Source of the DNA: Nitrosopumilus sp. | Lineage (GTDB): Archaea > Thermoproteota > Nitrososphaeria > Nitrososphaerales > Nitrosopumilaceae | DNA length: 64,000 nt | Direction of reading: 5' to 3' | Assembly (NCBI GenBank): GCA_965197525.1 | Contig: OZ240211.1 | Coordinates: 1,888,001 to 1,952,000, forward strand | Shown here: positions 1 to 64,000 of the stretch, one piece after another | Layout of the letters: every line of letters begins with the position of its first letter | How positions within the stretch are numbered: position 1 is the stretch's first letter | Translations under genes and position numbers: made by a program | Notes under the pieces: model-generated | What the model saw: the letters and a program-made list of their open reading frames with translations, nothing else | Database searches by the model: none | Told to the model about the DNA's origin: nothing

Positions 1-154
1 GTCCATTCATATCTTTTAGCGTCTGATCTACTGCAAGAGATGTATCCTTGGAATCCATTCTCACTGACTCTGAAACTTTCTTGGAATTTTCTAGTACGAA
101 TTCGCACCAAAGGCTTGTTTCTACCTTTACAGAACTGCCTGTTTTAACTTTCAT
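1..154 (-). CDS. hypothetical protein, 5' part only (runs off the window edge)
   Basis: ATG at 154 on the minus strand, open to position 1 (MKVKTGSSVKVETSLWCEFVLENSKK...); no family recognised. Confidence 0.4.
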   Translation of the reverse strand, partial: MKVKTGSSVKVETSLWCEFVLENSKKVSESVRMDSKDTSLAVDQTLKDMNG

Positions 155-160
155 ACTGAT

Positions 161-592
161 TTAACAATTTTTAGTATTATTTAACTTACTAGCATGCGTA
201 TATGATATTTTTTTACTGTTTGTAAACAGACTAGCAGATCTTACAAATACCGACGTTACCGTCTTACAATCCTGATTGCACGTGCTGTCTATTCTAACGG
301 ACTCTGTCTTTTCTCTCTTTTTTGATAACAGTATTGATTTTACTAGTGGATACAATGCCGCTCTTCCTCCACAAGCTCTTTTCTCATCAATAAACCAAAA
401 CATCTCTAATGCCGATTCGTCTAAAATCTGTTCCCTTATCTCTTCTCCTAATTTTGAGTAATGCCCTATTATTGTAATCTTGTTTTTAGCAAAAAAGTTA
501 ACAAATCTTGCAAATTTTGTACACAAATAACACTGATTGTCATACAATACAATTGGAACATTATCTTCAATATCCATGATATTGTATCGCAT
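161..592 (-). CDS. DCC1-like thiol-disulfide oxidoreductase (DUF393)
   Basis: N-terminal VLYDNQCYLC matches the YDxxCxLC motif. Confidence 0.8.
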   Translation of the reverse strand: MRYNIMDIEDNVPIVLYDNQCYLCTKFARFVNFFAKNKITIIGHYSKLGEEIREQILDESALEMFWFIDEKRACGGRAALYPLVKSILLSKKREKTESVRIDSTCNQDCKTVTSVFVRSASLFTNSKKISYTHASKLNNTKNC

Positions 593-737
593 CTATCAAA
601 TTAAAATTTTTACCACCACAACTTTGCATTACGCTTAGTGTGGTAATCGTCTGATGTGATTAATCACATTCATTCAAAATATGTAATAATACAGTAAAAC
701 CTTGCAGAAATAGATTTTTATTCAATTTACAAAAATA

Positions 738-2417
738 TTGATAGTAGATATGAGACTTAATTATTGCCAGATTAAACAAAATGTTCTCAAGGCTCGTAAA
801 CTAGTAATTAAAGGAACCAACGCTGCAGGCTCTGGTCATCCGGGTGGCTCCTTTTCCATGGCAGAGATTCTAGGGTGCCTGTTTTACAAACATCTGAAAT
901 TTGATCCTAAAAACCCTCTATGGGAGGACAGAGACCGACTGGTACTTTCTAAAGGTCATGCCTCGCCCGGTTTGTTCTCTAATATGGCAGTCGCAGGCTA
1001 TTTTCCGGACTCTGAGATTGATACACTAAGACAGTTTGGTAGCAGACTACAGGGACATCCGGATTTGAAATGTCCAGGAGTAGAATTCTGTGGCGGTTCT
1101 TTGGGGACCGGATTGTCATATTCCATTGGGATTGCACTAGCTGCAAAAATTGACTCCAAAGATTATCATGTGTATACTATTGTAGGAGATGGCGAATGTG
1201 ACGAAGGTCAAATCTGGGAGGCCGCAATGACTGCTGCAAAATACAATGTTGATAATCTCACTGTATTCCTTGATAGGAATTTTATTCAACAAGATTCGTA
1301 CACTGAAAAAGTTATGCCGCTTGACAAAACACTCCAAAGCGATGATCTGTCTGAGATGTGGAATGACTCATCGCGATGGAGAACAGGTGACAAGTGGCGA
1401 TCTTTTGGCTGGAACACCATTGAGATTGATGGGCATAGAATCGAGCAAATTGATGATGCCATTAAAAAAGCAAAAAAACTCAAAGGCTCACCTACCATAA
1501 TAATATCTCGCACGACAAAAGGAAGATCGTTGGAGCATATGGAGAATAATCCTCAATGGCATGGCAAAGCTCCTGATTCTGACGTACTCCCTATGATTAA
1601 CCTGGAGTTGGATTCTCAAATTATGATTGCACCCTCTATTATTGCAGGCGATATGACAAATCTTGAAAACGAGATCAAACGTTGCATACATGGAAAAGCA
1701 GATCTTATTCATCTTGATGTAATGGACGGCCAGTTTGTCTCAACGAAGACTTTTGATCATGCAAAGATCAAACAGCTTCGGAGTCTGACTATTATTCCAT
1801 TTGATACTCATCTGATGATCAACCAACCAGTCAAGCATATCCAAGATTACATTGATGCAGGCAGTGATATTATTACAGTTCATGCCGAAGTTACAGACGA
1901 GTCAAGTTTCGGGGAGATCTGCGACACGCTTAAAGCAAATCAAGTAGGTGTAGGTTTTGCCATTAATCCTGATACTGAATTACCTCAATGGTCTTACAAA
2001 TTTTTATCTTCAATTGACCAGTTAATTGTAATGTCTGTTGTGCCTGGCAAATCAGGTCAAAAATACATTGAAAACACGCATGCAAGGATGAAGAGTCTAT
2101 CGCCTCTTTTACAAAAATATGGTTTTTCGGGACATATTGAGGCTGATGGCGGCGTTAACGCTGAAAATATTGGTTCAATATTTGCCGATGGTGCACGTGC
2201 TTTTGTTGGTGGTGGCGCAATAATTGGGCAGCAAGACATTTTATCTGCGATTAATAGTTTTAAAAGCCAAGTTCTAAGATCCAAACGTCGCAGTCTGCTT
2301 GATACTGCACATGATCTTGGCGGCGCTGATTTAGTTAACAAATGGATTAATTTACACACAGTGGATCAAGATCGACTCACAATCAAAGAGATTGCACAGG
2401 AGGCCAAATACATTTGA
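738..2417 (+). CDS. transketolase N-terminal subunit fused to ribulose-phosphate 3-epimerase
   Basis: SGHPGGS, DRLVLSKGH and GDGECDEG (TPP-binding) motifs, followed by IAPSIIAGD, HLDVMDGQFV, DTHLMI and ADGGVN (RPE) motifs. Confidence 0.92.
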   Translation: MIVDMRLNYCQIKQNVLKARKLVIKGTNAAGSGHPGGSFSMAEILGCLFYKHLKFDPKNPLWEDRDRLVLSKGHASPGLFSNMAVAGYFPDSEIDTLRQFGSRLQGHPDLKCPGVEFCGGSLGTGLSYSIGIALAAKIDSKDYHVYTIVGDGECDEGQIWEAAMTAAKYNVDNLTVFLDRNFIQQDSYTEKVMPLDKTLQSDDLSEMWNDSSRWRTGDKWRSFGWNTIEIDGHRIEQIDDAIKKAKKLKGSPTIIISRTTKGRSLEHMENNPQWHGKAPDSDVLPMINLELDSQIMIAPSIIAGDMTNLENEIKRCIHGKADLIHLDVMDGQFVSTKTFDHAKIKQLRSLTIIPFDTHLMINQPVKHIQDYIDAGSDIITVHAEVTDESSFGEICDTLKANQVGVGFAINPDTELPQWSYKFLSSIDQLIVMSVVPGKSGQKYIENTHARMKSLSPLLQKYGFSGHIEADGGVNAENIGSIFADGARAFVGGGAIIGQQDILSAINSFKSQVLRSKRRSLLDTAHDLGGADLVNKWINLHTVDQDRLTIKEIAQEAKYI

Positions 2418-3391
2418 ATGAACCTGTCATGACTGATATGCGCTCTGCATACTCTAAATCTTTAATTGAACTTGGTTCAAAGTACTCAAACCTTGTTGTT
2501 TTAGGAGCCGATACTACTAATTCACTTAAAACTTTTGCATTTCAAAAACACTTTCCCCATAGATTCTTTAATGTTGGAATTGCTGAAGCAAATCTTGTAA
2601 CTATCTCATCTGGATTGGCAATATCTGGAAAGATCTCTTTTGCAAGTACCTATGCAATATTTCTGCCGGGTAGAGCAGTTGATCAAATTCGTAATAATAT
2701 TGCATATCCTTCCATTTCTGGTAAAAACGGTCTTAATGTAAAACTAGTCTCATCTCATGGTGGTCTGTCAGTCGGACCTGATGGTGGCTCACATCAGCAA
2801 TTAGAGGATATTGCAATAATGAGAGCAATTCCAAACTTTCGAGTCTTTATTCCTGCTGATACAGTCGCAGTCTCTGCACTGACTCGTTTGATGGCAAGTG
2901 AATATGGGCCATTTTACATGAGAATGGCACGATCTAAAACCCCTCTTATTCATACTGATTCTCAGGATTTTCAGATAGGTCGTGGTATCACACTAAGGGA
3001 CGGTTCTGACTGTACCATTGCTGCTTGCGGCATTACAGTACGAATGGCCTTGGAGGCAGCTGATATGCTATCTCAGAGTGACGGCATATCTTGCAGGGTC
3101 CTAGACATGTTTTCTATAAAGCCAATCGATAACCAAATACTTGCCAAGGCAGCAAAGGAGACTGGATGCATTGTTACAGCAGAAGAACACAACATTATTG
3201 GAGGAATGGGATCAGCAGTTGCAGAATCCGTCTCTGAGTCTTATCCTGTTCCCGTTAAGAGGATTGGCGCTTTAGATATGTTCGGAGAGTCTGCACGAGA
3301 CGATGAGATTCCTCGACTATTGGAGAAGCATGGCATAACATCTTTTAATATGGCACAACAAGTCAAAAACATTAGGAGCAAAAAACTATGA
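2414..3391 (+). CDS. transketolase C-terminal subunit
   Basis: FFNVGIAEANL, DGGSHQ and EEHNIIGGMGSAV motifs; overlaps the upstream stop codon. Confidence 0.93.
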   Translation: MNEPVMTDMRSAYSKSLIELGSKYSNLVVLGADTTNSLKTFAFQKHFPHRFFNVGIAEANLVTISSGLAISGKISFASTYAIFLPGRAVDQIRNNIAYPSISGKNGLNVKLVSSHGGLSVGPDGGSHQQLEDIAIMRAIPNFRVFIPADTVAVSALTRLMASEYGPFYMRMARSKTPLIHTDSQDFQIGRGITLRDGSDCTIAACGITVRMALEAADMLSQSDGISCRVLDMFSIKPIDNQILAKAAKETGCIVTAEEHNIIGGMGSAVAESVSESYPVPVKRIGALDMFGESARDDEIPRLLEKHGITSFNMAQQVKNIRSKKL

Positions 3392-4056
3392 AGATATTTC
3401 TTGATACTGCGAATCTTGAATCTATAAAACGATTCAACGACATGGGATTACTAGACGGCATTACAACTAATCCTTCCTTGTTATCAAAAGAAGGAGGAAA
3501 CCCAAAAGATGCTATGGCAGAGATTACAAAAATTATCGCAGGTGATGTAAGCTTGGAAGTTGTCAGTACGGATTATTCTGGAATGATGCAAGAAGGTAAG
3601 CGTCTTTGTGAATATGGAAAAAATGTTGTAGTCAAAGTTCCTATGACTGGTGACGGTCTCAAAGCTTGCAAATCTCTTTCATCTCAAGGAATTCCGGTTA
3701 ATGTCACTTTGATCTTTTCTGCAAACCAAGCTTTACTTGCCGCAAAAGCTGGTGCAAAATATGTTAGTCCATTTATTGGAAGATTGGATGATATAGGCCA
3801 AGACGGAATACATCTAATTAAGCAAATTAAAGAGATCTTTTCTCATTATGATTTTAAAACTATGATTCTTGTTGCAAGCGTACGTCATCCGATACATGTA
3901 GTTGATGCTGCAAAGATTGGAGCAGATGTAGTGACATTGCCTCCTACAGTTTTAGACAAGATGTTAAAGCATCCGTTAACTAACATCGGTTTGGAGAATT
4001 TTCTTGCAGATTGGGAAACACTAAAAACTAAAAATAATAGCGATATACAGATTTAA
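3388..4056 (+). CDS. tal: transaldolase (TalC/Fsa type)
   Basis: MKIFLDTAN, GITTNPSL, VVVKVP and YVSPFIGRLDD motifs. Confidence 0.95.
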   Translation: MKIFLDTANLESIKRFNDMGLLDGITTNPSLLSKEGGNPKDAMAEITKIIAGDVSLEVVSTDYSGMMQEGKRLCEYGKNVVVKVPMTGDGLKACKSLSSQGIPVNVTLIFSANQALLAAKAGAKYVSPFIGRLDDIGQDGIHLIKQIKEIFSHYDFKTMILVASVRHPIHVVDAAKIGADVVTLPPTVLDKMLKHPLTNIGLENFLADWETLKTKNNSDIQI

Positions 4057-4143
4057 CTCTGTTTTTTGCAAGATTATCTGAATCAAACATATACACAAAA
4101 ATTAAAAAATAAAAATAAATAACAAAAATGAAAAAAGCAGTGC

Positions 4144-4419
4144 TTATTTACTTGTACCTTTGTTTCTACTCTTTCTAGAACCAGTTCCTCTACCTGTAAC
4201 TCTGGTCATTCCTTCTGTCGAAGGTCTTGCCTTTGGTTCAGGCATATCTCCTAGTCTTCTCGTTCCAGTTCCTCTACCAGTATGAACCATTCTGTTTGCA
4301 GCAGCTTTCTTTCTTGCAGCTTGGATCTTTTTAAAATCGTCTCCAGACCATTTTTTAGGATCGTCGTCAACTTCAATAGTTCCAGTTCCTCTACCGGTCC
4401 GAATTCTTATTTTAGCCAT
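4144..4419 (-). CDS. small basic hypothetical protein with three TGRGTG motifs
   Basis: 91-aa ORF with internal repeats conserved at the amino-acid level but varied in codons, which suggests real coding. Confidence 0.7.
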   Translation of the reverse strand: MAKIRIRTGRGTGTIEVDDDPKKWSGDDFKKIQAARKKAAANRMVHTGRGTGTRRLGDMPEPKARPSTEGMTRVTGRGTGSRKSRNKGTSK

Positions 4420-4736
4420 ACCATTGATAAAAACAACTCGTATTTATCTAAATCTCATTGTTGTAATTAATCAAAATATCCTCAATTTGGTGATAAATTT
4501 GTCTTACTATCTCTGATTTGAATCGGTGTTATCTTGATTTGTACCCGCACTGTTTCTTTTGTCTATTTACGCTGTTTAATCTTAGAATTTGAGGTGCTGT
4601 AACTTGAATGTATGTAAAAACACCCTCGTCGTAGTACAAACGATGGATCACGGTGATCTCAATGGTATAATGAAAGTATGAACTAGATACTATACAATTG
4701 GGTCAGAATTGTGGCAGGTTACGAAACAAGCTATAC

Positions 4737-4832
4737 ATAACACAAATGTTATATAACACAAATGTTATATAACACAAATGTTATATAACATAAATGTTAT
4801 ATAACGAAATCATTATATAACAAATATGTTAT
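4737..4832. repeat. six tandem 16-bp palindromic units (ATAACA-N4-TGTTAT)
   Basis: Units start at 4737, 4753, 4769, 4785, 4801 and 4817; the array ends 8 nt before the ATG at 4841. Confidence 0.95.
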
Positions 4833-4840
4833 AAAAAAAC

Positions 4841-6013
4841 ATGCTTTCATGTATTATTGGCCCACCAGTTTCAGGAAAAGAACATTTTGGAAGAGACAGT
4901 GAATTAGAAGCAATCTGGGAGTCTGTCAAAAACGGAAGTGTTTTGCTAGTTTCCCCAAGAAGATTTGGAAAAACAAGCCTTGCCTTCAATGTACGGGATT
5001 TTCCAAAATCAGGCTATCGTGTATTTTATTTAGATGTTGAATATCTAGATCGTCCAGAAAATTTCATCGTGGAGATAATGGACAAAACAACGAGTCTAAA
5101 AGACACCAAAACCAAATTCATGGAGGGGCTCTCCTCAATTTTAAAAATGATTGAAGAGGTAGGGGTAATGGATGTCAAATTAAAATTACGAGAGTACATA
5201 AAACCGGATTGGGAAAATAAAGGAAACCATATTTTTCAAAAACTGACAGCTGAAAGTGAACTTAAACCTATTTTTATTGTGGATGAGCTGCCTTTGATGA
5301 TACTTAACATGATAGACAACAACGATAATGGAATCCAAATAGCAAAATTATTTCTAAATTGGCTACGACAGCTTAGAATTAGTTATGACATACGATTTAT
5401 TATTTGTGGATCGATAGGACTTGATCAAGTGATAACAGAGTGCAATGCAGTGGATACAATCAATGATCTTAAACGAATTATGGTAAATCCACTACCTGAA
5501 TCCAAATCTAAAGACATGATTAAACAGTTGTTTGAGGGACTGAATATTTCTGTCGATGCAGAAATAATTCAAAAAATTTATGAGCAGGTAGGTGTCGGTG
5601 TACCATTTTTTATTAAAATAATGATACAGGCAGTTGTTAATGAAATGAACGAAAATGAATCCAAATTATCTGTAGATATAATTGAAAAAGCATACAATGA
5701 AAAAGTGCTAGGGGTAGGCGGAAGATGATATTTTGAACATTATTTTACAAGACTGGGTAATTATCATAAAAATGGATTGGGAAAAATAGCAATGTCAATT
5801 TTAGATCATCTTGCAATTCATCAGGTAGTGTCTTTGGAAGAATTAAAACAGTTGTTTTTTCGAATAACTAAATCCAATGATGCCACCAAATTTAAAGCAT
5901 TGGTAAACAGATTAGAAGGTGATTTCTATCTAACTGTGGATACTTCCTCTAGAGACTGTCGTTTTTACACCAAAGTTTTAGGAGACTTGTGGAGGAATAG
6001 GCGAGGACTATAG
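4841..6013 (+). pseudogene. archaeal-type P-loop ATPase with an in-frame TGA at 5726-5728
   Basis: Walker A SPRRFGKTS and Walker B IFIVDE; the frame continues after the TGA (YFEHYFTRLGNYHKNG) into the 5777-6013 ORF. Confidence 0.8.
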
Positions 6014-6016
6014 ATC

Positions 6017-8359
6017 ATGTTCTACAAATTTACTCCTGATTTAATGTCTAAGGAAGATTTGGAATACATTTCTACTGGAAGGGAGAAGACAGTGGCCAAT
6101 ATCGTCAAAAAGCTTCAAAATTCGATTTCAAGTAATTTAGCTACACATATCTTACTAGTAGGCCAACGAGGAATCGGAAAAACACACACGTTACTACAAA
6201 TATATCACAAATTAAATGAATTCAATAACTTTACAACTATACGGTTATCTGAGGAAGAATATTCTGTAACAAGTGTCGAAGGTTTACTCAAAAGAATTTT
6301 AGAAGAGCTTGACGTTGAATTTGATGAAAATAATGTTGAAGCGACCGCATTAAATGCATTTAATAACCTTAAAAATCAAAAAAAATTTCCAGTAATCTTT
6401 GTCGATAACTTACAAATGTTATTTGAACAAATGGGAGATGAGTTACCAAAGCTAAGATCTATTTTACAAGAACATAATCCCTTTTGCATAGTCGGTTCAG
6501 CCTTGACAGTATTTCATGAAATTTCCTCACATGATGAGCCGTTTTATAATTTTATGGATGTAACATTTTTGAAAGGACTGAGTGTTAAAGTAATGAGAGC
6601 GTTAATTAAAAAAAGATTTGAACGTGGAGGAGAAAAAGAACTGCTTGAAAATTTTGAAAAATACACAAAACGAGTTAATGGGATACGCATTCTTACTGGT
6701 GGAAACCCTCGGTTAACTCATGCTCTTTGTGAGATATTACTTCAAAAACATTCATTGGCAGATTTGGAATCCAATCTTCTTGAATTACTGGATCAACTCA
6801 CTCCATATTATCAAGTTCGAATGGAACAATTGCCTGTATCTCAAAGAAAGATTGTGGATACGCTGTCTCAAGAAAAAGGACCGATATCGCCCACAGAACT
6901 GGCACAAATAACTAAAATGGAAGTAGCAAGTGTGGTCACCCAATTGCGTCGTTTAGAAAATAACGGCATAGTAGAGGCAATAAAATTTAGAGATAAGAAG
7001 AAAACATCATATCAAGTAACTGAAAGACTATATAGAATTTGGAGAGAGATGCGTTCCCCAATTGGTTCAAAAAGGATCAGTTTGTTTATTAATTTCTTAA
7101 AAATTTGGTACACCAGAAAAGAAAAACTTTTTGAATACAGGCAATTCTCAGATAGATTTTTTGACATATCTGCACATTCTGAGGAAGACGCTAAAAAGCG
7201 TCTTGTTTACGCATGCTACCTTTTAGCTACTATGCCTGATATGAAAATTCTTGATTTGGAAAACACAGTGCAAAGATTTATCTTCTTAGGAGATTTTGAT
7301 TCTGCACTCCTTGAAGTAACAAATATGGAAAAATTTAACAAACAAATGCCTGATAAGATAGTTTCTTTGGCAGCTGAACTATCAATAGCTTATGCCAGGT
7401 ATTTTCTATCTGAGGCATCTGAAAAATATGGACATCTAAGCGATGCTGTAAAGAAAAGAGATCTGATTGAAAGCAAGTTAATGAGAATCACTAAAAAGTA
7501 TCAAAACAAACCAGATTCTAAGGAACAAAAATGGCTTCATCAAATGTATCACAAACTAACATCATACTATCTACAAAAAAATGAACTAGACAAGGCTGAA
7601 AAATATATTAATTTATCTATGGCCGTAATTAACTATTCTTGTCCTTCATCTATGATAGAAAAATCTAGAATGACGATCCGCAGAAAGGATTTCAAAAAAG
7701 CTCTAAAAATATTATCAGAGATTCCGAAAGACAAAGTTGGAAGGGACGTGAATATTTTACGGCTTGGATGCTTAGGGGAGATCAACAAAGTCCAAGATGC
7801 TGAAAAAACAGCCATTGATTTGATAAATAGCGGTTTTGAAGATTTCTTTAGAATTCTTGATGCAGTAGGAGGCGCAAACGATCTCGGGTTATTATCAAAA
7901 GTAGTTGATACCACGTTTGATAATTTGTCAAATTTGGATGAAGAGTCACAAAAAAAACTTGTGCCAGAAATTGCTAGAGATATTACTCATTACGCAGCTC
8001 ATACAATGGCAGAAAACAAAAATAAATTTACGGAAATGTTGTTTGATTCATTAGAAACACTTGCACGAAGATATACAATCGATGCATATTTCATATCATT
8101 ATTACCTGTTACAGAACTGGTTAAAGATGATAAATTGGAAAAAGCTATTTTGTTTATGGATAAAATCCTAAAAATAGATTCTTTTTCTGAAGAATCTGTG
8201 TTGCCGATCAATCTTGCATTAAATTATATTAAAACAGAAAATTCAGATATCTTAGAAAAAGTTCACAAGGAATATAGAGATTTAATTACAAATATGATTT
8301 TAGCGTTCTCCCCCACCACCAAGATTCCCCAGCAAATTATAGATTCACTGCAACAATAA
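6017..8359 (+). CDS. P-loop ATPase with winged-helix domain and helical (TPR-like) C-terminus
   Basis: GQRGIGKT, IFVDN and GGNPR motifs, then ISPTELAQITKMEVASVVTQLRRLENNGIV (MarR-like wHTH). Confidence 0.8.
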   Translation: MFYKFTPDLMSKEDLEYISTGREKTVANIVKKLQNSISSNLATHILLVGQRGIGKTHTLLQIYHKLNEFNNFTTIRLSEEEYSVTSVEGLLKRILEELDVEFDENNVEATALNAFNNLKNQKKFPVIFVDNLQMLFEQMGDELPKLRSILQEHNPFCIVGSALTVFHEISSHDEPFYNFMDVTFLKGLSVKVMRALIKKRFERGGEKELLENFEKYTKRVNGIRILTGGNPRLTHALCEILLQKHSLADLESNLLELLDQLTPYYQVRMEQLPVSQRKIVDTLSQEKGPISPTELAQITKMEVASVVTQLRRLENNGIVEAIKFRDKKKTSYQVTERLYRIWREMRSPIGSKRISLFINFLKIWYTRKEKLFEYRQFSDRFFDISAHSEEDAKKRLVYACYLLATMPDMKILDLENTVQRFIFLGDFDSALLEVTNMEKFNKQMPDKIVSLAAELSIAYARYFLSEASEKYGHLSDAVKKRDLIESKLMRITKKYQNKPDSKEQKWLHQMYHKLTSYYLQKNELDKAEKYINLSMAVINYSCPSSMIEKSRMTIRRKDFKKALKILSEIPKDKVGRDVNILRLGCLGEINKVQDAEKTAIDLINSGFEDFFRILDAVGGANDLGLLSKVVDTTFDNLSNLDEESQKKLVPEIARDITHYAAHTMAENKNKFTEMLFDSLETLARRYTIDAYFISLLPVTELVKDDKLEKAILFMDKILKIDSFSEESVLPINLALNYIKTENSDILEKVHKEYRDLITNMILAFSPTTKIPQQIIDSLQQ

Positions 8360-8736
8360 AGATTTAGTATAACCGCTGGGTAATTTTTGTGATCTGATCG
8401 TACGTCAATGCCTATGATATGTCCAGAGTGTAAAAACAAGTTGTGGAATGAGAGGAAAAGATGAGAGCCAAGAAACAATCTAACCCAATTGGGAGTGGGT
8501 GTGTGCGTGTCAATACTAATTCAACCAAATAGAAGAAATTCTACTATGGCGATAATTTAGACATGTCAACAAAACAAACCTAAGATTCATACCAATAATT
8601 CGGGGTTTTTGACTTTCTTGGCTTGTTGCACAACATGCTCAAACCGTAAGAAATCAGTGAATTTATGCCTAAAATCAGAGTTATGTAGCAAACATGTTTA
8701 TCTTTTTGTCATTTTACACGTCTTATCCAACGCGTT

Positions 8737-9066
8737 TTATTTTAACTCGTTCTCCAAACGATTAACTATCTCTAAAAACCTCTCCTTGCTCTTTTGTAGC
8801 AATACTTGAGGATACTCTTTAATTGTAAATACTAGTTGTTGTCCAAAGCTTGGAGGTATGACACCACCTGAGGTCACTGTCTGCTCAATTACATGATCTT
8901 TGGTTAATGTACATATTATCTCCTCATACGAATCGTCTTCTTCTTCTAATACTATTCTGTAAAGTACTATGGGTCTGTCAGTCTTTGCAATAATCTTTGA
9001 CCCCTTCTCTAGTAACACCTCTAGTTGTTTTACCTGCCATGTATCAAGACTGATCTGTTTTACCAT
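8737..9066 (-). CDS. hypothetical protein
   Basis: 109-aa ORF with protein-like composition filling an intergenic gap. Confidence 0.7.
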   Translation of the reverse strand: MVKQISLDTWQVKQLEVLLEKGSKIIAKTDRPIVLYRIVLEEEDDSYEEIICTLTKDHVIEQTVTSGGVIPPSFGQQLVFTIKEYPQVLLQKSKERFLEIVNRLENELK

Positions 9067-9176
9067 ACAATGTATGACATCTATTTCTATTTAACCATGG
9101 CATAATCAATTATTTTGCATCAAAATCATGAATTGTGACAAGAATATAATATAAAGAAAATGTGATTTGGTATCTA

Positions 9177-9758
9177 TTACATATCAAGTGCTCTAGAATG
9201 TTTTTGCGTATGGGGTCTCTCACCTGGATACTTTCGTCTCATGTGTCCTGACGGTCTTCCATATATTAGCTCCAGGAACCATGATTCGTGTTCAACTTCC
9301 TCACTTAGGATGTCTTTTGCAATATCATATGTTACTGGATCCTTTCCAAAGGTCATGTTACATATCTTGTTCCAGTTAACTATTGCACCTTGCTCTGCCT
9401 TGAGGCATTTTTCTAGAATTGCCTTGTGATCGGTTGGGTTTTCAGGAAGTTTCAAAAAGTCACAGCCAGACATCTTGATGAATTCAGTTGCATCATTTGG
9501 GAGGGTGCCACCCAACTGGTATATTCTCTCAAGACATGACTCAAAGTGACTGAGATCCTCTAATCTTGCATCCTCGATGATTCCTTTCAGTCCTTCCCCT
9601 TCCATACCTGTACAATGTGCCCGTAGGTTGGTAAAGTAATAGTATGCAGTAAATTCAACTGCCGCATTCTTAACTAGTTCTTTTACCAATTCGTCAACAT
9701 CCACGCCGTTCTGTTTTAGAACGTTAATTCCCACAACGTTTTGATTTGATTCAACCAT
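9177..9758 (-). CDS. dps: archaeal Dps-like (DpsL) ferritin-family protein
   Basis: EFTAYYYFT, EDARLEDLSHFE and EEVEHESWF di-iron motifs. Confidence 0.9.
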   Translation of the reverse strand: MVESNQNVVGINVLKQNGVDVDELVKELVKNAAVEFTAYYYFTNLRAHCTGMEGEGLKGIIEDARLEDLSHFESCLERIYQLGGTLPNDATEFIKMSGCDFLKLPENPTDHKAILEKCLKAEQGAIVNWNKICNMTFGKDPVTYDIAKDILSEEVEHESWFLELIYGRPSGHMRRKYPGERPHTQKHSRALDM

Positions 9759-9800
9759 TTACTCTTCAAAATTATAGTTGTAATAAAAATATTGCATTTA

Positions 9801-12800
9801 TTATGGGATTTCTTCTATTGATATTCTAATCTTTTGCCCGTCAATGTCTACTTGTTTGTATTCTTTGCAAGTTTCTGTAAAATTAACCTGTTTTACTCTG
9901 ACTAGGAACGCTAACTCCTCGGATCTCTGTTTTATCATGTCAAGTGATTCCTCCTTCAAATCCAAAATTGACGCAACCTCCAAAACGTCAGTAGGCGTAT
10001 ATCCTCTCTCTTTTCTTAATTCCTGCAGTCGTCGTGCGATATCTTTTACCAATCCTTTTGCAATCATATCTTTATTTCGTAATGTTGAGATTATTACAAT
10101 ATAGCCGTCTCTCTTTGCTAGTGCAAAATCAGTATCAGCATCAAAGTCTAGTACAAAATCTTCTGTATCAAGTGAAATCGTGTTTCCATCTATATCAAAG
10201 TCGTATCTGCTGTATTTTTGCAATGATGATACAATCTCTTTTGGTGATGTCTTGTTAAATATTTCAACTAATCTTCCCATGTGCTGTTTTACTTTGGGCC
10301 CTATCTCCTTTCTCTTTAATTCTATCATTGGTTTGATGGGCAATCCTAACCCTTTGTCTAACTCTATTATCTGCTCTAATCCTGTCTTGGAGTCATTATC
10401 ATCATCATCATCGCCATCTTTTACCTCAATAATACTAAAGCCCTCTACATTTAGTTGAGCCTGCAGTAACTCTGATAGTGACTCTAGCTTGGCTTTTTGG
10501 CCTTTTTTTACACAAATCTGTGCTTTATCAAGTGGCCATCTTCTCTTTAGTTTACCCTTCATTCTTGCAGCAGCTGACAGTGATACAACATTTGTCATAA
10601 TATCAAATGCCTCTTCAATCTCTTCATCCACTAGTTCTTCTTGGTACAAAGGCCATTGTTCAAGTAATATGCTAGGCTTTCTCTGGAATACTGTTTGGTA
10701 AAAGTATTCGCTGGTAAATGGGCAGAACGGATGTATCAACACGTCTAACGTCTCCAGTACTATATTCAATACCGCATATATTGCAAGTCTTCTGTCTTTT
10801 TGAGATTCATCCTCATTCCACAACTCTCCCCTTGTAATTGGGATGTATGTCTTGCTTAGAGTATTTATTATAAAGTCATCTATTGCTCTTGCGCTCTCAT
10901 GAAATCTACTAGTTTGGTTTTTTTCAGTCATCTTTTGAATTAATTTTTGCAGTTTTGATAGTAGCCAAATCTCAGGAGGAGTCAACAATCCTTTCTGTTT
11001 GACCCACTGCATCGTGTAATCTTTGTTGAAATTATCATATTGACTATTTTGTTTAAAGTATAGATGCAGGTTAAACAGTGTATCAATCACTTGGTAGGGT
11101 CTTAGCATCAACTCATCCGTACTGAAACTTAGTTGCTCTATCGGACTTGCTTTCCACATAAAATAGAATCTAATCAAATCTACTGGATATTTTTCAAGCA
11201 GCTCTTCTCCTTCCAACACATTTCCCTTGCTTTTGCTCATCTTACCTCCTTTTTCATCTAACACATGACCTTGAAATAAAAATGCCTTGTAGGGAGGTAT
11301 TGACGCATTGTTTAAAATTACATTCTCAATTAGTAATGTGTATGCCCATCCTCTGGTCTGATCGATTCCTTCCGTGAAGAATGGTGCAGGTATATCTTTT
11401 GTGTATTCGTCCTCAGTCAGTGATGCGTATGGAGCTGCACCGCTGTTGTGCCATGTATCTAATACGTATTCCTCTCTTTTTGTATTTACTCCATTGCAAT
11501 TCTTACATCTTATTGTAATGTTGTCAATCCACGGTCGGTGTAATTCAAAGTTTGGACCATCAGGCAGCTTGTCTGCTGACTTTACTATGTCCTCTCTTGT
11601 AAAGAACCAGTTCTTTTCATTACAGTCGTTGCAGTCCCACACAGGTAGGGGACAACCCCATACTCTCTCTCGTGAGATGCACCATGGGTGTCGTTCTTTG
11701 ATAATGCCTAGGAACCTGTTTCTTGGCTGCTCAAAAAAGTATTCCACGCTTGATGCTGCATCAATTGCTTTGTCTTCTAGCCTGTCTAATTTGTAAAACC
11801 ATCCTCGCCTTGCAAGCCATACGATTCTGTGGTGCGATCTCCAGCATAAGGGATACTTGTGTTTGATTCTGCCTATCTTCACTAGTGCATTACAGTCTTT
11901 TAGATCTTCTACTATTGGCCTGTCTGCATCTCTAACAAACATCCCTTGGTATTTTTTTCCTGCTTTTTGCGTGAATTTTACCTCGTCATCTATTGGACTA
12001 AAAACCTTGACATGGCGTTTGTTTGCAATCTTGATGTCCTCTTCTCCGTTTGCAGGGGAGAGATGAACTAGACCGCTACCTGCACTTACATCAACAAATG
12101 GTTCAGATATTGCAACATGATAATTATCTGCTTTGGCATGCTCTGCTAGTTCCGGAATCAACTCTAACAACGGATGGATGTATTTTTTTCCTTCAAACTC
12201 TGTCCCCTTTGCAGTCTTTAATATCTGATAGTCCGTAATGTCCATCTCTGCCATACATTCTTCTAATCGGGTCTTTCCAATTACCCATGTCTCATTGCCT
12301 ACTTTTACAAAGGCATAATCTTCCTTTGGTTGCAGTCCCACCATTGCGTCAGTTACCAGTGTAAATGGCATTGTAGTCCATACTATCAAAAACACATCTT
12401 CTTCTTCATCAACTAGCTTTACCTTGTAGTATAGCGATGGATCCTTTACTTCCTCATATCCTTGGTTTACTTCTGCATGACTGAGTGATGTCTGACAGCT
12501 TGGACAGTACGCTATTACGGTATAATCTTCTTCTAAAATTTTATTCTCGTATGCCTTTTTTAGAACTTGCCACTCTCGTTGAATAAATTCGTCCCTAAAA
12601 GTCCAGTACGCTTTCTCGTGATTAAATGACATTCCAAGCAAGTCATCAACTTTTACCCATATCTCGTTGAATCTCTGCACGACTTTTTTACACTCTTGTA
12701 CAATCCTTTCTACCCCAAATTCCTTGATGGCCTCGGTTTTTCCTCCTTTTACTCCTAGCTCTTTTTCAACTTGTAGCTCTACTGGAAGTCCCTGCGTGTC

Positions 12801-13046
12801 CCATCCTCCATTAAATTCGATCTTCTTTCCTTGTAGTGTGTTGAACCTGTACCAGAAATCCTTGATTACCCGTCCTCTTAGGTGTCCTGCATGTGGTATG
12901 CCATTCATGGTGGGTGGACCTTCAATGAATCTGATTGTTTCAGGTTTGTCTGATGCAAAAATTTGCTTCTCCAAATCAATTGATTTTATGTATTGCTTTA
13001 TCTGTGATTCAACTGCCTTTGCATCAAATTTGTTTGCAAGTTCCAT
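9801..13046 (-). CDS. ileS: isoleucine--tRNA ligase
   Basis: EGPPTMNGIPHAGH (HIGH), GWDTQGLPVE, WTTMPFTL and KMSKS motifs. Confidence 0.97.
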   Translation of the reverse strand: MELANKFDAKAVESQIKQYIKSIDLEKQIFASDKPETIRFIEGPPTMNGIPHAGHLRGRVIKDFWYRFNTLQGKKIEFNGGWDTQGLPVELQVEKELGVKGGKTEAIKEFGVERIVQECKKVVQRFNEIWVKVDDLLGMSFNHEKAYWTFRDEFIQREWQVLKKAYENKILEEDYTVIAYCPSCQTSLSHAEVNQGYEEVKDPSLYYKVKLVDEEEDVFLIVWTTMPFTLVTDAMVGLQPKEDYAFVKVGNETWVIGKTRLEECMAEMDITDYQILKTAKGTEFEGKKYIHPLLELIPELAEHAKADNYHVAISEPFVDVSAGSGLVHLSPANGEEDIKIANKRHVKVFSPIDDEVKFTQKAGKKYQGMFVRDADRPIVEDLKDCNALVKIGRIKHKYPLCWRSHHRIVWLARRGWFYKLDRLEDKAIDAASSVEYFFEQPRNRFLGIIKERHPWCISRERVWGCPLPVWDCNDCNEKNWFFTREDIVKSADKLPDGPNFELHRPWIDNITIRCKNCNGVNTKREEYVLDTWHNSGAAPYASLTEDEYTKDIPAPFFTEGIDQTRGWAYTLLIENVILNNASIPPYKAFLFQGHVLDEKGGKMSKSKGNVLEGEELLEKYPVDLIRFYFMWKASPIEQLSFSTDELMLRPYQVIDTLFNLHLYFKQNSQYDNFNKDYTMQWVKQKGLLTPPEIWLLSKLQKLIQKMTEKNQTSRFHESARAIDDFIINTLSKTYIPITRGELWNEDESQKDRRLAIYAVLNIVLETLDVLIHPFCPFTSEYFYQTVFQRKPSILLEQWPLYQEELVDEEIEEAFDIMTNVVSLSAAARMKGKLKRRWPLDKAQICVKKGQKAKLESLSELLQAQLNVEGFSIIEVKDGDDDDDNDSKTGLEQIIELDKGLGLPIKPMIELKRKEIGPKVKQHMGRLVEIFNKTSPKEIVSSLQKYSRYDFDIDGNTISLDTEDFVLDFDADTDFALAKRDGYIVIISTLRNKDMIAKGLVKDIARRLQELRKERGYTPTDVLEVASILDLKEESLDMIKQRSEELAFLVRVKQVNFTETCKEYKQVDIDGQKIRISIEEIP

Positions 13047-13298
13047 CTAGATTTTGATTTATGTGTGGCATTATAAAGCTAAATTGTCGATGATACACAA
13101 CAGGTTGCTGTCATCAGAAACAGTACCACACTGTTAAAAAGTCGAGATTTTAGTGATATGGCACCTTGGTAGTTCTTGTCGCCATCGTGGCAGTTACTCT
13201 AGTTTGTACTTTTGATTTTCTTATTCTTGCTGTTCTTGCCGTCATTGTATCATAAATCAAACCCTCACAGCATATTTTTAAGGGTATTTTAAAAAATC

Positions 13299-14657
13299 TT
13301 GAGTATGGGCAAAACTAAATTTCTGATTGTAGGGGGTGGAGGACGTGAGTGTGCCTTTGCACTCAGACTTGTAACAGACACACAACTATACGCTGTTATT
13401 AGTCATGATAACCCTCTCATTGTGGATTGTGTTAAACAGTCAGGTGGCAGATATTTGATTGGTGACGTAAATGATCCTCATGTGGTTTTGAATTTTGTCA
13501 AAGAACATGCAATTGACTATACTTTTGTTAATGCTGATCAGCCATTGGCAAACGGCGTAGTTGATATCTTACTTGAGAATAACTTTAAGGCTATTGGGGG
13601 AACAAAGCAAGCAACTCGTATTGAATGGGATAAAGTATATTCCATTGAAATGATGCAAAAGGTCTGCCCTGAATTTACACCATTTTACAGAATTGTCTCA
13701 AATACTGCTGAACTAAAAGATGCCATATCAGAGTTTGAGTCTCTTGGGCTTGATATAGTGGTAAAACCTCAAGGACTTACAGGTGGCAAGGGTGTAAAAG
13801 TAATGCCTGAGCATCTTCTCACATATCAGCACTGCTCTGATTATGCCTCTCTACTTCTTGAGAAGAATCAGGATGAACAGGTTCTGCTAGTTGAACGATT
13901 AGACGGCATCGAGTTTACCATCATGGGTATTACTGATGGCAAGAATCTCGTAATCTCTCCTGCAAGCTATGACTATCCATTTAGGTATGAAGATGATAAA
14001 GGTGCAGGAACTGGAGGTATGGGGTGTTTTACTAGTTCAGAGAAGAAACTTCCGTTTATGAGTGATAAAGATTTGGATGACTGTCGATTAATAATGCATA
14101 GGATAATAGACGAGATGAGATCAAAGAATCTCTTTTTCAACGGTGTCCTCAATGGTGGGTTCTTTAAAACTAAAAAAGGTATACAATTTATGGAATTTAA
14201 TGGTCGTTTTGGAGATCCTGAAGTACTAAACATCCTGAGTGTTCTTGAGGGGTCTTTTTCTGATTTGTTAATACACATTTGGAACAAGACACTATCTGAT
14301 GATGTGGTCTCTTTTGCTAAAAAAGCATGTGTTACCAAATATTTGGTTGCAAAAGAGTATCCTGATCCCAGTAAACAAGCAACATCTTTTACTCTTGATG
14401 AAAAGGCTATTGCTGATCTTGGTGTGACAACGTTTTTTGCCTCTTGTATAAAAACAGACGAACACAAATACGAAACATTGAAAAAATCACGAGCTATTGC
14501 ATTTGGTGCTGTCTCAGATACCATTGATGATGCCTCATCCTTGGTAAACCAAGTTATTGACACTTATGTTACAGGTGTATTGGAGTACCGACGTGATATT
14601 GGTTCTAAAAAGAGCTTACAAAAATTGGAAACAATTAACGCAGGCCTGATTTTATAA
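13299..14657 (+). CDS. purD: phosphoribosylamine--glycine ligase
   Basis: GGGGRECA, GLTGGKGV, GTGGMG, EFNGRFGDPE and YRRDIG motifs. Confidence 0.92.
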   Translation: MSMGKTKFLIVGGGGRECAFALRLVTDTQLYAVISHDNPLIVDCVKQSGGRYLIGDVNDPHVVLNFVKEHAIDYTFVNADQPLANGVVDILLENNFKAIGGTKQATRIEWDKVYSIEMMQKVCPEFTPFYRIVSNTAELKDAISEFESLGLDIVVKPQGLTGGKGVKVMPEHLLTYQHCSDYASLLLEKNQDEQVLLVERLDGIEFTIMGITDGKNLVISPASYDYPFRYEDDKGAGTGGMGCFTSSEKKLPFMSDKDLDDCRLIMHRIIDEMRSKNLFFNGVLNGGFFKTKKGIQFMEFNGRFGDPEVLNILSVLEGSFSDLLIHIWNKTLSDDVVSFAKKACVTKYLVAKEYPDPSKQATSFTLDEKAIADLGVTTFFASCIKTDEHKYETLKKSRAIAFGAVSDTIDDASSLVNQVIDTYVTGVLEYRRDIGSKKSLQKLETINAGLIL

Positions 14658-14749
14658 TAGACTAGTATTATTTTTTGTAACTTGCAACTTTGTGTGCATG
14701 TGTATTTTTTAGGATTGTTATTGCGTCTTGGAAATATTATGGCGCCCCA

Positions 14750-15337
14750 TTATTTACTGTAGTGATTCTTGCTTGTTTTACTAGTCTGTATTGTTCTATT
14801 CTCAGTTACTATCCAATCAATAATAATATCGTGCTCTGAGATTGGAATTTTTTTTACAATTTGTTTCTCTAGTGTAAGCGAGATTGTTACTGTTTTATTA
14901 TCTGCTAAAAATCTGTCATAGTATCCATGGCCATAACCCAGTCTGACGCCTGTAGGAGTTATCGCTACGGTGGGTACTAGAACTACATCTAGTTTGTTGT
15001 CTGTCTCACAACTGTCTTTAGGCTCCATTATCCCAAAATTGCCTATCTCTAGGCTTGAAAAATCAGCAATCTTTCTAAATTCCATGTCTTCTTCTCTTGT
15101 TTTTGGCAGGAACACCTCTCTTCCTTGACTGAGCAGCTCTTGGATGATGTCCTGTGTAAGAATTTCACTTCCTATCGGATAGTAGACCCCAATCTTTTGA
15201 GCGTTTTTGAATGCGTAAACCCTTTTCAATTTTTTCTGTATTCTTTCACTTGCAATCTTCATTAGATCAAAAGACGTGTTGTCTCTTTTCTCTAATAGAA
15301 GATGTCTTAGTGATTCTTTCTCAGGATTGTCTTTCAA
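14750..15337 (-). CDS. 5-formyltetrahydrofolate cyclo-ligase
   Basis: VVLVPTVA and RLGYGHGYYDRFL motifs. Confidence 0.93.
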   Translation of the reverse strand: MKDNPEKESLRHLLLEKRDNTSFDLMKIASERIQKKLKRVYAFKNAQKIGVYYPIGSEILTQDIIQELLSQGREVFLPKTREEDMEFRKIADFSSLEIGNFGIMEPKDSCETDNKLDVVLVPTVAITPTGVRLGYGHGYYDRFLADNKTVTISLTLEKQIVKKIPISEHDIIIDWIVTENRTIQTSKTSKNHYSK

Positions 15338-16220
15338 TTTTAATACCCAAAGATGCCGTTTTCGTTGTAATTGTAGCTGCTGCTGCCGCTGTAACTGTAT
15401 TTTTTAATAGCATTGCAACAGTCATTGGCCCTACTCCTCCAGGAACAGGTGTTGCAAAAGATGCTTTTTGAATTATCTGCTCAAAATCTGAATCACCAAC
15501 TAGTTTATCCTGATATCGTGATATTGCCACATCAACTACAACTGCGTCCTTGTTTATCATATCAGGTGTCAGTGTAAATTTTGCTCTATTGCCAACTGCC
15601 GTAATTACAACATCTGCCATTTGGCACAATTCTGTTAGATTTTCGGTTTTGGAATGGCATGTTATGACAGTTGCATTTTTTTCTAGCAACAAGTGATACA
15701 AAGGTTTTCCAACCAGGTTGCTTCTGTTGATTAACACTACATTTTTTCTCTCTAAATCAATTCCATGGTAATCAAACATCTCCATTATCCCTAACGGTGT
15801 ACATGCAATTAATGACGCCCTTCTCATTGCAAGCAGTCCTGCGTTGTGTGGTGTCAGCCCATCTACATCCTTTGATGGCAATATCTTTGATATTGCATCA
15901 AACTCGTCTAACTGTTTGGGCAGTGGCAGCTGAATCAGTATTCCGTGTACTGACACATCTGAGTTTAACTCTTTGATAATGTCAGTTAGTTTTGCTTGGG
16001 TGGTCATGGCATCTAACTTGTAATCCTTTGTTGTTATTCCTACCTCTTGACATGCCTTGTGTTTATTTCTGACATATGTGGCAGAGGCTTGGTCTTCTCC
16101 TACTAGTATTGTTGCCAAGCAAGGAACAACATTGTGCTTGTTTAACTCTTTTACGTTCATTTTGATTCGTTCCTTGACTGCCTTGGCGATAACTATACCG
16201 TCAATCCTAATCCCTGCCAT
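15321..16220 (-). CDS. folD: bifunctional methylenetetrahydrofolate dehydrogenase/cyclohydrolase
   Basis: YVRNK, GILIQLPLP, KDVDG and TPVPGGVGPMT motifs. Confidence 0.96.
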   Translation of the reverse strand: MAGIRIDGIVIAKAVKERIKMNVKELNKHNVVPCLATILVGEDQASATYVRNKHKACQEVGITTKDYKLDAMTTQAKLTDIIKELNSDVSVHGILIQLPLPKQLDEFDAISKILPSKDVDGLTPHNAGLLAMRRASLIACTPLGIMEMFDYHGIDLERKNVVLINRSNLVGKPLYHLLLEKNATVITCHSKTENLTELCQMADVVITAVGNRAKFTLTPDMINKDAVVVDVAISRYQDKLVGDSDFEQIIQKASFATPVPGGVGPMTVAMLLKNTVTAAAAATITTKTASLGIKIERQS

Positions 16221-16518
16221 ATACTGATCTTAGTTTGTAGATATTTAATTCTTGGAGAACTCACATACTATGCACTCAGATTCCATCTAGTTCTAGGCGT
16301 GATTTTACAATGTGCTACGTTTTTTTGTGCCTACGCAGACACCGGACCTACGCATACCACTCGCTCATCGAATATTTTATTAGTGTATTGAAAAAAAAAA
16401 ATACTGTACGCTTGATATGGTTGGTTTGCTGATATATACTAATCACTATCAAACCCGTCCTCTGATTAGACGCAACAGTCGGAGGATGCTTTTTATCATC
16501 TGCATTAAAATATTCGTT

Positions 16519-16601
16519 GCTCAGATAGCCTAGTCTGGTAGGGCGTCTGACTTCTAATCCGATCATGTTGCGTGACGAGGGTTCGAATCTCTCTCTGAGC
16601 G
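16519..16601 (+). tRNA. tRNA-Arg (anticodon TCT) with a long variable arm
   Basis: Acceptor GCTCAGA/TCTGAGC, D-arm GCC..GGC, anticodon loop CT-TCT-AA, T-arm GAGGG-TTCGAAT-CTCTC, discriminator G, followed by a T-run. Confidence 0.85.
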
Positions 16602-16740
16602 TTTTTGTTATGCTGGATTTTCTTTGTGAAGGCTCGCATTTTGAATCAGCACAACCTTTTGAACCTGCGTTCACTAATGTATGTAATCCCAATAAATATC
16701 TGTAAAGCAATTAAATAATGGCATCTTTGCTGTTTAGAGT

Positions 16741-17028
16741 ATGTTTGTAATGATGGCAAAAGTGAAACTAAATTCAGGTGTAGATGCTCAGTTTAAGAGT
16801 TGGTTCTCCGAATCAAACAAGGCATTATCTGCATTTCCTGGATTTATCTCTAGACGATTGTTGCAATCAGCTGACGATGGCAGTTATACAGTAATTGTAG
16901 AACATGAGAGTAAAGAGAGTTTTATCAAGATGCATCAGAGTCCGGAACATCAAAAAGTTCATCCGATAGGCCGTTCTTTTATGAGTGCTGATCCTATAAA
17001 ACAAGCATACACACTGGCAGCATCATAA
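16741..17028 (+). CDS. antibiotic biosynthesis monooxygenase (ABM) domain protein
   Basis: FPGFISRRLLQS and SKESFIKMHQSPEH match the ABM pattern. Confidence 0.8.
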   Translation: MFVMMAKVKLNSGVDAQFKSWFSESNKALSAFPGFISRRLLQSADDGSYTVIVEHESKESFIKMHQSPEHQKVHPIGRSFMSADPIKQAYTLAAS

Positions 17029-17029
17029 A

Positions 17030-17356
17030 TTGAAACTCGAGTTTACTTTAGATTCATATCTTGACAAGATTAAAAACAGCGATTCCTATTTTTACACTTT
17101 TATAAACAAAGATAGCTTGGCTGCAGGTGTTCTAGTGCTTGAGCCGGGGGACACAGATACACAAACACCTCACGACAGCGATGAGGTGTATTACGTCATC
17201 TCAGGTGACGGGTTTTTAAAGATTAGAGACAAAGATTACAATGTTGCAAAAGACAAGTTATATTTTGTAAAACAGGGAGTAGAGCATTTTTTTCATGGTA
17301 ATAAAACAGAGTTGGTAGTATTGTATTTTTTTGGCAGACCAGATGATTCTGATTAA
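17030..17356 (+). CDS. cupin domain protein
   Basis: PHDSDEVYYVISGDG and VKQGVEHFF cupin motifs. Confidence 0.9.
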   Translation: MKLEFTLDSYLDKIKNSDSYFYTFINKDSLAAGVLVLEPGDTDTQTPHDSDEVYYVISGDGFLKIRDKDYNVAKDKLYFVKQGVEHFFHGNKTELVVLYFFGRPDDSD

Positions 17357-17970
17357 CTGATAACTACTCTTCCCTTGATAACCCTGATCTTTTTTCTTGC
17401 AAAGAGATCTATTGCCAGTGGGTATATTCGATGCTCTTCTTTTAGAATCTTTGCTGATAACGTCTCCTCTGTATCGCCTTCGTTAACTTTGACTATTGAT
17501 TGTACTATTATTGGACCTGTGTCTACTCCGTCATCAACAAAATGTACTGTACATCCTGAATACTTTACCCCGCGCTGTACAGCTTGTCTTTGTGCGTTTA
17601 GCCCTGGAAACGATGGTAGCAATGCAGGATGCATGTTCATTATTCTATTTTTGTATCTCTTTACAAACTCTGGACTAATGATTCTCATAAATCCTGCAAA
17701 ACATACTAGACCGTTTCTTGGAGTGACTCTATATCTTGACAGGATATCTATCAATGCCTTGTCATACTCTGTTCTGTCGCCTTTGAAGTCTTTACTCTCT
17801 AGAACCTCTACTGCCACGCCTAATTTCTTTGCAATTCTTATGCCTGCTGCATCTTGTTTGTTTGAAATAACTATTGTAGGGTTGATTGGAATCTTCTTTC
17901 TCTTTACTGCCTTTAGAATGGATTCCATGTTGCTTCCACGACCTGATATCAGAATTCCTAAATTTAACAA
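17353..17970 (-). CDS. purN: phosphoribosylglycinamide formyltransferase
   Basis: ISGRGSNM, NMHPALLPSFPG and GCTVHFVDDGVDTGPII motifs. Confidence 0.96.
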   Translation of the reverse strand: MLNLGILISGRGSNMESILKAVKRKKIPINPTIVISNKQDAAGIRIAKKLGVAVEVLESKDFKGDRTEYDKALIDILSRYRVTPRNGLVCFAGFMRIISPEFVKRYKNRIMNMHPALLPSFPGLNAQRQAVQRGVKYSGCTVHFVDDGVDTGPIIVQSIVKVNEGDTEETLSAKILKEEHRIYPLAIDLFARKKIRVIKGRVVIS

Positions 17971-18287
17971 CTAGTTTTTGTGTGCTGTATCTATAATTAA
18001 TGTATATGCCGATTTTAGCTTTAGACTCTCCATCCATGTTTTATCTTGTGTGAAGAGCAGTTCGTCTTTCTGTATGTAAAATGCACCGCAAGTAAATGCG
18101 TCAGCATTGGGATTATTGGAAAAATGACTGCGATGTCTAACAAAGGAGATGCTGTTATTGATGGAAAGTCAGGAGAAAAGTCCGATGTAAATAAGAAAGT
18201 AGACTGTTTTCTGATTAAAGTTTATTGGAATGATCTGAAACTATCAACGTATGCAAGCCAAGAATTGCCAGGATGTGATATGGCAGT

Positions 18288-19733
18288 ATGAATGAATCTG
18301 TAGTAGAAGATCTAGAATCAGCTATCCGTGGAGAAGTGATGCTTCAAGATGAGATCAGACAGTTATACTCGCTTGATGCAAGTGCATACCAGATTGTCCC
18401 TGACGTAGTTGTGGTTCCTACAGACGAAGACGATGTGGTCAGTGCAATCACGATAGCCAAGAGGACTAGAACCCCTATTACGCCGCGAGGAGCGGGCACT
18501 GGACTGGTAGGAGGTGCATTGAACACAGGCATCATACTTGATATGAAGAACTTTGACACAGTCAACGTCGATGGGAGTAGAGCTGTTGTAGGTGTGGGTG
18601 TGCGCAAAGGGCGGCTTGATCAGATACTTGGTAGGCACGGGAAGATTTTTGCCCCTAATCCGTCAGTAGGCGCGTTCTGTTCTATTGGGGGCATGCTGGG
18701 AAACAATGCTGGAGGAAGCAGGAGTGTCAAATACGGCAGCACGGTAGACAATGTCACAAAGGTCAGATTTGTAGATGGAACAGGCAAGACTGTCACCCTG
18801 CCAGATGACAGACAGGTAGGGGAGAAGATCCTAAAGATTGCAGGTTCTGCCCAAATAGAGATGTTTCCGCAGGTGACCAAGAATTCTTCAGGATACCGGC
18901 TAGACAAAGTAAGGACTATTGATGAGACGCACAGGATTCTTGTTGGTTCTGAAGGAACACTTGGGATAATTCTGTCAGCAGAATTATGTCTGATAGACGA
19001 ATCTGCGTACAAGCGTCTCTTTGTACTCAGGTATGACTCCCTTGCAACTGCCATGTCTGACTGCGTCAGGATCGTAAAGACTGGGCCGTCGGCTTTGGAG
19101 TTCGTGGATCGCCATGTGATCGAGAAGATGAATGTGGAGATAGGTCAAGATGCCGAATGTATCTTACTAGTAGAATATGATGAGCATATTCGAGACGATG
19201 CAGAAATTCTCAAAACATTCACAGGCAGAATCACGGCAGATTTGGAGGATGCCGCAGAGATAGACTGGTGGTGGAACCACAGGAATGCCGCACTACACTA
19301 CAGCATGAGTGCTGTGCCGCTACAATTGCGTACGCCCCACATAATTGATGATGCTGCCGTGCCGTTAGAAAGAATCAACGATCTATTTTGCATATTAGAT
19401 GATATAAACAAAAAGTACAAGACCAGTACTATCACGTTTGGACATGCAGGAGATGGAAACATCCATGCCCGCCTCATCTTGGATAACATGGATACCAAGA
19501 TCCTCAAGAGGATAGCAAGTCAATACTATGTGGGTATCAACCGTCTGGGCGGCACCATTACTGCAGAACACGGAGACGGATTTGTATCATCAGAGTTTGT
19601 CAGGAGACAGTATGGCCACCTAAACTACAAGGCATTTCAGGAAGTAAAGCAGATATTTGATCCGTGCAACATACTAAACCCTGACAAAAAGATAACTAGC
19701 AAGAGTAGCATAGTAGAGAATCTGTTATTGTAA
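18288..19733 (+). CDS. FAD-linked oxidase (GlcD/D-lactate dehydrogenase family)
   Basis: TPRGAGTGLVGG, GSEGTLGII, GHAGDGNIH and TAEHGDG motifs. Confidence 0.9.
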   Translation: MNESVVEDLESAIRGEVMLQDEIRQLYSLDASAYQIVPDVVVVPTDEDDVVSAITIAKRTRTPITPRGAGTGLVGGALNTGIILDMKNFDTVNVDGSRAVVGVGVRKGRLDQILGRHGKIFAPNPSVGAFCSIGGMLGNNAGGSRSVKYGSTVDNVTKVRFVDGTGKTVTLPDDRQVGEKILKIAGSAQIEMFPQVTKNSSGYRLDKVRTIDETHRILVGSEGTLGIILSAELCLIDESAYKRLFVLRYDSLATAMSDCVRIVKTGPSALEFVDRHVIEKMNVEIGQDAECILLVEYDEHIRDDAEILKTFTGRITADLEDAAEIDWWWNHRNAALHYSMSAVPLQLRTPHIIDDAAVPLERINDLFCILDDINKKYKTSTITFGHAGDGNIHARLILDNMDTKILKRIASQYYVGINRLGGTITAEHGDGFVSSEFVRRQYGHLNYKAFQEVKQIFDPCNILNPDKKITSKSSIVENLLL

Positions 19734-19746
19734 CGCGCCTTGTGTA

Positions 19747-20220
19747 TTAAGAGAAGTCTCTGTCTCTTTCTATTGATACAGTATAGTACGGTTTGTCTGC
19801 CCTTCTCTTCTTTGATACAGTAGTTGTAATCTGTGCATCGTCTGCTATTATTAGCTGTCTGTCGTGTCTTATCTCGTCATTATTTTTTAATTTAGGATCA
19901 ACTATCAAGCCGTTATTCTCGGGTGGTGATGCCTGCAGCACCTCAAAGACTCCTCCAGTCAAGTTGTCTAAATCTCCAAGATAGTCAGGCCTGTCTATCC
20001 TTGTTTCAGGATTGGGGTCATAGACTGTCAACTCTAGTTTTATTGGGCCTTTTAGATACTCACCTTTCAATTTTTTACTTTCCTTGTATGCTCTTTGTCT
20101 TAGATTGACTACCAGCTGAATTTGATTATTGCCAGCAGACCACAGTGACGGTTTGGTTTTCTTTGGAGGTTTTCCTTCTACTCTAAATTCAATCTTGTCT
20201 CTCTTTCTTAGAAAATTCAT
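19747..20220 (-). CDS. RusA-like endodeoxyribonuclease (putative)
   Basis: GPIKLELTVY...DLDNL...DDAQI matches the spacing of RusA catalytic residues. Confidence 0.6.
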   Translation of the reverse strand: MNFLRKRDKIEFRVEGKPPKKTKPSLWSAGNNQIQLVVNLRQRAYKESKKLKGEYLKGPIKLELTVYDPNPETRIDRPDYLGDLDNLTGGVFEVLQASPPENNGLIVDPKLKNNDEIRHDRQLIIADDAQITTTVSKKRRADKPYYTVSIERDRDFS

Positions 20221-20406
20221 CTGATATTCTTATCTCGATTTGTATATGTCATAATAATAATATACGTCTACTGTCTTTGCATTTGCTTGTTTATTGATTC
20301 AAATGTGTTGCCACTCCCACAAATCCCAGGATCAAAAATAGTTTGATCTCTAGCTAATATTTGACAAACTTTTAATTTATATCAAATTCATTCTTCTTGT
20401 CTTTCA

Positions 20407-21375
20407 TTGTCACCGAAAGTCAGCATGACAAAAAATGGAATCTTGTGTGTCTTAAAGACCGGGCGTGTAAGCCTTGATCCGAAAAACGGTGACATGACTG
20501 GGATCAACTTTGTATCTCACGCTCATTCTGACCATCTTCCCTCAAGAAATAGTGGTGGTACTATGCTGTCATCCATTGAGACAAACGAGATTGCAAATTT
20601 GCGCGGCTTTAAGATGAAGAATCACGTGGATTCACTTGATGATTTTTCCTTGATTGATAGTGGACATATTCTTGGCGCAAAAGGATTACTATTTGATGAT
20701 ATCTTTTATACTGGTGATATCTGTACCCGAGATCGTGGATTTCTCAAGGGTGCCAAGATTCCTGCATGCAAAACTCTGATTACTGAATGCACGTTTGGGT
20801 TGCCAGAGTTTGTATTCCCAGAACTCGATGTCGTATTAAAGCAGGTAAATGAGCTAATATCTGAACTTTATGCAAAGGGCATTCCCATAATTTTAATGGG
20901 TTATCAATTAGGCAAGGCGCAGACTATCACCCAGTTCTTTGATCACTGGGGACCTATGTATCTTCATGATTCTGTAAAACATATGAATTCACTACATCGC
21001 AAATTTAATGTTCAAATCAAAGATGGTATTGGTCATACTCTTGCAGAGGAAAAGGGTCTACTGGACCAAAAGCCTTGGATTATGGTTGCTCCGTTAATGT
21101 CTAATAGGAGTAAATTTGTTCAAGAGATGAAATCCAAATACGGTGCAGTCACAATTGGTTTTAGTGGATGGGCCCAATCGCAAAAATTTTCTTTTGGACG
21201 GTGTACTGATTACTCTTTTCCCATAAGTGATCACTGTGATTACAATGAACTAGTAGATATGGTTAAACAATCTGGCGCTGAACAAGTGTATACTATACAT
21301 GGTTTTGTCAATGAGTTCGCAGAAGATCTTGAAAAAATCGGTATTAGTGCACGACCATTGCTGAAAGAAGATTAG
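20407..21375 (+). CDS. metallo-beta-lactamase-fold exonuclease (beta-CASP-like)
   Basis: SHAHSDH, GHILGA, YTGD and SDHCDY motifs. Confidence 0.88.
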   Translation: MSPKVSMTKNGILCVLKTGRVSLDPKNGDMTGINFVSHAHSDHLPSRNSGGTMLSSIETNEIANLRGFKMKNHVDSLDDFSLIDSGHILGAKGLLFDDIFYTGDICTRDRGFLKGAKIPACKTLITECTFGLPEFVFPELDVVLKQVNELISELYAKGIPIILMGYQLGKAQTITQFFDHWGPMYLHDSVKHMNSLHRKFNVQIKDGIGHTLAEEKGLLDQKPWIMVAPLMSNRSKFVQEMKSKYGAVTIGFSGWAQSQKFSFGRCTDYSFPISDHCDYNELVDMVKQSGAEQVYTIHGFVNEFAEDLEKIGISARPLLKED

Positions 21376-21385
21376 TCGAGTACTC

Positions 21386-21622
21386 TTATTTTATATATTT
21401 ACTACAGTTACAATCAGTAGCTAAACATATCTCTGTGTTTCTGATATGATCGTGTGAAAAATGTTTACACTCTTCGTTTTTGCATGTTCTTCTCTCTGTC
21501 TCTTTTTTTACTACCGCTTGAGCTATCTCGTTTGCCTTGTCTTTTGAAAATCCTTTCTTATCAATGTAAAAATGAACTACTGTATTGTATAGCAGATCTG
21601 GTTTGAATGGTTTTTCTAGCAA
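21386..21622 (-). CDS. small hypothetical protein with Cys/His-rich C-terminus
   Basis: CKNEECKH...H...CLATDCNC; plausible metal binder. Confidence 0.65.
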   Translation of the reverse strand: MLEKPFKPDLLYNTVVHFYIDKKGFSKDKANEIAQAVVKKETERRTCKNEECKHFSHDHIRNTEICLATDCNCSKYIK

Positions 21623-22672
21623 GATTATCTGATTAGATTACCCCTTTCATATATAAAAATACAATGACCGGAAATATATTTGAAGCATCGATTTTGAGGC
21701 TAACTTGTGTTTATTGCCAAATCAATCAGATCTATTCTTGTGTATCTATGTGAAATGGACACATCAAAGTTTTGATCCTATTTACACTTGCTATTAATTT
21801 TTTTTATATTTGGTATCCTGCGTTAGAACAAGTGTACACAATACTAAATAAATAAAATAAATCAATGCTGATTCTAGATATATGCTTGTACTTTTATTTG
21901 GTCGTTTGCATAGAACTAACCGACTAAACTAAAACATATACAACAAACTAGATTGTCATAGACGCATTTGCTGCAATATCTAACAAGTGATGCTGTAACT
22001 AATAGAATTCTATCTTTTGGATCTTCTCATCTGCCAGATATCTCTCTTTAACAGTATTGCCTCTTTTTATTCCCTCTTCTAAAATATGTCCCCTTGTGGC
22101 AATCACACTTACATGATTCATCATTACAAAATCCCTTACCATCTTCTAGCATATCTCTATTACCACTTCATCATATTTGAAACATTAGTCTTTTCGAATA
22201 TGTTTTGACAGGTTATTGAAATTTCACTCAGATTTGATCTTGAAATATCTATAATACAGCCCTGCCAAGTTGCTGTTACCTGATTCTTCTTGTCATAGAT
22301 GATAATCAAAGCGAATATCTTTGGTGTGGATAAGAATCAAAAGCTTGTGGAGACAACAAAACTTTCCATGCTTCTTAAATAAACAGCATCACTGAAAGAA
22401 AGAAGATTGCCTAGTCTTTTTGATAGTAGTATCGACATTGGAAACAGCACGGTAAAAAAATTCCTCAAGACAAATTACCAGAAGAACTCAGATTAAACGA
22501 TCACATGCTCATACTGAACTATCTTTTAATCATACCACTTTGAGAGAAATCTTTATCATGGTAAGGAGATATCTAGGCGTGGAATGGTGGTGGTATTATC
22601 AAGAGCGCAACATGGTAAAAAAATGATCAGATGGTAAAAAAATAATGACGAAGCAAATATTAAATATCCACT

Positions 22673-22879
22673 TTGAGACAGTATGTCATGAAACAAGCGG
22701 TGTCATTAACTCAATACGGTAAGATCGTATTGACAAAGGATCAAATTGACGAAGTTCACACGTTCAAAACAAATTTACAACATGGCTCTGCCGATATTTC
22801 CTTTGAGGGTTCTCTCATAGAGGGCACAGCATATCTTAAGGGATTGGCAGAAATTGTGGAAGCTACTAATCACTCATAA
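22673..22879 (+). CDS. small hypothetical protein
   Basis: 68-aa ORF, no family recognised. Confidence 0.4.
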   Translation: MRQYVMKQAVSLTQYGKIVLTKDQIDEVHTFKTNLQHGSADISFEGSLIEGTAYLKGLAEIVEATNHS

Positions 22880-23163
22880 CTTCATCACTCAATTTTTGAA
22901 GTTGTAAAGAGGTCAGCATGTCTTTATCTTGGATTCTCTACGTTTTCTAGTTGATGTCCTGAATCTGGATGCTGAACCAGAGTTTGAGGTGATTGATGAC
23001 TATACTAACTCCCATGAATCCATGCCATTTCCGATCACGTATCATATAGATTACGATAATGAGCGGTTGTATCTAATCTCAATTGAAAAACATTTGATCA
23101 AATAGTATTATAATTGAATCCTAAACTGTTAAAAAGGGTATTAGTGGCAAACGCACTAAAGAC

Positions 23164-23834
23164 ATGACTCATGAAATTTTAAAAAATCCAACTGGACTAA
23201 TCGAATTTACCCTAAACAGAGGTGAAAGGGTGACTGCAGAATCTGCAGCTATGGTATACATTCAAGGCGATATTGAAACTGAAACCAAGATGCGAAAAGG
23301 CGGTTTTCTTAAATCGTTAAAGGCTGCAGCGCTAGGTGGCGAATCATTTTTTGTCAATGAGTTTATTGCACACGATGATAACTGCAAGTTGGGATTAACA
23401 GGGAACATGCTTGGTGATATTGAGGTCATTCCAGTCAGTGATGAATTCATTGTCCAGTCAGGTGCATTTGTCTGCTCTACTGGTGACTTGACACTTGATA
23501 CGCAGTGGCAAGGATTTTCAAAGGGGATATTTGGCAGCAATCTGTTTATGCTAAAGACAGTTGGCTCTGGAGAGATGTTTGTCAATGCGTGGGGTGGAAT
23601 TATCAAAAAGATCTCGAATCTGGTCAAAAAATGATAGTTGACAACTATCAACTAGTAGCACTAAGTTCTAGTGCAGAGTATAGGGTGACAAAACACGGTA
23701 GTCTAAAGACAACTTTGTTTGGTGGGGAAGCCCTAGTAATTGAGATTACCGGTCCGGGTACAGTATACCTGCAGACTAAAAACATCATGGAATTTACAAG
23801 GGCAATAATTCCATTTTTGCCCAAAAGACACTAG
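23164..23834 (+). pseudogene. AIM24/TIGR00266 family protein, frameshifted at an A5 run (23605-23609)
   Basis: AESAAMVY and GGESFFVN in the first frame; DLESGQKMIVDN and GGEALVIEITGPGTVYLQT in the second; one extra A joins them. Confidence 0.85.
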
Positions 23835-23951
23835 CTGACAATGGTTTAGAGCCTGACTTGCAGGATTTTATTAATTGAGACTTGAATATCTGTCTTTTAG
23901 ACCATGTTCTGAATCTGATAATATCAACTTGCAAACAGATACTCTTGCATC

Positions 23952-25232
23952 TTACTTTAAAATTACGCCTATGTCCATCAAATTGGTGTGGGTTGGACCT
24001 GTAATGATGTTGTTTTTTTGTTTTTGAAAATATCTTCCCGAATCGCTATTTTTTAGAAATTCTTTGATTGTATCTGTATCTACTTTGACATTATCCGTAA
24101 TTGCTCCTGCAAAGACAGAGTTACCGTCAATACCGTCTGTACCAATAGATGCTATGACCATCCTGTCTAACTTTTGAGTATTCTTTAGCATTCTTAAAAC
24201 TAGTTCTTGATTTCTTCCGCCCATTCCTTTTCCTAAAACACGAAGCGTTGTCTCTCCTCCAAAGATAATGCAGTCATTCTCTTCATTTGCAATCTCTTTT
24301 AGAATCTCTTTGACTGAGTCTTTGATATCTCCAAAAACCTGCATCTTGTAGACTGTACACCCTAACTGTTCTGCAGTTTTCTGCATTATTCTTAGACAGT
24401 CATTGTTGTTTACTATTATGTAATTATCCATCTTTGTTTTTTTAGGCGTCTCTCCGTTTTCTCCTAGCTCTTCTCCTTTTTTTAGAACTCGCAATACGTC
24501 TGTGGGAATCTTTGATCTTATCTTGTACTTGTCTATGATCTGTAGCGCATCTGCATAGGTCGTATCATCCATGTATGTAGTTCCTGATGCAATAGATGAC
24601 AGATCATCTCCTTGAACATCTGACATTACCAAGCCTATTCCTGCACATCTCATATTCTGAATTAATCTGCCTCCTTTGATCTTTGATAGATGTTTTCTAA
24701 TACAGTTGAACTCTTGAATTGTGGCCCCTGATTTTAGCAGTACGTCAGTTACGTATATCTTATCCTCAAGCGTAATGTTGTCAGGCATTGCAAGAAGAGA
24801 TGACCCTCCTCCTGAGATTAAAAAAATTACCAACTCGTCTTCTCGTCTATTCTCCACAAACTTCATCACCTCTTTTGCGGCCTTTACGCTTGTTTTGTCT
24901 GGTTTTGGATGCCTTGAATTAAAAATATGAAATTTCTTTCCCTTGATTACTGATTTAGAACCCTTGGGAATTACAATAATTCCGCTTTTTATAGGAACAA
25001 CGTTGTTTATTGCCCTAGTCATTGAATCTCCTGCCTTCCCAAACGCAACTGTATGGATGGCAGAATACTTTGTCATATCCCATATGTTGCCACCAATCAC
25101 TATTTTAGTTGGTGTAACATACTTTGAGATGATCCTCTCCGGATCTGCTGCCTGCAGACCTGACTCTAAAATCTTTAAAACTGCTTCTCTATTTTTAGTC
25201 GTTGCAAGCTCTTTGTAATTCTTAATAATCAT
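23952..25232 (-). CDS. glycerate 2-kinase (DUF4147/MOFRL)
   Basis: FLISGGGSSL, RKHLSKIKGG, SDVQGDD, GGETT, GRNQE, TDGIDG and TGPTHTN motifs. Confidence 0.92.
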   Translation of the reverse strand: MIIKNYKELATTKNREAVLKILESGLQAADPERIISKYVTPTKIVIGGNIWDMTKYSAIHTVAFGKAGDSMTRAINNVVPIKSGIIVIPKGSKSVIKGKKFHIFNSRHPKPDKTSVKAAKEVMKFVENRREDELVIFLISGGGSSLLAMPDNITLEDKIYVTDVLLKSGATIQEFNCIRKHLSKIKGGRLIQNMRCAGIGLVMSDVQGDDLSSIASGTTYMDDTTYADALQIIDKYKIRSKIPTDVLRVLKKGEELGENGETPKKTKMDNYIIVNNNDCLRIMQKTAEQLGCTVYKMQVFGDIKDSVKEILKEIANEENDCIIFGGETTLRVLGKGMGGRNQELVLRMLKNTQKLDRMVIASIGTDGIDGNSVFAGAITDNVKVDTDTIKEFLKNSDSGRYFQKQKNNIITGPTHTNLMDIGVILK

Positions 25233-25285
25233 ACCATCATCTATGAATTGTAAGATATAATAATAATCAATATTGTTGTTGATTT

Positions 25286-26230
25286 ATGCAAACAGTACGT
25301 ATTCCAAAAGTTATTCATTTTGGAGAAGACGCACTTGGTCAAACAGAGTATCCTAACAATGCCCTAGTTGTCACAACTGTTCCACCAGAACTATCTGATA
25401 AATGGCTGGCAAAAATGGGCATCAAAGACTACATGTTGTACGATCAAGTAAAACCTGAACCCTCAATTGAGGATGTCAATACTGTTATTTCCCAATTCAA
25501 AGACAAGGACCCATCTGTTCTTATAGGACTCGGTGGCGGAAGTTCGATGGATGTAGTAAAATATGCTGCACCTGAGATGAAAAAAGAGAAGATCTTAATT
25601 CCAACAACGTTTGGAACCGGTGCTGAAATGACAACTTATTGTGTCCTGAAATTCGATGGAAAAAAGAAGTTGTTGCGTGAAGACAGATTTTTAGCCGATA
25701 TGGCAGTAGTCGATTCGTATTTTATGGATGGAACTCCGGAGCAGGTTTTAAAGAATTCTGTATGTGATGCGTGCGCTCAAGCTACTGAAGGATATGATAG
25801 CAAGCTCGGTAGTGACTTGACTAGAACACTATGCAAACAAGCATTTGACATTCTCTATGATGCAATCATCAACGACAAACCAGAGAACTATCCATACGGT
25901 TCCATGTTATCTGGAATGGGATTTGGTAACTGTTCTACAACACTGGGGCATGCTTTATCATATGTGTTCTCAAATGAGGGTGTACCACATGGGTATTCCT
26001 TATCATCTTGTACTACAGTCGCACACAAACATAACAAGTCAATCTTTTATGATCGATTCAAAGAGGCTATGGATAAACTTGGATTTGACAAGCTAGATCT
26101 CAAAGCTGACGTCTCAGAAGCTGCTGATATCGTAATGACTGATAAAGGTCACTTGGATCCAAATCCAATTCCGATATCTAAAGATGATGTAATACAGTGT
26201 CTAGAAGATATCAAAGCAGGAAGTCTGTAA
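25286..26230 (+). CDS. iron-containing alcohol dehydrogenase, probable malonic semialdehyde reductase of the 3HP/4HB cycle
   Basis: GLGGGSSMDVVK, IPTTFGTGAE and GHALSY...HG motifs; from memory it closely resembles the Nitrosopumilus enzyme. Confidence 0.8.
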   Translation: MQTVRIPKVIHFGEDALGQTEYPNNALVVTTVPPELSDKWLAKMGIKDYMLYDQVKPEPSIEDVNTVISQFKDKDPSVLIGLGGGSSMDVVKYAAPEMKKEKILIPTTFGTGAEMTTYCVLKFDGKKKLLREDRFLADMAVVDSYFMDGTPEQVLKNSVCDACAQATEGYDSKLGSDLTRTLCKQAFDILYDAIINDKPENYPYGSMLSGMGFGNCSTTLGHALSYVFSNEGVPHGYSLSSCTTVAHKHNKSIFYDRFKEAMDKLGFDKLDLKADVSEAADIVMTDKGHLDPNPIPISKDDVIQCLEDIKAGSL

Positions 26231-26322
26231 AAACATCTTTGCTTTTTTTTATTTATTTTTTATATTCCTACAACAATCTACGAAATCAGTACCTTGACTA
26301 AACTTTTTATTCTAAGACTCTC

Positions 26323-27435
26323 ATGGAAAAGTACGTGACTGAAAATAAACTAAAATTTGGTATTCAAAACGGATTAAACGTTGCAAGAGCAGGCTATACT
26401 GAGGATCAGATCCTGACTGCATGTATGTTAGCTGACAAGACTGGATATGACTCCATATTCTATATGGATCATACCAACGTCCCACAATGGAAGAATGCCA
26501 TAGTCTTGGATCCGTGGGTTATGTTATCTGCAATTGCTGCAGTAACCAACAATGTAGAACTTGGAACATGTGTTACTGATGCCATCAGACGTCATCCGTC
26601 TAACATTGCACTAGCTGCCATTACACTTGACAGGGTCTCAAAAGGCCGCGCAATACTCGGAATTGGCGCAGGCGAAGCTCAAAACCTCAAAGAGTTTTGT
26701 ATTCCATTTGAAAAACCTGTTTCAAAATGGGCAGAACAGATTGAGGCTATTCATACATTATACGATTCAACTCCTGATAATACGGTCAACTATACGGGCA
26801 AATACTATCAACTAGAGGGCGCATGTCTGCAGGCACCTCCGATTAGAAAACCCCGTCCTCCTACATATATGGCAGCAGGTGGAAAACGTACACTTGCGTT
26901 AACTGGAAAACTTGGAGACGGTTGGCTGCCAATAGGATACACTCCTGAACTCTTCGAAGATCACGCAAAGCAGATAAAAGCATCCATGGAGAAGAACAAC
27001 AGAACGCAGGATGAGAAAGACAGATTCCAATATGCACTTGATATTGATGTGTATTTCTCAGATGACGCAGAAGCATCATGGGCACGAATGAAAGAAGCAG
27101 TAAAGGTCAGTCTGTTCAAGCCTGAGGTCTTACGAGTCCATGGACTAAAGGATATCGAGGGATTTGACTTTGTGAAATACTTTACAGAGTATTCAATGTC
27201 AAATCAAGACTGGATTGTACAGATGAGAGAGGCTGCAACAAAGATACCTGATGGCATAGCACGTTCGTCAACTGCTGTTGGTACACCTGAGGATGTCATT
27301 CCTACATTTGAGAGATTCATGGATGCTGGCGTAAACCACTTTGTAATCCGATTCTGGGGCAAGAACTACTTTGGCTCCATTGACAAGTTTGCAAGTCATG
27401 TGATGCCTGTACTACGAGAGCGTGCCAAAAAATAA
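26323..27435 (+). CDS. luciferase-like (LLM) F420-dependent oxidoreductase
   Basis: DPWVMLSAIAAVT, RRHPSNIA, GRAILGIGAG and GDGWLP motifs. Confidence 0.9.
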   Translation: MEKYVTENKLKFGIQNGLNVARAGYTEDQILTACMLADKTGYDSIFYMDHTNVPQWKNAIVLDPWVMLSAIAAVTNNVELGTCVTDAIRRHPSNIALAAITLDRVSKGRAILGIGAGEAQNLKEFCIPFEKPVSKWAEQIEAIHTLYDSTPDNTVNYTGKYYQLEGACLQAPPIRKPRPPTYMAAGGKRTLALTGKLGDGWLPIGYTPELFEDHAKQIKASMEKNNRTQDEKDRFQYALDIDVYFSDDAEASWARMKEAVKVSLFKPEVLRVHGLKDIEGFDFVKYFTEYSMSNQDWIVQMREAATKIPDGIARSSTAVGTPEDVIPTFERFMDAGVNHFVIRFWGKNYFGSIDKFASHVMPVLRERAKK

Positions 27436-27474
27436 GCTGTAGAAAGCCATTTACATTACTGCTTTTAATAGAGT

Positions 27475-27741
27475 TTGTTGGAGAACATTGATAATACTGA
27501 CTATGATGATGATGGCGATTTTTCTACTCTAGTCCAAGAATGTATTGACATCCTAGATGAAAATGTTGATGTTTTGGCAGATATCGAGTTTGACCTTCGA
27601 CATGAGCATGAAGATGAAGACGAGTTGACCCCTAACATACAACTGCACGATCTATATGATATGGCAGACGATGCTGCAGAGTCTGCAAAACTCAAGCGTG
27701 CCGAATTCAGCTTCTCTCAAAGACAACTTGACAATCTATGA
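27475..27741 (+). CDS. very acidic hypothetical protein
   Basis: 88-aa Asp/Glu-rich ORF. Confidence 0.55.
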   Translation: MLENIDNTDYDDDGDFSTLVQECIDILDENVDVLADIEFDLRHEHEDEDELTPNIQLHDLYDMADDAAESAKLKRAEFSFSQRQLDNL

Positions 27742-28161
27742 TTTGTGCGGTCTCTTACTTTTTGTAAATGATTTTGATCGGCGTCTGTTTTTCTGTTTTT
27801 CTAACCTCTTTCTCGTACGCTCTGTCGCCTTGGTTGATCCTTGAATGACCTTTGTCTTGCTGCCATCCTTTAGCATAATCTCTTTTCCCTTGAATCTGAA
27901 CTCAATATCTCTGCACTTGACATAGTATTTCCTAAGACAGAAAAATATCCTGTTGTTTGTCCCGTGCATCTCTTTTACTTCTCTTGATTTCTTTAACTCG
28001 TTTAGAATATTTCGTAGTACGCCCTTGTCGATATCTGTGATTCTATGCAACTCTCTGAACCAAATGAATTTTGATTTAGAACCCCATTCCTCCAAGACAT
28101 CTAACGTTTTACGCATGTCTGTATCTCTTTGTATTTGAATGTCAGTATCTGCCACCATCAT
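27736..28161 (-). CDS. hypothetical winged-helix protein with a basic tail
   Basis: WFRELHRITDIDKGVLRNILNELKKSREV is HTH-like; TATAAA lies about 25-30 nt upstream. Confidence 0.6.
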   Translation of the reverse strand: MMVADTDIQIQRDTDMRKTLDVLEEWGSKSKFIWFRELHRITDIDKGVLRNILNELKKSREVKEMHGTNNRIFFCLRKYYVKCRDIEFRFKGKEIMLKDGSKTKVIQGSTKATERTRKRLEKQKNRRRSKSFTKSKRPHKS

Positions 28162-28338
28162 CTATACAGTCTTTTTTATCCCTCATTTATAGTCCGTTGC
28201 ATAACTCATCATACCTATCATTAAAATTACTAGATCCTTCTAGCTACCAACTATCCTTACAAAATAAGCATATAACCTAGCTATTTACTCAAATTTTATT
28301 CTGTAATCATTCTTTAAAATGATCTATAAAGTAACCAT

Positions 28339-28584
28339 ATGGCCAAACAAGCCAAAAAACGAACCAAACGAAAGATAAATTACGCACAACAGGATGCCAA
28401 ATACATCGCCCAGGGTAAAGAGATGGGCAGATATATCGAAGAGATCATGAAATCACAGATTGAAAGGGACAAAAGCGGTTTTATGAAAAACTGTGATGGG
28501 ATGACTAGACTCTTACTTGCAGCAGAAGAATATCACAGAAATCCACTCGTGTTCTCGAATGATAAAAAGACATCATCATCATGA
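28339..28584 (+). CDS. passenger hypothetical protein inside the IS5 element
   Basis: 81-aa ORF between the inverted repeats, convergent with the transposase, with an AT-rich TATA-like upstream region. Confidence 0.6.
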   Translation: MAKQAKKRTKRKINYAQQDAKYIAQGKEMGRYIEEIMKSQIERDKSGFMKNCDGMTRLLLAAEEYHRNPLVFSNDKKTSSS

Positions 28585-28595
28585 CATAATGGCGA

Positions 28596-29756
28596 TTATA
28601 CGGATGAAGTGGCGCTATGTTGTGAAAAGCGTCTTACACTGTTGTAGATATCTATCTTTAGTCTGATCTCATGAATGATGTTTTGCATGGTAATAGCTTT
28701 GACTGAATGCCCAAACATTCGTTTGAATGTAGAGAATGTAATCTCTACTAACCATCGCCTGCTGTAACCCGCCTGTTTCTTCCATTTGTTCCTGTTCTTC
28801 TGACGATCTTCTGCGCTGATCTTGTCCATCTCTTTTGGATTGGTAGTATGCCCGCCTAACTGTTCTAGTATTGCACAATCGCGGCTTGTATGCAGATATC
28901 TGCCATTCTCATCAGATGTGCACTTTGCATTGTTTCGTATTCGTATATACGGGGTTATTCTCATGGATTCACAGTAATCAAAGATCTCTTTAGAGTCATA
29001 TCCCCCATCTGCACGCATCTCAACTTCGATATTTGGTCCACGACCACCTTTTGTCATATCTTCCATCTCTTTACGACGTTTTTTCGGATCTATTCCAAGG
29101 CATACTAGTGCGTCATTTATCATCAGAATGCATTGAGGAGCATCGCCTGTATGCTCATCAGTCACTCTAAAGGCAAGTATCTCTTGAGTCTCTTGACTTG
29201 TCATTATACTGAGCCTGATGAATCCCAGCTTTGTTTTGTATTTGTGATGTCTCCAAAAACTATAGTCAGAAGGTGACAGACCCGTACCATCTGGAACTAG
29301 CTGTACAAACATCCCCTTTCGCTCTATTTTGATTGAATATATTGATGGCAAGAGATCTATCTTGTTTACCCTTCTGCACAGTACCGAATAATCAGGAGTT
29401 CTCTCTTCTCCTATCTGTTTCTTTACCATTCCAACACATTTACGATAGGTTGTGTCCAAAATAAGCTTCAAAATTGCAATCTCCTTTATCATACTATTCG
29501 TATATTTGAATTTTGCACCTTCTTTTCCTTTGTTCATATCTGCAAGCTCTGCACGTTCATCATCAACGGATGCAAACTTTGGTTGTGCCATTTCACCAAT
29601 ATGGATTTGCACTGTATCATTATGGGTATGGTCTATCTTCTTTTTAGTACGTTTGGGGTACTGGTTATACGGTGAATTTTTGGATTCGTTCTTCTTCTTC
29701 TTTTCCTGTTTTCCAACACTTTTCTTGGAATTCTTCTTCTTTGTTTTTAACATCAA
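28596..29756 (-). CDS. IS5-family DDE transposase
   Basis: DGTGL, ADGGYDS and YSRRWLVEITFSTFKRMFG motifs. Confidence 0.93.
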   Translation of the reverse strand: MMLKTKKKNSKKSVGKQEKKKKNESKNSPYNQYPKRTKKKIDHTHNDTVQIHIGEMAQPKFASVDDERAELADMNKGKEGAKFKYTNSMIKEIAILKLILDTTYRKCVGMVKKQIGEERTPDYSVLCRRVNKIDLLPSIYSIKIERKGMFVQLVPDGTGLSPSDYSFWRHHKYKTKLGFIRLSIMTSQETQEILAFRVTDEHTGDAPQCILMINDALVCLGIDPKKRRKEMEDMTKGGRGPNIEVEMRADGGYDSKEIFDYCESMRITPYIRIRNNAKCTSDENGRYLHTSRDCAILEQLGGHTTNPKEMDKISAEDRQKNRNKWKKQAGYSRRWLVEITFSTFKRMFGHSVKAITMQNIIHEIRLKIDIYNSVRRFSQHSATSSV

Positions 29757-30540
29757 GATACGCTCTCAAAATAATTTTAAAACGATATGACTTGAAATTT
29801 CACAACATAGTTTGTTGTATTTATATACTAATTCTGAATTATTAATTGACTGACTGCGGTAGTAGTTAGAATATGGGTAGGAATAAGGAGTTATGCAACG
29901 GACTACTAATTTGGGAACATAATCGACTAAATTTTAGGCACATTTCCATCTACTAATGTTGGGAAAAAATATTCTATTAGTTGATATTTTTAAACTTGAT
30001 CTGTTATCCTAAACTATAATTATAAAATCAATATGACAAGCAGGCGCGTAACATAATATGGTGTATAAAAAGTGGGCTATTTTTACGGTCTCATGCGTTT
30101 TATTTCTCGTTTCATCTTCTGTCACTGTGTCCGCATCTGCCACTACTTATTCTACAACAGGCGCGTTTATTACCACATGGGAGACTACCTCTCCAAACGA
30201 GTCGATAACTATCCCTGTGGGTGGGTTCAGCGGCAATTATACCGTAAACTGGGGCGACGACAGCACAGATACAAACGTCTCGGGGGATCGGACGCATCTA
30301 TATTCCGCACTTGGCAACCACACTGTCATCATATCGGGCAATTTTTCCAAGATATATCTGGGTGGTGATCAGAACAATGCTGCCAAGCTGAGGTCTATCG
30401 ACCAGTGGGGCTCTGCTCAGTGGACCTCTATGGAAGGTGCATTCAAGGGAGCATCCAACATGGTTTATCGCGCAATTGATTCCCCAGACCTTTTGCGCGT
30501 CACCAACACGGCCTCCATGTTCCACGACGCTGTTATCTTC

Positions 30541-31140
30541 AACGGTAACCTCTCCGGCTGGGATGTCTCACATGTCACCTACATGTCTAACATGTTCAAA
30601 AATGCCGACTCCTTCAACGGTAACCTCTCCGGCTGGGATGTCTCACATGTCACCGACATGTCTGACATGTTTCTCAGTGCCGACTCTTTTGCCGGCAACC
30701 TCTCCGGCTGGGATGTCTCATCTGTAACCGACATGTCCCGTATGTTTTGGTTTGCAACCAACTTTAACAGTGACCTCTCCGGCTGGGATGTCCAATCGGT
30801 GGAAAACATGGGTGAGATGTTTGCTTTTGCATTTGTCTTTACTAGCGACCTCTCCGGCTGGGATGTCTCACGCGTCACCGACATGCGTTATATGTTCCAA
30901 CACGCATTTGTCTTTACTAGCGACCTCTCCGGCTGGGATGTCTCACGCGTCACCGACATGCGTTATATGTTTAATGACGTCGCCAACTTTACTAGCGACC
31001 TCTCCGGCTGGGATGTCTCACGCGTCACCAACATGCGTTCTATGTTTCATGGCGCCGACTTCTTTAACAGCGACATCTCCAACTGGAACATTACTAGTGT
31101 TACAGACATAACAGGCATATTTAGCAGTAACTCTGCTTTT
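30541..31140 (+). repeat. 75-bp (25-aa) BspA/DUF285 coding repeats
   Basis: GACCTCTCCGGCTGGGATGTC recurs at 75-bp spacing. Confidence 0.9.
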
Positions 31141-31799
31141 GTTCAGAACCTTGGCAAGTGGTATATCGTGTTAGACGATGCTACTATTGATATGGACGAT
31201 ATTCCTAGGAGGGCATATATATTTCCACAGACTGAGGCGCTTACAGGCGGCGAGCGCCCTAGTTACAAAATGGGATCCGGAGACGACTCGGGCTCGTTTC
31301 GTATTATTGCCCGCAACCAACTGTGGATGAATTTGACCCCTGATAGAGACTTGTACACTGTCCACATTACTTATGGCGGATCGCTTGGCACCAACAACCA
31401 TCGTGTATATAACATAACGGTGACCAACGTAGACCCTGATTCTGCAACCGCTCCAATTGTCACATCGATCACAAGAAGCAGTCCCTCAGATGCAACAACT
31501 AGTAAGCAGGCACTAGTCTTCAAGGTCACGTTCAGTGAGAATGTCATCGGTGTGGACGCCAATGATTTTGTACTCTCTTCAGAGAGCACTGGAGCAGGTA
31601 GCGTGGTAAGCCTGAAAGGCTCTGGTAGCGTGTACTATGTGACAGTTTATGCCACGCAGAGAGGGACATACAACCTTGATCTTGTCTCATCTGGCCACGG
31701 CATAACAGATACTGCAGACAATCCCCTAACCAACACCGTCCCCGCCACCGGAACAGACCACACATATACTGCCAACATTGCAGCTGCAGACACTGCTGC

Positions 31800-34700
31800 C
31801 CCCACACTTGCATCAATCCAGAGAAGTAATCCTGCCGTCGCAAATACCAACAGCCAGACCCTGATATACGAAGTGACCTTCAGTGAGGATGTGAAAGGAG
31901 TGGATGCATCTGACTTTGTTCTGTCTTCTGATAGCACGGGTACTGCTGCTAATTCTGTAACCTCCATATCTGGTTCTGGCAGCCAGTACTTTGTGACAGT
32001 CTCTGCATCAAGTGATGGGACATACAACCTTGATCTTGTACAAAACCACGGCATCGAGGATTCGGCAGATAATCCTCTAACTGATACTGCCACCACTGGA
32101 GTAGACCACACCTACACGGTCAACACAGTACCTGCTGATACCACAGCACCAACACTCACATCAATTGAGAGATACAATCCTGTTGCTGCAACTACTGACA
32201 GCCAGACACTAGTCTACGAGGTAACCTTTAGCGAGGCAGTGACCGGTGTGACACAGTCTGACTTTGTTATGTCTTCTGATAGCACGGGTACTGCTGCTAA
32301 TTCTGTAACCTCCATATCCGGTTCTGGCAGCCAGTACTTTGTGACAGTCTCTGCATCAAGTGATGGGACATACAACCTTGATCTTGTACAAAACCACGGC
32401 ATCGAGGATTCGGCAGATAATCCTCTAACTGATACTGCCACCACTGGAGTAGACCACACCTACACGGTCAACACAGTACCTGCTGATACCACAGCACCAA
32501 CACTCACATCAATTGAGAGATACAATCCTGTTGCTGCAACTACTGACAGCCAGACACTAGTCTACGAGGTAACCTTTAGCGAGGCAGTGACCGGTGTGAC
32601 ACAGTCTGACTTTGTTATGTCTTCTGATAGCACGGGTACTGCTGCTAATTCTGTAACCTCCATATCCGGTTCTGGCAGCCAGTACTTTGTGACAGTCTCT
32701 GCATCAAGTGATGGGACATACAACCTTGATCTTGTACAAAACCACGGCATCGAGGATTCGGCAGATAATCCTCTAACTGATACTGCCACCACTGGAGTAG
32801 ACCACACCTACACGGTCAACCAGTACCTGCAGACAACACGGCACCAACACTCACATCAATTGAGAGATACAATCCTGTTGCTGCAACTACTGACAGCCAG
32901 ACACTAGTCTACGAGGTAACCTTTAGCGAGGCAGTGACCGGTGTGACACAGTCTGACTTTGTTATGTCTTCTGATAGCACGGGTGGTTCTGACACTGGTA
33001 CTGGTACTGGCCAGTTCACTCAGACCAACTCACCATCAACTGCCATAACAGGTGCTCAAGATGTTACTGATACTATAGCAGTGTCTAGTTCTGGAAATGT
33101 TGCATCAGTTTCAGTTGACCTAAACATTACTCATACATACATTAGTGATCTAAAGGTAGATTTGGTTGCCCCCGACGGTACAATCGAAACATTACACAAT
33201 CGTTCAGGCGGTAGTTCAGACGACATAATATCTACATACACACCAAGCTTTAATGGCACCTCAATATCAGGAACATGGACGCTGAAGATCAACGACGACT
33301 ATCCGTCTGCAGATGACGGCGTTCTGAACAGCTGGACACTCACAATTAATTATGGTGATACCACCGATGTCCCCAATCCTGTAACCTCCATATCCGGTTC
33401 TGGCAGCCAGTACTTTGTGACAGTCTCTGCATCAAGTGATGGGACATACGACCTTGATCTTGTACAAAACCACGGCATCGAGGATTCGGCAGATAATCCT
33501 CTAACTGATACTGCCACCACCGGAGTAGACCACACCTATACGGTCAACACAGTACCTGCTGATACCACAGCACCAACACTCACATCAATTGAGAGATACA
33601 ATCCTGCTGTTGCAACTACTGACAGCCAGACGCTAGTCTACGAGGTAACCTTTAGCGAAGCAGTGACCGGTGTGACACAGTCTGACTTTGTTATGTCTTC
33701 TGATAGCACGGGCGGTTCTGACACAGGTACTGGTACTGGTACTGGCCAGTTCACTCAGACCAACTCACCATCAACTGCCATAACAGGTGCTCAAGATGTT
33801 ACTGATACTATAGACAGTGTCTAGTTCTGGAAATGTTGCATCAGTTTCAGTTGACCTAAACATTACTCATACATACATTAGTGATCTAAAGGTAGATTTG
33901 GTTGCCCCCGACGGTACAATCGAAACATTACACAATCGTTCAGGCGGTAGTTCAGACGACATAATATCTACATACACACCAAGCTTTAATGGCACCTCAA
34001 TATCAGGAACATGGACGCTGAAGATCAACGACGACTATCCGTCTGCTGATGACGGCGTTCTGAACAGCTGGACACTCACAATTAATTATGGCGATACTGC
34101 CGTTACTGTCCCCAATCCTGTAACCTCCATATCCGGTTCTGGCAGCCAGTACTTTGTGACAGTCTCTGCATCAAGTGATGGGACATACAACCTTGATCTT
34201 GTACAAAACTACGGCATCGAGGATTCGGCAGATAATCCTCTAACTGATACTGCCACCACTGGAGTAGACCACACCTACACGGTCAACACAGTACCTGCAG
34301 ATACCACAGCACCAACACTCACATCAATTGAGAGATACAATCCTGCTGTTGCAACTACTGACAGCCAGACCCTAGTCTACGAGGTAACCTTTAGCGAAGC
34401 AGTGACCGGTGTGACACAGTCTGACTTTGTTATATCTTCTGATAGCACGGGTACTGGTACTGGTACTGGTACTGGCCAGTTCACTCAGACCAACTCACCA
34501 TCAACTGCCATAACAGGTGCTCAAGACGTTACTGATACTATGACAGTGTCTAGTTCTGGAAATGCTGCATCAGTTTCAGTTGACCTAAACATTACTCATA
34601 CATACATTAGTGATCTAAAGGTAGATTTGGTTGCCCCCGACGGTACAATCGAAACATTACACAATCGTTCAGGCGGTAGTTCAGACGACATAGTATCTAC

Positions 34701-35989
34701 ATACACACCAAGCTTTAATGGCACCTCAATATCTGGAACATGGACGCTGAAGATCAACGACGACTATCCATCTGCTGATGACGGCGTTCTGAACAGCTGG
34801 ACACTCACAATTAATTATGGTGATGCCGTTACTGTCTCCAATCCTGTAACCTCCATATCCGGTTCTGGCAGCCAGTACTTTGTGACAGTCTCTGCATCAA
34901 GTGATGGGACATACAACCTTGATCTTGTACAAAACTACGGCATCGAGGATTCGGCAGATAATCCTCTAACTGATACTGCCACCACTGGAGTAGACCACAC
35001 CTACACGGTCAACACAGTACCTGCAGATACCACAGCACCAACACTCACATCAATTGAGAGATACAATCCTGTTGCTGCCACTACTGACAGCCAGACCCTA
35101 GTCTACGAGGTAACCTTTAGCGAAGCAGTGACCGGTGTGACACAGTCTGACTTTGTTCTGTCTTCTGATAGCACGGGTACTGGTACTGGTACTGGTACTG
35201 GCCAGTTCACTCAGACCAACTCACCATCAACTGCCATAACAGGTGCTCAAGACGTTACTGATACTATGACAGTGTCTAGTTCTGGAAATGCTGCATCAGT
35301 TTCAGTTGACCTAAACATTACTCATACATACATTAGTGATCTAAAGGTAGATTTGGTTGCCCCCGACGGTACAATCGAAACATTACACAATCGTTCAGGC
35401 GGTAGTTCAGACGACATAGTATCTACATACACACCAAGCTTTAATGGCACCTCAATATCTGGAACATGGACGCTGAAGATCAACGACGACTATCCATCTG
35501 CTGATGACGGCGTTCTGAACAGCTGGACACTCACAATTAATTATGGTGATGCCGTTACTGTCTCCAATCCTGTAACCTCCATATCCGGTTCTGGCAGCCA
35601 ATACTTTGTGACAGTCTCTGCATCAAGTGATGGGACATACAACCTTGATCTTGTACAAAACCACGGCATCGAGGATTCGGCAGATAATCCTCTAACTGAT
35701 ACTGCCACCACCGGAGTAGACCACACCTACACGGTCAACACAGTACCTGCAGATACCACAGCACCAACACTCACATCAATTGAGAGATACAATCCTGTTG
35801 CTGCCACTACTGACAGCCAGACCCTAGTCTACGAGGTAACCTTTAGCGAGGTAGTGACCGGTGTGACACAGTCTGACTTTGTTCTGTCTTCTGATAGCAC
35901 GGGTACTGCTGCTAATTCTATAACCCCCATATCCGGTTCTGGCAGCCAGTACTTTGTGACAGTCTCTGCATCAAGTGATGGGACATACA
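31800..35989 (+). repeat. near-identical 348-bp Ig-like and ~720-730-bp Ig+P-domain coding repeats
   Basis: For example, GTAGACCACACCTACACGG at 32101 and 32449 (offset 348); four P-domain copies. Confidence 0.9.
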
Positions 35990-36336
35990 TGGTCGTTATA
36001 GTTTAGATACTTTACAGAATATTTTCTATTACGTTTACCAGTTTCCATTTTTTTAACTTCTGTAAAATTCACGTCAAGATCTTTAATCTTCTCTTTTAGT
36101 AAAGATTCTAATTCATTGGAGATATCACTGTTGCAAGTAAAATCACGATCTTCTGAAAATCTTACATCTGGAAAATATATCTTTTTGAGTGCAGTACCTC
36201 CCTTAAACACCATTTCAGATATTTCTGAAAATTCTGAAATTACAAACAACAAGACAGTCGCAGAATAATCTTTTTGGATAGTTTCTGCAAATACACCATA
36301 CTTGCCACCCAATGACTTCATTTCATCTACATCCAT
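35990..36336 (-). pseudogene. AbiEii/AbiGii-type nucleotidyltransferase toxin, 3'-truncated
   Basis: IQKDY, FKGGTALKKIY and RFSEDRDF motifs; after YLNYNDH the frame runs into surface-protein repeat DNA. Confidence 0.85.
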
Positions 36337-37085
36337 TTCTAATACTCCATCCAGCCAAGTAATTCATCTTTTGTTCTGTTAAGTATTAATCCATATTCTT
36401 TTGAATACGCAATTCTTGTTTTTGCAGTAGTAGGATCAAGAAAACTGTAAGGATATCGAGTTATTTCTTTTCTTATTTTTTCAGACAGATTTTTTTCTAC
36501 ATCAAGAACAGTTAACAGATAACCCAATCGACGTAACACTACATTAATCCCAATTTTTTTGGATAGTTGATAAACTTCGTTCCAATCAATTTCTTGTCGT
36601 ATATTCCACATTGCTTTTGTCACTTCTACTATACCGCCACAGTATTCGGGGTGAGTTAATCCATCAACAATTGTTTTTTCTTTTGAAGATATGTTAAAAT
36701 AACTATTTTTCCCTGTTATGTGTTCCACATACCCAAAAAATTTCTTTTCTGATATGGTGACAAATTGGAATTTTTGATTTCCAAATTTCAAGATGCGATT
36801 TTTCTTTCGTTTTGGAGTAGCAACGAAAACTGTGTAAGGTATTTGTTCTGTCATGTCCCAAAAATTCATTGCAGTCCAAAATCCAACATAGTATTCGTCA
36901 ACTAGTTGAGGTACAATTAACCAAGGATCCTCAGACCAATATCCCTCGGGACCGGCTCTTGTAGGGATAAGGAGATATTTTCCATTTTCGATTTCTTGTA
37001 ATCGTCTCTTTTTTTTCAGCCCTCCAATTACATTCCAGACAGCAGAATCCGTTCCTTTAAGAATATTTCTGGCATCATTGAAGGT

Positions 37086-38518
37086 TGTGGGATCCCGAAA
37101 GTAGTTCGCCCCTCTTCAAAACTTGGAGATGTTTGCATGTATGATGTTCTAGAGTGATGTATAACTGTCTTGTGCTAAATCCTACTGTACAATTCATGAA
37201 TTTTATTCATTTCCACTCCACGCATGGCAACTATTCAAAAAATTATGCATAGTATCCACTACTAAGGACAAAACATCTGTTTTAATGTCATAATGCTATT
37301 CTGCACTGTACTCTTGACCTGTTTGACTATCTGTCACCGTCTTGCCAGCAGGCGGCATCTTTCTCTTAAATGCCTGTACCGGAGTCTCTAGATTGTCCCA
37401 GTCAAGTGACATATGCGGTCTGTTGTAGTTGTACCATTCCATGAACCGTTCCACGGGATCCTTTGCAGATGCGGTGTAAAACGGTCCTCCTACACTAGAG
37501 TTCTCTGTTGTACCACGTCGAGTCTTGCCAGCTGAGGCATCTTCAAAGTGGCGTAGTTTGCGCTGTATCTCTCCGTGCAGACGTTCTAGTTTACCATTTG
37601 TCTGTGGATGTCGTACACGTGCCAATATGTGTTTGATGTCAAGTTCCACCAGTCTTTGTTCAAATTTGGAGGCACCCTTCTTCTTGGCCTCAGACTCTGT
37701 GGCATAGAACTGGGTACCGCGATCTGTCAGGATTGATGCAGGCTTGCCGTGATTTTTTATGGCCTCATCAAGTACCTTTAGGGCGTTTTCTGTAGTTGCC
37801 TCTGCAAATACACCAAAACCAGTCACAAAACGTGAAGCGTCATCCTGGTAACATATGAGCCATCTGCCATCGTCAAGATGTTTGAAATCAGTATGCCATA
37901 GGGAATTGGAGTAAGTTCGTTCCCACCTAACCCACTTGCGCCTCTTGCTCTTGTTTGGACTGGCATCTACATAATCTGCATCTTTCAATACTTTGTGTAT
38001 AAAGTTGTGCGCAATATACATTCCTACAGATGATCTTATGACGCGCTCCAAGGTTGCAGCTCCTCGAATCTCGTTTGCTATTGCTGAGAGAATCACCGAG
38101 TGTTCTAGTCGTCCGGGCGCACTCTTTTTGGGTCTTCCCATTGGGGCAGGATACACTATCTTGTCTGCATCTTTGTATCTCTTGTGCAGCTTTTGAACCC
38201 ATCTGACAGAGACGTTCATCTTTGCTGCAATCTCTCTGTTACTGGCAGTATTCTTGCGTTTTTCTCTGATAATCCATTCCACTTTGGACAAGTCAAGTTT
38301 TTTCATTACTCGTACTCTCCGTCTTCCTATATAACGCCACACAGTAGAGCGTCTCCATCTGCGGACCCACACACCGCTGTTTCCAGTAATGGACAAGTTG
38401 ACTGTGTCTTTCATAGATTTTACATGGGATGCCATGCCGCTGAAAAAATCAGTCATGGAACACGCCCACCTAGGCTATGAGCCTGATGTGAGGGGTGAAC
38501 TACTTTCAGGACAATACA
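37086..38518. mobile_element. IS481-family insertion sequence
   Basis: TGT...ACA ends, imperfect inverted repeats (GAAAGTAGTTCRCCCCTC core) and a 15-bp target duplication GGCATCATTGAAGGT at 37071-37085 and 38519-38533. Confidence 0.93.
37296..38456 (-). CDS. IS481-family (rve/integrase core) transposase; start probably at the ATG at 38306
   Basis: N-terminal HTH, WHTDFK, TDRGTQF, PQTNGKLERLHGE and YNYNRPHMSL motifs. Confidence 0.93.
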   Translation of the reverse strand: MTDFFSGMASHVKSMKDTVNLSITGNSGVWVRRWRRSTVWRYIGRRRVRVMKKLDLSKVEWIIREKRKNTASNREIAAKMNVSVRWVQKLHKRYKDADKIVYPAPMGRPKKSAPGRLEHSVILSAIANEIRGAATLERVIRSSVGMYIAHNFIHKVLKDADYVDASPNKSKRRKWVRWERTYSNSLWHTDFKHLDDGRWLICYQDDASRFVTGFGVFAEATTENALKVLDEAIKNHGKPASILTDRGTQFYATESEAKKKGASKFEQRLVELDIKHILARVRHPQTNGKLERLHGEIQRKLRHFEDASAGKTRRGTTENSSVGGPFYTASAKDPVERFMEWYNYNRPHMSLDWDNLETPVQAFKRKMPPAGKTVTDSQTGQEYSAE

Positions 38519-38638
38519 GGCATCATTGAAGGTAAAGATACTCATTTTCTTCGTTTCCAGACTGAACAGTAGTTTTGTTTCCTGCGGTCCTAGTCGTATA
38601 TCCTGTGTCACCATTCTCTCCTCTAAAGAGAGATTAGT

Positions 38639-40505
38639 CAGTTAGCTCAGAAGTAGATGAAATCTGGACACCTGCCAATGGAGAATCTGTGGCAGATCAC
38701 ATGTTTAAAACTAAGATGAAGATCATTCCATACCATCACACACCGTCTGAGTGTCAGAACAGTATAGCGTGTTACATACGATTCTCACAGGAGACAAAAA
38801 AGCGTGCAGATGTGAGTTGCAGGCTGGGAGGCGTTTCCATAGGTCTGTTGATGTGTCTCAGGAAGCGACAGCAGAAATCAAATGCGGTGTTGTTTGAATT
38901 CGGTGTTACAGCAGACAGTCTAGTGGGTTATTGCACATATGACATGGTAGTGACAATGTCACAACAAGCAACATCTTTGGAACCAGCAAGAGAGGCCCCG
39001 GGCGGCGGTTCTTCATATCTGCCGTTCCATGGAAGAGTGTACATCATTATAATTATCTTCATGTCAGTCTGCGTGATTTTAGGATAGATGCTCCTGCTAC
39101 CTGATACGGATTGATTGTTTGTCAGCTCGGCGTTTGCAAGAACCCAAGAGTTGAACAATACAAGTGAATACATAAAACACAGCGTCCGGACAGTGACGCT
39201 CCTGCTGCGCGTTCTTACCCTTTGGTTTTCTACCATTCTAAAACCCGTCTCTATCATCCATCTCTCAGCGTAGCGTTTGACATCGATGTCAAATCTGTTT
39301 GTGGCAAACGCAATGTATTTTTCTTCTGGTTTTTCCACACAAGATTTGTTCTTGCTCTTCTTCTTGCTCTTCTTCTTGCGTTCCGTTATGTGCATTACAT
39401 ACTCTACGTAATCGTTCTTGGATTTTGCTATACGAAACATGGATATTGCAGGACGCTCTCCTCTGGAAAACTCCTCAATGGCCCTTACGACATTGGCCGT
39501 GTTGACGCATGGAATCAGATAATCCACGCCTAGATCTCTTAACACCCTGATGACATCAGTGGAGAAGAACTCACGATCAAGCATGACTGTTCCAATCTTG
39601 GCACCTGTTTGCCTGCACATTGCAACTGTCTTGCGCACATAACATGCCGTATCCTCAAGTGCAGGCATGTGCAATAACGCAAGTGCCATCTGCATGCCGG
39701 GCTTGATACACTGCGCTGCAATATACCGCTCAAAACTGCCCGTCTTGCCCTTGCTCTTTGAGCGCACCAGTTCGGCTCCGTGCTTGCGATCCCAGCGTCG
39801 TATCAGATGCATATCTATGGCAATGTCTATTCGTTTTCCTGCAAATAATCCAAGCGATTGCAATCTGTCAAGATTGGCAGACATGGCCTTTTCAAGTGAC
39901 TTTGTCATGCCGTACGGATCAACCCTTAGACAGATGTTGGAAATCCACTCCCCGCACGGATACTCGCGGTGGCCTCTTGCAAGCATGTATGAGACTGTCT
40001 TCCATCTACGTACGGCCGCAGTATATCCGAATATTGAGACGTCAAGTGCTGCAGCTCCCATCATGATGGCATGAAAGACAGCAGGACCATATCTTGCGTT
40101 GGATTTTTTGGAGAACGGGATATTTGGATTGAACACGTCTTCTACATCCCTCATGACAGATGCACGCTGTCGTGGATTGTTTGCAAGACTGCGCTGCATG
40201 TTCTTTTTTAAGAGTGGGCTGTCAGTCATCTGGTACCACACCCCTCATCTCTTTACTTTGGTTAGATCTTTGTGCAAAACATATGCACCAGCTAGTTTAA
40301 ATCCAAATTTTGTTAGTTTAAAGTAGTGTTTGAGAATCCGTTCATGGTGGTTCATTGACGGATCATCTTACACTTTTTATTTAATATGCAATGTTGTATG
40401 TTTTAAAACAATTGCTAAATATTCCAGTGGTCTGTGCTACTTGTGACAATCTTCATAATACTTGCATACAATCATCCGATATTCTAGTTACTTCTGAGCT
40501 AACTG
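38639..40505. mobile_element. ISH3-family (IS4-like) insertion sequence
   Basis: Perfect 17-bp inverted repeats CAGTTAGCTCAGAAGTA / TACTTCTGAGCTAACTG and a 5-bp target duplication TTAGT (38634-38638, 40506-40510). Confidence 0.93.
38928..40241 (-). CDS. ISH3/IS4-type DDE transposase
   Basis: IAIDMH, MLDREFFS and YAERWMIETGFR motifs. Confidence 0.9.
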   Translation of the reverse strand: MWYQMTDSPLLKKNMQRSLANNPRQRASVMRDVEDVFNPNIPFSKKSNARYGPAVFHAIMMGAAALDVSIFGYTAAVRRWKTVSYMLARGHREYPCGEWISNICLRVDPYGMTKSLEKAMSANLDRLQSLGLFAGKRIDIAIDMHLIRRWDRKHGAELVRSKSKGKTGSFERYIAAQCIKPGMQMALALLHMPALEDTACYVRKTVAMCRQTGAKIGTVMLDREFFSTDVIRVLRDLGVDYLIPCVNTANVVRAIEEFSRGERPAISMFRIAKSKNDYVEYVMHITERKKKSKKKSKNKSCVEKPEEKYIAFATNRFDIDVKRYAERWMIETGFRMVENQRVRTRSRSVTVRTLCFMYSLVLFNSWVLANAELTNNQSVSGSRSIYPKITQTDMKIIIMMYTLPWNGRYEEPPPGASLAGSKDVACCDIVTTMSYVQ

Positions 40506-40726
40506 TTAGTTACATAAAAGTTGTTACATAAAATATATATGACTTATGTATCTCTTCTCTCTTGCAGTAGATAGAATTGTACTTTTTCCTAAATCCAACG
40601 TGACATTGACGGATCATCTTACACTTTTTATTTAATATGCAATGTTGTATGTTTTAAAACAATTGCTAAATATTCCAGTGGTCTGTGCTACTTGTGACAA
40701 TCTTCATAATACTTGCATACAATCAT
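40353..40726. repeat. 123-bp direct repeat (40353-40475 and 40604-40726)
   Basis: Two copies, identical by eye, at offset 251; one inside and one outside the ISH3 right end. Confidence 0.9.
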
Positions 40727-41005
40727 GTACTGTTAGTTACATAAAATATATATGTATGTATCTCTTCTCTTTTTGAAGTTCATGACTACAATAGGAAAAT
40801 TTACGCTCAAATTTACATTTCATAAAACAGATAGCGATGATTAGATGATATTATGTGCGTAGATCAAAGTTGCTATTCCAAATGTGTGTCCTATAGATAT
40901 ATGTCGATAGTAACCCACTCTTAGGTGATGTGATTCATTTGGTCATATCTGTAGGACATACTCCTATTCCGAATCTGATTTATAAGATTATTTCATTATT
41001 GATGT

Positions 41006-41638
41006 ATGCAGTTAACCAAGATTCTTCAAATCAAATCGTATGACAAAATAATCGAATTTCTCAATGAAGAGCACGTAGGACGTGTATCAAGCATTGATAA
41101 AAACGGATTTCCTCAAATCATTCCAATGAACTTTGTGTTCCTTGACGGTGCAGTCTACATGCACTCCCACACACGAGGTGAAAAACTCGATAACCTTACC
41201 CAAAACAGCAAAGTAGGCTTTGAGGCAGACAGAGAACTGGAATTCCTGCCTTCCTATTTTGCAGATCCTCATGATGCGTCTCTTGCTGATACATTGTACA
41301 TCAGTGTCGTAATCAAGGGAACGGGTACCATTGTTTCTGACAGGGAAGAGAAGACTGTTGCCCTAAACGGATTGATGGAAAAGTATCAGCCTGAAGGACG
41401 ATACGACCCTATCGAACCTGATATGAAGGTTTTAGATGCTGTAAGCGTCATCAAGATAACTCCAAAATCCATCTCAGGCAAATACAAGATTGGACAACAC
41501 ATGAGATCACAAGATCAGATGGACTTGGCGCAAAAGATCTTAGAGAGGAACTCTGCTACTGCACGCACCACTCTTAAAATTATGGGCTTTGAGCTAGTTG
41601 ATGGCAAATTAAAACTGGTTAAATCTCCTCTGTGGTAA
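41006..41638 (+). CDS. pyridoxamine 5'-phosphate oxidase-like flavin-binding protein (NimA-like)
   Basis: PQIIPMNFV, HSHTRGEKLDNL, YISVVIKG and ISGKYKIGQ motifs. Confidence 0.88.
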   Translation: MQLTKILQIKSYDKIIEFLNEEHVGRVSSIDKNGFPQIIPMNFVFLDGAVYMHSHTRGEKLDNLTQNSKVGFEADRELEFLPSYFADPHDASLADTLYISVVIKGTGTIVSDREEKTVALNGLMEKYQPEGRYDPIEPDMKVLDAVSVIKITPKSISGKYKIGQHMRSQDQMDLAQKILERNSATARTTLKIMGFELVDGKLKLVKSPLW

Positions 41639-41691
41639 ATTATTACTATTCTGAATATTGTGAACAAGGATATTTAATCCGTTTTTACATT

Positions 41692-43653
41692 ATGTATATA
41701 TTGGAACAGATACAAAAGTTTGAACTCATATCTGATTATACGCCTACAGGTGATCAGCCTCAAGCAATTAATGCCCTAGTTGACGGTGTCAATAAAAAGA
41801 CCGTTCAAACACTAGTTGGAGTTACCGGAAGCGGAAAGACATTCTCTATTGCAAATGTCATTGAGAGGACCGGAAAGAATACACTTGTAATCTCTCACAA
41901 CAAGACCCTTGCAGCACAACTTTATGCAGAACTAAAACAATTCTTCCCAAAAAACAACGTGGGATATTTTGTGTCTTACTATGACTATTATCAACCTGAG
42001 AGCTATATCCCTCAGACAGACACCTACATTGAGAAGGATACCCAAATCAACGAAAAGATCGAAAAGCTACGACTAGAGGCAACTGCCATGCTGTTGTCAG
42101 GAGAACCTACAATAATCGTATCAACCGTATCCTGCATCTACTCACTTGGAAACCCTAGTGACTGGGACAACTTGGCAGTTACACTTTGTGTCGGTGATGA
42201 GATAAAGCGAGACGACTTGATACGGCGATTCGTTGATGCACGATATGAGCGAAACGCAGTTCAAATTGCGCCGGGAAACTTTCGTGTAAAGGGGGATACC
42301 ATCAGTATTACACCTGCATACTCTGAAGATCTAGTTCGAATCTCCATGTTCGGCGACGAGATAGAAAAGATTACCCTGCTTGATCACGTCTCCCTCAAGG
42401 AGATAAAAAGACTGACACAGATACGCATCTATCCTGCCAAACACTATCTTATTGCAAAAGATGTACGAGAAAAGGCAGTCAAATCCATCAGAGACGAGCT
42501 AGAGGATCGTTTGCCTAAACTCAACGAGTTAGAAAAACAACGACTAGAGATGCGTACCAACTACGATTTAGAGATGATCGAAGAGTTAGGATACTGTTCC
42601 GGCATTGAAAATTATTCACGACATTTTGATGGAAGAGAACCAGGACAGCAAGCATTCTGTCTGATGGATTTTTTCGGCGATGACTATATTTTAGTCATTG
42701 ACGAGTCTCATGCGACGTTACCTCAATTACACGGCATGTACAAAGGTGATCATTCAAGAAAAGATCAACTAGTCACATACGGATTTAGACTGCCAAGCGC
42801 GTTTGATAACCGTCCACTGAAATTCGAAGAGTTCGAAGAGTACGTCAAAAACACCATCTTCGTTTCAGCAACTCCTGCAGACTATGAGCGAAAGAAATCT
42901 TCCCAGATAGTAGAACAACTAGTGCGTCCTACAGGATTGCTTGATCCTTTGATTCACATCAAACCTACAAGAGATCAGATGGACGATCTAATCTCAGAAA
43001 TTCAAAAAAGGGCCGAGAATTCTGAGCGCGTCCTTGTCACTACATTGACTAAACGAATGGCAGAAGACTTGACTGACTATCTCTCAAAAAAACTAGTCAG
43101 GGCAAGATATCTGCATTCAGAGATTCATGGCCTTGAACGTACTGAAATCATTAGGCAGTTACGTCTAGGAGAATTCGACGTTCTAGTTGGCATTAATCTG
43201 CTTCGCGAAGGGTTGGATATTCCTGAAGTATCTTTGGTTGCAGTATTTGATGCAGACCATGAAGGGTTTTTGCGAAATTTTACCAGTCTGGTTCAGACAT
43301 GTGGCAGGGCCGCAAGAAACGTAAACGGTTCTGTAATAATGTATGCTGATAAAATCACTCAATCTATGCAAAACACAATCAATGAGACTAGACGTCGTAG
43401 AGAGAAACAGATTCGTTACAACACAGAACATGACATCACTCCTCAAACCATAAAGAAATCAGTTCCCGAACAAGAAATAGTACTAGATGATGCCAAACTC
43501 AAATCCACTCATGATCTTGCAAACGACATCATAAACTTGGAAGCGCAAATGACTATTTATTCCAAAGAGTTGGATTTTGAACATGCAATAGAGTGCAGGG
43601 ATAGAATAAAAAGAATAAGAAAGGAGATTAAATTTAAAGATGGCAGAAAGTAA
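41692..43653 (+). CDS. uvrB: excinuclease ABC subunit B (start more likely 41692 than 41632)
   Basis: GDQPQAI, GVTGSGKT, YYDYYQPE, GIENYSRH and INLLREGLD motifs. Confidence 0.97.
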   Translation: MYILEQIQKFELISDYTPTGDQPQAINALVDGVNKKTVQTLVGVTGSGKTFSIANVIERTGKNTLVISHNKTLAAQLYAELKQFFPKNNVGYFVSYYDYYQPESYIPQTDTYIEKDTQINEKIEKLRLEATAMLLSGEPTIIVSTVSCIYSLGNPSDWDNLAVTLCVGDEIKRDDLIRRFVDARYERNAVQIAPGNFRVKGDTISITPAYSEDLVRISMFGDEIEKITLLDHVSLKEIKRLTQIRIYPAKHYLIAKDVREKAVKSIRDELEDRLPKLNELEKQRLEMRTNYDLEMIEELGYCSGIENYSRHFDGREPGQQAFCLMDFFGDDYILVIDESHATLPQLHGMYKGDHSRKDQLVTYGFRLPSAFDNRPLKFEEFEEYVKNTIFVSATPADYERKKSSQIVEQLVRPTGLLDPLIHIKPTRDQMDDLISEIQKRAENSERVLVTTLTKRMAEDLTDYLSKKLVRARYLHSEIHGLERTEIIRQLRLGEFDVLVGINLLREGLDIPEVSLVAVFDADHEGFLRNFTSLVQTCGRAARNVNGSVIMYADKITQSMQNTINETRRRREKQIRYNTEHDITPQTIKKSVPEQEIVLDDAKLKSTHDLANDIINLEAQMTIYSKELDFEHAIECRDRIKRIRKEIKFKDGRK

Positions 43654-46465
43654 ACTAAAGATTCGTGGGGCGCGACATCATAATCTCAAGAACGTTGATA
43701 TTGATATTCCAAAAAACAAGCTAATAGTTATCAGTGGACTTTCAGGGTCTGGCAAATCAACACTTGCATTTGATACCATATATGCAGAGGGTCAAAGACG
43801 TTACGTAGAATCTCTTTCAGCGTATGCGCGGCAGTTCTTAGAGATGATGGACAAGCCAGACGTTGATTCTATTGAAGGTCTGTCTCCTGCTATCTCTATA
43901 CAACAAAAAACTACCAGTAAAAATCCCCGCTCCACCGTAGGAACTACTACTGAGATATACGACTACATGCGATTGTTGTTTGCACGAATAGGCGTTCCCT
44001 ATTGTACCAACTGTGGCAGAAAGGTATCGACCCAGTCAATAGAGCGAATATGTGATTCTGTCCTAAAGGATTTTTCAGGAAAGAAGATACTGGTGTTAGC
44101 ACCACTCATACAGAGAAAGAAAGGAACATACGAAAAACTATTCGAGCAAATAAAAAAAGATGGCTATCTGCGAGTGCGTCTAAACGGTGATATTCTAAAC
44201 CTTGATGACTCAATCCCTCCGCTTGACAGGCAAAAGTGGCATAACATTGAGATTGTAGTTGATAGAATCACTGTAGAGAAATCTGAACGATCTCGATTGT
44301 TTGAGGGGATACAGACTGCAATTACTGCATCAAAGGGAGATGTAATGATAGCTGCTGAGAAATCCGAAAAAATCTTTTCGCAAAATAATGCCTGTCCTTA
44401 CTGTGGATTAACGGTAGGTGAGTTAGAGCCCAGATCCTTTTCATTTAATTCTCCGTTTGGTATGTGTAAAACTTGCAATGGTCTTGGTGTAAAGATGGAG
44501 TTTGATGCTGACCTAGTCATACCTGATAAAACAAAATCAATTTTGGACGGTGCCATAATTCCATGGAGTGGAAGATTCTCATCATTCAGACGTCAAGCAT
44601 TACAAGCCGTTGGGAAAAAATTTGGATTTGATTTGATGACTCCCATTAATAAAATAAAGCCACAATACCTTCAGATTATACTGCATGGCACATCTGATCT
44701 TATTGATTTTAACTATCGATCAAAGTCAGGGGATATGTCATGGCAGCATGTAAATACATTTGAGGGCGTATTGAAGAATCTACAACGCGCCTTTATGGAG
44801 ACTGACTCTGAGTCAAAACGGGAGTGGCTCAAACAGTTCATGAGGGACACTCCTTGTACTGCGTGCAGTGGTCAAAAACTAAAACCAGAATCTCTGGCAG
44901 TAAAGATCAACAAACTAGGAATAATGGATGTATGTAACCTATCCATTGACCATTGCTATGATTTTTTTTCTACTTTGAAACTAACTGAAAATGAGCAATA
45001 CATAGCGCGAGATATTCTCAAGGAGATCAAAGAACGCCTCGAGTTCTTAAAAAATGTCGGACTAAACTATCTTACACTGAATCGCCTAAGTTCTACCCTG
45101 TCAGGCGGTGAATCCCAAAGGATTAGGCTGGCAACCCAGATTGGTTCTAACTTGACTGGCGTTCTGTACGTACTTGATGAGCCTACGATTGGGTTGCATC
45201 AGCGTGACAATGCACGACTGATTAAGACGCTAAACAAGTTGAGAAATCTGGGAAATACAGTCATAGTTGTGGAACATGACGAGGAGGTTATACGAAGTTC
45301 AGATTGGATTGTGGATTTGGGACCTGGTGCCGGCGTTCATGGCGGAAGTGTTGTCTTTGAGGGGACTGTGAACCAAATTTTGCGAGGACGCAAATCAATA
45401 ACTGGCAAATATCTCAAGGAATCGTCTCTGATCACTCTGAGTGACAAAATTCGTAATCCTTTTGGTTCTTTGAATGTAAGGGGTGCATCTGAGAACAATC
45501 TCAAAAATATAGATGTACAAATTCCACTCGGTCTATTTGTATCCATAACTGGTGTCTCTGGTTCTGGTAAATCCACATTGATAAATGATATCTTGCTAAA
45601 GACACTTGAAAGTCATTTTTACAAATCAAATACAAGACCTGGACGCAATGCCGGTATTACTGGCATTGAAAATATTGACAAGGTTATTGCAATTGATCAA
45701 TCTCCGATTGGAAGGACGCCACGTTCGAATCCTGCCACATACATTGGCGCCTTTACTCCTATTCGAGAGTTGTATTCCAGTACTGCATTATCAAAAGAGC
45801 GGGGGTATATGCCTGGACAATTCTCTTTTAATGTTCCAGTTGGCAGATGCTTTGCATGTGATGGCGACGGCGTAAAAAAAATAGAGATGCAATTCCTCTC
45901 TGATGTTTATGTAAAGTGTGATGAGTGTAAGGGAAAGAGATACAACACCGAGACACTGTCTGTGCTGTACAAGGGGAAAAACATCTCAGATATTTTGGAT
46001 ATGACAGTTTATGAAGCATTAAACTTTTTTGAGAATGTTCCTGCAATAAAGCGAAAACTGCAGACCGTTTATGATGTAGGATTGGGCTATATCAAGCTAG
46101 GACAATCCTCTACCACACTGTCAGGTGGTGAGGCGCAAAGAGTAAAACTTGCATCTGAATTATCAAAACGTGGTACTGGAAAGACATTTTACATCTTAGA
46201 TGAGCCTACGACCGGCTTGCATTTTGCCGACGTCCAAAAACTACTAGACGTCCTTAATCGTCTAGTGAATCTTGGAAATACCGTAGTTGTAATAGAACAT
46301 AACATGGATGTAATTAAAAACTCTGATTGGTTAATTGACTTGGGACCTGAGGGCGGTGATGAGGGCGGTCAAATCGTGGCTACTGGCACGCCTCTAGATA
46401 TTGCCAAAGCTCCCGGAAGTTACACTGGCAAATACCTGAAAAAACTCTTGAAAAATGGCCTTTGA
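43640..46465 (+). CDS. uvrA: excinuclease ABC subunit A
   Basis: Two ABC modules (GLSGSGKS, LSGGESQR; GVSGSGKS, LSGGEAQR) and zinc fingers. Confidence 0.97.
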   Translation: MAESKLKIRGARHHNLKNVDIDIPKNKLIVISGLSGSGKSTLAFDTIYAEGQRRYVESLSAYARQFLEMMDKPDVDSIEGLSPAISIQQKTTSKNPRSTVGTTTEIYDYMRLLFARIGVPYCTNCGRKVSTQSIERICDSVLKDFSGKKILVLAPLIQRKKGTYEKLFEQIKKDGYLRVRLNGDILNLDDSIPPLDRQKWHNIEIVVDRITVEKSERSRLFEGIQTAITASKGDVMIAAEKSEKIFSQNNACPYCGLTVGELEPRSFSFNSPFGMCKTCNGLGVKMEFDADLVIPDKTKSILDGAIIPWSGRFSSFRRQALQAVGKKFGFDLMTPINKIKPQYLQIILHGTSDLIDFNYRSKSGDMSWQHVNTFEGVLKNLQRAFMETDSESKREWLKQFMRDTPCTACSGQKLKPESLAVKINKLGIMDVCNLSIDHCYDFFSTLKLTENEQYIARDILKEIKERLEFLKNVGLNYLTLNRLSSTLSGGESQRIRLATQIGSNLTGVLYVLDEPTIGLHQRDNARLIKTLNKLRNLGNTVIVVEHDEEVIRSSDWIVDLGPGAGVHGGSVVFEGTVNQILRGRKSITGKYLKESSLITLSDKIRNPFGSLNVRGASENNLKNIDVQIPLGLFVSITGVSGSGKSTLINDILLKTLESHFYKSNTRPGRNAGITGIENIDKVIAIDQSPIGRTPRSNPATYIGAFTPIRELYSSTALSKERGYMPGQFSFNVPVGRCFACDGDGVKKIEMQFLSDVYVKCDECKGKRYNTETLSVLYKGKNISDILDMTVYEALNFFENVPAIKRKLQTVYDVGLGYIKLGQSSTTLSGGEAQRVKLASELSKRGTGKTFYILDEPTTGLHFADVQKLLDVLNRLVNLGNTVVVIEHNMDVIKNSDWLIDLGPEGGDEGGQIVATGTPLDIAKAPGSYTGKYLKKLLKNGL

Positions 46466-48068
46466 TATATCCAAACTCGTCATTCCCACAGATCCTGGAA
46501 TCTACCTGATGAAGGATGCTGATAGCACAATCATCTATATCGGAAAGGCAAAAAACCTGAGGAACCGAGTCAGGACTTATTTTAACAAAAACCAAAATTA
46601 CAAGACTCAGAAACTAGTGGAATACATATCTGATATCGAGTTTGTATTAACTGACAATGAAAGTGAGGCATTTCTCTTGGAATCAAATATGATAAAGAAA
46701 CACCGTCCCAAGTTTAACATCGAGTTAAAGGATCAGCAGAGATACACATATCTTCGTATTTCAGATGAGGCGTATCCCCGTCTGCTGGTTACAAGAAGAA
46801 CTCGAAATGGAAAGTTCTTGGGAAAAGGAAAGATTTTTGGACCATTCACACATGGCAGCTCAAAGTTACTTACCATCGGCACTCTGAGAAAGGCATTCCA
46901 AATCCGAATCTGCAAAACCCTTCCCAAAAAAGTCTGCCTTGAGTATCATTTGGGAAATTGTCAAGGGCCATGTGAATTCAAAAATGCCCAAGAACAGTAT
47001 CCTAAACATGTTGCAGCGTTACAAGACGTACTCAAGAATACAAACCAATCTAAAATCTTTACAAAAAAGCTGACAGAAGAGATGCAACAAGCAGCCCAAT
47101 TACAGCAATTTGAGCGCGCAAAAGAGATTAGAGATACGCTAGTTCGACTCGGAAGTCTTCAGAGTAAACAAAAAATGGAGTATGTTGAGAATTCTGATGA
47201 AGAGTACTTTGGAATGGGAGTCAAAGCTGACTCTGTCACTGTTATGAATTTCAGAATGGTCAATGGTGTGATAAGGGATAGCGACAAGTTCTTTTTTGAT
47301 CTTGTAGGCGATAACTCTTTTTCCAATTTTCTGTACCAGTATTACTCTACCCATAAAATTCCCAAACTTATTCTTGTAAGTCATGTTCCTGCAAATAAAG
47401 AGTTGTTGGAATCTCTGTTCTCAAAACAATCTGGTTTTTCTGTAAGGATACTCTCTCCGATTAGGGGCAAGAAGAAAGAGGTAATTGATCTTATCTTGAA
47501 AAATATTAATCTGGCTCATCTAAAAGGAGGCAATCCTGGACTAGTAGAACTAAAAGACGTACTGCACCTTCCTGTCATACCTAATGTCATTGAATGTTTT
47601 GACATCTCTAACCACGGAGATGATTTTGCAGTGGGTTCCATGTCTAGGTTTGTTGATGGGACTCCTGACAAGTCAGGTTATAGGAAATTCAAGATTAAAA
47701 CAGTATATGGACGAAACGATTTTGCAATGATTGCTGAGATAATAAAAAGGAGGTATTACAGGTTGCTAGAAGAGCACTCTGAACTTCCGGATTTGGTATT
47801 AATTGATGGTGGCAAAGGACAACTAAATGCCGCTCTGGATTCACTGGCATCGCTTGGATTGAAATTGCCCTGTATCTCTTTAGCTAAAGAAAATGAAGAG
47901 GTTTATGTTCCTAAAAATAGGAGACCGGTCTTGATTCCTAAATACAAATCATCATTGAAGATATTACAGTATGCTAGAGATGAAGCCCATCGATTTGGTG
48001 TGACGTATAATAAAACAATATTGCAAAACAAAATAAGAAAAGGAAAATCTTCTCCCGATTCATCATAA
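46455..48068 (+). CDS. uvrC: excinuclease ABC subunit C
   Basis: GIY-YIG (PGIYLM...YIGKAKNLRNRV), ECFDISN, LIDGGKGQL and RDEAHRF motifs. Confidence 0.95.
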   Translation: MAFDISKLVIPTDPGIYLMKDADSTIIYIGKAKNLRNRVRTYFNKNQNYKTQKLVEYISDIEFVLTDNESEAFLLESNMIKKHRPKFNIELKDQQRYTYLRISDEAYPRLLVTRRTRNGKFLGKGKIFGPFTHGSSKLLTIGTLRKAFQIRICKTLPKKVCLEYHLGNCQGPCEFKNAQEQYPKHVAALQDVLKNTNQSKIFTKKLTEEMQQAAQLQQFERAKEIRDTLVRLGSLQSKQKMEYVENSDEEYFGMGVKADSVTVMNFRMVNGVIRDSDKFFFDLVGDNSFSNFLYQYYSTHKIPKLILVSHVPANKELLESLFSKQSGFSVRILSPIRGKKKEVIDLILKNINLAHLKGGNPGLVELKDVLHLPVIPNVIECFDISNHGDDFAVGSMSRFVDGTPDKSGYRKFKIKTVYGRNDFAMIAEIIKRRYYRLLEEHSELPDLVLIDGGKGQLNAALDSLASLGLKLPCISLAKENEEVYVPKNRRPVLIPKYKSSLKILQYARDEAHRFGVTYNKTILQNKIRKGKSSPDSS

Positions 48069-48145
48069 CCCCATCAGTATCTTCAAATACTGCATGTGAA
48101 TGTGCTCTGCAACATGATTAGAGCATTGTTTGAAAAATCAACTAG

Positions 48146-49318
48146 TTATTTTCTAAGATCCAGTGTTTTGTACTCACAGCCCTGCGGTCCGCAGTATTTT
48201 CCTACATAGACTGCTTTTGGTCTGTATAGTGCAGGTTTTGGTGCTGCTTCTGCAAATTTTTCCTCAATGATGTGTGCTGCCCATCCTACCACTCTTGCGA
48301 TTGCAAATATTGGAGTGTTGAGATCTACTGGTATCTTTAGCATGTAGTAAATGGAGGCGCTATACAAATCCACGTTTGGATAAATGTCCCGATTTTTTTT
48401 GGCTTTCATTTCAGATATGGTTGCAGTCTCTATTGCCTCTGTTAAATCAAACCACGGCTCTTTGGTTTTTTCTGCTAGTTTTCTTGATAGCTCTTTTAGT
48501 ACCTGTGCTCTTGGATCGTACGTTCTATACACTGCATGACCCATTCCCATTATTCTGTGTCCTGCTGCCATCTCTTCTGTGATCCAATTGTTAACCTTGT
48601 CAATATGCTTAATCTCTAGTAACATCTTCATCACTTCTGTATTGGCTCCACCGTGAAGCTCTCCACTCAATGCTCCAATTGCCGCACTGGCAGCAGAATA
48701 CATATGCGCTCTAGTTGACGCAACCTGCCTTGCTGTAAATGTTGATGCGTTAAACGTATGATCCGCGTGGAGAATCAGGCATACGTCAAAGATCTTCTCA
48801 ACCTCGGGATCCGGCTTTTCCCCTGACATCATATACAGAAAATTTGCAGCATGGCCTAGTGATGAGTCGGGGTCTACTAGATCTAGCCCGTTTCGTATTC
48901 TCTGCCAACTAGCGATAATTGTGGGAACTTTGGCTATCAGGTTGATAGCTTTGTCATAACTGGCTTCTTTGCTTGAAAATTCTTCATCATAGTATCCTGC
49001 AAGTGCTGATACGAATGCCTGAAGCATGTCCATTGGGTCTGCATCCTTTCTCCAGTTTCCCATGTTTTTTTGCATCTGCTTTGGGATGTATCTTGCCTCG
49101 ATTAGCTTTGTATTGAATTCCTCTAACTGCTCTTTTGTTGGCAGGTCATCGTAAATCAGTAGGTACGCAGTTTCCTCAAACGATGATTTTTTTGTAAGAT
49201 CCAAAATGTCAAATCCACGATAAATAAGCTTCCCTTTCTCCCCATCAATATTTGAAATTTTTGTATCTGCAACTTCAATTCCACGCAGGCCGATATTCTT
49301 TGTTTCCATATCGAACAT
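48146..49318 (-). CDS. gltA: citrate synthase
   Basis: LHADHTFNAST, GELHGGAN, MGMGHAVY and PNVDLYS motifs. Confidence 0.95.
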   Translation of the reverse strand: MFDMETKNIGLRGIEVADTKISNIDGEKGKLIYRGFDILDLTKKSSFEETAYLLIYDDLPTKEQLEEFNTKLIEARYIPKQMQKNMGNWRKDADPMDMLQAFVSALAGYYDEEFSSKEASYDKAINLIAKVPTIIASWQRIRNGLDLVDPDSSLGHAANFLYMMSGEKPDPEVEKIFDVCLILHADHTFNASTFTARQVASTRAHMYSAASAAIGALSGELHGGANTEVMKMLLEIKHIDKVNNWITEEMAAGHRIMGMGHAVYRTYDPRAQVLKELSRKLAEKTKEPWFDLTEAIETATISEMKAKKNRDIYPNVDLYSASIYYMLKIPVDLNTPIFAIARVVGWAAHIIEEKFAEAAPKPALYRPKAVYVGKYCGPQGCEYKTLDLRK

Positions 49319-49424
49319 TATACATACGATTAATTATATTTTGTCTAAAATATGGTATAAATTTAGTAATTAGTCTATTCTTTCAACTTTTGATACTAAA
49401 TATTCAATTTTCATTAAAAATTAA

Positions 49425-49616
49425 ATGACTCCTAGCGAGCGTAAACAACTGAAAAAACTGGATGATCTGATACTGCACGCATCATGTCTTGAACTAAAAA
49501 AAATTCAGGCAATTGACTACCAAACCCAGATGGAATGCGTACCATTTTATGATATTTATCTTGATTCTAGTTCACTAGTTAGTAAAGCTGCTACACGTTC
49601 AGTTAAGAAACCTTGA
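49425..49616 (+). CDS. small hypothetical protein
   Basis: 63-aa ORF in an otherwise empty gap. Confidence 0.55.
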   Translation: MTPSERKQLKKLDDLILHASCLELKKIQAIDYQTQMECVPFYDIYLDSSSLVSKAATRSVKKP

Positions 49617-49663
49617 TTCTACATTCTTCATTTAAATGAGGGTCTTTAATTTTTTAATCTATA

Positions 49664-50770
49664 TTGGCATCATTATCTAAACCCAAAAAAGCTGCATCCA
49701 AAGTTTTGAAGTCTCCTGCTAAAAAAACAGCGACCAAAACAGCAACTACTAAAAAAACCTTGAAACCGTCTGTTAAAAAAACTCCTACACAGAAACGAAC
49801 CAAGATAGTCTGTATATCTCACAAGGAAGATGCCGATGGAATTAGTTCTGCAGCATTAATCAGACAGGCTTTCGGCGGTGATGCAATTCTAGTTGATTAT
49901 CCCGGTCAGATGGATGCATTAACCCAAGTCCTCGATGATCAAAAATTAAAATCGTTATTCATATGTGATCTTGGGTTGAGTAAAAACACACAGGATCAAT
50001 TTGTTGATATTCTAACCGCTCTTAGAAAGAAAAGAGTCTCAGTTACCTATATTGATCATCACGACATTGATCCTACTGTTGTAGCATCTCTAAAAAAGAT
50101 CAAAGTAAAGATTATCCACGATATCAACGAGTGTACTGCTGTACAGGTTTACAATGCATATGCCTCTAAATTAAATGATCATGCATCCTTTATTGCTACA
50201 TGTGCTGCCATTACTGATTATATGGAAGATAGGCCTATTGGCTCAAAACTACTTCAAATTTATGATAGGCAATTTGCTTTGATTAGCGCTACTGTTCTTA
50301 CTTATAATATAGTGGGACATCAGAAAGACCCTGATTATTTACAATATCTAGTTGAGGAATTAGCAGACTCTAAATTTCCACACGAGATACCAAACACGTT
50401 TGAATTTGCACAAATTCAGGTAGAAAAACTATCTCAGATGATTGCCAAAGTAAAACAGGGATTAAAAAAGATGAAAAACCTCAGCCATATGGAAATTTTA
50501 GATGCCGGTGCAAGTGGTGCAGTTAATTTTGTCATGGGTTTGTCTGGAAAGGATGTAGGAGTTGCCTATAAAGAACGAGTTGACTATGGCATTTATGCCG
50601 TTTCAGTTAGGGGTTCTAAAAACTGCCAGGTTCATTTGGGCAAAATTGTAAACGTTTTGGCAACTAGTCTTGGCGGTTCTGGCGGCGGTCATGATAAGGC
50701 ATGTGGTGCTGTAGTTCCAAAGGCTAAAATCAAAAAATTCCTCACCGAGTTAAATAAACAAATCAAATAA
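49664..50770 (+). CDS. DHH/DHHA1 phosphoesterase with a Lys/Thr-rich N-terminal tail
   Basis: HKEDADG, CDLG, IDHH and GGGHDKACG motifs. Confidence 0.9.
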   Translation: MASLSKPKKAASKVLKSPAKKTATKTATTKKTLKPSVKKTPTQKRTKIVCISHKEDADGISSAALIRQAFGGDAILVDYPGQMDALTQVLDDQKLKSLFICDLGLSKNTQDQFVDILTALRKKRVSVTYIDHHDIDPTVVASLKKIKVKIIHDINECTAVQVYNAYASKLNDHASFIATCAAITDYMEDRPIGSKLLQIYDRQFALISATVLTYNIVGHQKDPDYLQYLVEELADSKFPHEIPNTFEFAQIQVEKLSQMIAKVKQGLKKMKNLSHMEILDAGASGAVNFVMGLSGKDVGVAYKERVDYGIYAVSVRGSKNCQVHLGKIVNVLATSLGGSGGGHDKACGAVVPKAKIKKFLTELNKQIK

Positions 50771-51049
50771 CTGGCACCTTTTTGTGTTTTTGACTACTGA
50801 ATAAGATTTTTGTATTAATGTATTAGTTAATTCTCGTTGGTATTATTGTTATATGTATATACATTACTAAATCTTATTACTTTGTTCGTCTCAGATGATT
50901 TTTCTATTTCTTTATTATTGTTATTTTATTCATGGCATTTCATTATACTATGATTTTTGTACATCCCAGTGATGTCTATGTACGCTATACTTGAAAATCC
51001 ATTAATAATTTCCTAACAATTTATAACAATTTTTTAATATTTTGTAAAC

Positions 51050-52294
51050 ATGAGTTATTTTGTATTGAACTTAAAAATTCTAGTCATACTCATAGCAGCT
51101 GGCTTGGGGGTTGCTGTTATTGTTGGTGTTGCTACATCGTCTTTGGTACCTGGTGACTCTATAACTGACACTGCCAAAGAAACCATGCCTGATACTACCA
51201 AAGAAACCATGCCTGATACTACCAAAGAAACCATGCCTGATACTACCAAAGAAACCATGCCTGATACTACTACTGCACTCCAATCTGACACCATGAATCT
51301 TATATCCACGGAATTTCCTCTCATGGAGACTAATGGCGTTAAGCACTTGATCCCACTTGAGAAGATAAGAGGCGGAGGACCTGAAAAAGACGGTATTCCA
51401 TCAATTGATGATCCTATGTTTGCTCCAGTTTCTGACTCTGACTTTATTTCTGACTCTGACACTGTCCTTGGATTACATATTAACGGTGAGTCAAAAGCAT
51501 ATCCACTCTCTATACTAGTCTGGCATGAAATTGTAAATGATGCCGTAGGCAACACCCCTGTCTCTGTGACTTATTGTCCTCTATGTTATACTAATCAGGT
51601 CTTTGTGCGAGTAATTGACGGTAAAGTAGTCGAGTTTGGAACGTCTGGCAAGCTATACAATAGCAATCTGTTGATGTATGATCGACTCACCGATTCGTAT
51701 TGGAGTCAGGCACTTGGATTGGCAGTCAAAGGTGAACTGAGTGGCTACAAATTAGATTTGGTACCATTTGATGTGATTACTTGGGGTGATTGGAAGTCAT
51801 TACACCCTGATACCGTTGTATTGACAACTGATACAGGTTTTATTCGTCCCTATGATGTTGATCCGTACGGAAATTATTATACTGAACCTCGAATAATGTT
51901 CCCGGTAGAACATAGGGATGATCGACTCCCTCTCAAAGAGATAATTATTGGATTTCAACATGATGGTGTATACAAGGCATATGCACAAAATGATATAGAA
52001 TCAAATACTGTCATCAATGACTCCATTGGTGAGAATCCGATACTCTTGGTGTCATTATTCTCGCAGAACTCTCGTTCCTTTGAGCGAACACTTGACGGCA
52101 ATGTTTTAGATTTTGTTCTCCAAGATGATGCGATCATCGATGTACAAACTAGCTCTGAGTGGAATTACGACGGATTATCCATATCGGGTGAATACGCTGG
52201 AGAACAACTAGAACGAATACCAAACGAACCAGGGTTCTGGTTTGAATGGGTAGCCTTTCATCCTGATACACTACTTTACGGTGATGATCTGTAG
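51050..52294 (+). CDS. membrane-anchored DUF3179 protein
   Basis: GGPEKDGIPSID, WHEIVND, VTYCPLC, FGTSGKLYNSNL and FWFEWVAFHPDT motifs. Confidence 0.88.
   Translation: MSYFVLNLKILVILIAAGLGVAVIVGVATSSLVPGDSITDTAKETMPDTTKETMPDTTKETMPDTTKETMPDTTTALQSDTMNLISTEFPLMETNGVKHLIPLEKIRGGGPEKDGIPSIDDPMFAPVSDSDFISDSDTVLGLHINGESKAYPLSILVWHEIVNDAVGNTPVSVTYCPLCYTNQVFVRVIDGKVVEFGTSGKLYNSNLLMYDRLTDSYWSQALGLAVKGELSGYKLDLVPFDVITWGDWKSLHPDTVVLTTDTGFIRPYDVDPYGNYYTEPRIMFPVEHRDDRLPLKEIIIGFQHDGVYKAYAQNDIESNTVINDSIGENPILLVSLFSQNSRSFERTLDGNVLDFVLQDDAIIDVQTSSEWNYDGLSISGEYAGEQLERIPNEPGFWFEWVAFHPDTLLYGDDL
51174..51269 (+). repeat. 4 x 24-bp coding tandem repeat (KETMPDTT)
   Basis: CCAAAGAAACCATGCCTGATACTA repeated four times. 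Confidence 0.95.
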
Positions 52295-52789
52295 ATGAAC
52301 CCTGTTACCAAGGCCGTCATTGCTGGAATATTAACCATCACAGTCTATCTATCTGTAGTTGTAATTACCACCCCTGCACTTGAACCACTAGATGCTGTCA
52401 ATGCAGCATTTCAACTAAATTCCATTGTAATTATTGGTATGGGCGCTGGAATTGGATTACAGATATTCCTTTCTGAAAAAAGCAAGTTGTTAGGATGTAA
52501 TATTGGTATGAAACGAAAATCTCTTGGAGGAGGAGGTACAGGAAGCACAGCTGCTACATCTTTCTTTTCATTCTTCTCTTTGATTCCTTTAGGATGTTGT
52601 GGCTGGTGGCTGTATGCGTTGTCTTTACTTCCAAGTGTAGTTGGAACCGGCGTGTCTGCTGTATTAATCGAGCACAGCCAGGTTTTGGCATATCTGGGAT
52701 TGGTAATAGTTTTTGGATTTGCAGCACTAACTGCTTACAAGTTAAAACGCGCATTACTATACAAAAATCTGTCAATCAACCTTGACTGA
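52295..52789 (+). CDS. hypothetical membrane protein with a GCCG motif
   Basis: Several hydrophobic segments; directly follows the DUF3179 gene. Confidence 0.8.
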   Translation: MNPVTKAVIAGILTITVYLSVVVITTPALEPLDAVNAAFQLNSIVIIGMGAGIGLQIFLSEKSKLLGCNIGMKRKSLGGGGTGSTAATSFFSFFSLIPLGCCGWWLYALSLLPSVVGTGVSAVLIEHSQVLAYLGLVIVFGFAALTAYKLKRALLYKNLSINLD

Positions 52790-53207
52790 TATTGCAACAA
52801 AATCACCTTTTGTTCCGCTAAGTGCCGATGCGATTTTAGCCAAAAATCCGTATTTTCTGCTTCGTAGCTTTACTACCTCTGTTGTCTTGTCTTTGCCTAA
52901 AATTTTTGCCGTACCTGACATCCACGGTCCTGAGATTTTTCCCTTCATAAGGTAGATGGAATTGTACTTAAAATTTGGCTGATTGTGTTCTCAAATTTGA
53001 TGATGTAGAAATTATGACGGTACACACACGATATTGTAAACTCGATGCCGCTGCCTGAAACTGTCATGGCATAGGTAGAAACTCAAAGTAGTTAGTCTCA
53101 CAACAGCTTACTATTCCAAAGTAGTGCTTTACAGCAAACAATCCATAAATCTCCTCCATTAGGATGATAGAAGAAAGGAATAAATCATAACGTCTGGTAT
53201 AAGAGGT

Positions 53208-54158
53208 ATGACCATACCGGAATCTGAGAAATGTGTAATCCAAGAAATGATCAGAGTCGTCTTTGCTAGAATGCATACCCGTAAGAATCGTCGTAATGTT
53301 AGCAAAAAGGATGTATTGAAGATCTTGTTCAAAGCAAAACAATCCCTACCTGATAATAATCCAATCAAAGACTCACTGCCATACTACTGGTACAGGGATG
53401 GACCATACTCTACTTTGATATATGAAACTATTGATCATCTCATGAAAGATGGCATGATCTCCAAGTCAAATAGCGGATACGAGACGTACCACTTTGATCG
53501 CGACAGGATAAATATTCCGTTGTCACATCCAGATGAGCACATGAACGAAGCAAGGGACGCTATAAGCGACGTTGTCGATAGATTTACCCACATAGGCGCG
53601 TTAGTAAATGACGTTTACCAAGAGGCTCCATATGGATGGTACAACACATACAACCTTAAATTCAAAATACGCTTTAACGATTTTTGTGATAAAGCAGTCG
53701 AATATAATACTTCTACAGGACACACACGTGAGGATATACTACAGGCTCTAGATGATACTGTAATAGACTTTCCACAGTTCCCCGGCTTTCCAGAATTACG
53801 GCGCACGTTCATGAGATTCGCAAGACTCCTTAACTCGTTTTTGAGAACGGACGACTGTATGAAACACAAGGATGTATTTCCAACCTTCAAACTCCTATCT
53901 AATTCGATTTGGAACACGTTTGCATATGGTGTCCGCATTGAATATCACGACGACTACTATGACAAAGAGATAGATGGCTGGACTGAGAAATACAATAAAG
54001 CGATCACTACACTTGATGCAGAGATACTTGGCTACCAGGACAAGATTGAACAAGTATCATCATATGAGGTAAAGATTGCCTCTCATATAACAGATATGAA
54101 AAAGCATCCTGAAAAATATGAATTTACTAAATTAAACCTAGATCACGTCCTTAATTGA
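53208..54158 (+). CDS. Panacea/SocA-like (DUF4065) antitoxin, putative
   Basis: KILF...LPYYWYRDGPYS matches the Panacea W-x-x-GP motif; lies directly upstream of a toxin-like ORF. Confidence 0.6.
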   Translation: MTIPESEKCVIQEMIRVVFARMHTRKNRRNVSKKDVLKILFKAKQSLPDNNPIKDSLPYYWYRDGPYSTLIYETIDHLMKDGMISKSNSGYETYHFDRDRINIPLSHPDEHMNEARDAISDVVDRFTHIGALVNDVYQEAPYGWYNTYNLKFKIRFNDFCDKAVEYNTSTGHTREDILQALDDTVIDFPQFPGFPELRRTFMRFARLLNSFLRTDDCMKHKDVFPTFKLLSNSIWNTFAYGVRIEYHDDYYDKEIDGWTEKYNKAITTLDAEILGYQDKIEQVSSYEVKIASHITDMKKHPEKYEFTKLNLDHVLN

Positions 54159-54170
54159 TTTGACATATTC

Positions 54171-54455
54171 ATGGACTCGCAGCCGCTATGGACAATTGAT
54201 GAGTCTAGAGAAATAAAAAAAAGCCGGAAGAAATACAAAAGCGACAAGCCAGTGTGTAATGCATTTCAAAATTACATCAAAGCACTGAGCAATGAAGTAG
54301 ATCCTACTACTATAGCATATGAAAAGAACAAAGATGACATCTATATACTCAGACTTACAAAATCAGTTCGTCTGTCATACTGGATAGATGATAAAACAAA
54401 GACAATCTACCTATGTAAACTCGGAGATCATAAGGAAGTCTACGGATACGATTAG
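54171..54455 (+). CDS. RelE/ParE-superfamily toxin, putative
   Basis: 94 aa, basic; LRLTKSVRLSYWID...IYLCKLGDHKEVY is a RelE-type C-terminus. Confidence 0.7.
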   Translation: MDSQPLWTIDESREIKKSRKKYKSDKPVCNAFQNYIKALSNEVDPTTIAYEKNKDDIYILRLTKSVRLSYWIDDKTKTIYLCKLGDHKEVYGYD

Positions 54456-54811
54456 CACGCGCAAACAATCAGCAGTATGTAATCTAATTAACATACAAGC
54501 AACCTCCTCCTTTGTTCCATTTTCTCCTGCATTTACAACTTTATTTTCTTTAAGAAGATCTTTTAAAACTGGTAATATAAGAAACACCATCATGCTGTAT
54601 CCCTTATCACTTGCCCTAGATGCAGACATAAAAAGTAGTGGAATTCGCATAGTCACCGTAATCTGCATCGTGGTAGCTGGCATGTTTTTTGACATGCTGT
54701 AGTATTTCCATTGTATAACAGGCTTTGGCATATGTGGGATTGGTAATAGTTTTTGGATTTGCAGCACTAACTGCTTACAAGTTAAAACGTACATTACTAT
54801 ACAAAAATCTG

Positions 54812-55204
54812 TCAATTAACCTTGACTGATATTGCAACAAAATCGCCCTTTGTTCCGCTAAACACCGATGCGATTTTAGCCAAAAATCCGTATTTTCTGC
54901 CTCGTAGCTTTACTAGCTCTGCAGTCTTATCTTTGTCCAAAATTTTTGCCGTACCTGACATCCACGGTCCTGAGACTTTTCCCTTCATAGAGCAGACTGC
55001 AAGCTTTACTCTCTGGTTGTTCCTCAAACGTTTTATCTTTCCTGTATGCTCTCTTGTCACTATGATAATTGAGTTATCTTTTGTGATAAACCATACAGGC
55101 GTTCTGACTGCCTGATTATTTTTCTTGTATGTCTCAAGTGATACATATTTTTCCTCTCTGATCTCCTCTGGATTAAACATGCTGTACATAGTCTTCTCTA
55201 ACAT
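54812..55204 (-). CDS. PPOX-class F420-dependent oxidoreductase
   Basis: YVSLETYKKNNQAVRTPVWF and GKIKRLRNNQRV motifs. Confidence 0.9.
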   Translation of the reverse strand: MLEKTMYSMFNPEEIREEKYVSLETYKKNNQAVRTPVWFITKDNSIIIVTREHTGKIKRLRNNQRVKLAVCSMKGKVSGPWMSGTAKILDKDKTAELVKLRGRKYGFLAKIASVFSGTKGDFVAISVKVN

Positions 55205-55217
55205 TAATAGCTAGTCG

Positions 55218-55445
55218 TTAATTGCAAGTCTTGTTATTATTTAGATTAGCGGTACTGCTGCTGTGATCCCATTCTCTAATCTCATAACCTGATCTCTTTT
55301 TTCTCATTATCTTCTTTACTTGCCTATAGGCTAACACTGGAAGAATACAAAATCCGCATCCTATCTGTGAAATTGAACAACAACAAAGACACTGACACAT
55401 TCCTTTCTCGTGATTACATTCTGGACAACTCTTGCTTTGCATCAC
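55218..55445 (-). CDS. small Cys-rich hypothetical protein
   Basis: CPEC...CQCLCCC...CGFC; co-oriented between two real genes. Confidence 0.5.
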   Translation of the reverse strand: MMQSKSCPECNHEKGMCQCLCCCSISQIGCGFCILPVLAYRQVKKIMRKKRSGYEIREWDHSSSTANLNNNKTCN

Positions 55446-55486
55446 TAGTTATAGCTCTAATACCTATTTAAGAAAACCACCTACTG

Positions 55487-55939
55487 CTAGGAGAATTCCA
55501 CAATGGCGTCTATCTCAGTCATTGAATCTAGTGGTAAACCTGCAGCTCCTAACGCAACTCTTGAATGCTTGCCTTTTTCCCCAAATATCTCAAAGAATAG
55601 ATCAGAGGCTGCATTGATAACCTTGGGATGCTGTGTAAACTCTGGTACAGAGTTTACATATCCTGACAGTTTTATTATTCTGACTATTCTCTCCAAATCC
55701 CCCAACTCTCTTTTTATCTGAGATAAGATGTTAATTCCGCACAATTTTGCTGCTTTTTGAGCAGTATCCAAGTTATCATCTGAAACTTTTCCTGTAAAGA
55801 CAACTTTGCCTTCTTGTACTGGTATCTGTCCTGAGATAAAGAGTAGATTTCCAGTAGTTACTGTAGGGATATACGACCCTGCAGGCGCAGGAGGATCTTC
55901 TAGTCTGACTCCTAATTCTTTTAATCTCTCTTCAATCAA
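55487..55939 (-). CDS. RidA/YjgF family protein
   Basis: GSYIP, FISGQIP, HSRVALG and LPLDSMTEI motifs. Confidence 0.92.
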   Translation of the reverse strand: MIEERLKELGVRLEDPPAPAGSYIPTVTTGNLLFISGQIPVQEGKVVFTGKVSDDNLDTAQKAAKLCGINILSQIKRELGDLERIVRIIKLSGYVNSVPEFTQHPKVINAASDLFFEIFGEKGKHSRVALGAAGLPLDSMTEIDAIVEFS

Positions 55940-56206
55940 CAGTAATCTTGTTTTTTTGGATGATTTTAGGTTTTGGAAATTTAATGCTTGTATTGATGTA
56001 TCGACAGACAGTATCTCTCAGATAATCTTCTACCCCTCAATCTTTTCTGAGTCACTCCTGCAGTCTGTAATTAACCGTGATGACATATTCTCAGCTGACA
56101 CAAATCAACAAATTACTTCGTCTCTACCGATTGATCCTGCCTCTTTATTTGAGATTCTAAATCTCCAATGTATTGATTTTTTAATAGTTAAAAATCTACA
56201 AATCGT

Positions 56207-57979
56207 ATGTCCAAGTACTCTCTTGGGGGATGGAATCTATCAGAGCTGGCCCAAGACCCAAAAAGCCCTGAATTCCAAAAACAGATTCAAGATTTAGAGA
56301 GACAGGCAAAAAAATTCGAAAAGACTAAAACCAAATTAGACTCAAAAATACCATCTCGACAATTTATGGGTATCTTGCGACAGATTGAGTCGATCTCTGA
56401 AAATATGAACAAGATTGGAGGTTACGCATCGTTGTTGTACGCTTCTGATACCCAGTCCGATGAGGCAACATCTCTGATGACTCGAATGTCAAAACTAGGT
56501 TCTGAAATTTCAAATAAAATTTTGTTCTTTGATTTGTGGTGGAAGACACAGATTGATGACAATAATGCAAAAAGACTCATGGCAAATACTGGTGAGATCA
56601 CTCAGTATCTATTACACAAGAGACTGTTTGCAAAATATGCGCTCAGTGAACCCGAAGAACGAATAATCAACACATTGGATGTTACCGGCGTCTCTGCACT
56701 TGTAAAACTGTATGATAAAATAACTAACGCATTTGAATACAAGATGAAGATTGGGAAAAAATCCAAAACTATGACAAGAGAAGAACTCACTAACTATGTT
56801 CGCAGTACCAGTCCCAAAATCCGTGAGACTGCATACAAGACCATCCTTGACAAATACTCTGAAAACAAAGGAGTGGTAGGCGAGATATATCAAAATATTG
56901 TTCTTAACTGGAGGGATGAGGGAATAGAGATTCGTGGGCACAAATCTCCAATATCGATGAGAAACATTGCAAATGATATTGATGATAAAACCATTGATTC
57001 ATTACTTTTAATGTGTAAAAAAAATTCTAACGTGTTTCAAAAGTTCTTTGTCCAAAAAGCAACGATGCTGAAGATGAAAAAGTTACGCAGATACGACTTG
57101 TATGCGCCAGCTGCTGCTAATATTAAAGAAAAAAGTTATTCTTATGATAAATCTGTAAAACTAGTCTTTGACTCTTTTGCAGCATTCAGTGACACATTAG
57201 AAGAGTATGCACGAAAGATATTCCAAGAGAATCATATTGACTCTGCCATACGACCAGGCAAGCGAGATGGCGCATTTTGTAGCACACTCACGCCTAAAAT
57301 AACTCCTTTTGTACTGGTAAATTTTACAGGCAAATCCCGAGATCTGTTTACACTAGCTCACGAATTGGGCCACGCAGTTCACAGTCAGGCAGCTCAAGAT
57401 AGATCAATTCTTGTTCAGGATGCTCCGCTGCCTCTAGCTGAGACTGCATCAACATTTTCAGAATTATTGCTGTATGATCATCTGTCTGATAAAATTTCAG
57501 ATAACGAGAAAAAGATAATGCTATCTGAAAAGATTGACGATTTGTATGCAACAATACTGCGACAGTCATTTTTTACAATCTTTGAAGTTGATGCCCACAA
57601 GCAGATCAGTGCTGGAACTACGGTTGACGAACTATCCCAGACATATTTACAAAATCTCAGTGCCCAGTTTGGGAACTCTGTAGATATTTCTGAGGATTTT
57701 GGAGCAGAGTGGAGCTGTATTCCACATTTTTACCATACGCCGTTTTACTGTTATGCCTATTCGTTTGGAAATCTGCTTGCGCTATCTCTATTTCAAAGAT
57801 ATAAAAAAGAAGGTAAAGATTTTGTTCCTGCATATATTGACATTCTTGCCGCAGGTGGTTCTAAAAAGCCTGAGAAACTATTGTCAGAATACGGCTTTGA
57901 TATCAGATCGCCTAAATTCTGGCAAGAAGGATTTGATTATGTGCAAGATCGAGTCAAGGCACTCTCGACTTTGACCTAA
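56207..57979 (+). CDS. pepF: oligoendopeptidase F (M3B)
   Basis: GKRDGAF, HELGH, AETAS and HFYHTPFYCYAY motifs. Confidence 0.93.
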   Translation: MSKYSLGGWNLSELAQDPKSPEFQKQIQDLERQAKKFEKTKTKLDSKIPSRQFMGILRQIESISENMNKIGGYASLLYASDTQSDEATSLMTRMSKLGSEISNKILFFDLWWKTQIDDNNAKRLMANTGEITQYLLHKRLFAKYALSEPEERIINTLDVTGVSALVKLYDKITNAFEYKMKIGKKSKTMTREELTNYVRSTSPKIRETAYKTILDKYSENKGVVGEIYQNIVLNWRDEGIEIRGHKSPISMRNIANDIDDKTIDSLLLMCKKNSNVFQKFFVQKATMLKMKKLRRYDLYAPAAANIKEKSYSYDKSVKLVFDSFAAFSDTLEEYARKIFQENHIDSAIRPGKRDGAFCSTLTPKITPFVLVNFTGKSRDLFTLAHELGHAVHSQAAQDRSILVQDAPLPLAETASTFSELLLYDHLSDKISDNEKKIMLSEKIDDLYATILRQSFFTIFEVDAHKQISAGTTVDELSQTYLQNLSAQFGNSVDISEDFGAEWSCIPHFYHTPFYCYAYSFGNLLALSLFQRYKKEGKDFVPAYIDILAAGGSKKPEKLLSEYGFDIRSPKFWQEGFDYVQDRVKALSTLT

Positions 57980-58157
57980 ACTTTAATCGATATTCAGATT
58001 CAATGCGTATTATGATCAGTCGTATACTTCTACTTTTTCTCTCAACTCATATTGAATCTTCAGACTGACAATAATTCTATAACCTATTTTGTACATCTGA
58101 AGTATTATAGAACATTATGAAAGTAATATTCTGATCATTAAATCTAAATACTATCTG

Positions 58158-58352
58158 CTACCCATATGTTGGAAATGATAGCTTTTTGTTGATGATTTTC
58201 TCACATATGGCAATGTTCTTTATGCTATCTGGATCCTGTTGATCTGCAATCCATTCACACAATTTCTTTATTCTGTGAGCTGCTAGAGGATTTCGTAAGT
58301 TGATAATCTTACGACTGAACTGCTTTGAATATTCATAAGGCCATCGAGTCAT
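58158..58352 (-). CDS. small hypothetical protein
   Basis: 64-aa ORF (MTRWPYEYSKQF...). Confidence 0.5.
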   Translation of the reverse strand: MTRWPYEYSKQFSRKIINLRNPLAAHRIKKLCEWIADQQDPDSIKNIAICEKIINKKLSFPTYG

Positions 58353-58366
58353 TTTCCAAAATACTG

Positions 58367-58501
58367 TTATTCGTCGACGTCTAAACTCTTGACGTTTTTC
58401 ATGCCCAATTCACGAAAAATCTCATAGTCAGCTACATACTCTGCGTCTCTTTCTGTCCACTCACATGATTCTGTTGTGAAATCCATTTCTTCATCAGTCA
58501 T
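58367..58501 (-). CDS. 44-aa acidic hypothetical protein (below the ORF-track cutoff)
   Basis: MTDEEMDFTTESCEWTERDAEYVADYEIFRELGMKNVKSLDVDE*, co-oriented 14 nt upstream of the 58352 ORF. Confidence 0.5.
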   Translation of the reverse strand: MTDEEMDFTTESCEWTERDAEYVADYEIFRELGMKNVKSLDVDE

Positions 58502-58910
58502 GACTTATTTACAAAATCCCTGTTAATTAAACCTCCGATCACGGGTGGAATGCTCTTTTTACCGATTTCCTAGACTTCTATACGTTGGAATATCACATCA
58601 TCTAGAAATAATGCTCCGCTCAGAAGATGGCCGGACCTAATCTATACGTTCTATGCCATTTGATATCCTTGCCAGTTTTCACTAAAAACCTAGTCTCCAA
58701 ACACGTTTTGTCTTGATGCCATAATAGATATTGGAATATTTTCTGGTCTATTGAATGCATTAGTTTCATTATGGGCATTCAGCTCCAGCTGATTTTCTGC
58801 TACATCTTTTTACATCTGCCGTATCTGTTCCAGTCGATTATACTATACATTCTATTAACTTGCGTTCATTGTATTATATTCTCATTTTAATCTTCAAAAT
58901 ATCTATACCA

Positions 58911-60107
58911 TTACTGATTCTTATTTATCTTGATATACACCTTTTCTCCAGTATTTAGATTGTTCTGGTATACGGTTCTTGTCTGGTATCCTTGGTTTTG
59001 AAGACATCTATCTAAAACAGACACCCATGGCAGTGAATGTCCGTTGTTTAGCTTTGATTCAACTATGACGTTCATCATATTTGCCTCAAAGTTGACGTGT
59101 CCTGAACATGTAATCTGTAACACTGCATCCATCATCTCAATTATGTCATCCAATGTCTTTGATTTTAGTATGACTCCGTTGTTCTCCAATAGTTGAAACA
59201 TATCCGCTTTGGATTTTTTTGCTGTCATAGAAGAGTTGAGAAGATACATCAAACCATACTGCTTTACAACCTTGATTACCTTGTAAATCTCCTGGGCTTC
59301 TGACTGCGTCATATCTGCTAGGGCCTTGGTTTTAGTCGCATTCTTCCAAATATTTGAAAAAGCCTTCTCTTGGTTTATTCCTAGGATATCAGTTGATGAA
59401 AAAACTGCCACCTTGCCGTTATCATCATTAATTAGTAGCAACTCTGCCTCATCGAAGATAAAGCAATTTTGAGCAATCTCTGACGCTCTAATCTCTACAC
59501 CGTCTGGAATCATTCTGTATGCGTTAGAGCATATCTGTGTTGGTGAAATAACTACCTTGACATCTATCTTGCGGCGTACCACTGTTAGCAACTGTTCTTT
59601 GCATTCAGCTAACAACCCCAAACCTCGTTGGCCTGTCATTATCTTTATTGATGATTTTGAACCCTCGATCATTGTCTGAAGCTGTGACAATACTTTGTTT
59701 GCACTCAGATGAAAGTATCTTTTCTCTTCTGAACCTCTTGACTTTCTGCTCTCCTCACTTGCCTTCTTTAGGTTGGAGATTAGCGTATTCATTGCATTTA
59801 CCTTGTTGATCTGCTCATGGATTACTTCATCAAATGCGTCTTCTGGCGCGATTGCAGTGCACATTATAGGTTTGCTCTTGGAGATGATGACTAGTCTCTT
59901 ATTTTCTAATTTGAGTAATGTTGGGTATACTTTTGTCCTTGGAATCTCTGAATAAAATGCTAAATCGCTTGCAGTTATTGTGCCTTTTGCAATTAGTGAC
60001 ACATATGCTTGTGCTTCATACTGGCTTAGTCCAAACTCTTCTAAACTGACTGTCAGAGCATGTCCATTGACCATATTCTTCTTTGATCTACTATTAGGTA
60101 ACATCAA
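58911..60107 (-). CDS. TrmB-family transcriptional regulator
   Basis: LEEFGLSQYEAQAYVSL...IPRTKVYPTLLKLENK wHTH. Confidence 0.9.
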   Translation of the reverse strand: MMLPNSRSKKNMVNGHALTVSLEEFGLSQYEAQAYVSLIAKGTITASDLAFYSEIPRTKVYPTLLKLENKRLVIISKSKPIMCTAIAPEDAFDEVIHEQINKVNAMNTLISNLKKASEESRKSRGSEEKRYFHLSANKVLSQLQTMIEGSKSSIKIMTGQRGLGLLAECKEQLLTVVRRKIDVKVVISPTQICSNAYRMIPDGVEIRASEIAQNCFIFDEAELLLINDDNGKVAVFSSTDILGINQEKAFSNIWKNATKTKALADMTQSEAQEIYKVIKVVKQYGLMYLLNSSMTAKKSKADMFQLLENNGVILKSKTLDDIIEMMDAVLQITCSGHVNFEANMMNVIVESKLNNGHSLPWVSVLDRCLQNQGYQTRTVYQNNLNTGEKVYIKINKNQ

Positions 60108-60187
60108 AAGCTAAATTCCTTTACATAAATGCTCAAAAAAAATACAAACTGTAACTCTCAAACATGTAACTATGGTTACTGAATTAA

Positions 60188-60817
60188 TTGTTACAACGTC
60201 CTCAAATACAAAATTGTCTACTAGTAATTATGCTAATAAAATATAGTACTGTATCTCCTCCTTCTCCTTTGGCTGTCCCCGACATATCATCGTCTGTGAC
60301 TCTAGCTCCTCGATTGGAATATGCTATAAATACACTAGATACAGTTATTGAAACTATAACTGATAGGGCACAACAGCAAAAAATATCAAATATGTCCGCC
60401 ACCGTTGCCATGACTGCTAATTTTGATGAACTGGACAAATCTCAAATTGATGCCCTGAAACTAGAGTATCGATTGCTTTTCTCTTTACAAGTCCTCTTAC
60501 ATGTAAAGGAGAGCACTCAAAAAATATCTCATATAAGCGTCATTCCTGAAATTCTGCTATTGACTATTCCTATGATTAGGACTACAAGCGCACGGCTCTT
60601 TGATGTTCTGCCTCATTGCAGTAGCAGGCTATCTGAAATATCCATGCATCTAGGTAGCGTTGTGCTTGATTCTGCCTTTCTTACGACTGCAAAATTTGAT
60701 TTCAGTCAGTCGAATTCAGAGATGTCTGCTTTACATGATAAAGTAAAATTGATAGTTAACTCTAAACTAAATAAGCAGTATCCTAATCTTGATTCTTTTA
60801 AACTAGATAATGTATGA
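60188..60817 (+). CDS. divergent CdvB/ESCRT-III-like protein, putative
   Basis: Helical pattern ending in KLIVNSKLNKQYPNL, resembling the CdvB C-terminal KIKEKFPDL segment; two genes upstream of cdvC. Confidence 0.55.
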   Translation: MLQRPQIQNCLLVIMLIKYSTVSPPSPLAVPDISSSVTLAPRLEYAINTLDTVIETITDRAQQQKISNMSATVAMTANFDELDKSQIDALKLEYRLLFSLQVLLHVKESTQKISHISVIPEILLLTIPMIRTTSARLFDVLPHCSSRLSEISMHLGSVVLDSAFLTTAKFDFSQSNSEMSALHDKVKLIVNSKLNKQYPNLDSFKLDNV

Positions 60818-61326
60818 CGATACTCAGCTCTTCTTCTAAACGTGATCATTTAAAGGACGTGTCTCGTATTCAGGCACTTACCTCCAAGATTGACAAAAGA
60901 CTATCTGAGATCAATTCTTCTTCTTCTTCTCCTATTAATAACGCCAAAGTTGAGAGCCTTACTTTTGAGGAACTACAAGATTTGGATAAGATTGTAAGTG
61001 TTGCAAATTTCATGTTGTGCAAGTACTCTGACAAAAAAGACATGCGTTTGATTCTAAAACACTTTAACTCGATAATATCAGAAGCAGCCGACTCTCTAAG
61101 CGAGTTAGATGATGAGATCTCAGAACTAATCATATCCGCTGAAGATTCTATAAATAGAGTAAAAGACATACACGGCCGCATCTCTGACAAGTCTGATTTT
61201 AAAAAGCAATACAGTGATGGACCAGACTATGATGCGCATGAAACTTGTGTAACTAATTTAACCAATCCTGTGATAGAAGTTAACACATCAGAATACCAAG
61301 AAAATCATTCAGATGATAACAAGTAG
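60814..61326 (+). CDS. coiled-coil hypothetical protein in the cdvC operon
   Basis: Overlaps the upstream stop and ends 9 nt before cdvC. Confidence 0.7.
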   Translation: MTILSSSSKRDHLKDVSRIQALTSKIDKRLSEINSSSSSPINNAKVESLTFEELQDLDKIVSVANFMLCKYSDKKDMRLILKHFNSIISEAADSLSELDDEISELIISAEDSINRVKDIHGRISDKSDFKKQYSDGPDYDAHETCVTNLTNPVIEVNTSEYQENHSDDNK

Positions 61327-61335
61327 GTAATTAAG

Positions 61336-62529
61336 ATGAGTTTAGCCCCGCAAGAATTAGAAAATACCGCAAGCAAATACGCATCTGAGGCCATCAAATT
61401 TGACTCTCAAGGAGCCAGAGGCATGGCAATTACGCACTATCAACATGCCATTGATTCACTAGTAAAACTATTACAGCTATACCCTAGTAGCAAGTTAAAT
61501 CAAATTTACAAGGACAGATGTAACTCTTATCACAACCGAATCACTGCATTACAACAAGCTCACGGAGTGGAACCTGCAGTTGATCCAAAGGCATCAGATG
61601 ATGAACAACAAGCATCAGTGAAGAGACAAGCAGATGAGAATGACTTTGATGACTTGGTAATGAAAGAGAAACCCGATGTTACATGGGATCAAGTCATCGG
61701 CTTGGATGATGCTAAAAGCGCTTTGCGCGAATCAATCGTATACCCTACTAAAAGACCCGATCTATTTCCACTTGGGTGGCCAAAAGGCATGTTGCTTTAC
61801 GGTCCACCCGGCACAGGTAAAACCATGCTTGCAGCAGCTACTGCAAATGAGATGGACGGTTATTTTATCAACGTCGATGCATCATCGATGATGAGCAAAT
61901 GGTTAGGTGAGGCTGAAAAAAATGTCTCTAAACTATTCACTTTGGCAAGACAGTACGCCGAGAAGGAGAGCAAACCTGTAATCTTGTTCGTTGACGAGGT
62001 TGATTCACTGTTAGGAACTAGAAATAGCGAAGTAGGAGGAGAGGTTAGAACCAAAAATCAATTCTTAACTGAGATGGACGGTGTCAACGGTAAAGGAAAA
62101 CAACTGATGCTGTACGTGGTCGGTGCAACAAACAAACCTTGGAGTCTTGACTGGCCTTTTCTTAGACGATTTCAAAAGAGAATCTTTGTATCTCTCCCAA
62201 CACTAAAGGCAAGACAGAATCTGTTTGAACAGTATACCACTCCTCTGCAGATGAACTGCAATGTTAGTAATACTGAACTTGCCAAATTATTTGACGGGTA
62301 CAGTGCAAGTGACATAAAAGATGTATGTCAAGCAGCACAAATAAAGACAGTTCACGAAATCTTCAACTCACCTGACTATCATGAGCCTGTAGAAGGTGAG
62401 GAACCAATACAGCCAAGAGAGCTGATGTTGTCTGATTTTAAGGATATCATGTCCAGAAGAAAGCCTAGCGTCTCACTTGAGATGGAGCGTGCCTATCACA
62501 AATGGAGCGAAGAGTTCCAAGCACTATGA
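61336..62529 (+). CDS. cdvC: Vps4-like AAA ATPase CdvC
   Basis: N-terminal MIT domain, GPPGTGKT, SKWLGEAEK, FVDEVD, GATNKPW and RRFQKRI motifs. Confidence 0.92.
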   Translation: MSLAPQELENTASKYASEAIKFDSQGARGMAITHYQHAIDSLVKLLQLYPSSKLNQIYKDRCNSYHNRITALQQAHGVEPAVDPKASDDEQQASVKRQADENDFDDLVMKEKPDVTWDQVIGLDDAKSALRESIVYPTKRPDLFPLGWPKGMLLYGPPGTGKTMLAAATANEMDGYFINVDASSMMSKWLGEAEKNVSKLFTLARQYAEKESKPVILFVDEVDSLLGTRNSEVGGEVRTKNQFLTEMDGVNGKGKQLMLYVVGATNKPWSLDWPFLRRFQKRIFVSLPTLKARQNLFEQYTTPLQMNCNVSNTELAKLFDGYSASDIKDVCQAAQIKTVHEIFNSPDYHEPVEGEEPIQPRELMLSDFKDIMSRRKPSVSLEMERAYHKWSEEFQAL

Positions 62530-62598
62530 TCTGGCCTGAACGATTTTTTAACTCACAAAACTTAAATTCTCAATAACTCGAACACAACGAGGGTCACA

Positions 62599-63756
62599 AT
62601 TACTATCAAAAAATCAAGCCACGCAAAAAAGTTCGGAAAGCTGATCTTTGATGATGGCACTGTTATTAATGGGGAAGGTTTTGGCTATTCTACAACCGTT
62701 TTTGGCGAGATTGTATTTAATACTGGTATGGTAGGGTATACTGAAGCCCTAACTGATCCATCATACAATGGCCAAATTCTCACATTAACGTACCCTCTGG
62801 TTGGAAATTATGGGGTACCTGATCCATCCGTCATAGATGATTCCGGTATTCTGGCATTCTTTGAGTCTGACCGAATCCAGGTTCGTGGTCTGGTAGTTCA
62901 CGAACTATCTCTTACTGCAAGTCATTGGAATCTCTCCATGACTCTGGACCAATGGCTCTACCATGAACGAATCCCTGGAATCTCTGGAGTCGATACACGT
63001 CAATTAACAAAGAAACTCAGGACAGGGGGTGTGATGATGGCAGCTCTTGCCGTCTCTGATACGGAGATAGATGTAGATAAAGTAAAGACACAGCTCCAAT
63101 CTGCCACTCATTATGATTCAGAACAATTCATGGATATAGTATCAACAAAGCATGCGCGAACTTTTGGAGATGGCGACAAGTCCGTAGTTGTCATTGACAC
63201 TGGTGCAAAGAATGCAATCTTGCGAAATATTATAGATATTGGTTACAAAGTAATATTACTCCCTTGGAACACTACATATGAGAAGATAATGTCCTTTAAT
63301 CCTCACGGTGTAGTGCTTACTAGTGGTCCAGGCGATCCTCAAAAATGCCCTGATACGATAACTACTGCTAAAAAGTTAATTGAGAATAATGTACCGACTC
63401 TTGGAATATGTCTTGGTGCACAAATTATTGGTATTGCAGGCAACACTGATACATACAAACTAAAGTATGGGCATCGTGGACAAAACAAACCATGTGTAAA
63501 TTTAGAAAATAATCAAGTGTATGTTACTAGTCAGAATCATGGATATGGAATAACACCAGAATCTCTTGCAAAATCTGACTTTAATTTATGGTTTACAAAT
63601 GCAGACGATAAAACAGTTGAGGGAATAAAACACAAGACCCAAAACTGTATTGCAGTCCAGTTTCATCCAGAAGCTGCACCAGGTCCTTATGACTGCAAAT
63701 TCGTCTTTGAAGAGCTAAAACATCTTATGGAGGAAAAAGCAACTGCCAAAGAATGA
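62599..63756 (+). CDS. carA: carbamoyl-phosphate synthase small subunit; true start upstream of the ATG at 62728, probably non-canonical
   Basis: In-frame GKLIFDDGT...GEIVFNTGMVGYTEALTDPSY, GICLG, SQNHGY and QFHPEA motifs. Confidence 0.93.
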   Translation: MTIKKSSHAKKFGKLIFDDGTVINGEGFGYSTTVFGEIVFNTGMVGYTEALTDPSYNGQILTLTYPLVGNYGVPDPSVIDDSGILAFFESDRIQVRGLVVHELSLTASHWNLSMTLDQWLYHERIPGISGVDTRQLTKKLRTGGVMMAALAVSDTEIDVDKVKTQLQSATHYDSEQFMDIVSTKHARTFGDGDKSVVVIDTGAKNAILRNIIDIGYKVILLPWNTTYEKIMSFNPHGVVLTSGPGDPQKCPDTITTAKKLIENNVPTLGICLGAQIIGIAGNTDTYKLKYGHRGQNKPCVNLENNQVYVTSQNHGYGITPESLAKSDFNLWFTNADDKTVEGIKHKTQNCIAVQFHPEAAPGPYDCKFVFEELKHLMEEKATAKE

Positions 63757-64000
63757 GTCGTTAAAAAAGATTCTTGTACTTGGAAGTGGGGCCATTAAAA
63801 TCGGAGAAGCCGGCGAAAGTCGCTAAAACGACCGTCAATTTGACTACTCCGGAAGTCAATGCCTCAAGGCAATACACGAGGATGGACTGAACAGTGTTTT
63901 AATCAACCCAAATATTGCCACAATCCAGACTGATACTAGGTTTGCAGATCAAGTGTATCTTCTGCCTGTAAATGCAGAGTATGTAGAGTCAATTATCGAA
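63743..64000 (+). CDS. carB: carbamoyl-phosphate synthase large subunit, 5' part, interrupted by a 21-nt insertion with an in-frame TAA
   Basis: (CTG)PKNESLKKILVLGSGAIKIGEAGE|FDYSGSQCLKAIHEDG...LINPNIATIQTD; absent from the ORF track. Confidence 0.92.
63818..63838 (+). other. candidate bulge-helix-bulge mRNA intron in carB
   Basis: GGCG/CGTC central helix, AAA and AAT bulges, GTCG/CGAC intron stem; removal restores GGC GAA TTT GAC TAC. Confidence 0.8.

Follow-up and report, generated by a model that had tools for sequence, protein, structure and literature searches.

How can carB, the essential gene for carbamoyl-phosphate synthase, be expressed when an invariant motif of its protein is interrupted by 21 nt with a stop codon in frame? 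The window analysed here (the whole stretch of 64,000 nt, G000:C1:1888001-1952000) lies within a complete, single-contig genome of 2.21 Mb from Nitrosopumilus, a marine ammonia oxidiser, and the question arises at its very end. Read from the sequence, the carB frame runs from (CTG)PKNESLKKILVLGSGAIKIGEAGE through AGTCGCTAAAACGACCGTCAA into FDYSGSQCLKAIHEDG..., with the insert lying between two exons. The reading frame around it is ATC GGA GAA GCC GGC GAA, then the insert with an in-frame TAA at 63824-26, then TTT GAC TAC TCC GGA. Translation straight through the insert would give IGEAGE-SR(stop)NDRQ-FDYSGSQCLK, splitting the CarB motif IGEAGE/FDYSG. The 931-codon remainder of the frame is intact. 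No second carB was found in the genome, and no further copy of the 21-mer occurs in the 2.21 Mb with up to three mismatches allowed. The features around the insert are as follows.

62728..63756, + strand: carA, glutamine amidotransferase small subunit, upstream in the same operon (open reading frame, aligned relatives and the X5 RNA contig)
63743..63817, + strand: carB exon 1, 25 codons, (CTG)PKNESLKKILVLGSGAIKIGEAGE, read from the sequence, with a putative CTG start
63818..63838, + strand: candidate BHB intron AGTCGCTAAAACGACCGTCAA, 21 nt, absent in the X5 RNA contig and present in X1 and X3
63839..64000, + strand: carB exon 2 (FDYSGSQCLK...), running past the window to G000:1955013

Around the insert, G000 has genes for a CdvC-like AAA ATPase and a metallophosphoesterase, besides carA and a small ORF without a Pfam hit. 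No homing-endonuclease gene lies in or beside the insert in this neighbourhood, and the insert itself is too small to have any coding capacity. The answer argued for below is that 63818-63838 is very probably a bulge-helix-bulge (BHB) intron, spliced from the carB pre-mRNA by the endonuclease EndA and the ligase RtcB.

Archaeal splicing endonucleases cut after the second nucleotide of each bulge of a BHB motif, and the RNA around the insert can be folded into one, with the following parts.

63801..63809, + strand: distal exon-exon helix, 5′ strand (UCGGAG plus AG), pairing with 63844-63852 (RNAalifold consensus)
63812..63815, + strand: central 4-bp helix, 5′ strand GGCG, in exon 1, pairing with 63833-63836
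63816..63818, + strand: 5′ bulge of 3 nt, AA-A, read from the sequence, with the predicted cut after the second nucleotide
63819..63832, + strand: intron hairpin GTCG/CGAC (63819-22 with 63829-32) and its 6-nt loop CTAAAA (folding, covariation and RNAalifold)
63833..63836, + strand: central helix, 3′ strand CGTC, at the 3′ end of the intron (sequence, alignment and RNAalifold)
63837..63839, + strand: 3′ bulge of 3 nt, AA-T, read from the sequence, with the predicted cut after the second nucleotide
63844..63852, + strand: distal exon-exon helix, 3′ strand (CU...CUCCGG), in exon 2 (exon comparison and RNAalifold consensus)

The central helix GGCG/CGTC includes one G-U pair, and the core of the distal stem joins CGGAG (63802-06) to CTCCG (63847-51). 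Two 3-nt bulges therefore stand on opposite strands with 4 bp between them, each bulge lying 3′ of its helix strand, which is the arrangement that defines the BHB class. Of the two flanking helices, the one on the intron side is present and covaries; the one on the exon side starts past an internal loop and not at the 3′ bulge, so the carB motif is relaxed rather than canonical. The initial annotation had given the position of the insert, its TAA and all of these pairings, and had called the motif relaxed on account of an unpaired exon pair beside the central helix; each of these is present in the sequence exactly as claimed, and the relaxed reading was correct. Cutting at the predicted sites would yield the joint GGCGAA/TTTGAC and restore IGEAGEFDYSG, and this is the same joint as is found in the X5 RNA contig.

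The fold by itself lies within chance. BHB-like motifs number in the thousands when this genome is crudely scanned. The weight of the argument rests on the restoration of the motif, on conservation at the same site with covariation, and on the RNA contig. Minimum free energy folding of the single sequence (63795-63860) gave z = -1.33, with 20 of 200 shuffles folding equally well; its register is partly different, and it was set aside as uninformative for or against the model. A genome-wide scan of G000 for further mRNA BHB introns, in which a BHB motif was combined with an ORF-rescue test and filtered on coding potential and start codon, turned up no second convincing case among some 3,500 raw candidates, 43 of them left after filtering. 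The filters also discarded carB itself, so they are not trustworthy.

Beyond the single fold there is the distribution of the insert. Of 401 sampled Nitrososphaerales genomes, 345 have a site that could be recognised, and 226 of these 345 carry an insert there. By family, it occurs at 99 of 105 recognised sites in the Nitrososphaeraceae, 71 of 112 in the Nitrosopumilaceae, 40 of 63 in family f10 and all nine in family f4; none was seen at the recognised sites of families f7, f9, f12 and f14. Nitrosopumilus itself has it in 11 of 46, and the 23 Nitrosopumilus relatives with a match either carry it at the exact site (6) or lack it precisely (17). Named carriers are Nitrosarchaeum, Nitrosotenuis, Nitrosotalea, Nitrososphaera, Nitrosocosmicus and Nitrosopolaris, and none was found among named records of Bathyarchaeia. 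Outside the Nitrososphaerales, just one of 336 sampled Thermoproteota genomes has an insert at the same site, 19 nt long (locus L182). In the 82 loci that were fetched, the insert measures 17-52 nt, about half of the lengths are not multiples of three and most contain an in-frame stop, so the inserts could not be translated through. The variants of L072, L078 and L080, all from Nitrososphaeraceae, are 38-52 nt long and have an AT-rich, extended hairpin loop with no coding capacity.

Four carB loci are filed under distant taxa, namely L049, L102, L111 and L113, from metagenome-assembled genomes labelled Heimdallarchaeota, Acidoferrum, Nanopelagicaceae and Bacteroidota. Their carB products are 61-83% identical to the Nitrosopumilus CarB query and rank among the Nitrososphaerota and Bathyarchaeia matches. 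L049 has the insert and clusters with the Nitrosopumilaceae in the CarB tree. All four are likely binning errors.

What is conserved in these inserts is the structure. Irrespective of insert length, the BHB rule works in 82 of 82 loci, with 3-nt bulges and a central helix of 3-4 bp. When the model was applied to 77 distinct sequences (alignment A1), 95.2% of cells were paired, against 86.6% in shuffles, none of 500 of which reached the observed value; sliding the pairing partner on the same sequences gave at most 56%. The central helix alone is paired in 95.5% of cells (77 sequences), and the covariation score reaches 0.335, where slid partners give no more than 0.128. In the intron helix, changes on both sides are seen at five of six aligned pairs, with variants that include GUCG/CGAC, GCCGC/GCGGC, GCUGG/CCAGC and GUUAG/CUAAC. 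RNAalifold, which is free of the model, arrived at the same intron helix and 3-nt 5′ bulge; its consensus also has three of the central pairs and, between the exons, a helix of 8 bp interrupted by one mismatch. Compensation is also seen in the central helix, where GGCG/CGCC becomes GGUG/CACC in L032 and GCGG/CCGC in L182, the latter because the exon there reads GCG GAA. L182 (G601:C70:1906-1947) belongs to another family, and its insert reads A GGCC TTAA GGCC CCGC AC.

The exons bear the mark of the same structure. Exon 1 contributes one strand of the central helix and encodes protein at the same positions, so that synonymous codons are fixed. GGC encodes the Gly in 66 of 67 intron-bearing genes as against 5 of 42 intron-less ones, and all 5 bp of the distal helix CGGAG/CUCCG can form in 66 of the 67 but in only 7 of the 42. 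This comparison of codons indicates that RNA structure constrains the flanking synonymous positions only in genes that have the insert.

Is the insert real DNA, and is it missing from RNA? Four public runs were compared with G000:1951600-1952600. An 8-kb contig of run X1 keeps the 21 nt and is 100% identical over 1001 nt save one base; a contig of run X3, covering 1951683-1951981, also keeps them and shows zero differences. Both are runs of one and the same labelled organism, and their longest contigs (69.8 kb in X1, 43 kb in X3) mark both as DNA. The insert is thus genuine DNA and no assembly artefact. Run X5, from a sponge library recorded as METATRANSCRIPTOMIC RNA-Seq, supplied one 545-nt contig that reads from the 3′ end of carA into carB. 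It matches G000 at 97.8% identity, with 12 mismatches and one gap, and the gap is exactly the 21 nt; since AA stands before both cuts, the excision point can be placed only to within two bases. This evidence consists of a single Logan contig, whose source is a close strain and not the G000 strain itself, and contigs cannot give the unspliced fraction. Moreover, intron-less strains with intron-type flanks are known from long genomic contigs (L150), so the source of the X5 contig could be one of these and mimic splicing. Run X11, likewise recorded as RNA-Seq, yielded contigs from relatives in which the insert is retained; it is probably DNA and was rejected as evidence on splicing.

Metagenome (JGI) contigs were also scanned for the joined form with intron-type flanks, which gave 32 matches. 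Most of these were discarded as bacterial or other archaeal carB, or as long genomic contigs of intron-less lineages. Four contigs, L168, L171, L174 and L180, carry an insert-free carB of Nitrososphaeraceae type and come from two sister data sets. Over 2763 nt, L168 (IMG sample 3300010152) and the locus of a Nitrosocosmicus metagenome-assembled genome (L081) are 98.3% identical, the sole gap being the 32-nt insert of the latter, and L180 matches L082 at 90.6% with the 26-nt insert as its only gap. In the Nitrososphaeraceae the intron-less form occurs in only 5 of 121 genomes, all of one genus and with different flanks. By this pattern, the four contigs look like cDNA of intron-bearing Nitrososphaeraceae, which would fit splicing and is supportive of it.

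The genome encodes the enzymes that such a reaction would need. Two EndA-family genes of 178 and 196 aa, 29% identical, each contain PF01974 and PF02778 (N-terminal and catalytic-type domains).

G000:1992148-1992681, - strand: EndA with a catalytic Tyr...His context (GIDHAPFLI)
G000:633321-633908, - strand: EndA paralogue with Lys in place of the catalytic His

Judged from their residues, the two would be the catalytic alpha and structural beta subunits of a heterotetrameric splicing endonuclease, as in the expected pattern. Acceptance of relaxed motifs has been tied to hetero-oligomeric EndA (PMC2738675 and PMC5829648), and the (alpha-beta)2 and epsilon2 forms are named as the enzymes that accept relaxed BHB motifs (PMC5829648). 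There is one gene for the ligase RtcB. ARAGORN predicts some ten tRNA genes with introns, which measure 14-126 nt. Among its other calls are a tRNA-like gene with a 4-base anticodon (tccg) at G000:918756-918828 (-) and a tRNA-Asp with anticodon ATC at G000:1960237-1960323 (-).

The initial annotation had proposed a BHB intron excised at exactly 63818-63838 by a heteromeric EndA, and had expected it to be visible as RNA lacking these bases, as compensatory helix changes in relatives and as an insert that is no artefact of assembly. Comparative, structural and RNA evidence now support that proposal. The paralogue pair was found; RNA without the insert was found in X5 (one contig, from a 97.8%-identical strain); the DNA contigs of X1 and X3 keep the 21 nt; and the compensatory changes are those described above for the intron helix (5 of 6 pairs) and the central helix (GGUG/CACC and GCGG/CCGC).

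On this basis, splicing of carB might proceed as follows. In the carA-carB transcript, GGCG of exon 1 would pair with CGUC at the 3′ end of the intron to form the 4-bp central helix and its two 3-nt bulges. The intron hairpin would close one side of this motif and the exon-exon helix, a few nucleotides off, would close the other. A putative (alpha-beta)2 EndA, made up of the catalytic and the structural paralogue, would cut after the second nucleotide of each bulge, and RtcB would presumably join the exons into GGC GAA UUU GAC, restoring IGEAGEFDYSG. The released intron may be circular. Spliced CarB would carry the predicted junction peptide IGEAGEFDYSGSQCLK, and on unspliced mRNA translation would halt after 27 codons.

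The age and loss of the intron can be gauged from the same genomes. Its distribution argues that it is old, being common to the Nitrosopumilaceae, the Nitrososphaeraceae and other families of the Nitrososphaerales, and that it has been precisely lost several times, including in most Nitrosopumilus species. A CarB protein tree requires 12 changes of intron state, at least seven of them forced by supported branches; the tree is poorly resolved within Nitrosopumilus, and gain and loss are inseparable in it. Four metagenome contigs, L150 (43.8 kb long), L152, L156 and L173, have an intron-less carB of Nitrosopumilaceae type that retains the intron-associated codons (CGGAGAAGCnGGCGAATTyGAyTACTCCGG). 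To judge by these codons, they would seem to have lost the intron recently and precisely.

Two further irregularities set this copy of carB apart and have to be considered before rival explanations are weighed. At the position of the start codon it has CTG (63743), where intron-less relatives have ATG or TTG, and no ATG, GTG or TTG occurs in the carB frame downstream of the stop at 63716. The CTG is common to all six intron-bearing Nitrosopumilus relatives examined; intron-bearing lineages elsewhere start with ATG, TTG or GTG. In intron-bearing Nitrosopumilus, carA has also lost its TAA and overlaps carB by 14 nt, ending here at TGA 63754-56. Together, the CTG and the overlap suggest a non-canonical start or coupling by termination and reinitiation. 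The second irregularity lies 222 nt past the window, where an extra base at G000:1952222 (L002:2222) gives TTTGATGGATGC in place of the TTTGA-NGATGC of relatives and splits carB into two frames. The X1 contig, otherwise identical, is without it, so that it is probably an assembly consensus error. If the frameshift and the CTG were both real, this copy of carB might be decaying.

That last thought can be carried further, with carB as a decaying pseudogene, the stop in the insert, the CTG and the frameshift as its lesions, and the X5 contig as the product of an intron-less strain. Three irregularities do fall inside 500 nt of this assembly, the X5 contig does differ at 12 positions, and intron-less genomic contigs with the same flanks do exist. 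Such decay is nonetheless scarcely credible, given that carB is single-copy with its remaining 931-codon frame intact, that the near-identical X1 contig lacks the frameshift base, and that each of the six intron-bearing Nitrosopumilus relatives examined has both the insert and the CTG. In fact, decay cannot be the origin of an insert found in 226 genomes with a covarying structure. Equally, the insert might stay in the mRNA and be skipped by the ribosome, which is known to hop over part of the message in gene 60 of phage T4, or it might be removed by some other RNase and ligase. A stable hairpin with a stop codon directly after a Gly-Glu codon pair does resemble bypassing elements, and the link of EndA to the site is drawn from sequence. 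Against hopping, the X5 RNA contig is physically without the insert, as are the JGI contigs if they are cDNA; the take-off and landing codons are unmatched (GAA before the insert, UUU at landing); and the conserved features are those of a BHB (3-nt bulges, 4-bp spacing, a cut after the second bulge nucleotide) and not those of a hop signal. As for another nuclease, the searchable literature holds no other archaeal RNA-splicing pathway, and EndA is named for all archaeal introns (PMC7714728). Both of these variants are very improbable, and a BHB intron spliced by EndA and RtcB is the reading carried forward here.

If that intron is spliced, its removal could conceivably also be regulated, and the initial annotation had suggested a checkpoint of this kind. 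The intron would then gate CarB, and hence arginine and pyrimidine supply, through EndA/RtcB or through competition between ribosome and BHB, in the manner of XBP1/HAC1. Order-wide and very long retention with frozen exon codons would suit such a role, as would a position 25 codons into carB, where translating ribosomes would upset the fold, and the weak CTG start in this clade; there is also the analogy with a 26-nt, RtcB-ligated mRNA intron, IRE1 splicing being named in PMC13149111. However, at least seven changes of intron state have passed without visible consequence, only 11 of 46 Nitrosopumilus have the intron, frozen exon codons are expected of any obligately spliced intron whether regulatory or not, and other intron-bearing lineages start with ATG, TTG or GTG. 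Regulation of this kind is speculative and unlikely. A wider proposal, in which the intron is a conserved post-transcriptional gate (set by EndA/RtcB capacity or by a race between ribosome and BHB), the footprint of a mobile BHB intron homing to the invariant GE/FDYSG site in distant archaeal phyla, or both, is unlikely as well.

A spliced carB intron would matter for several reasons. No published carB intron was found in the searchable literature, in which subscription journals are thinly covered, and the intron is apparently unpublished. With cbf5 standing alone in that literature, carB would be the second archaeal protein-coding sequence with an endonuclease-spliced intron. The place of this intron in central metabolism, in another lineage and in most ammonia-oxidising archaea would mean that archaeal pre-mRNA splicing is no one-gene curiosity, and these archaea are globally important nitrifiers. 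The initial annotation had expected automated pipelines to call the gene a pseudogene; it is plausible that carB has been called as truncated, split or pseudogenised across hundreds of genomes, and a miscalled carB would distort metabolic reconstruction, for instance by implying a false arginine or pyrimidine auxotrophy. The many natural variants also form a data set for the substrate rules of EndA, for intron loss, and for the mutual constraint of coding and RNA structure.

Among known systems, the closest is the cbf5 pre-mRNA intron of Crenarchaeota, reportedly described by Watanabe in 2002 and Yoshinari in 2006. It lies in a gene for a pseudouridine synthase and is of the short BHB type (Yokobori 2009, PMC2738675); Nitrosopumilus and Cenarchaeum are without it (Yokobori 2009, PMC2738675). 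Like the cbf5 intron, the candidate in carB is a short BHB type inside a protein-coding sequence, with the relaxed motif that is usual in cbf5, a link to hetero-oligomeric EndA, and patchy, precise, lineage-specific losses; the cbf5 intron is also mis-annotated by gene callers. The host gene, the site and the lineage are all different, and there is no sequence relation, so that the class is shared and the family is not. Unlike the cbf5 intron, whose site is common to Desulfurococcales and Sulfolobales, the carB intron is order-wide and sits in an invariant motif 25 codons from the start. A BHB intron has also been reported in the 5′UTR of the HVO_1309 mRNA of Haloferax volcanii (Schwarz et al. 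2020, PMC7714728), at which time cbf5 was the sole other mRNA BHB intron known (PMC7714728). Both HVO_1309 and, presumably, carB are mRNA substrates of the tRNA splicing endonuclease; the former differs in being untranslated, so that no reading frame is interrupted, and in belonging to a euryarchaeon with a homodimeric EndA that needs the canonical BHB.

The candidate intron also resembles the BHB introns of archaeal pre-tRNA and pre-rRNA in its 3-nt bulges, its 4-bp helix, its predicted cuts after the second bulge nucleotide and its size range, and differs in its mRNA host, where the exonic strand of the central helix has to encode protein as well. Beyond the archaea, XBP1 and HAC1 carry small introns (26 nt in XBP1) that are removed without a spliceosome by a structure-specific endonuclease and an RtcB-family ligase. 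There too an intron lies in an mRNA and its cut sites are set by RNA structure; the endonuclease, however, is unrelated, the motif is one of two stem-loops, and splicing is a stress-regulated switch of frame. Should the splicing of carB turn out to be regulated after all, it would be an archaeal counterpart of XBP1/HAC1 splicing.
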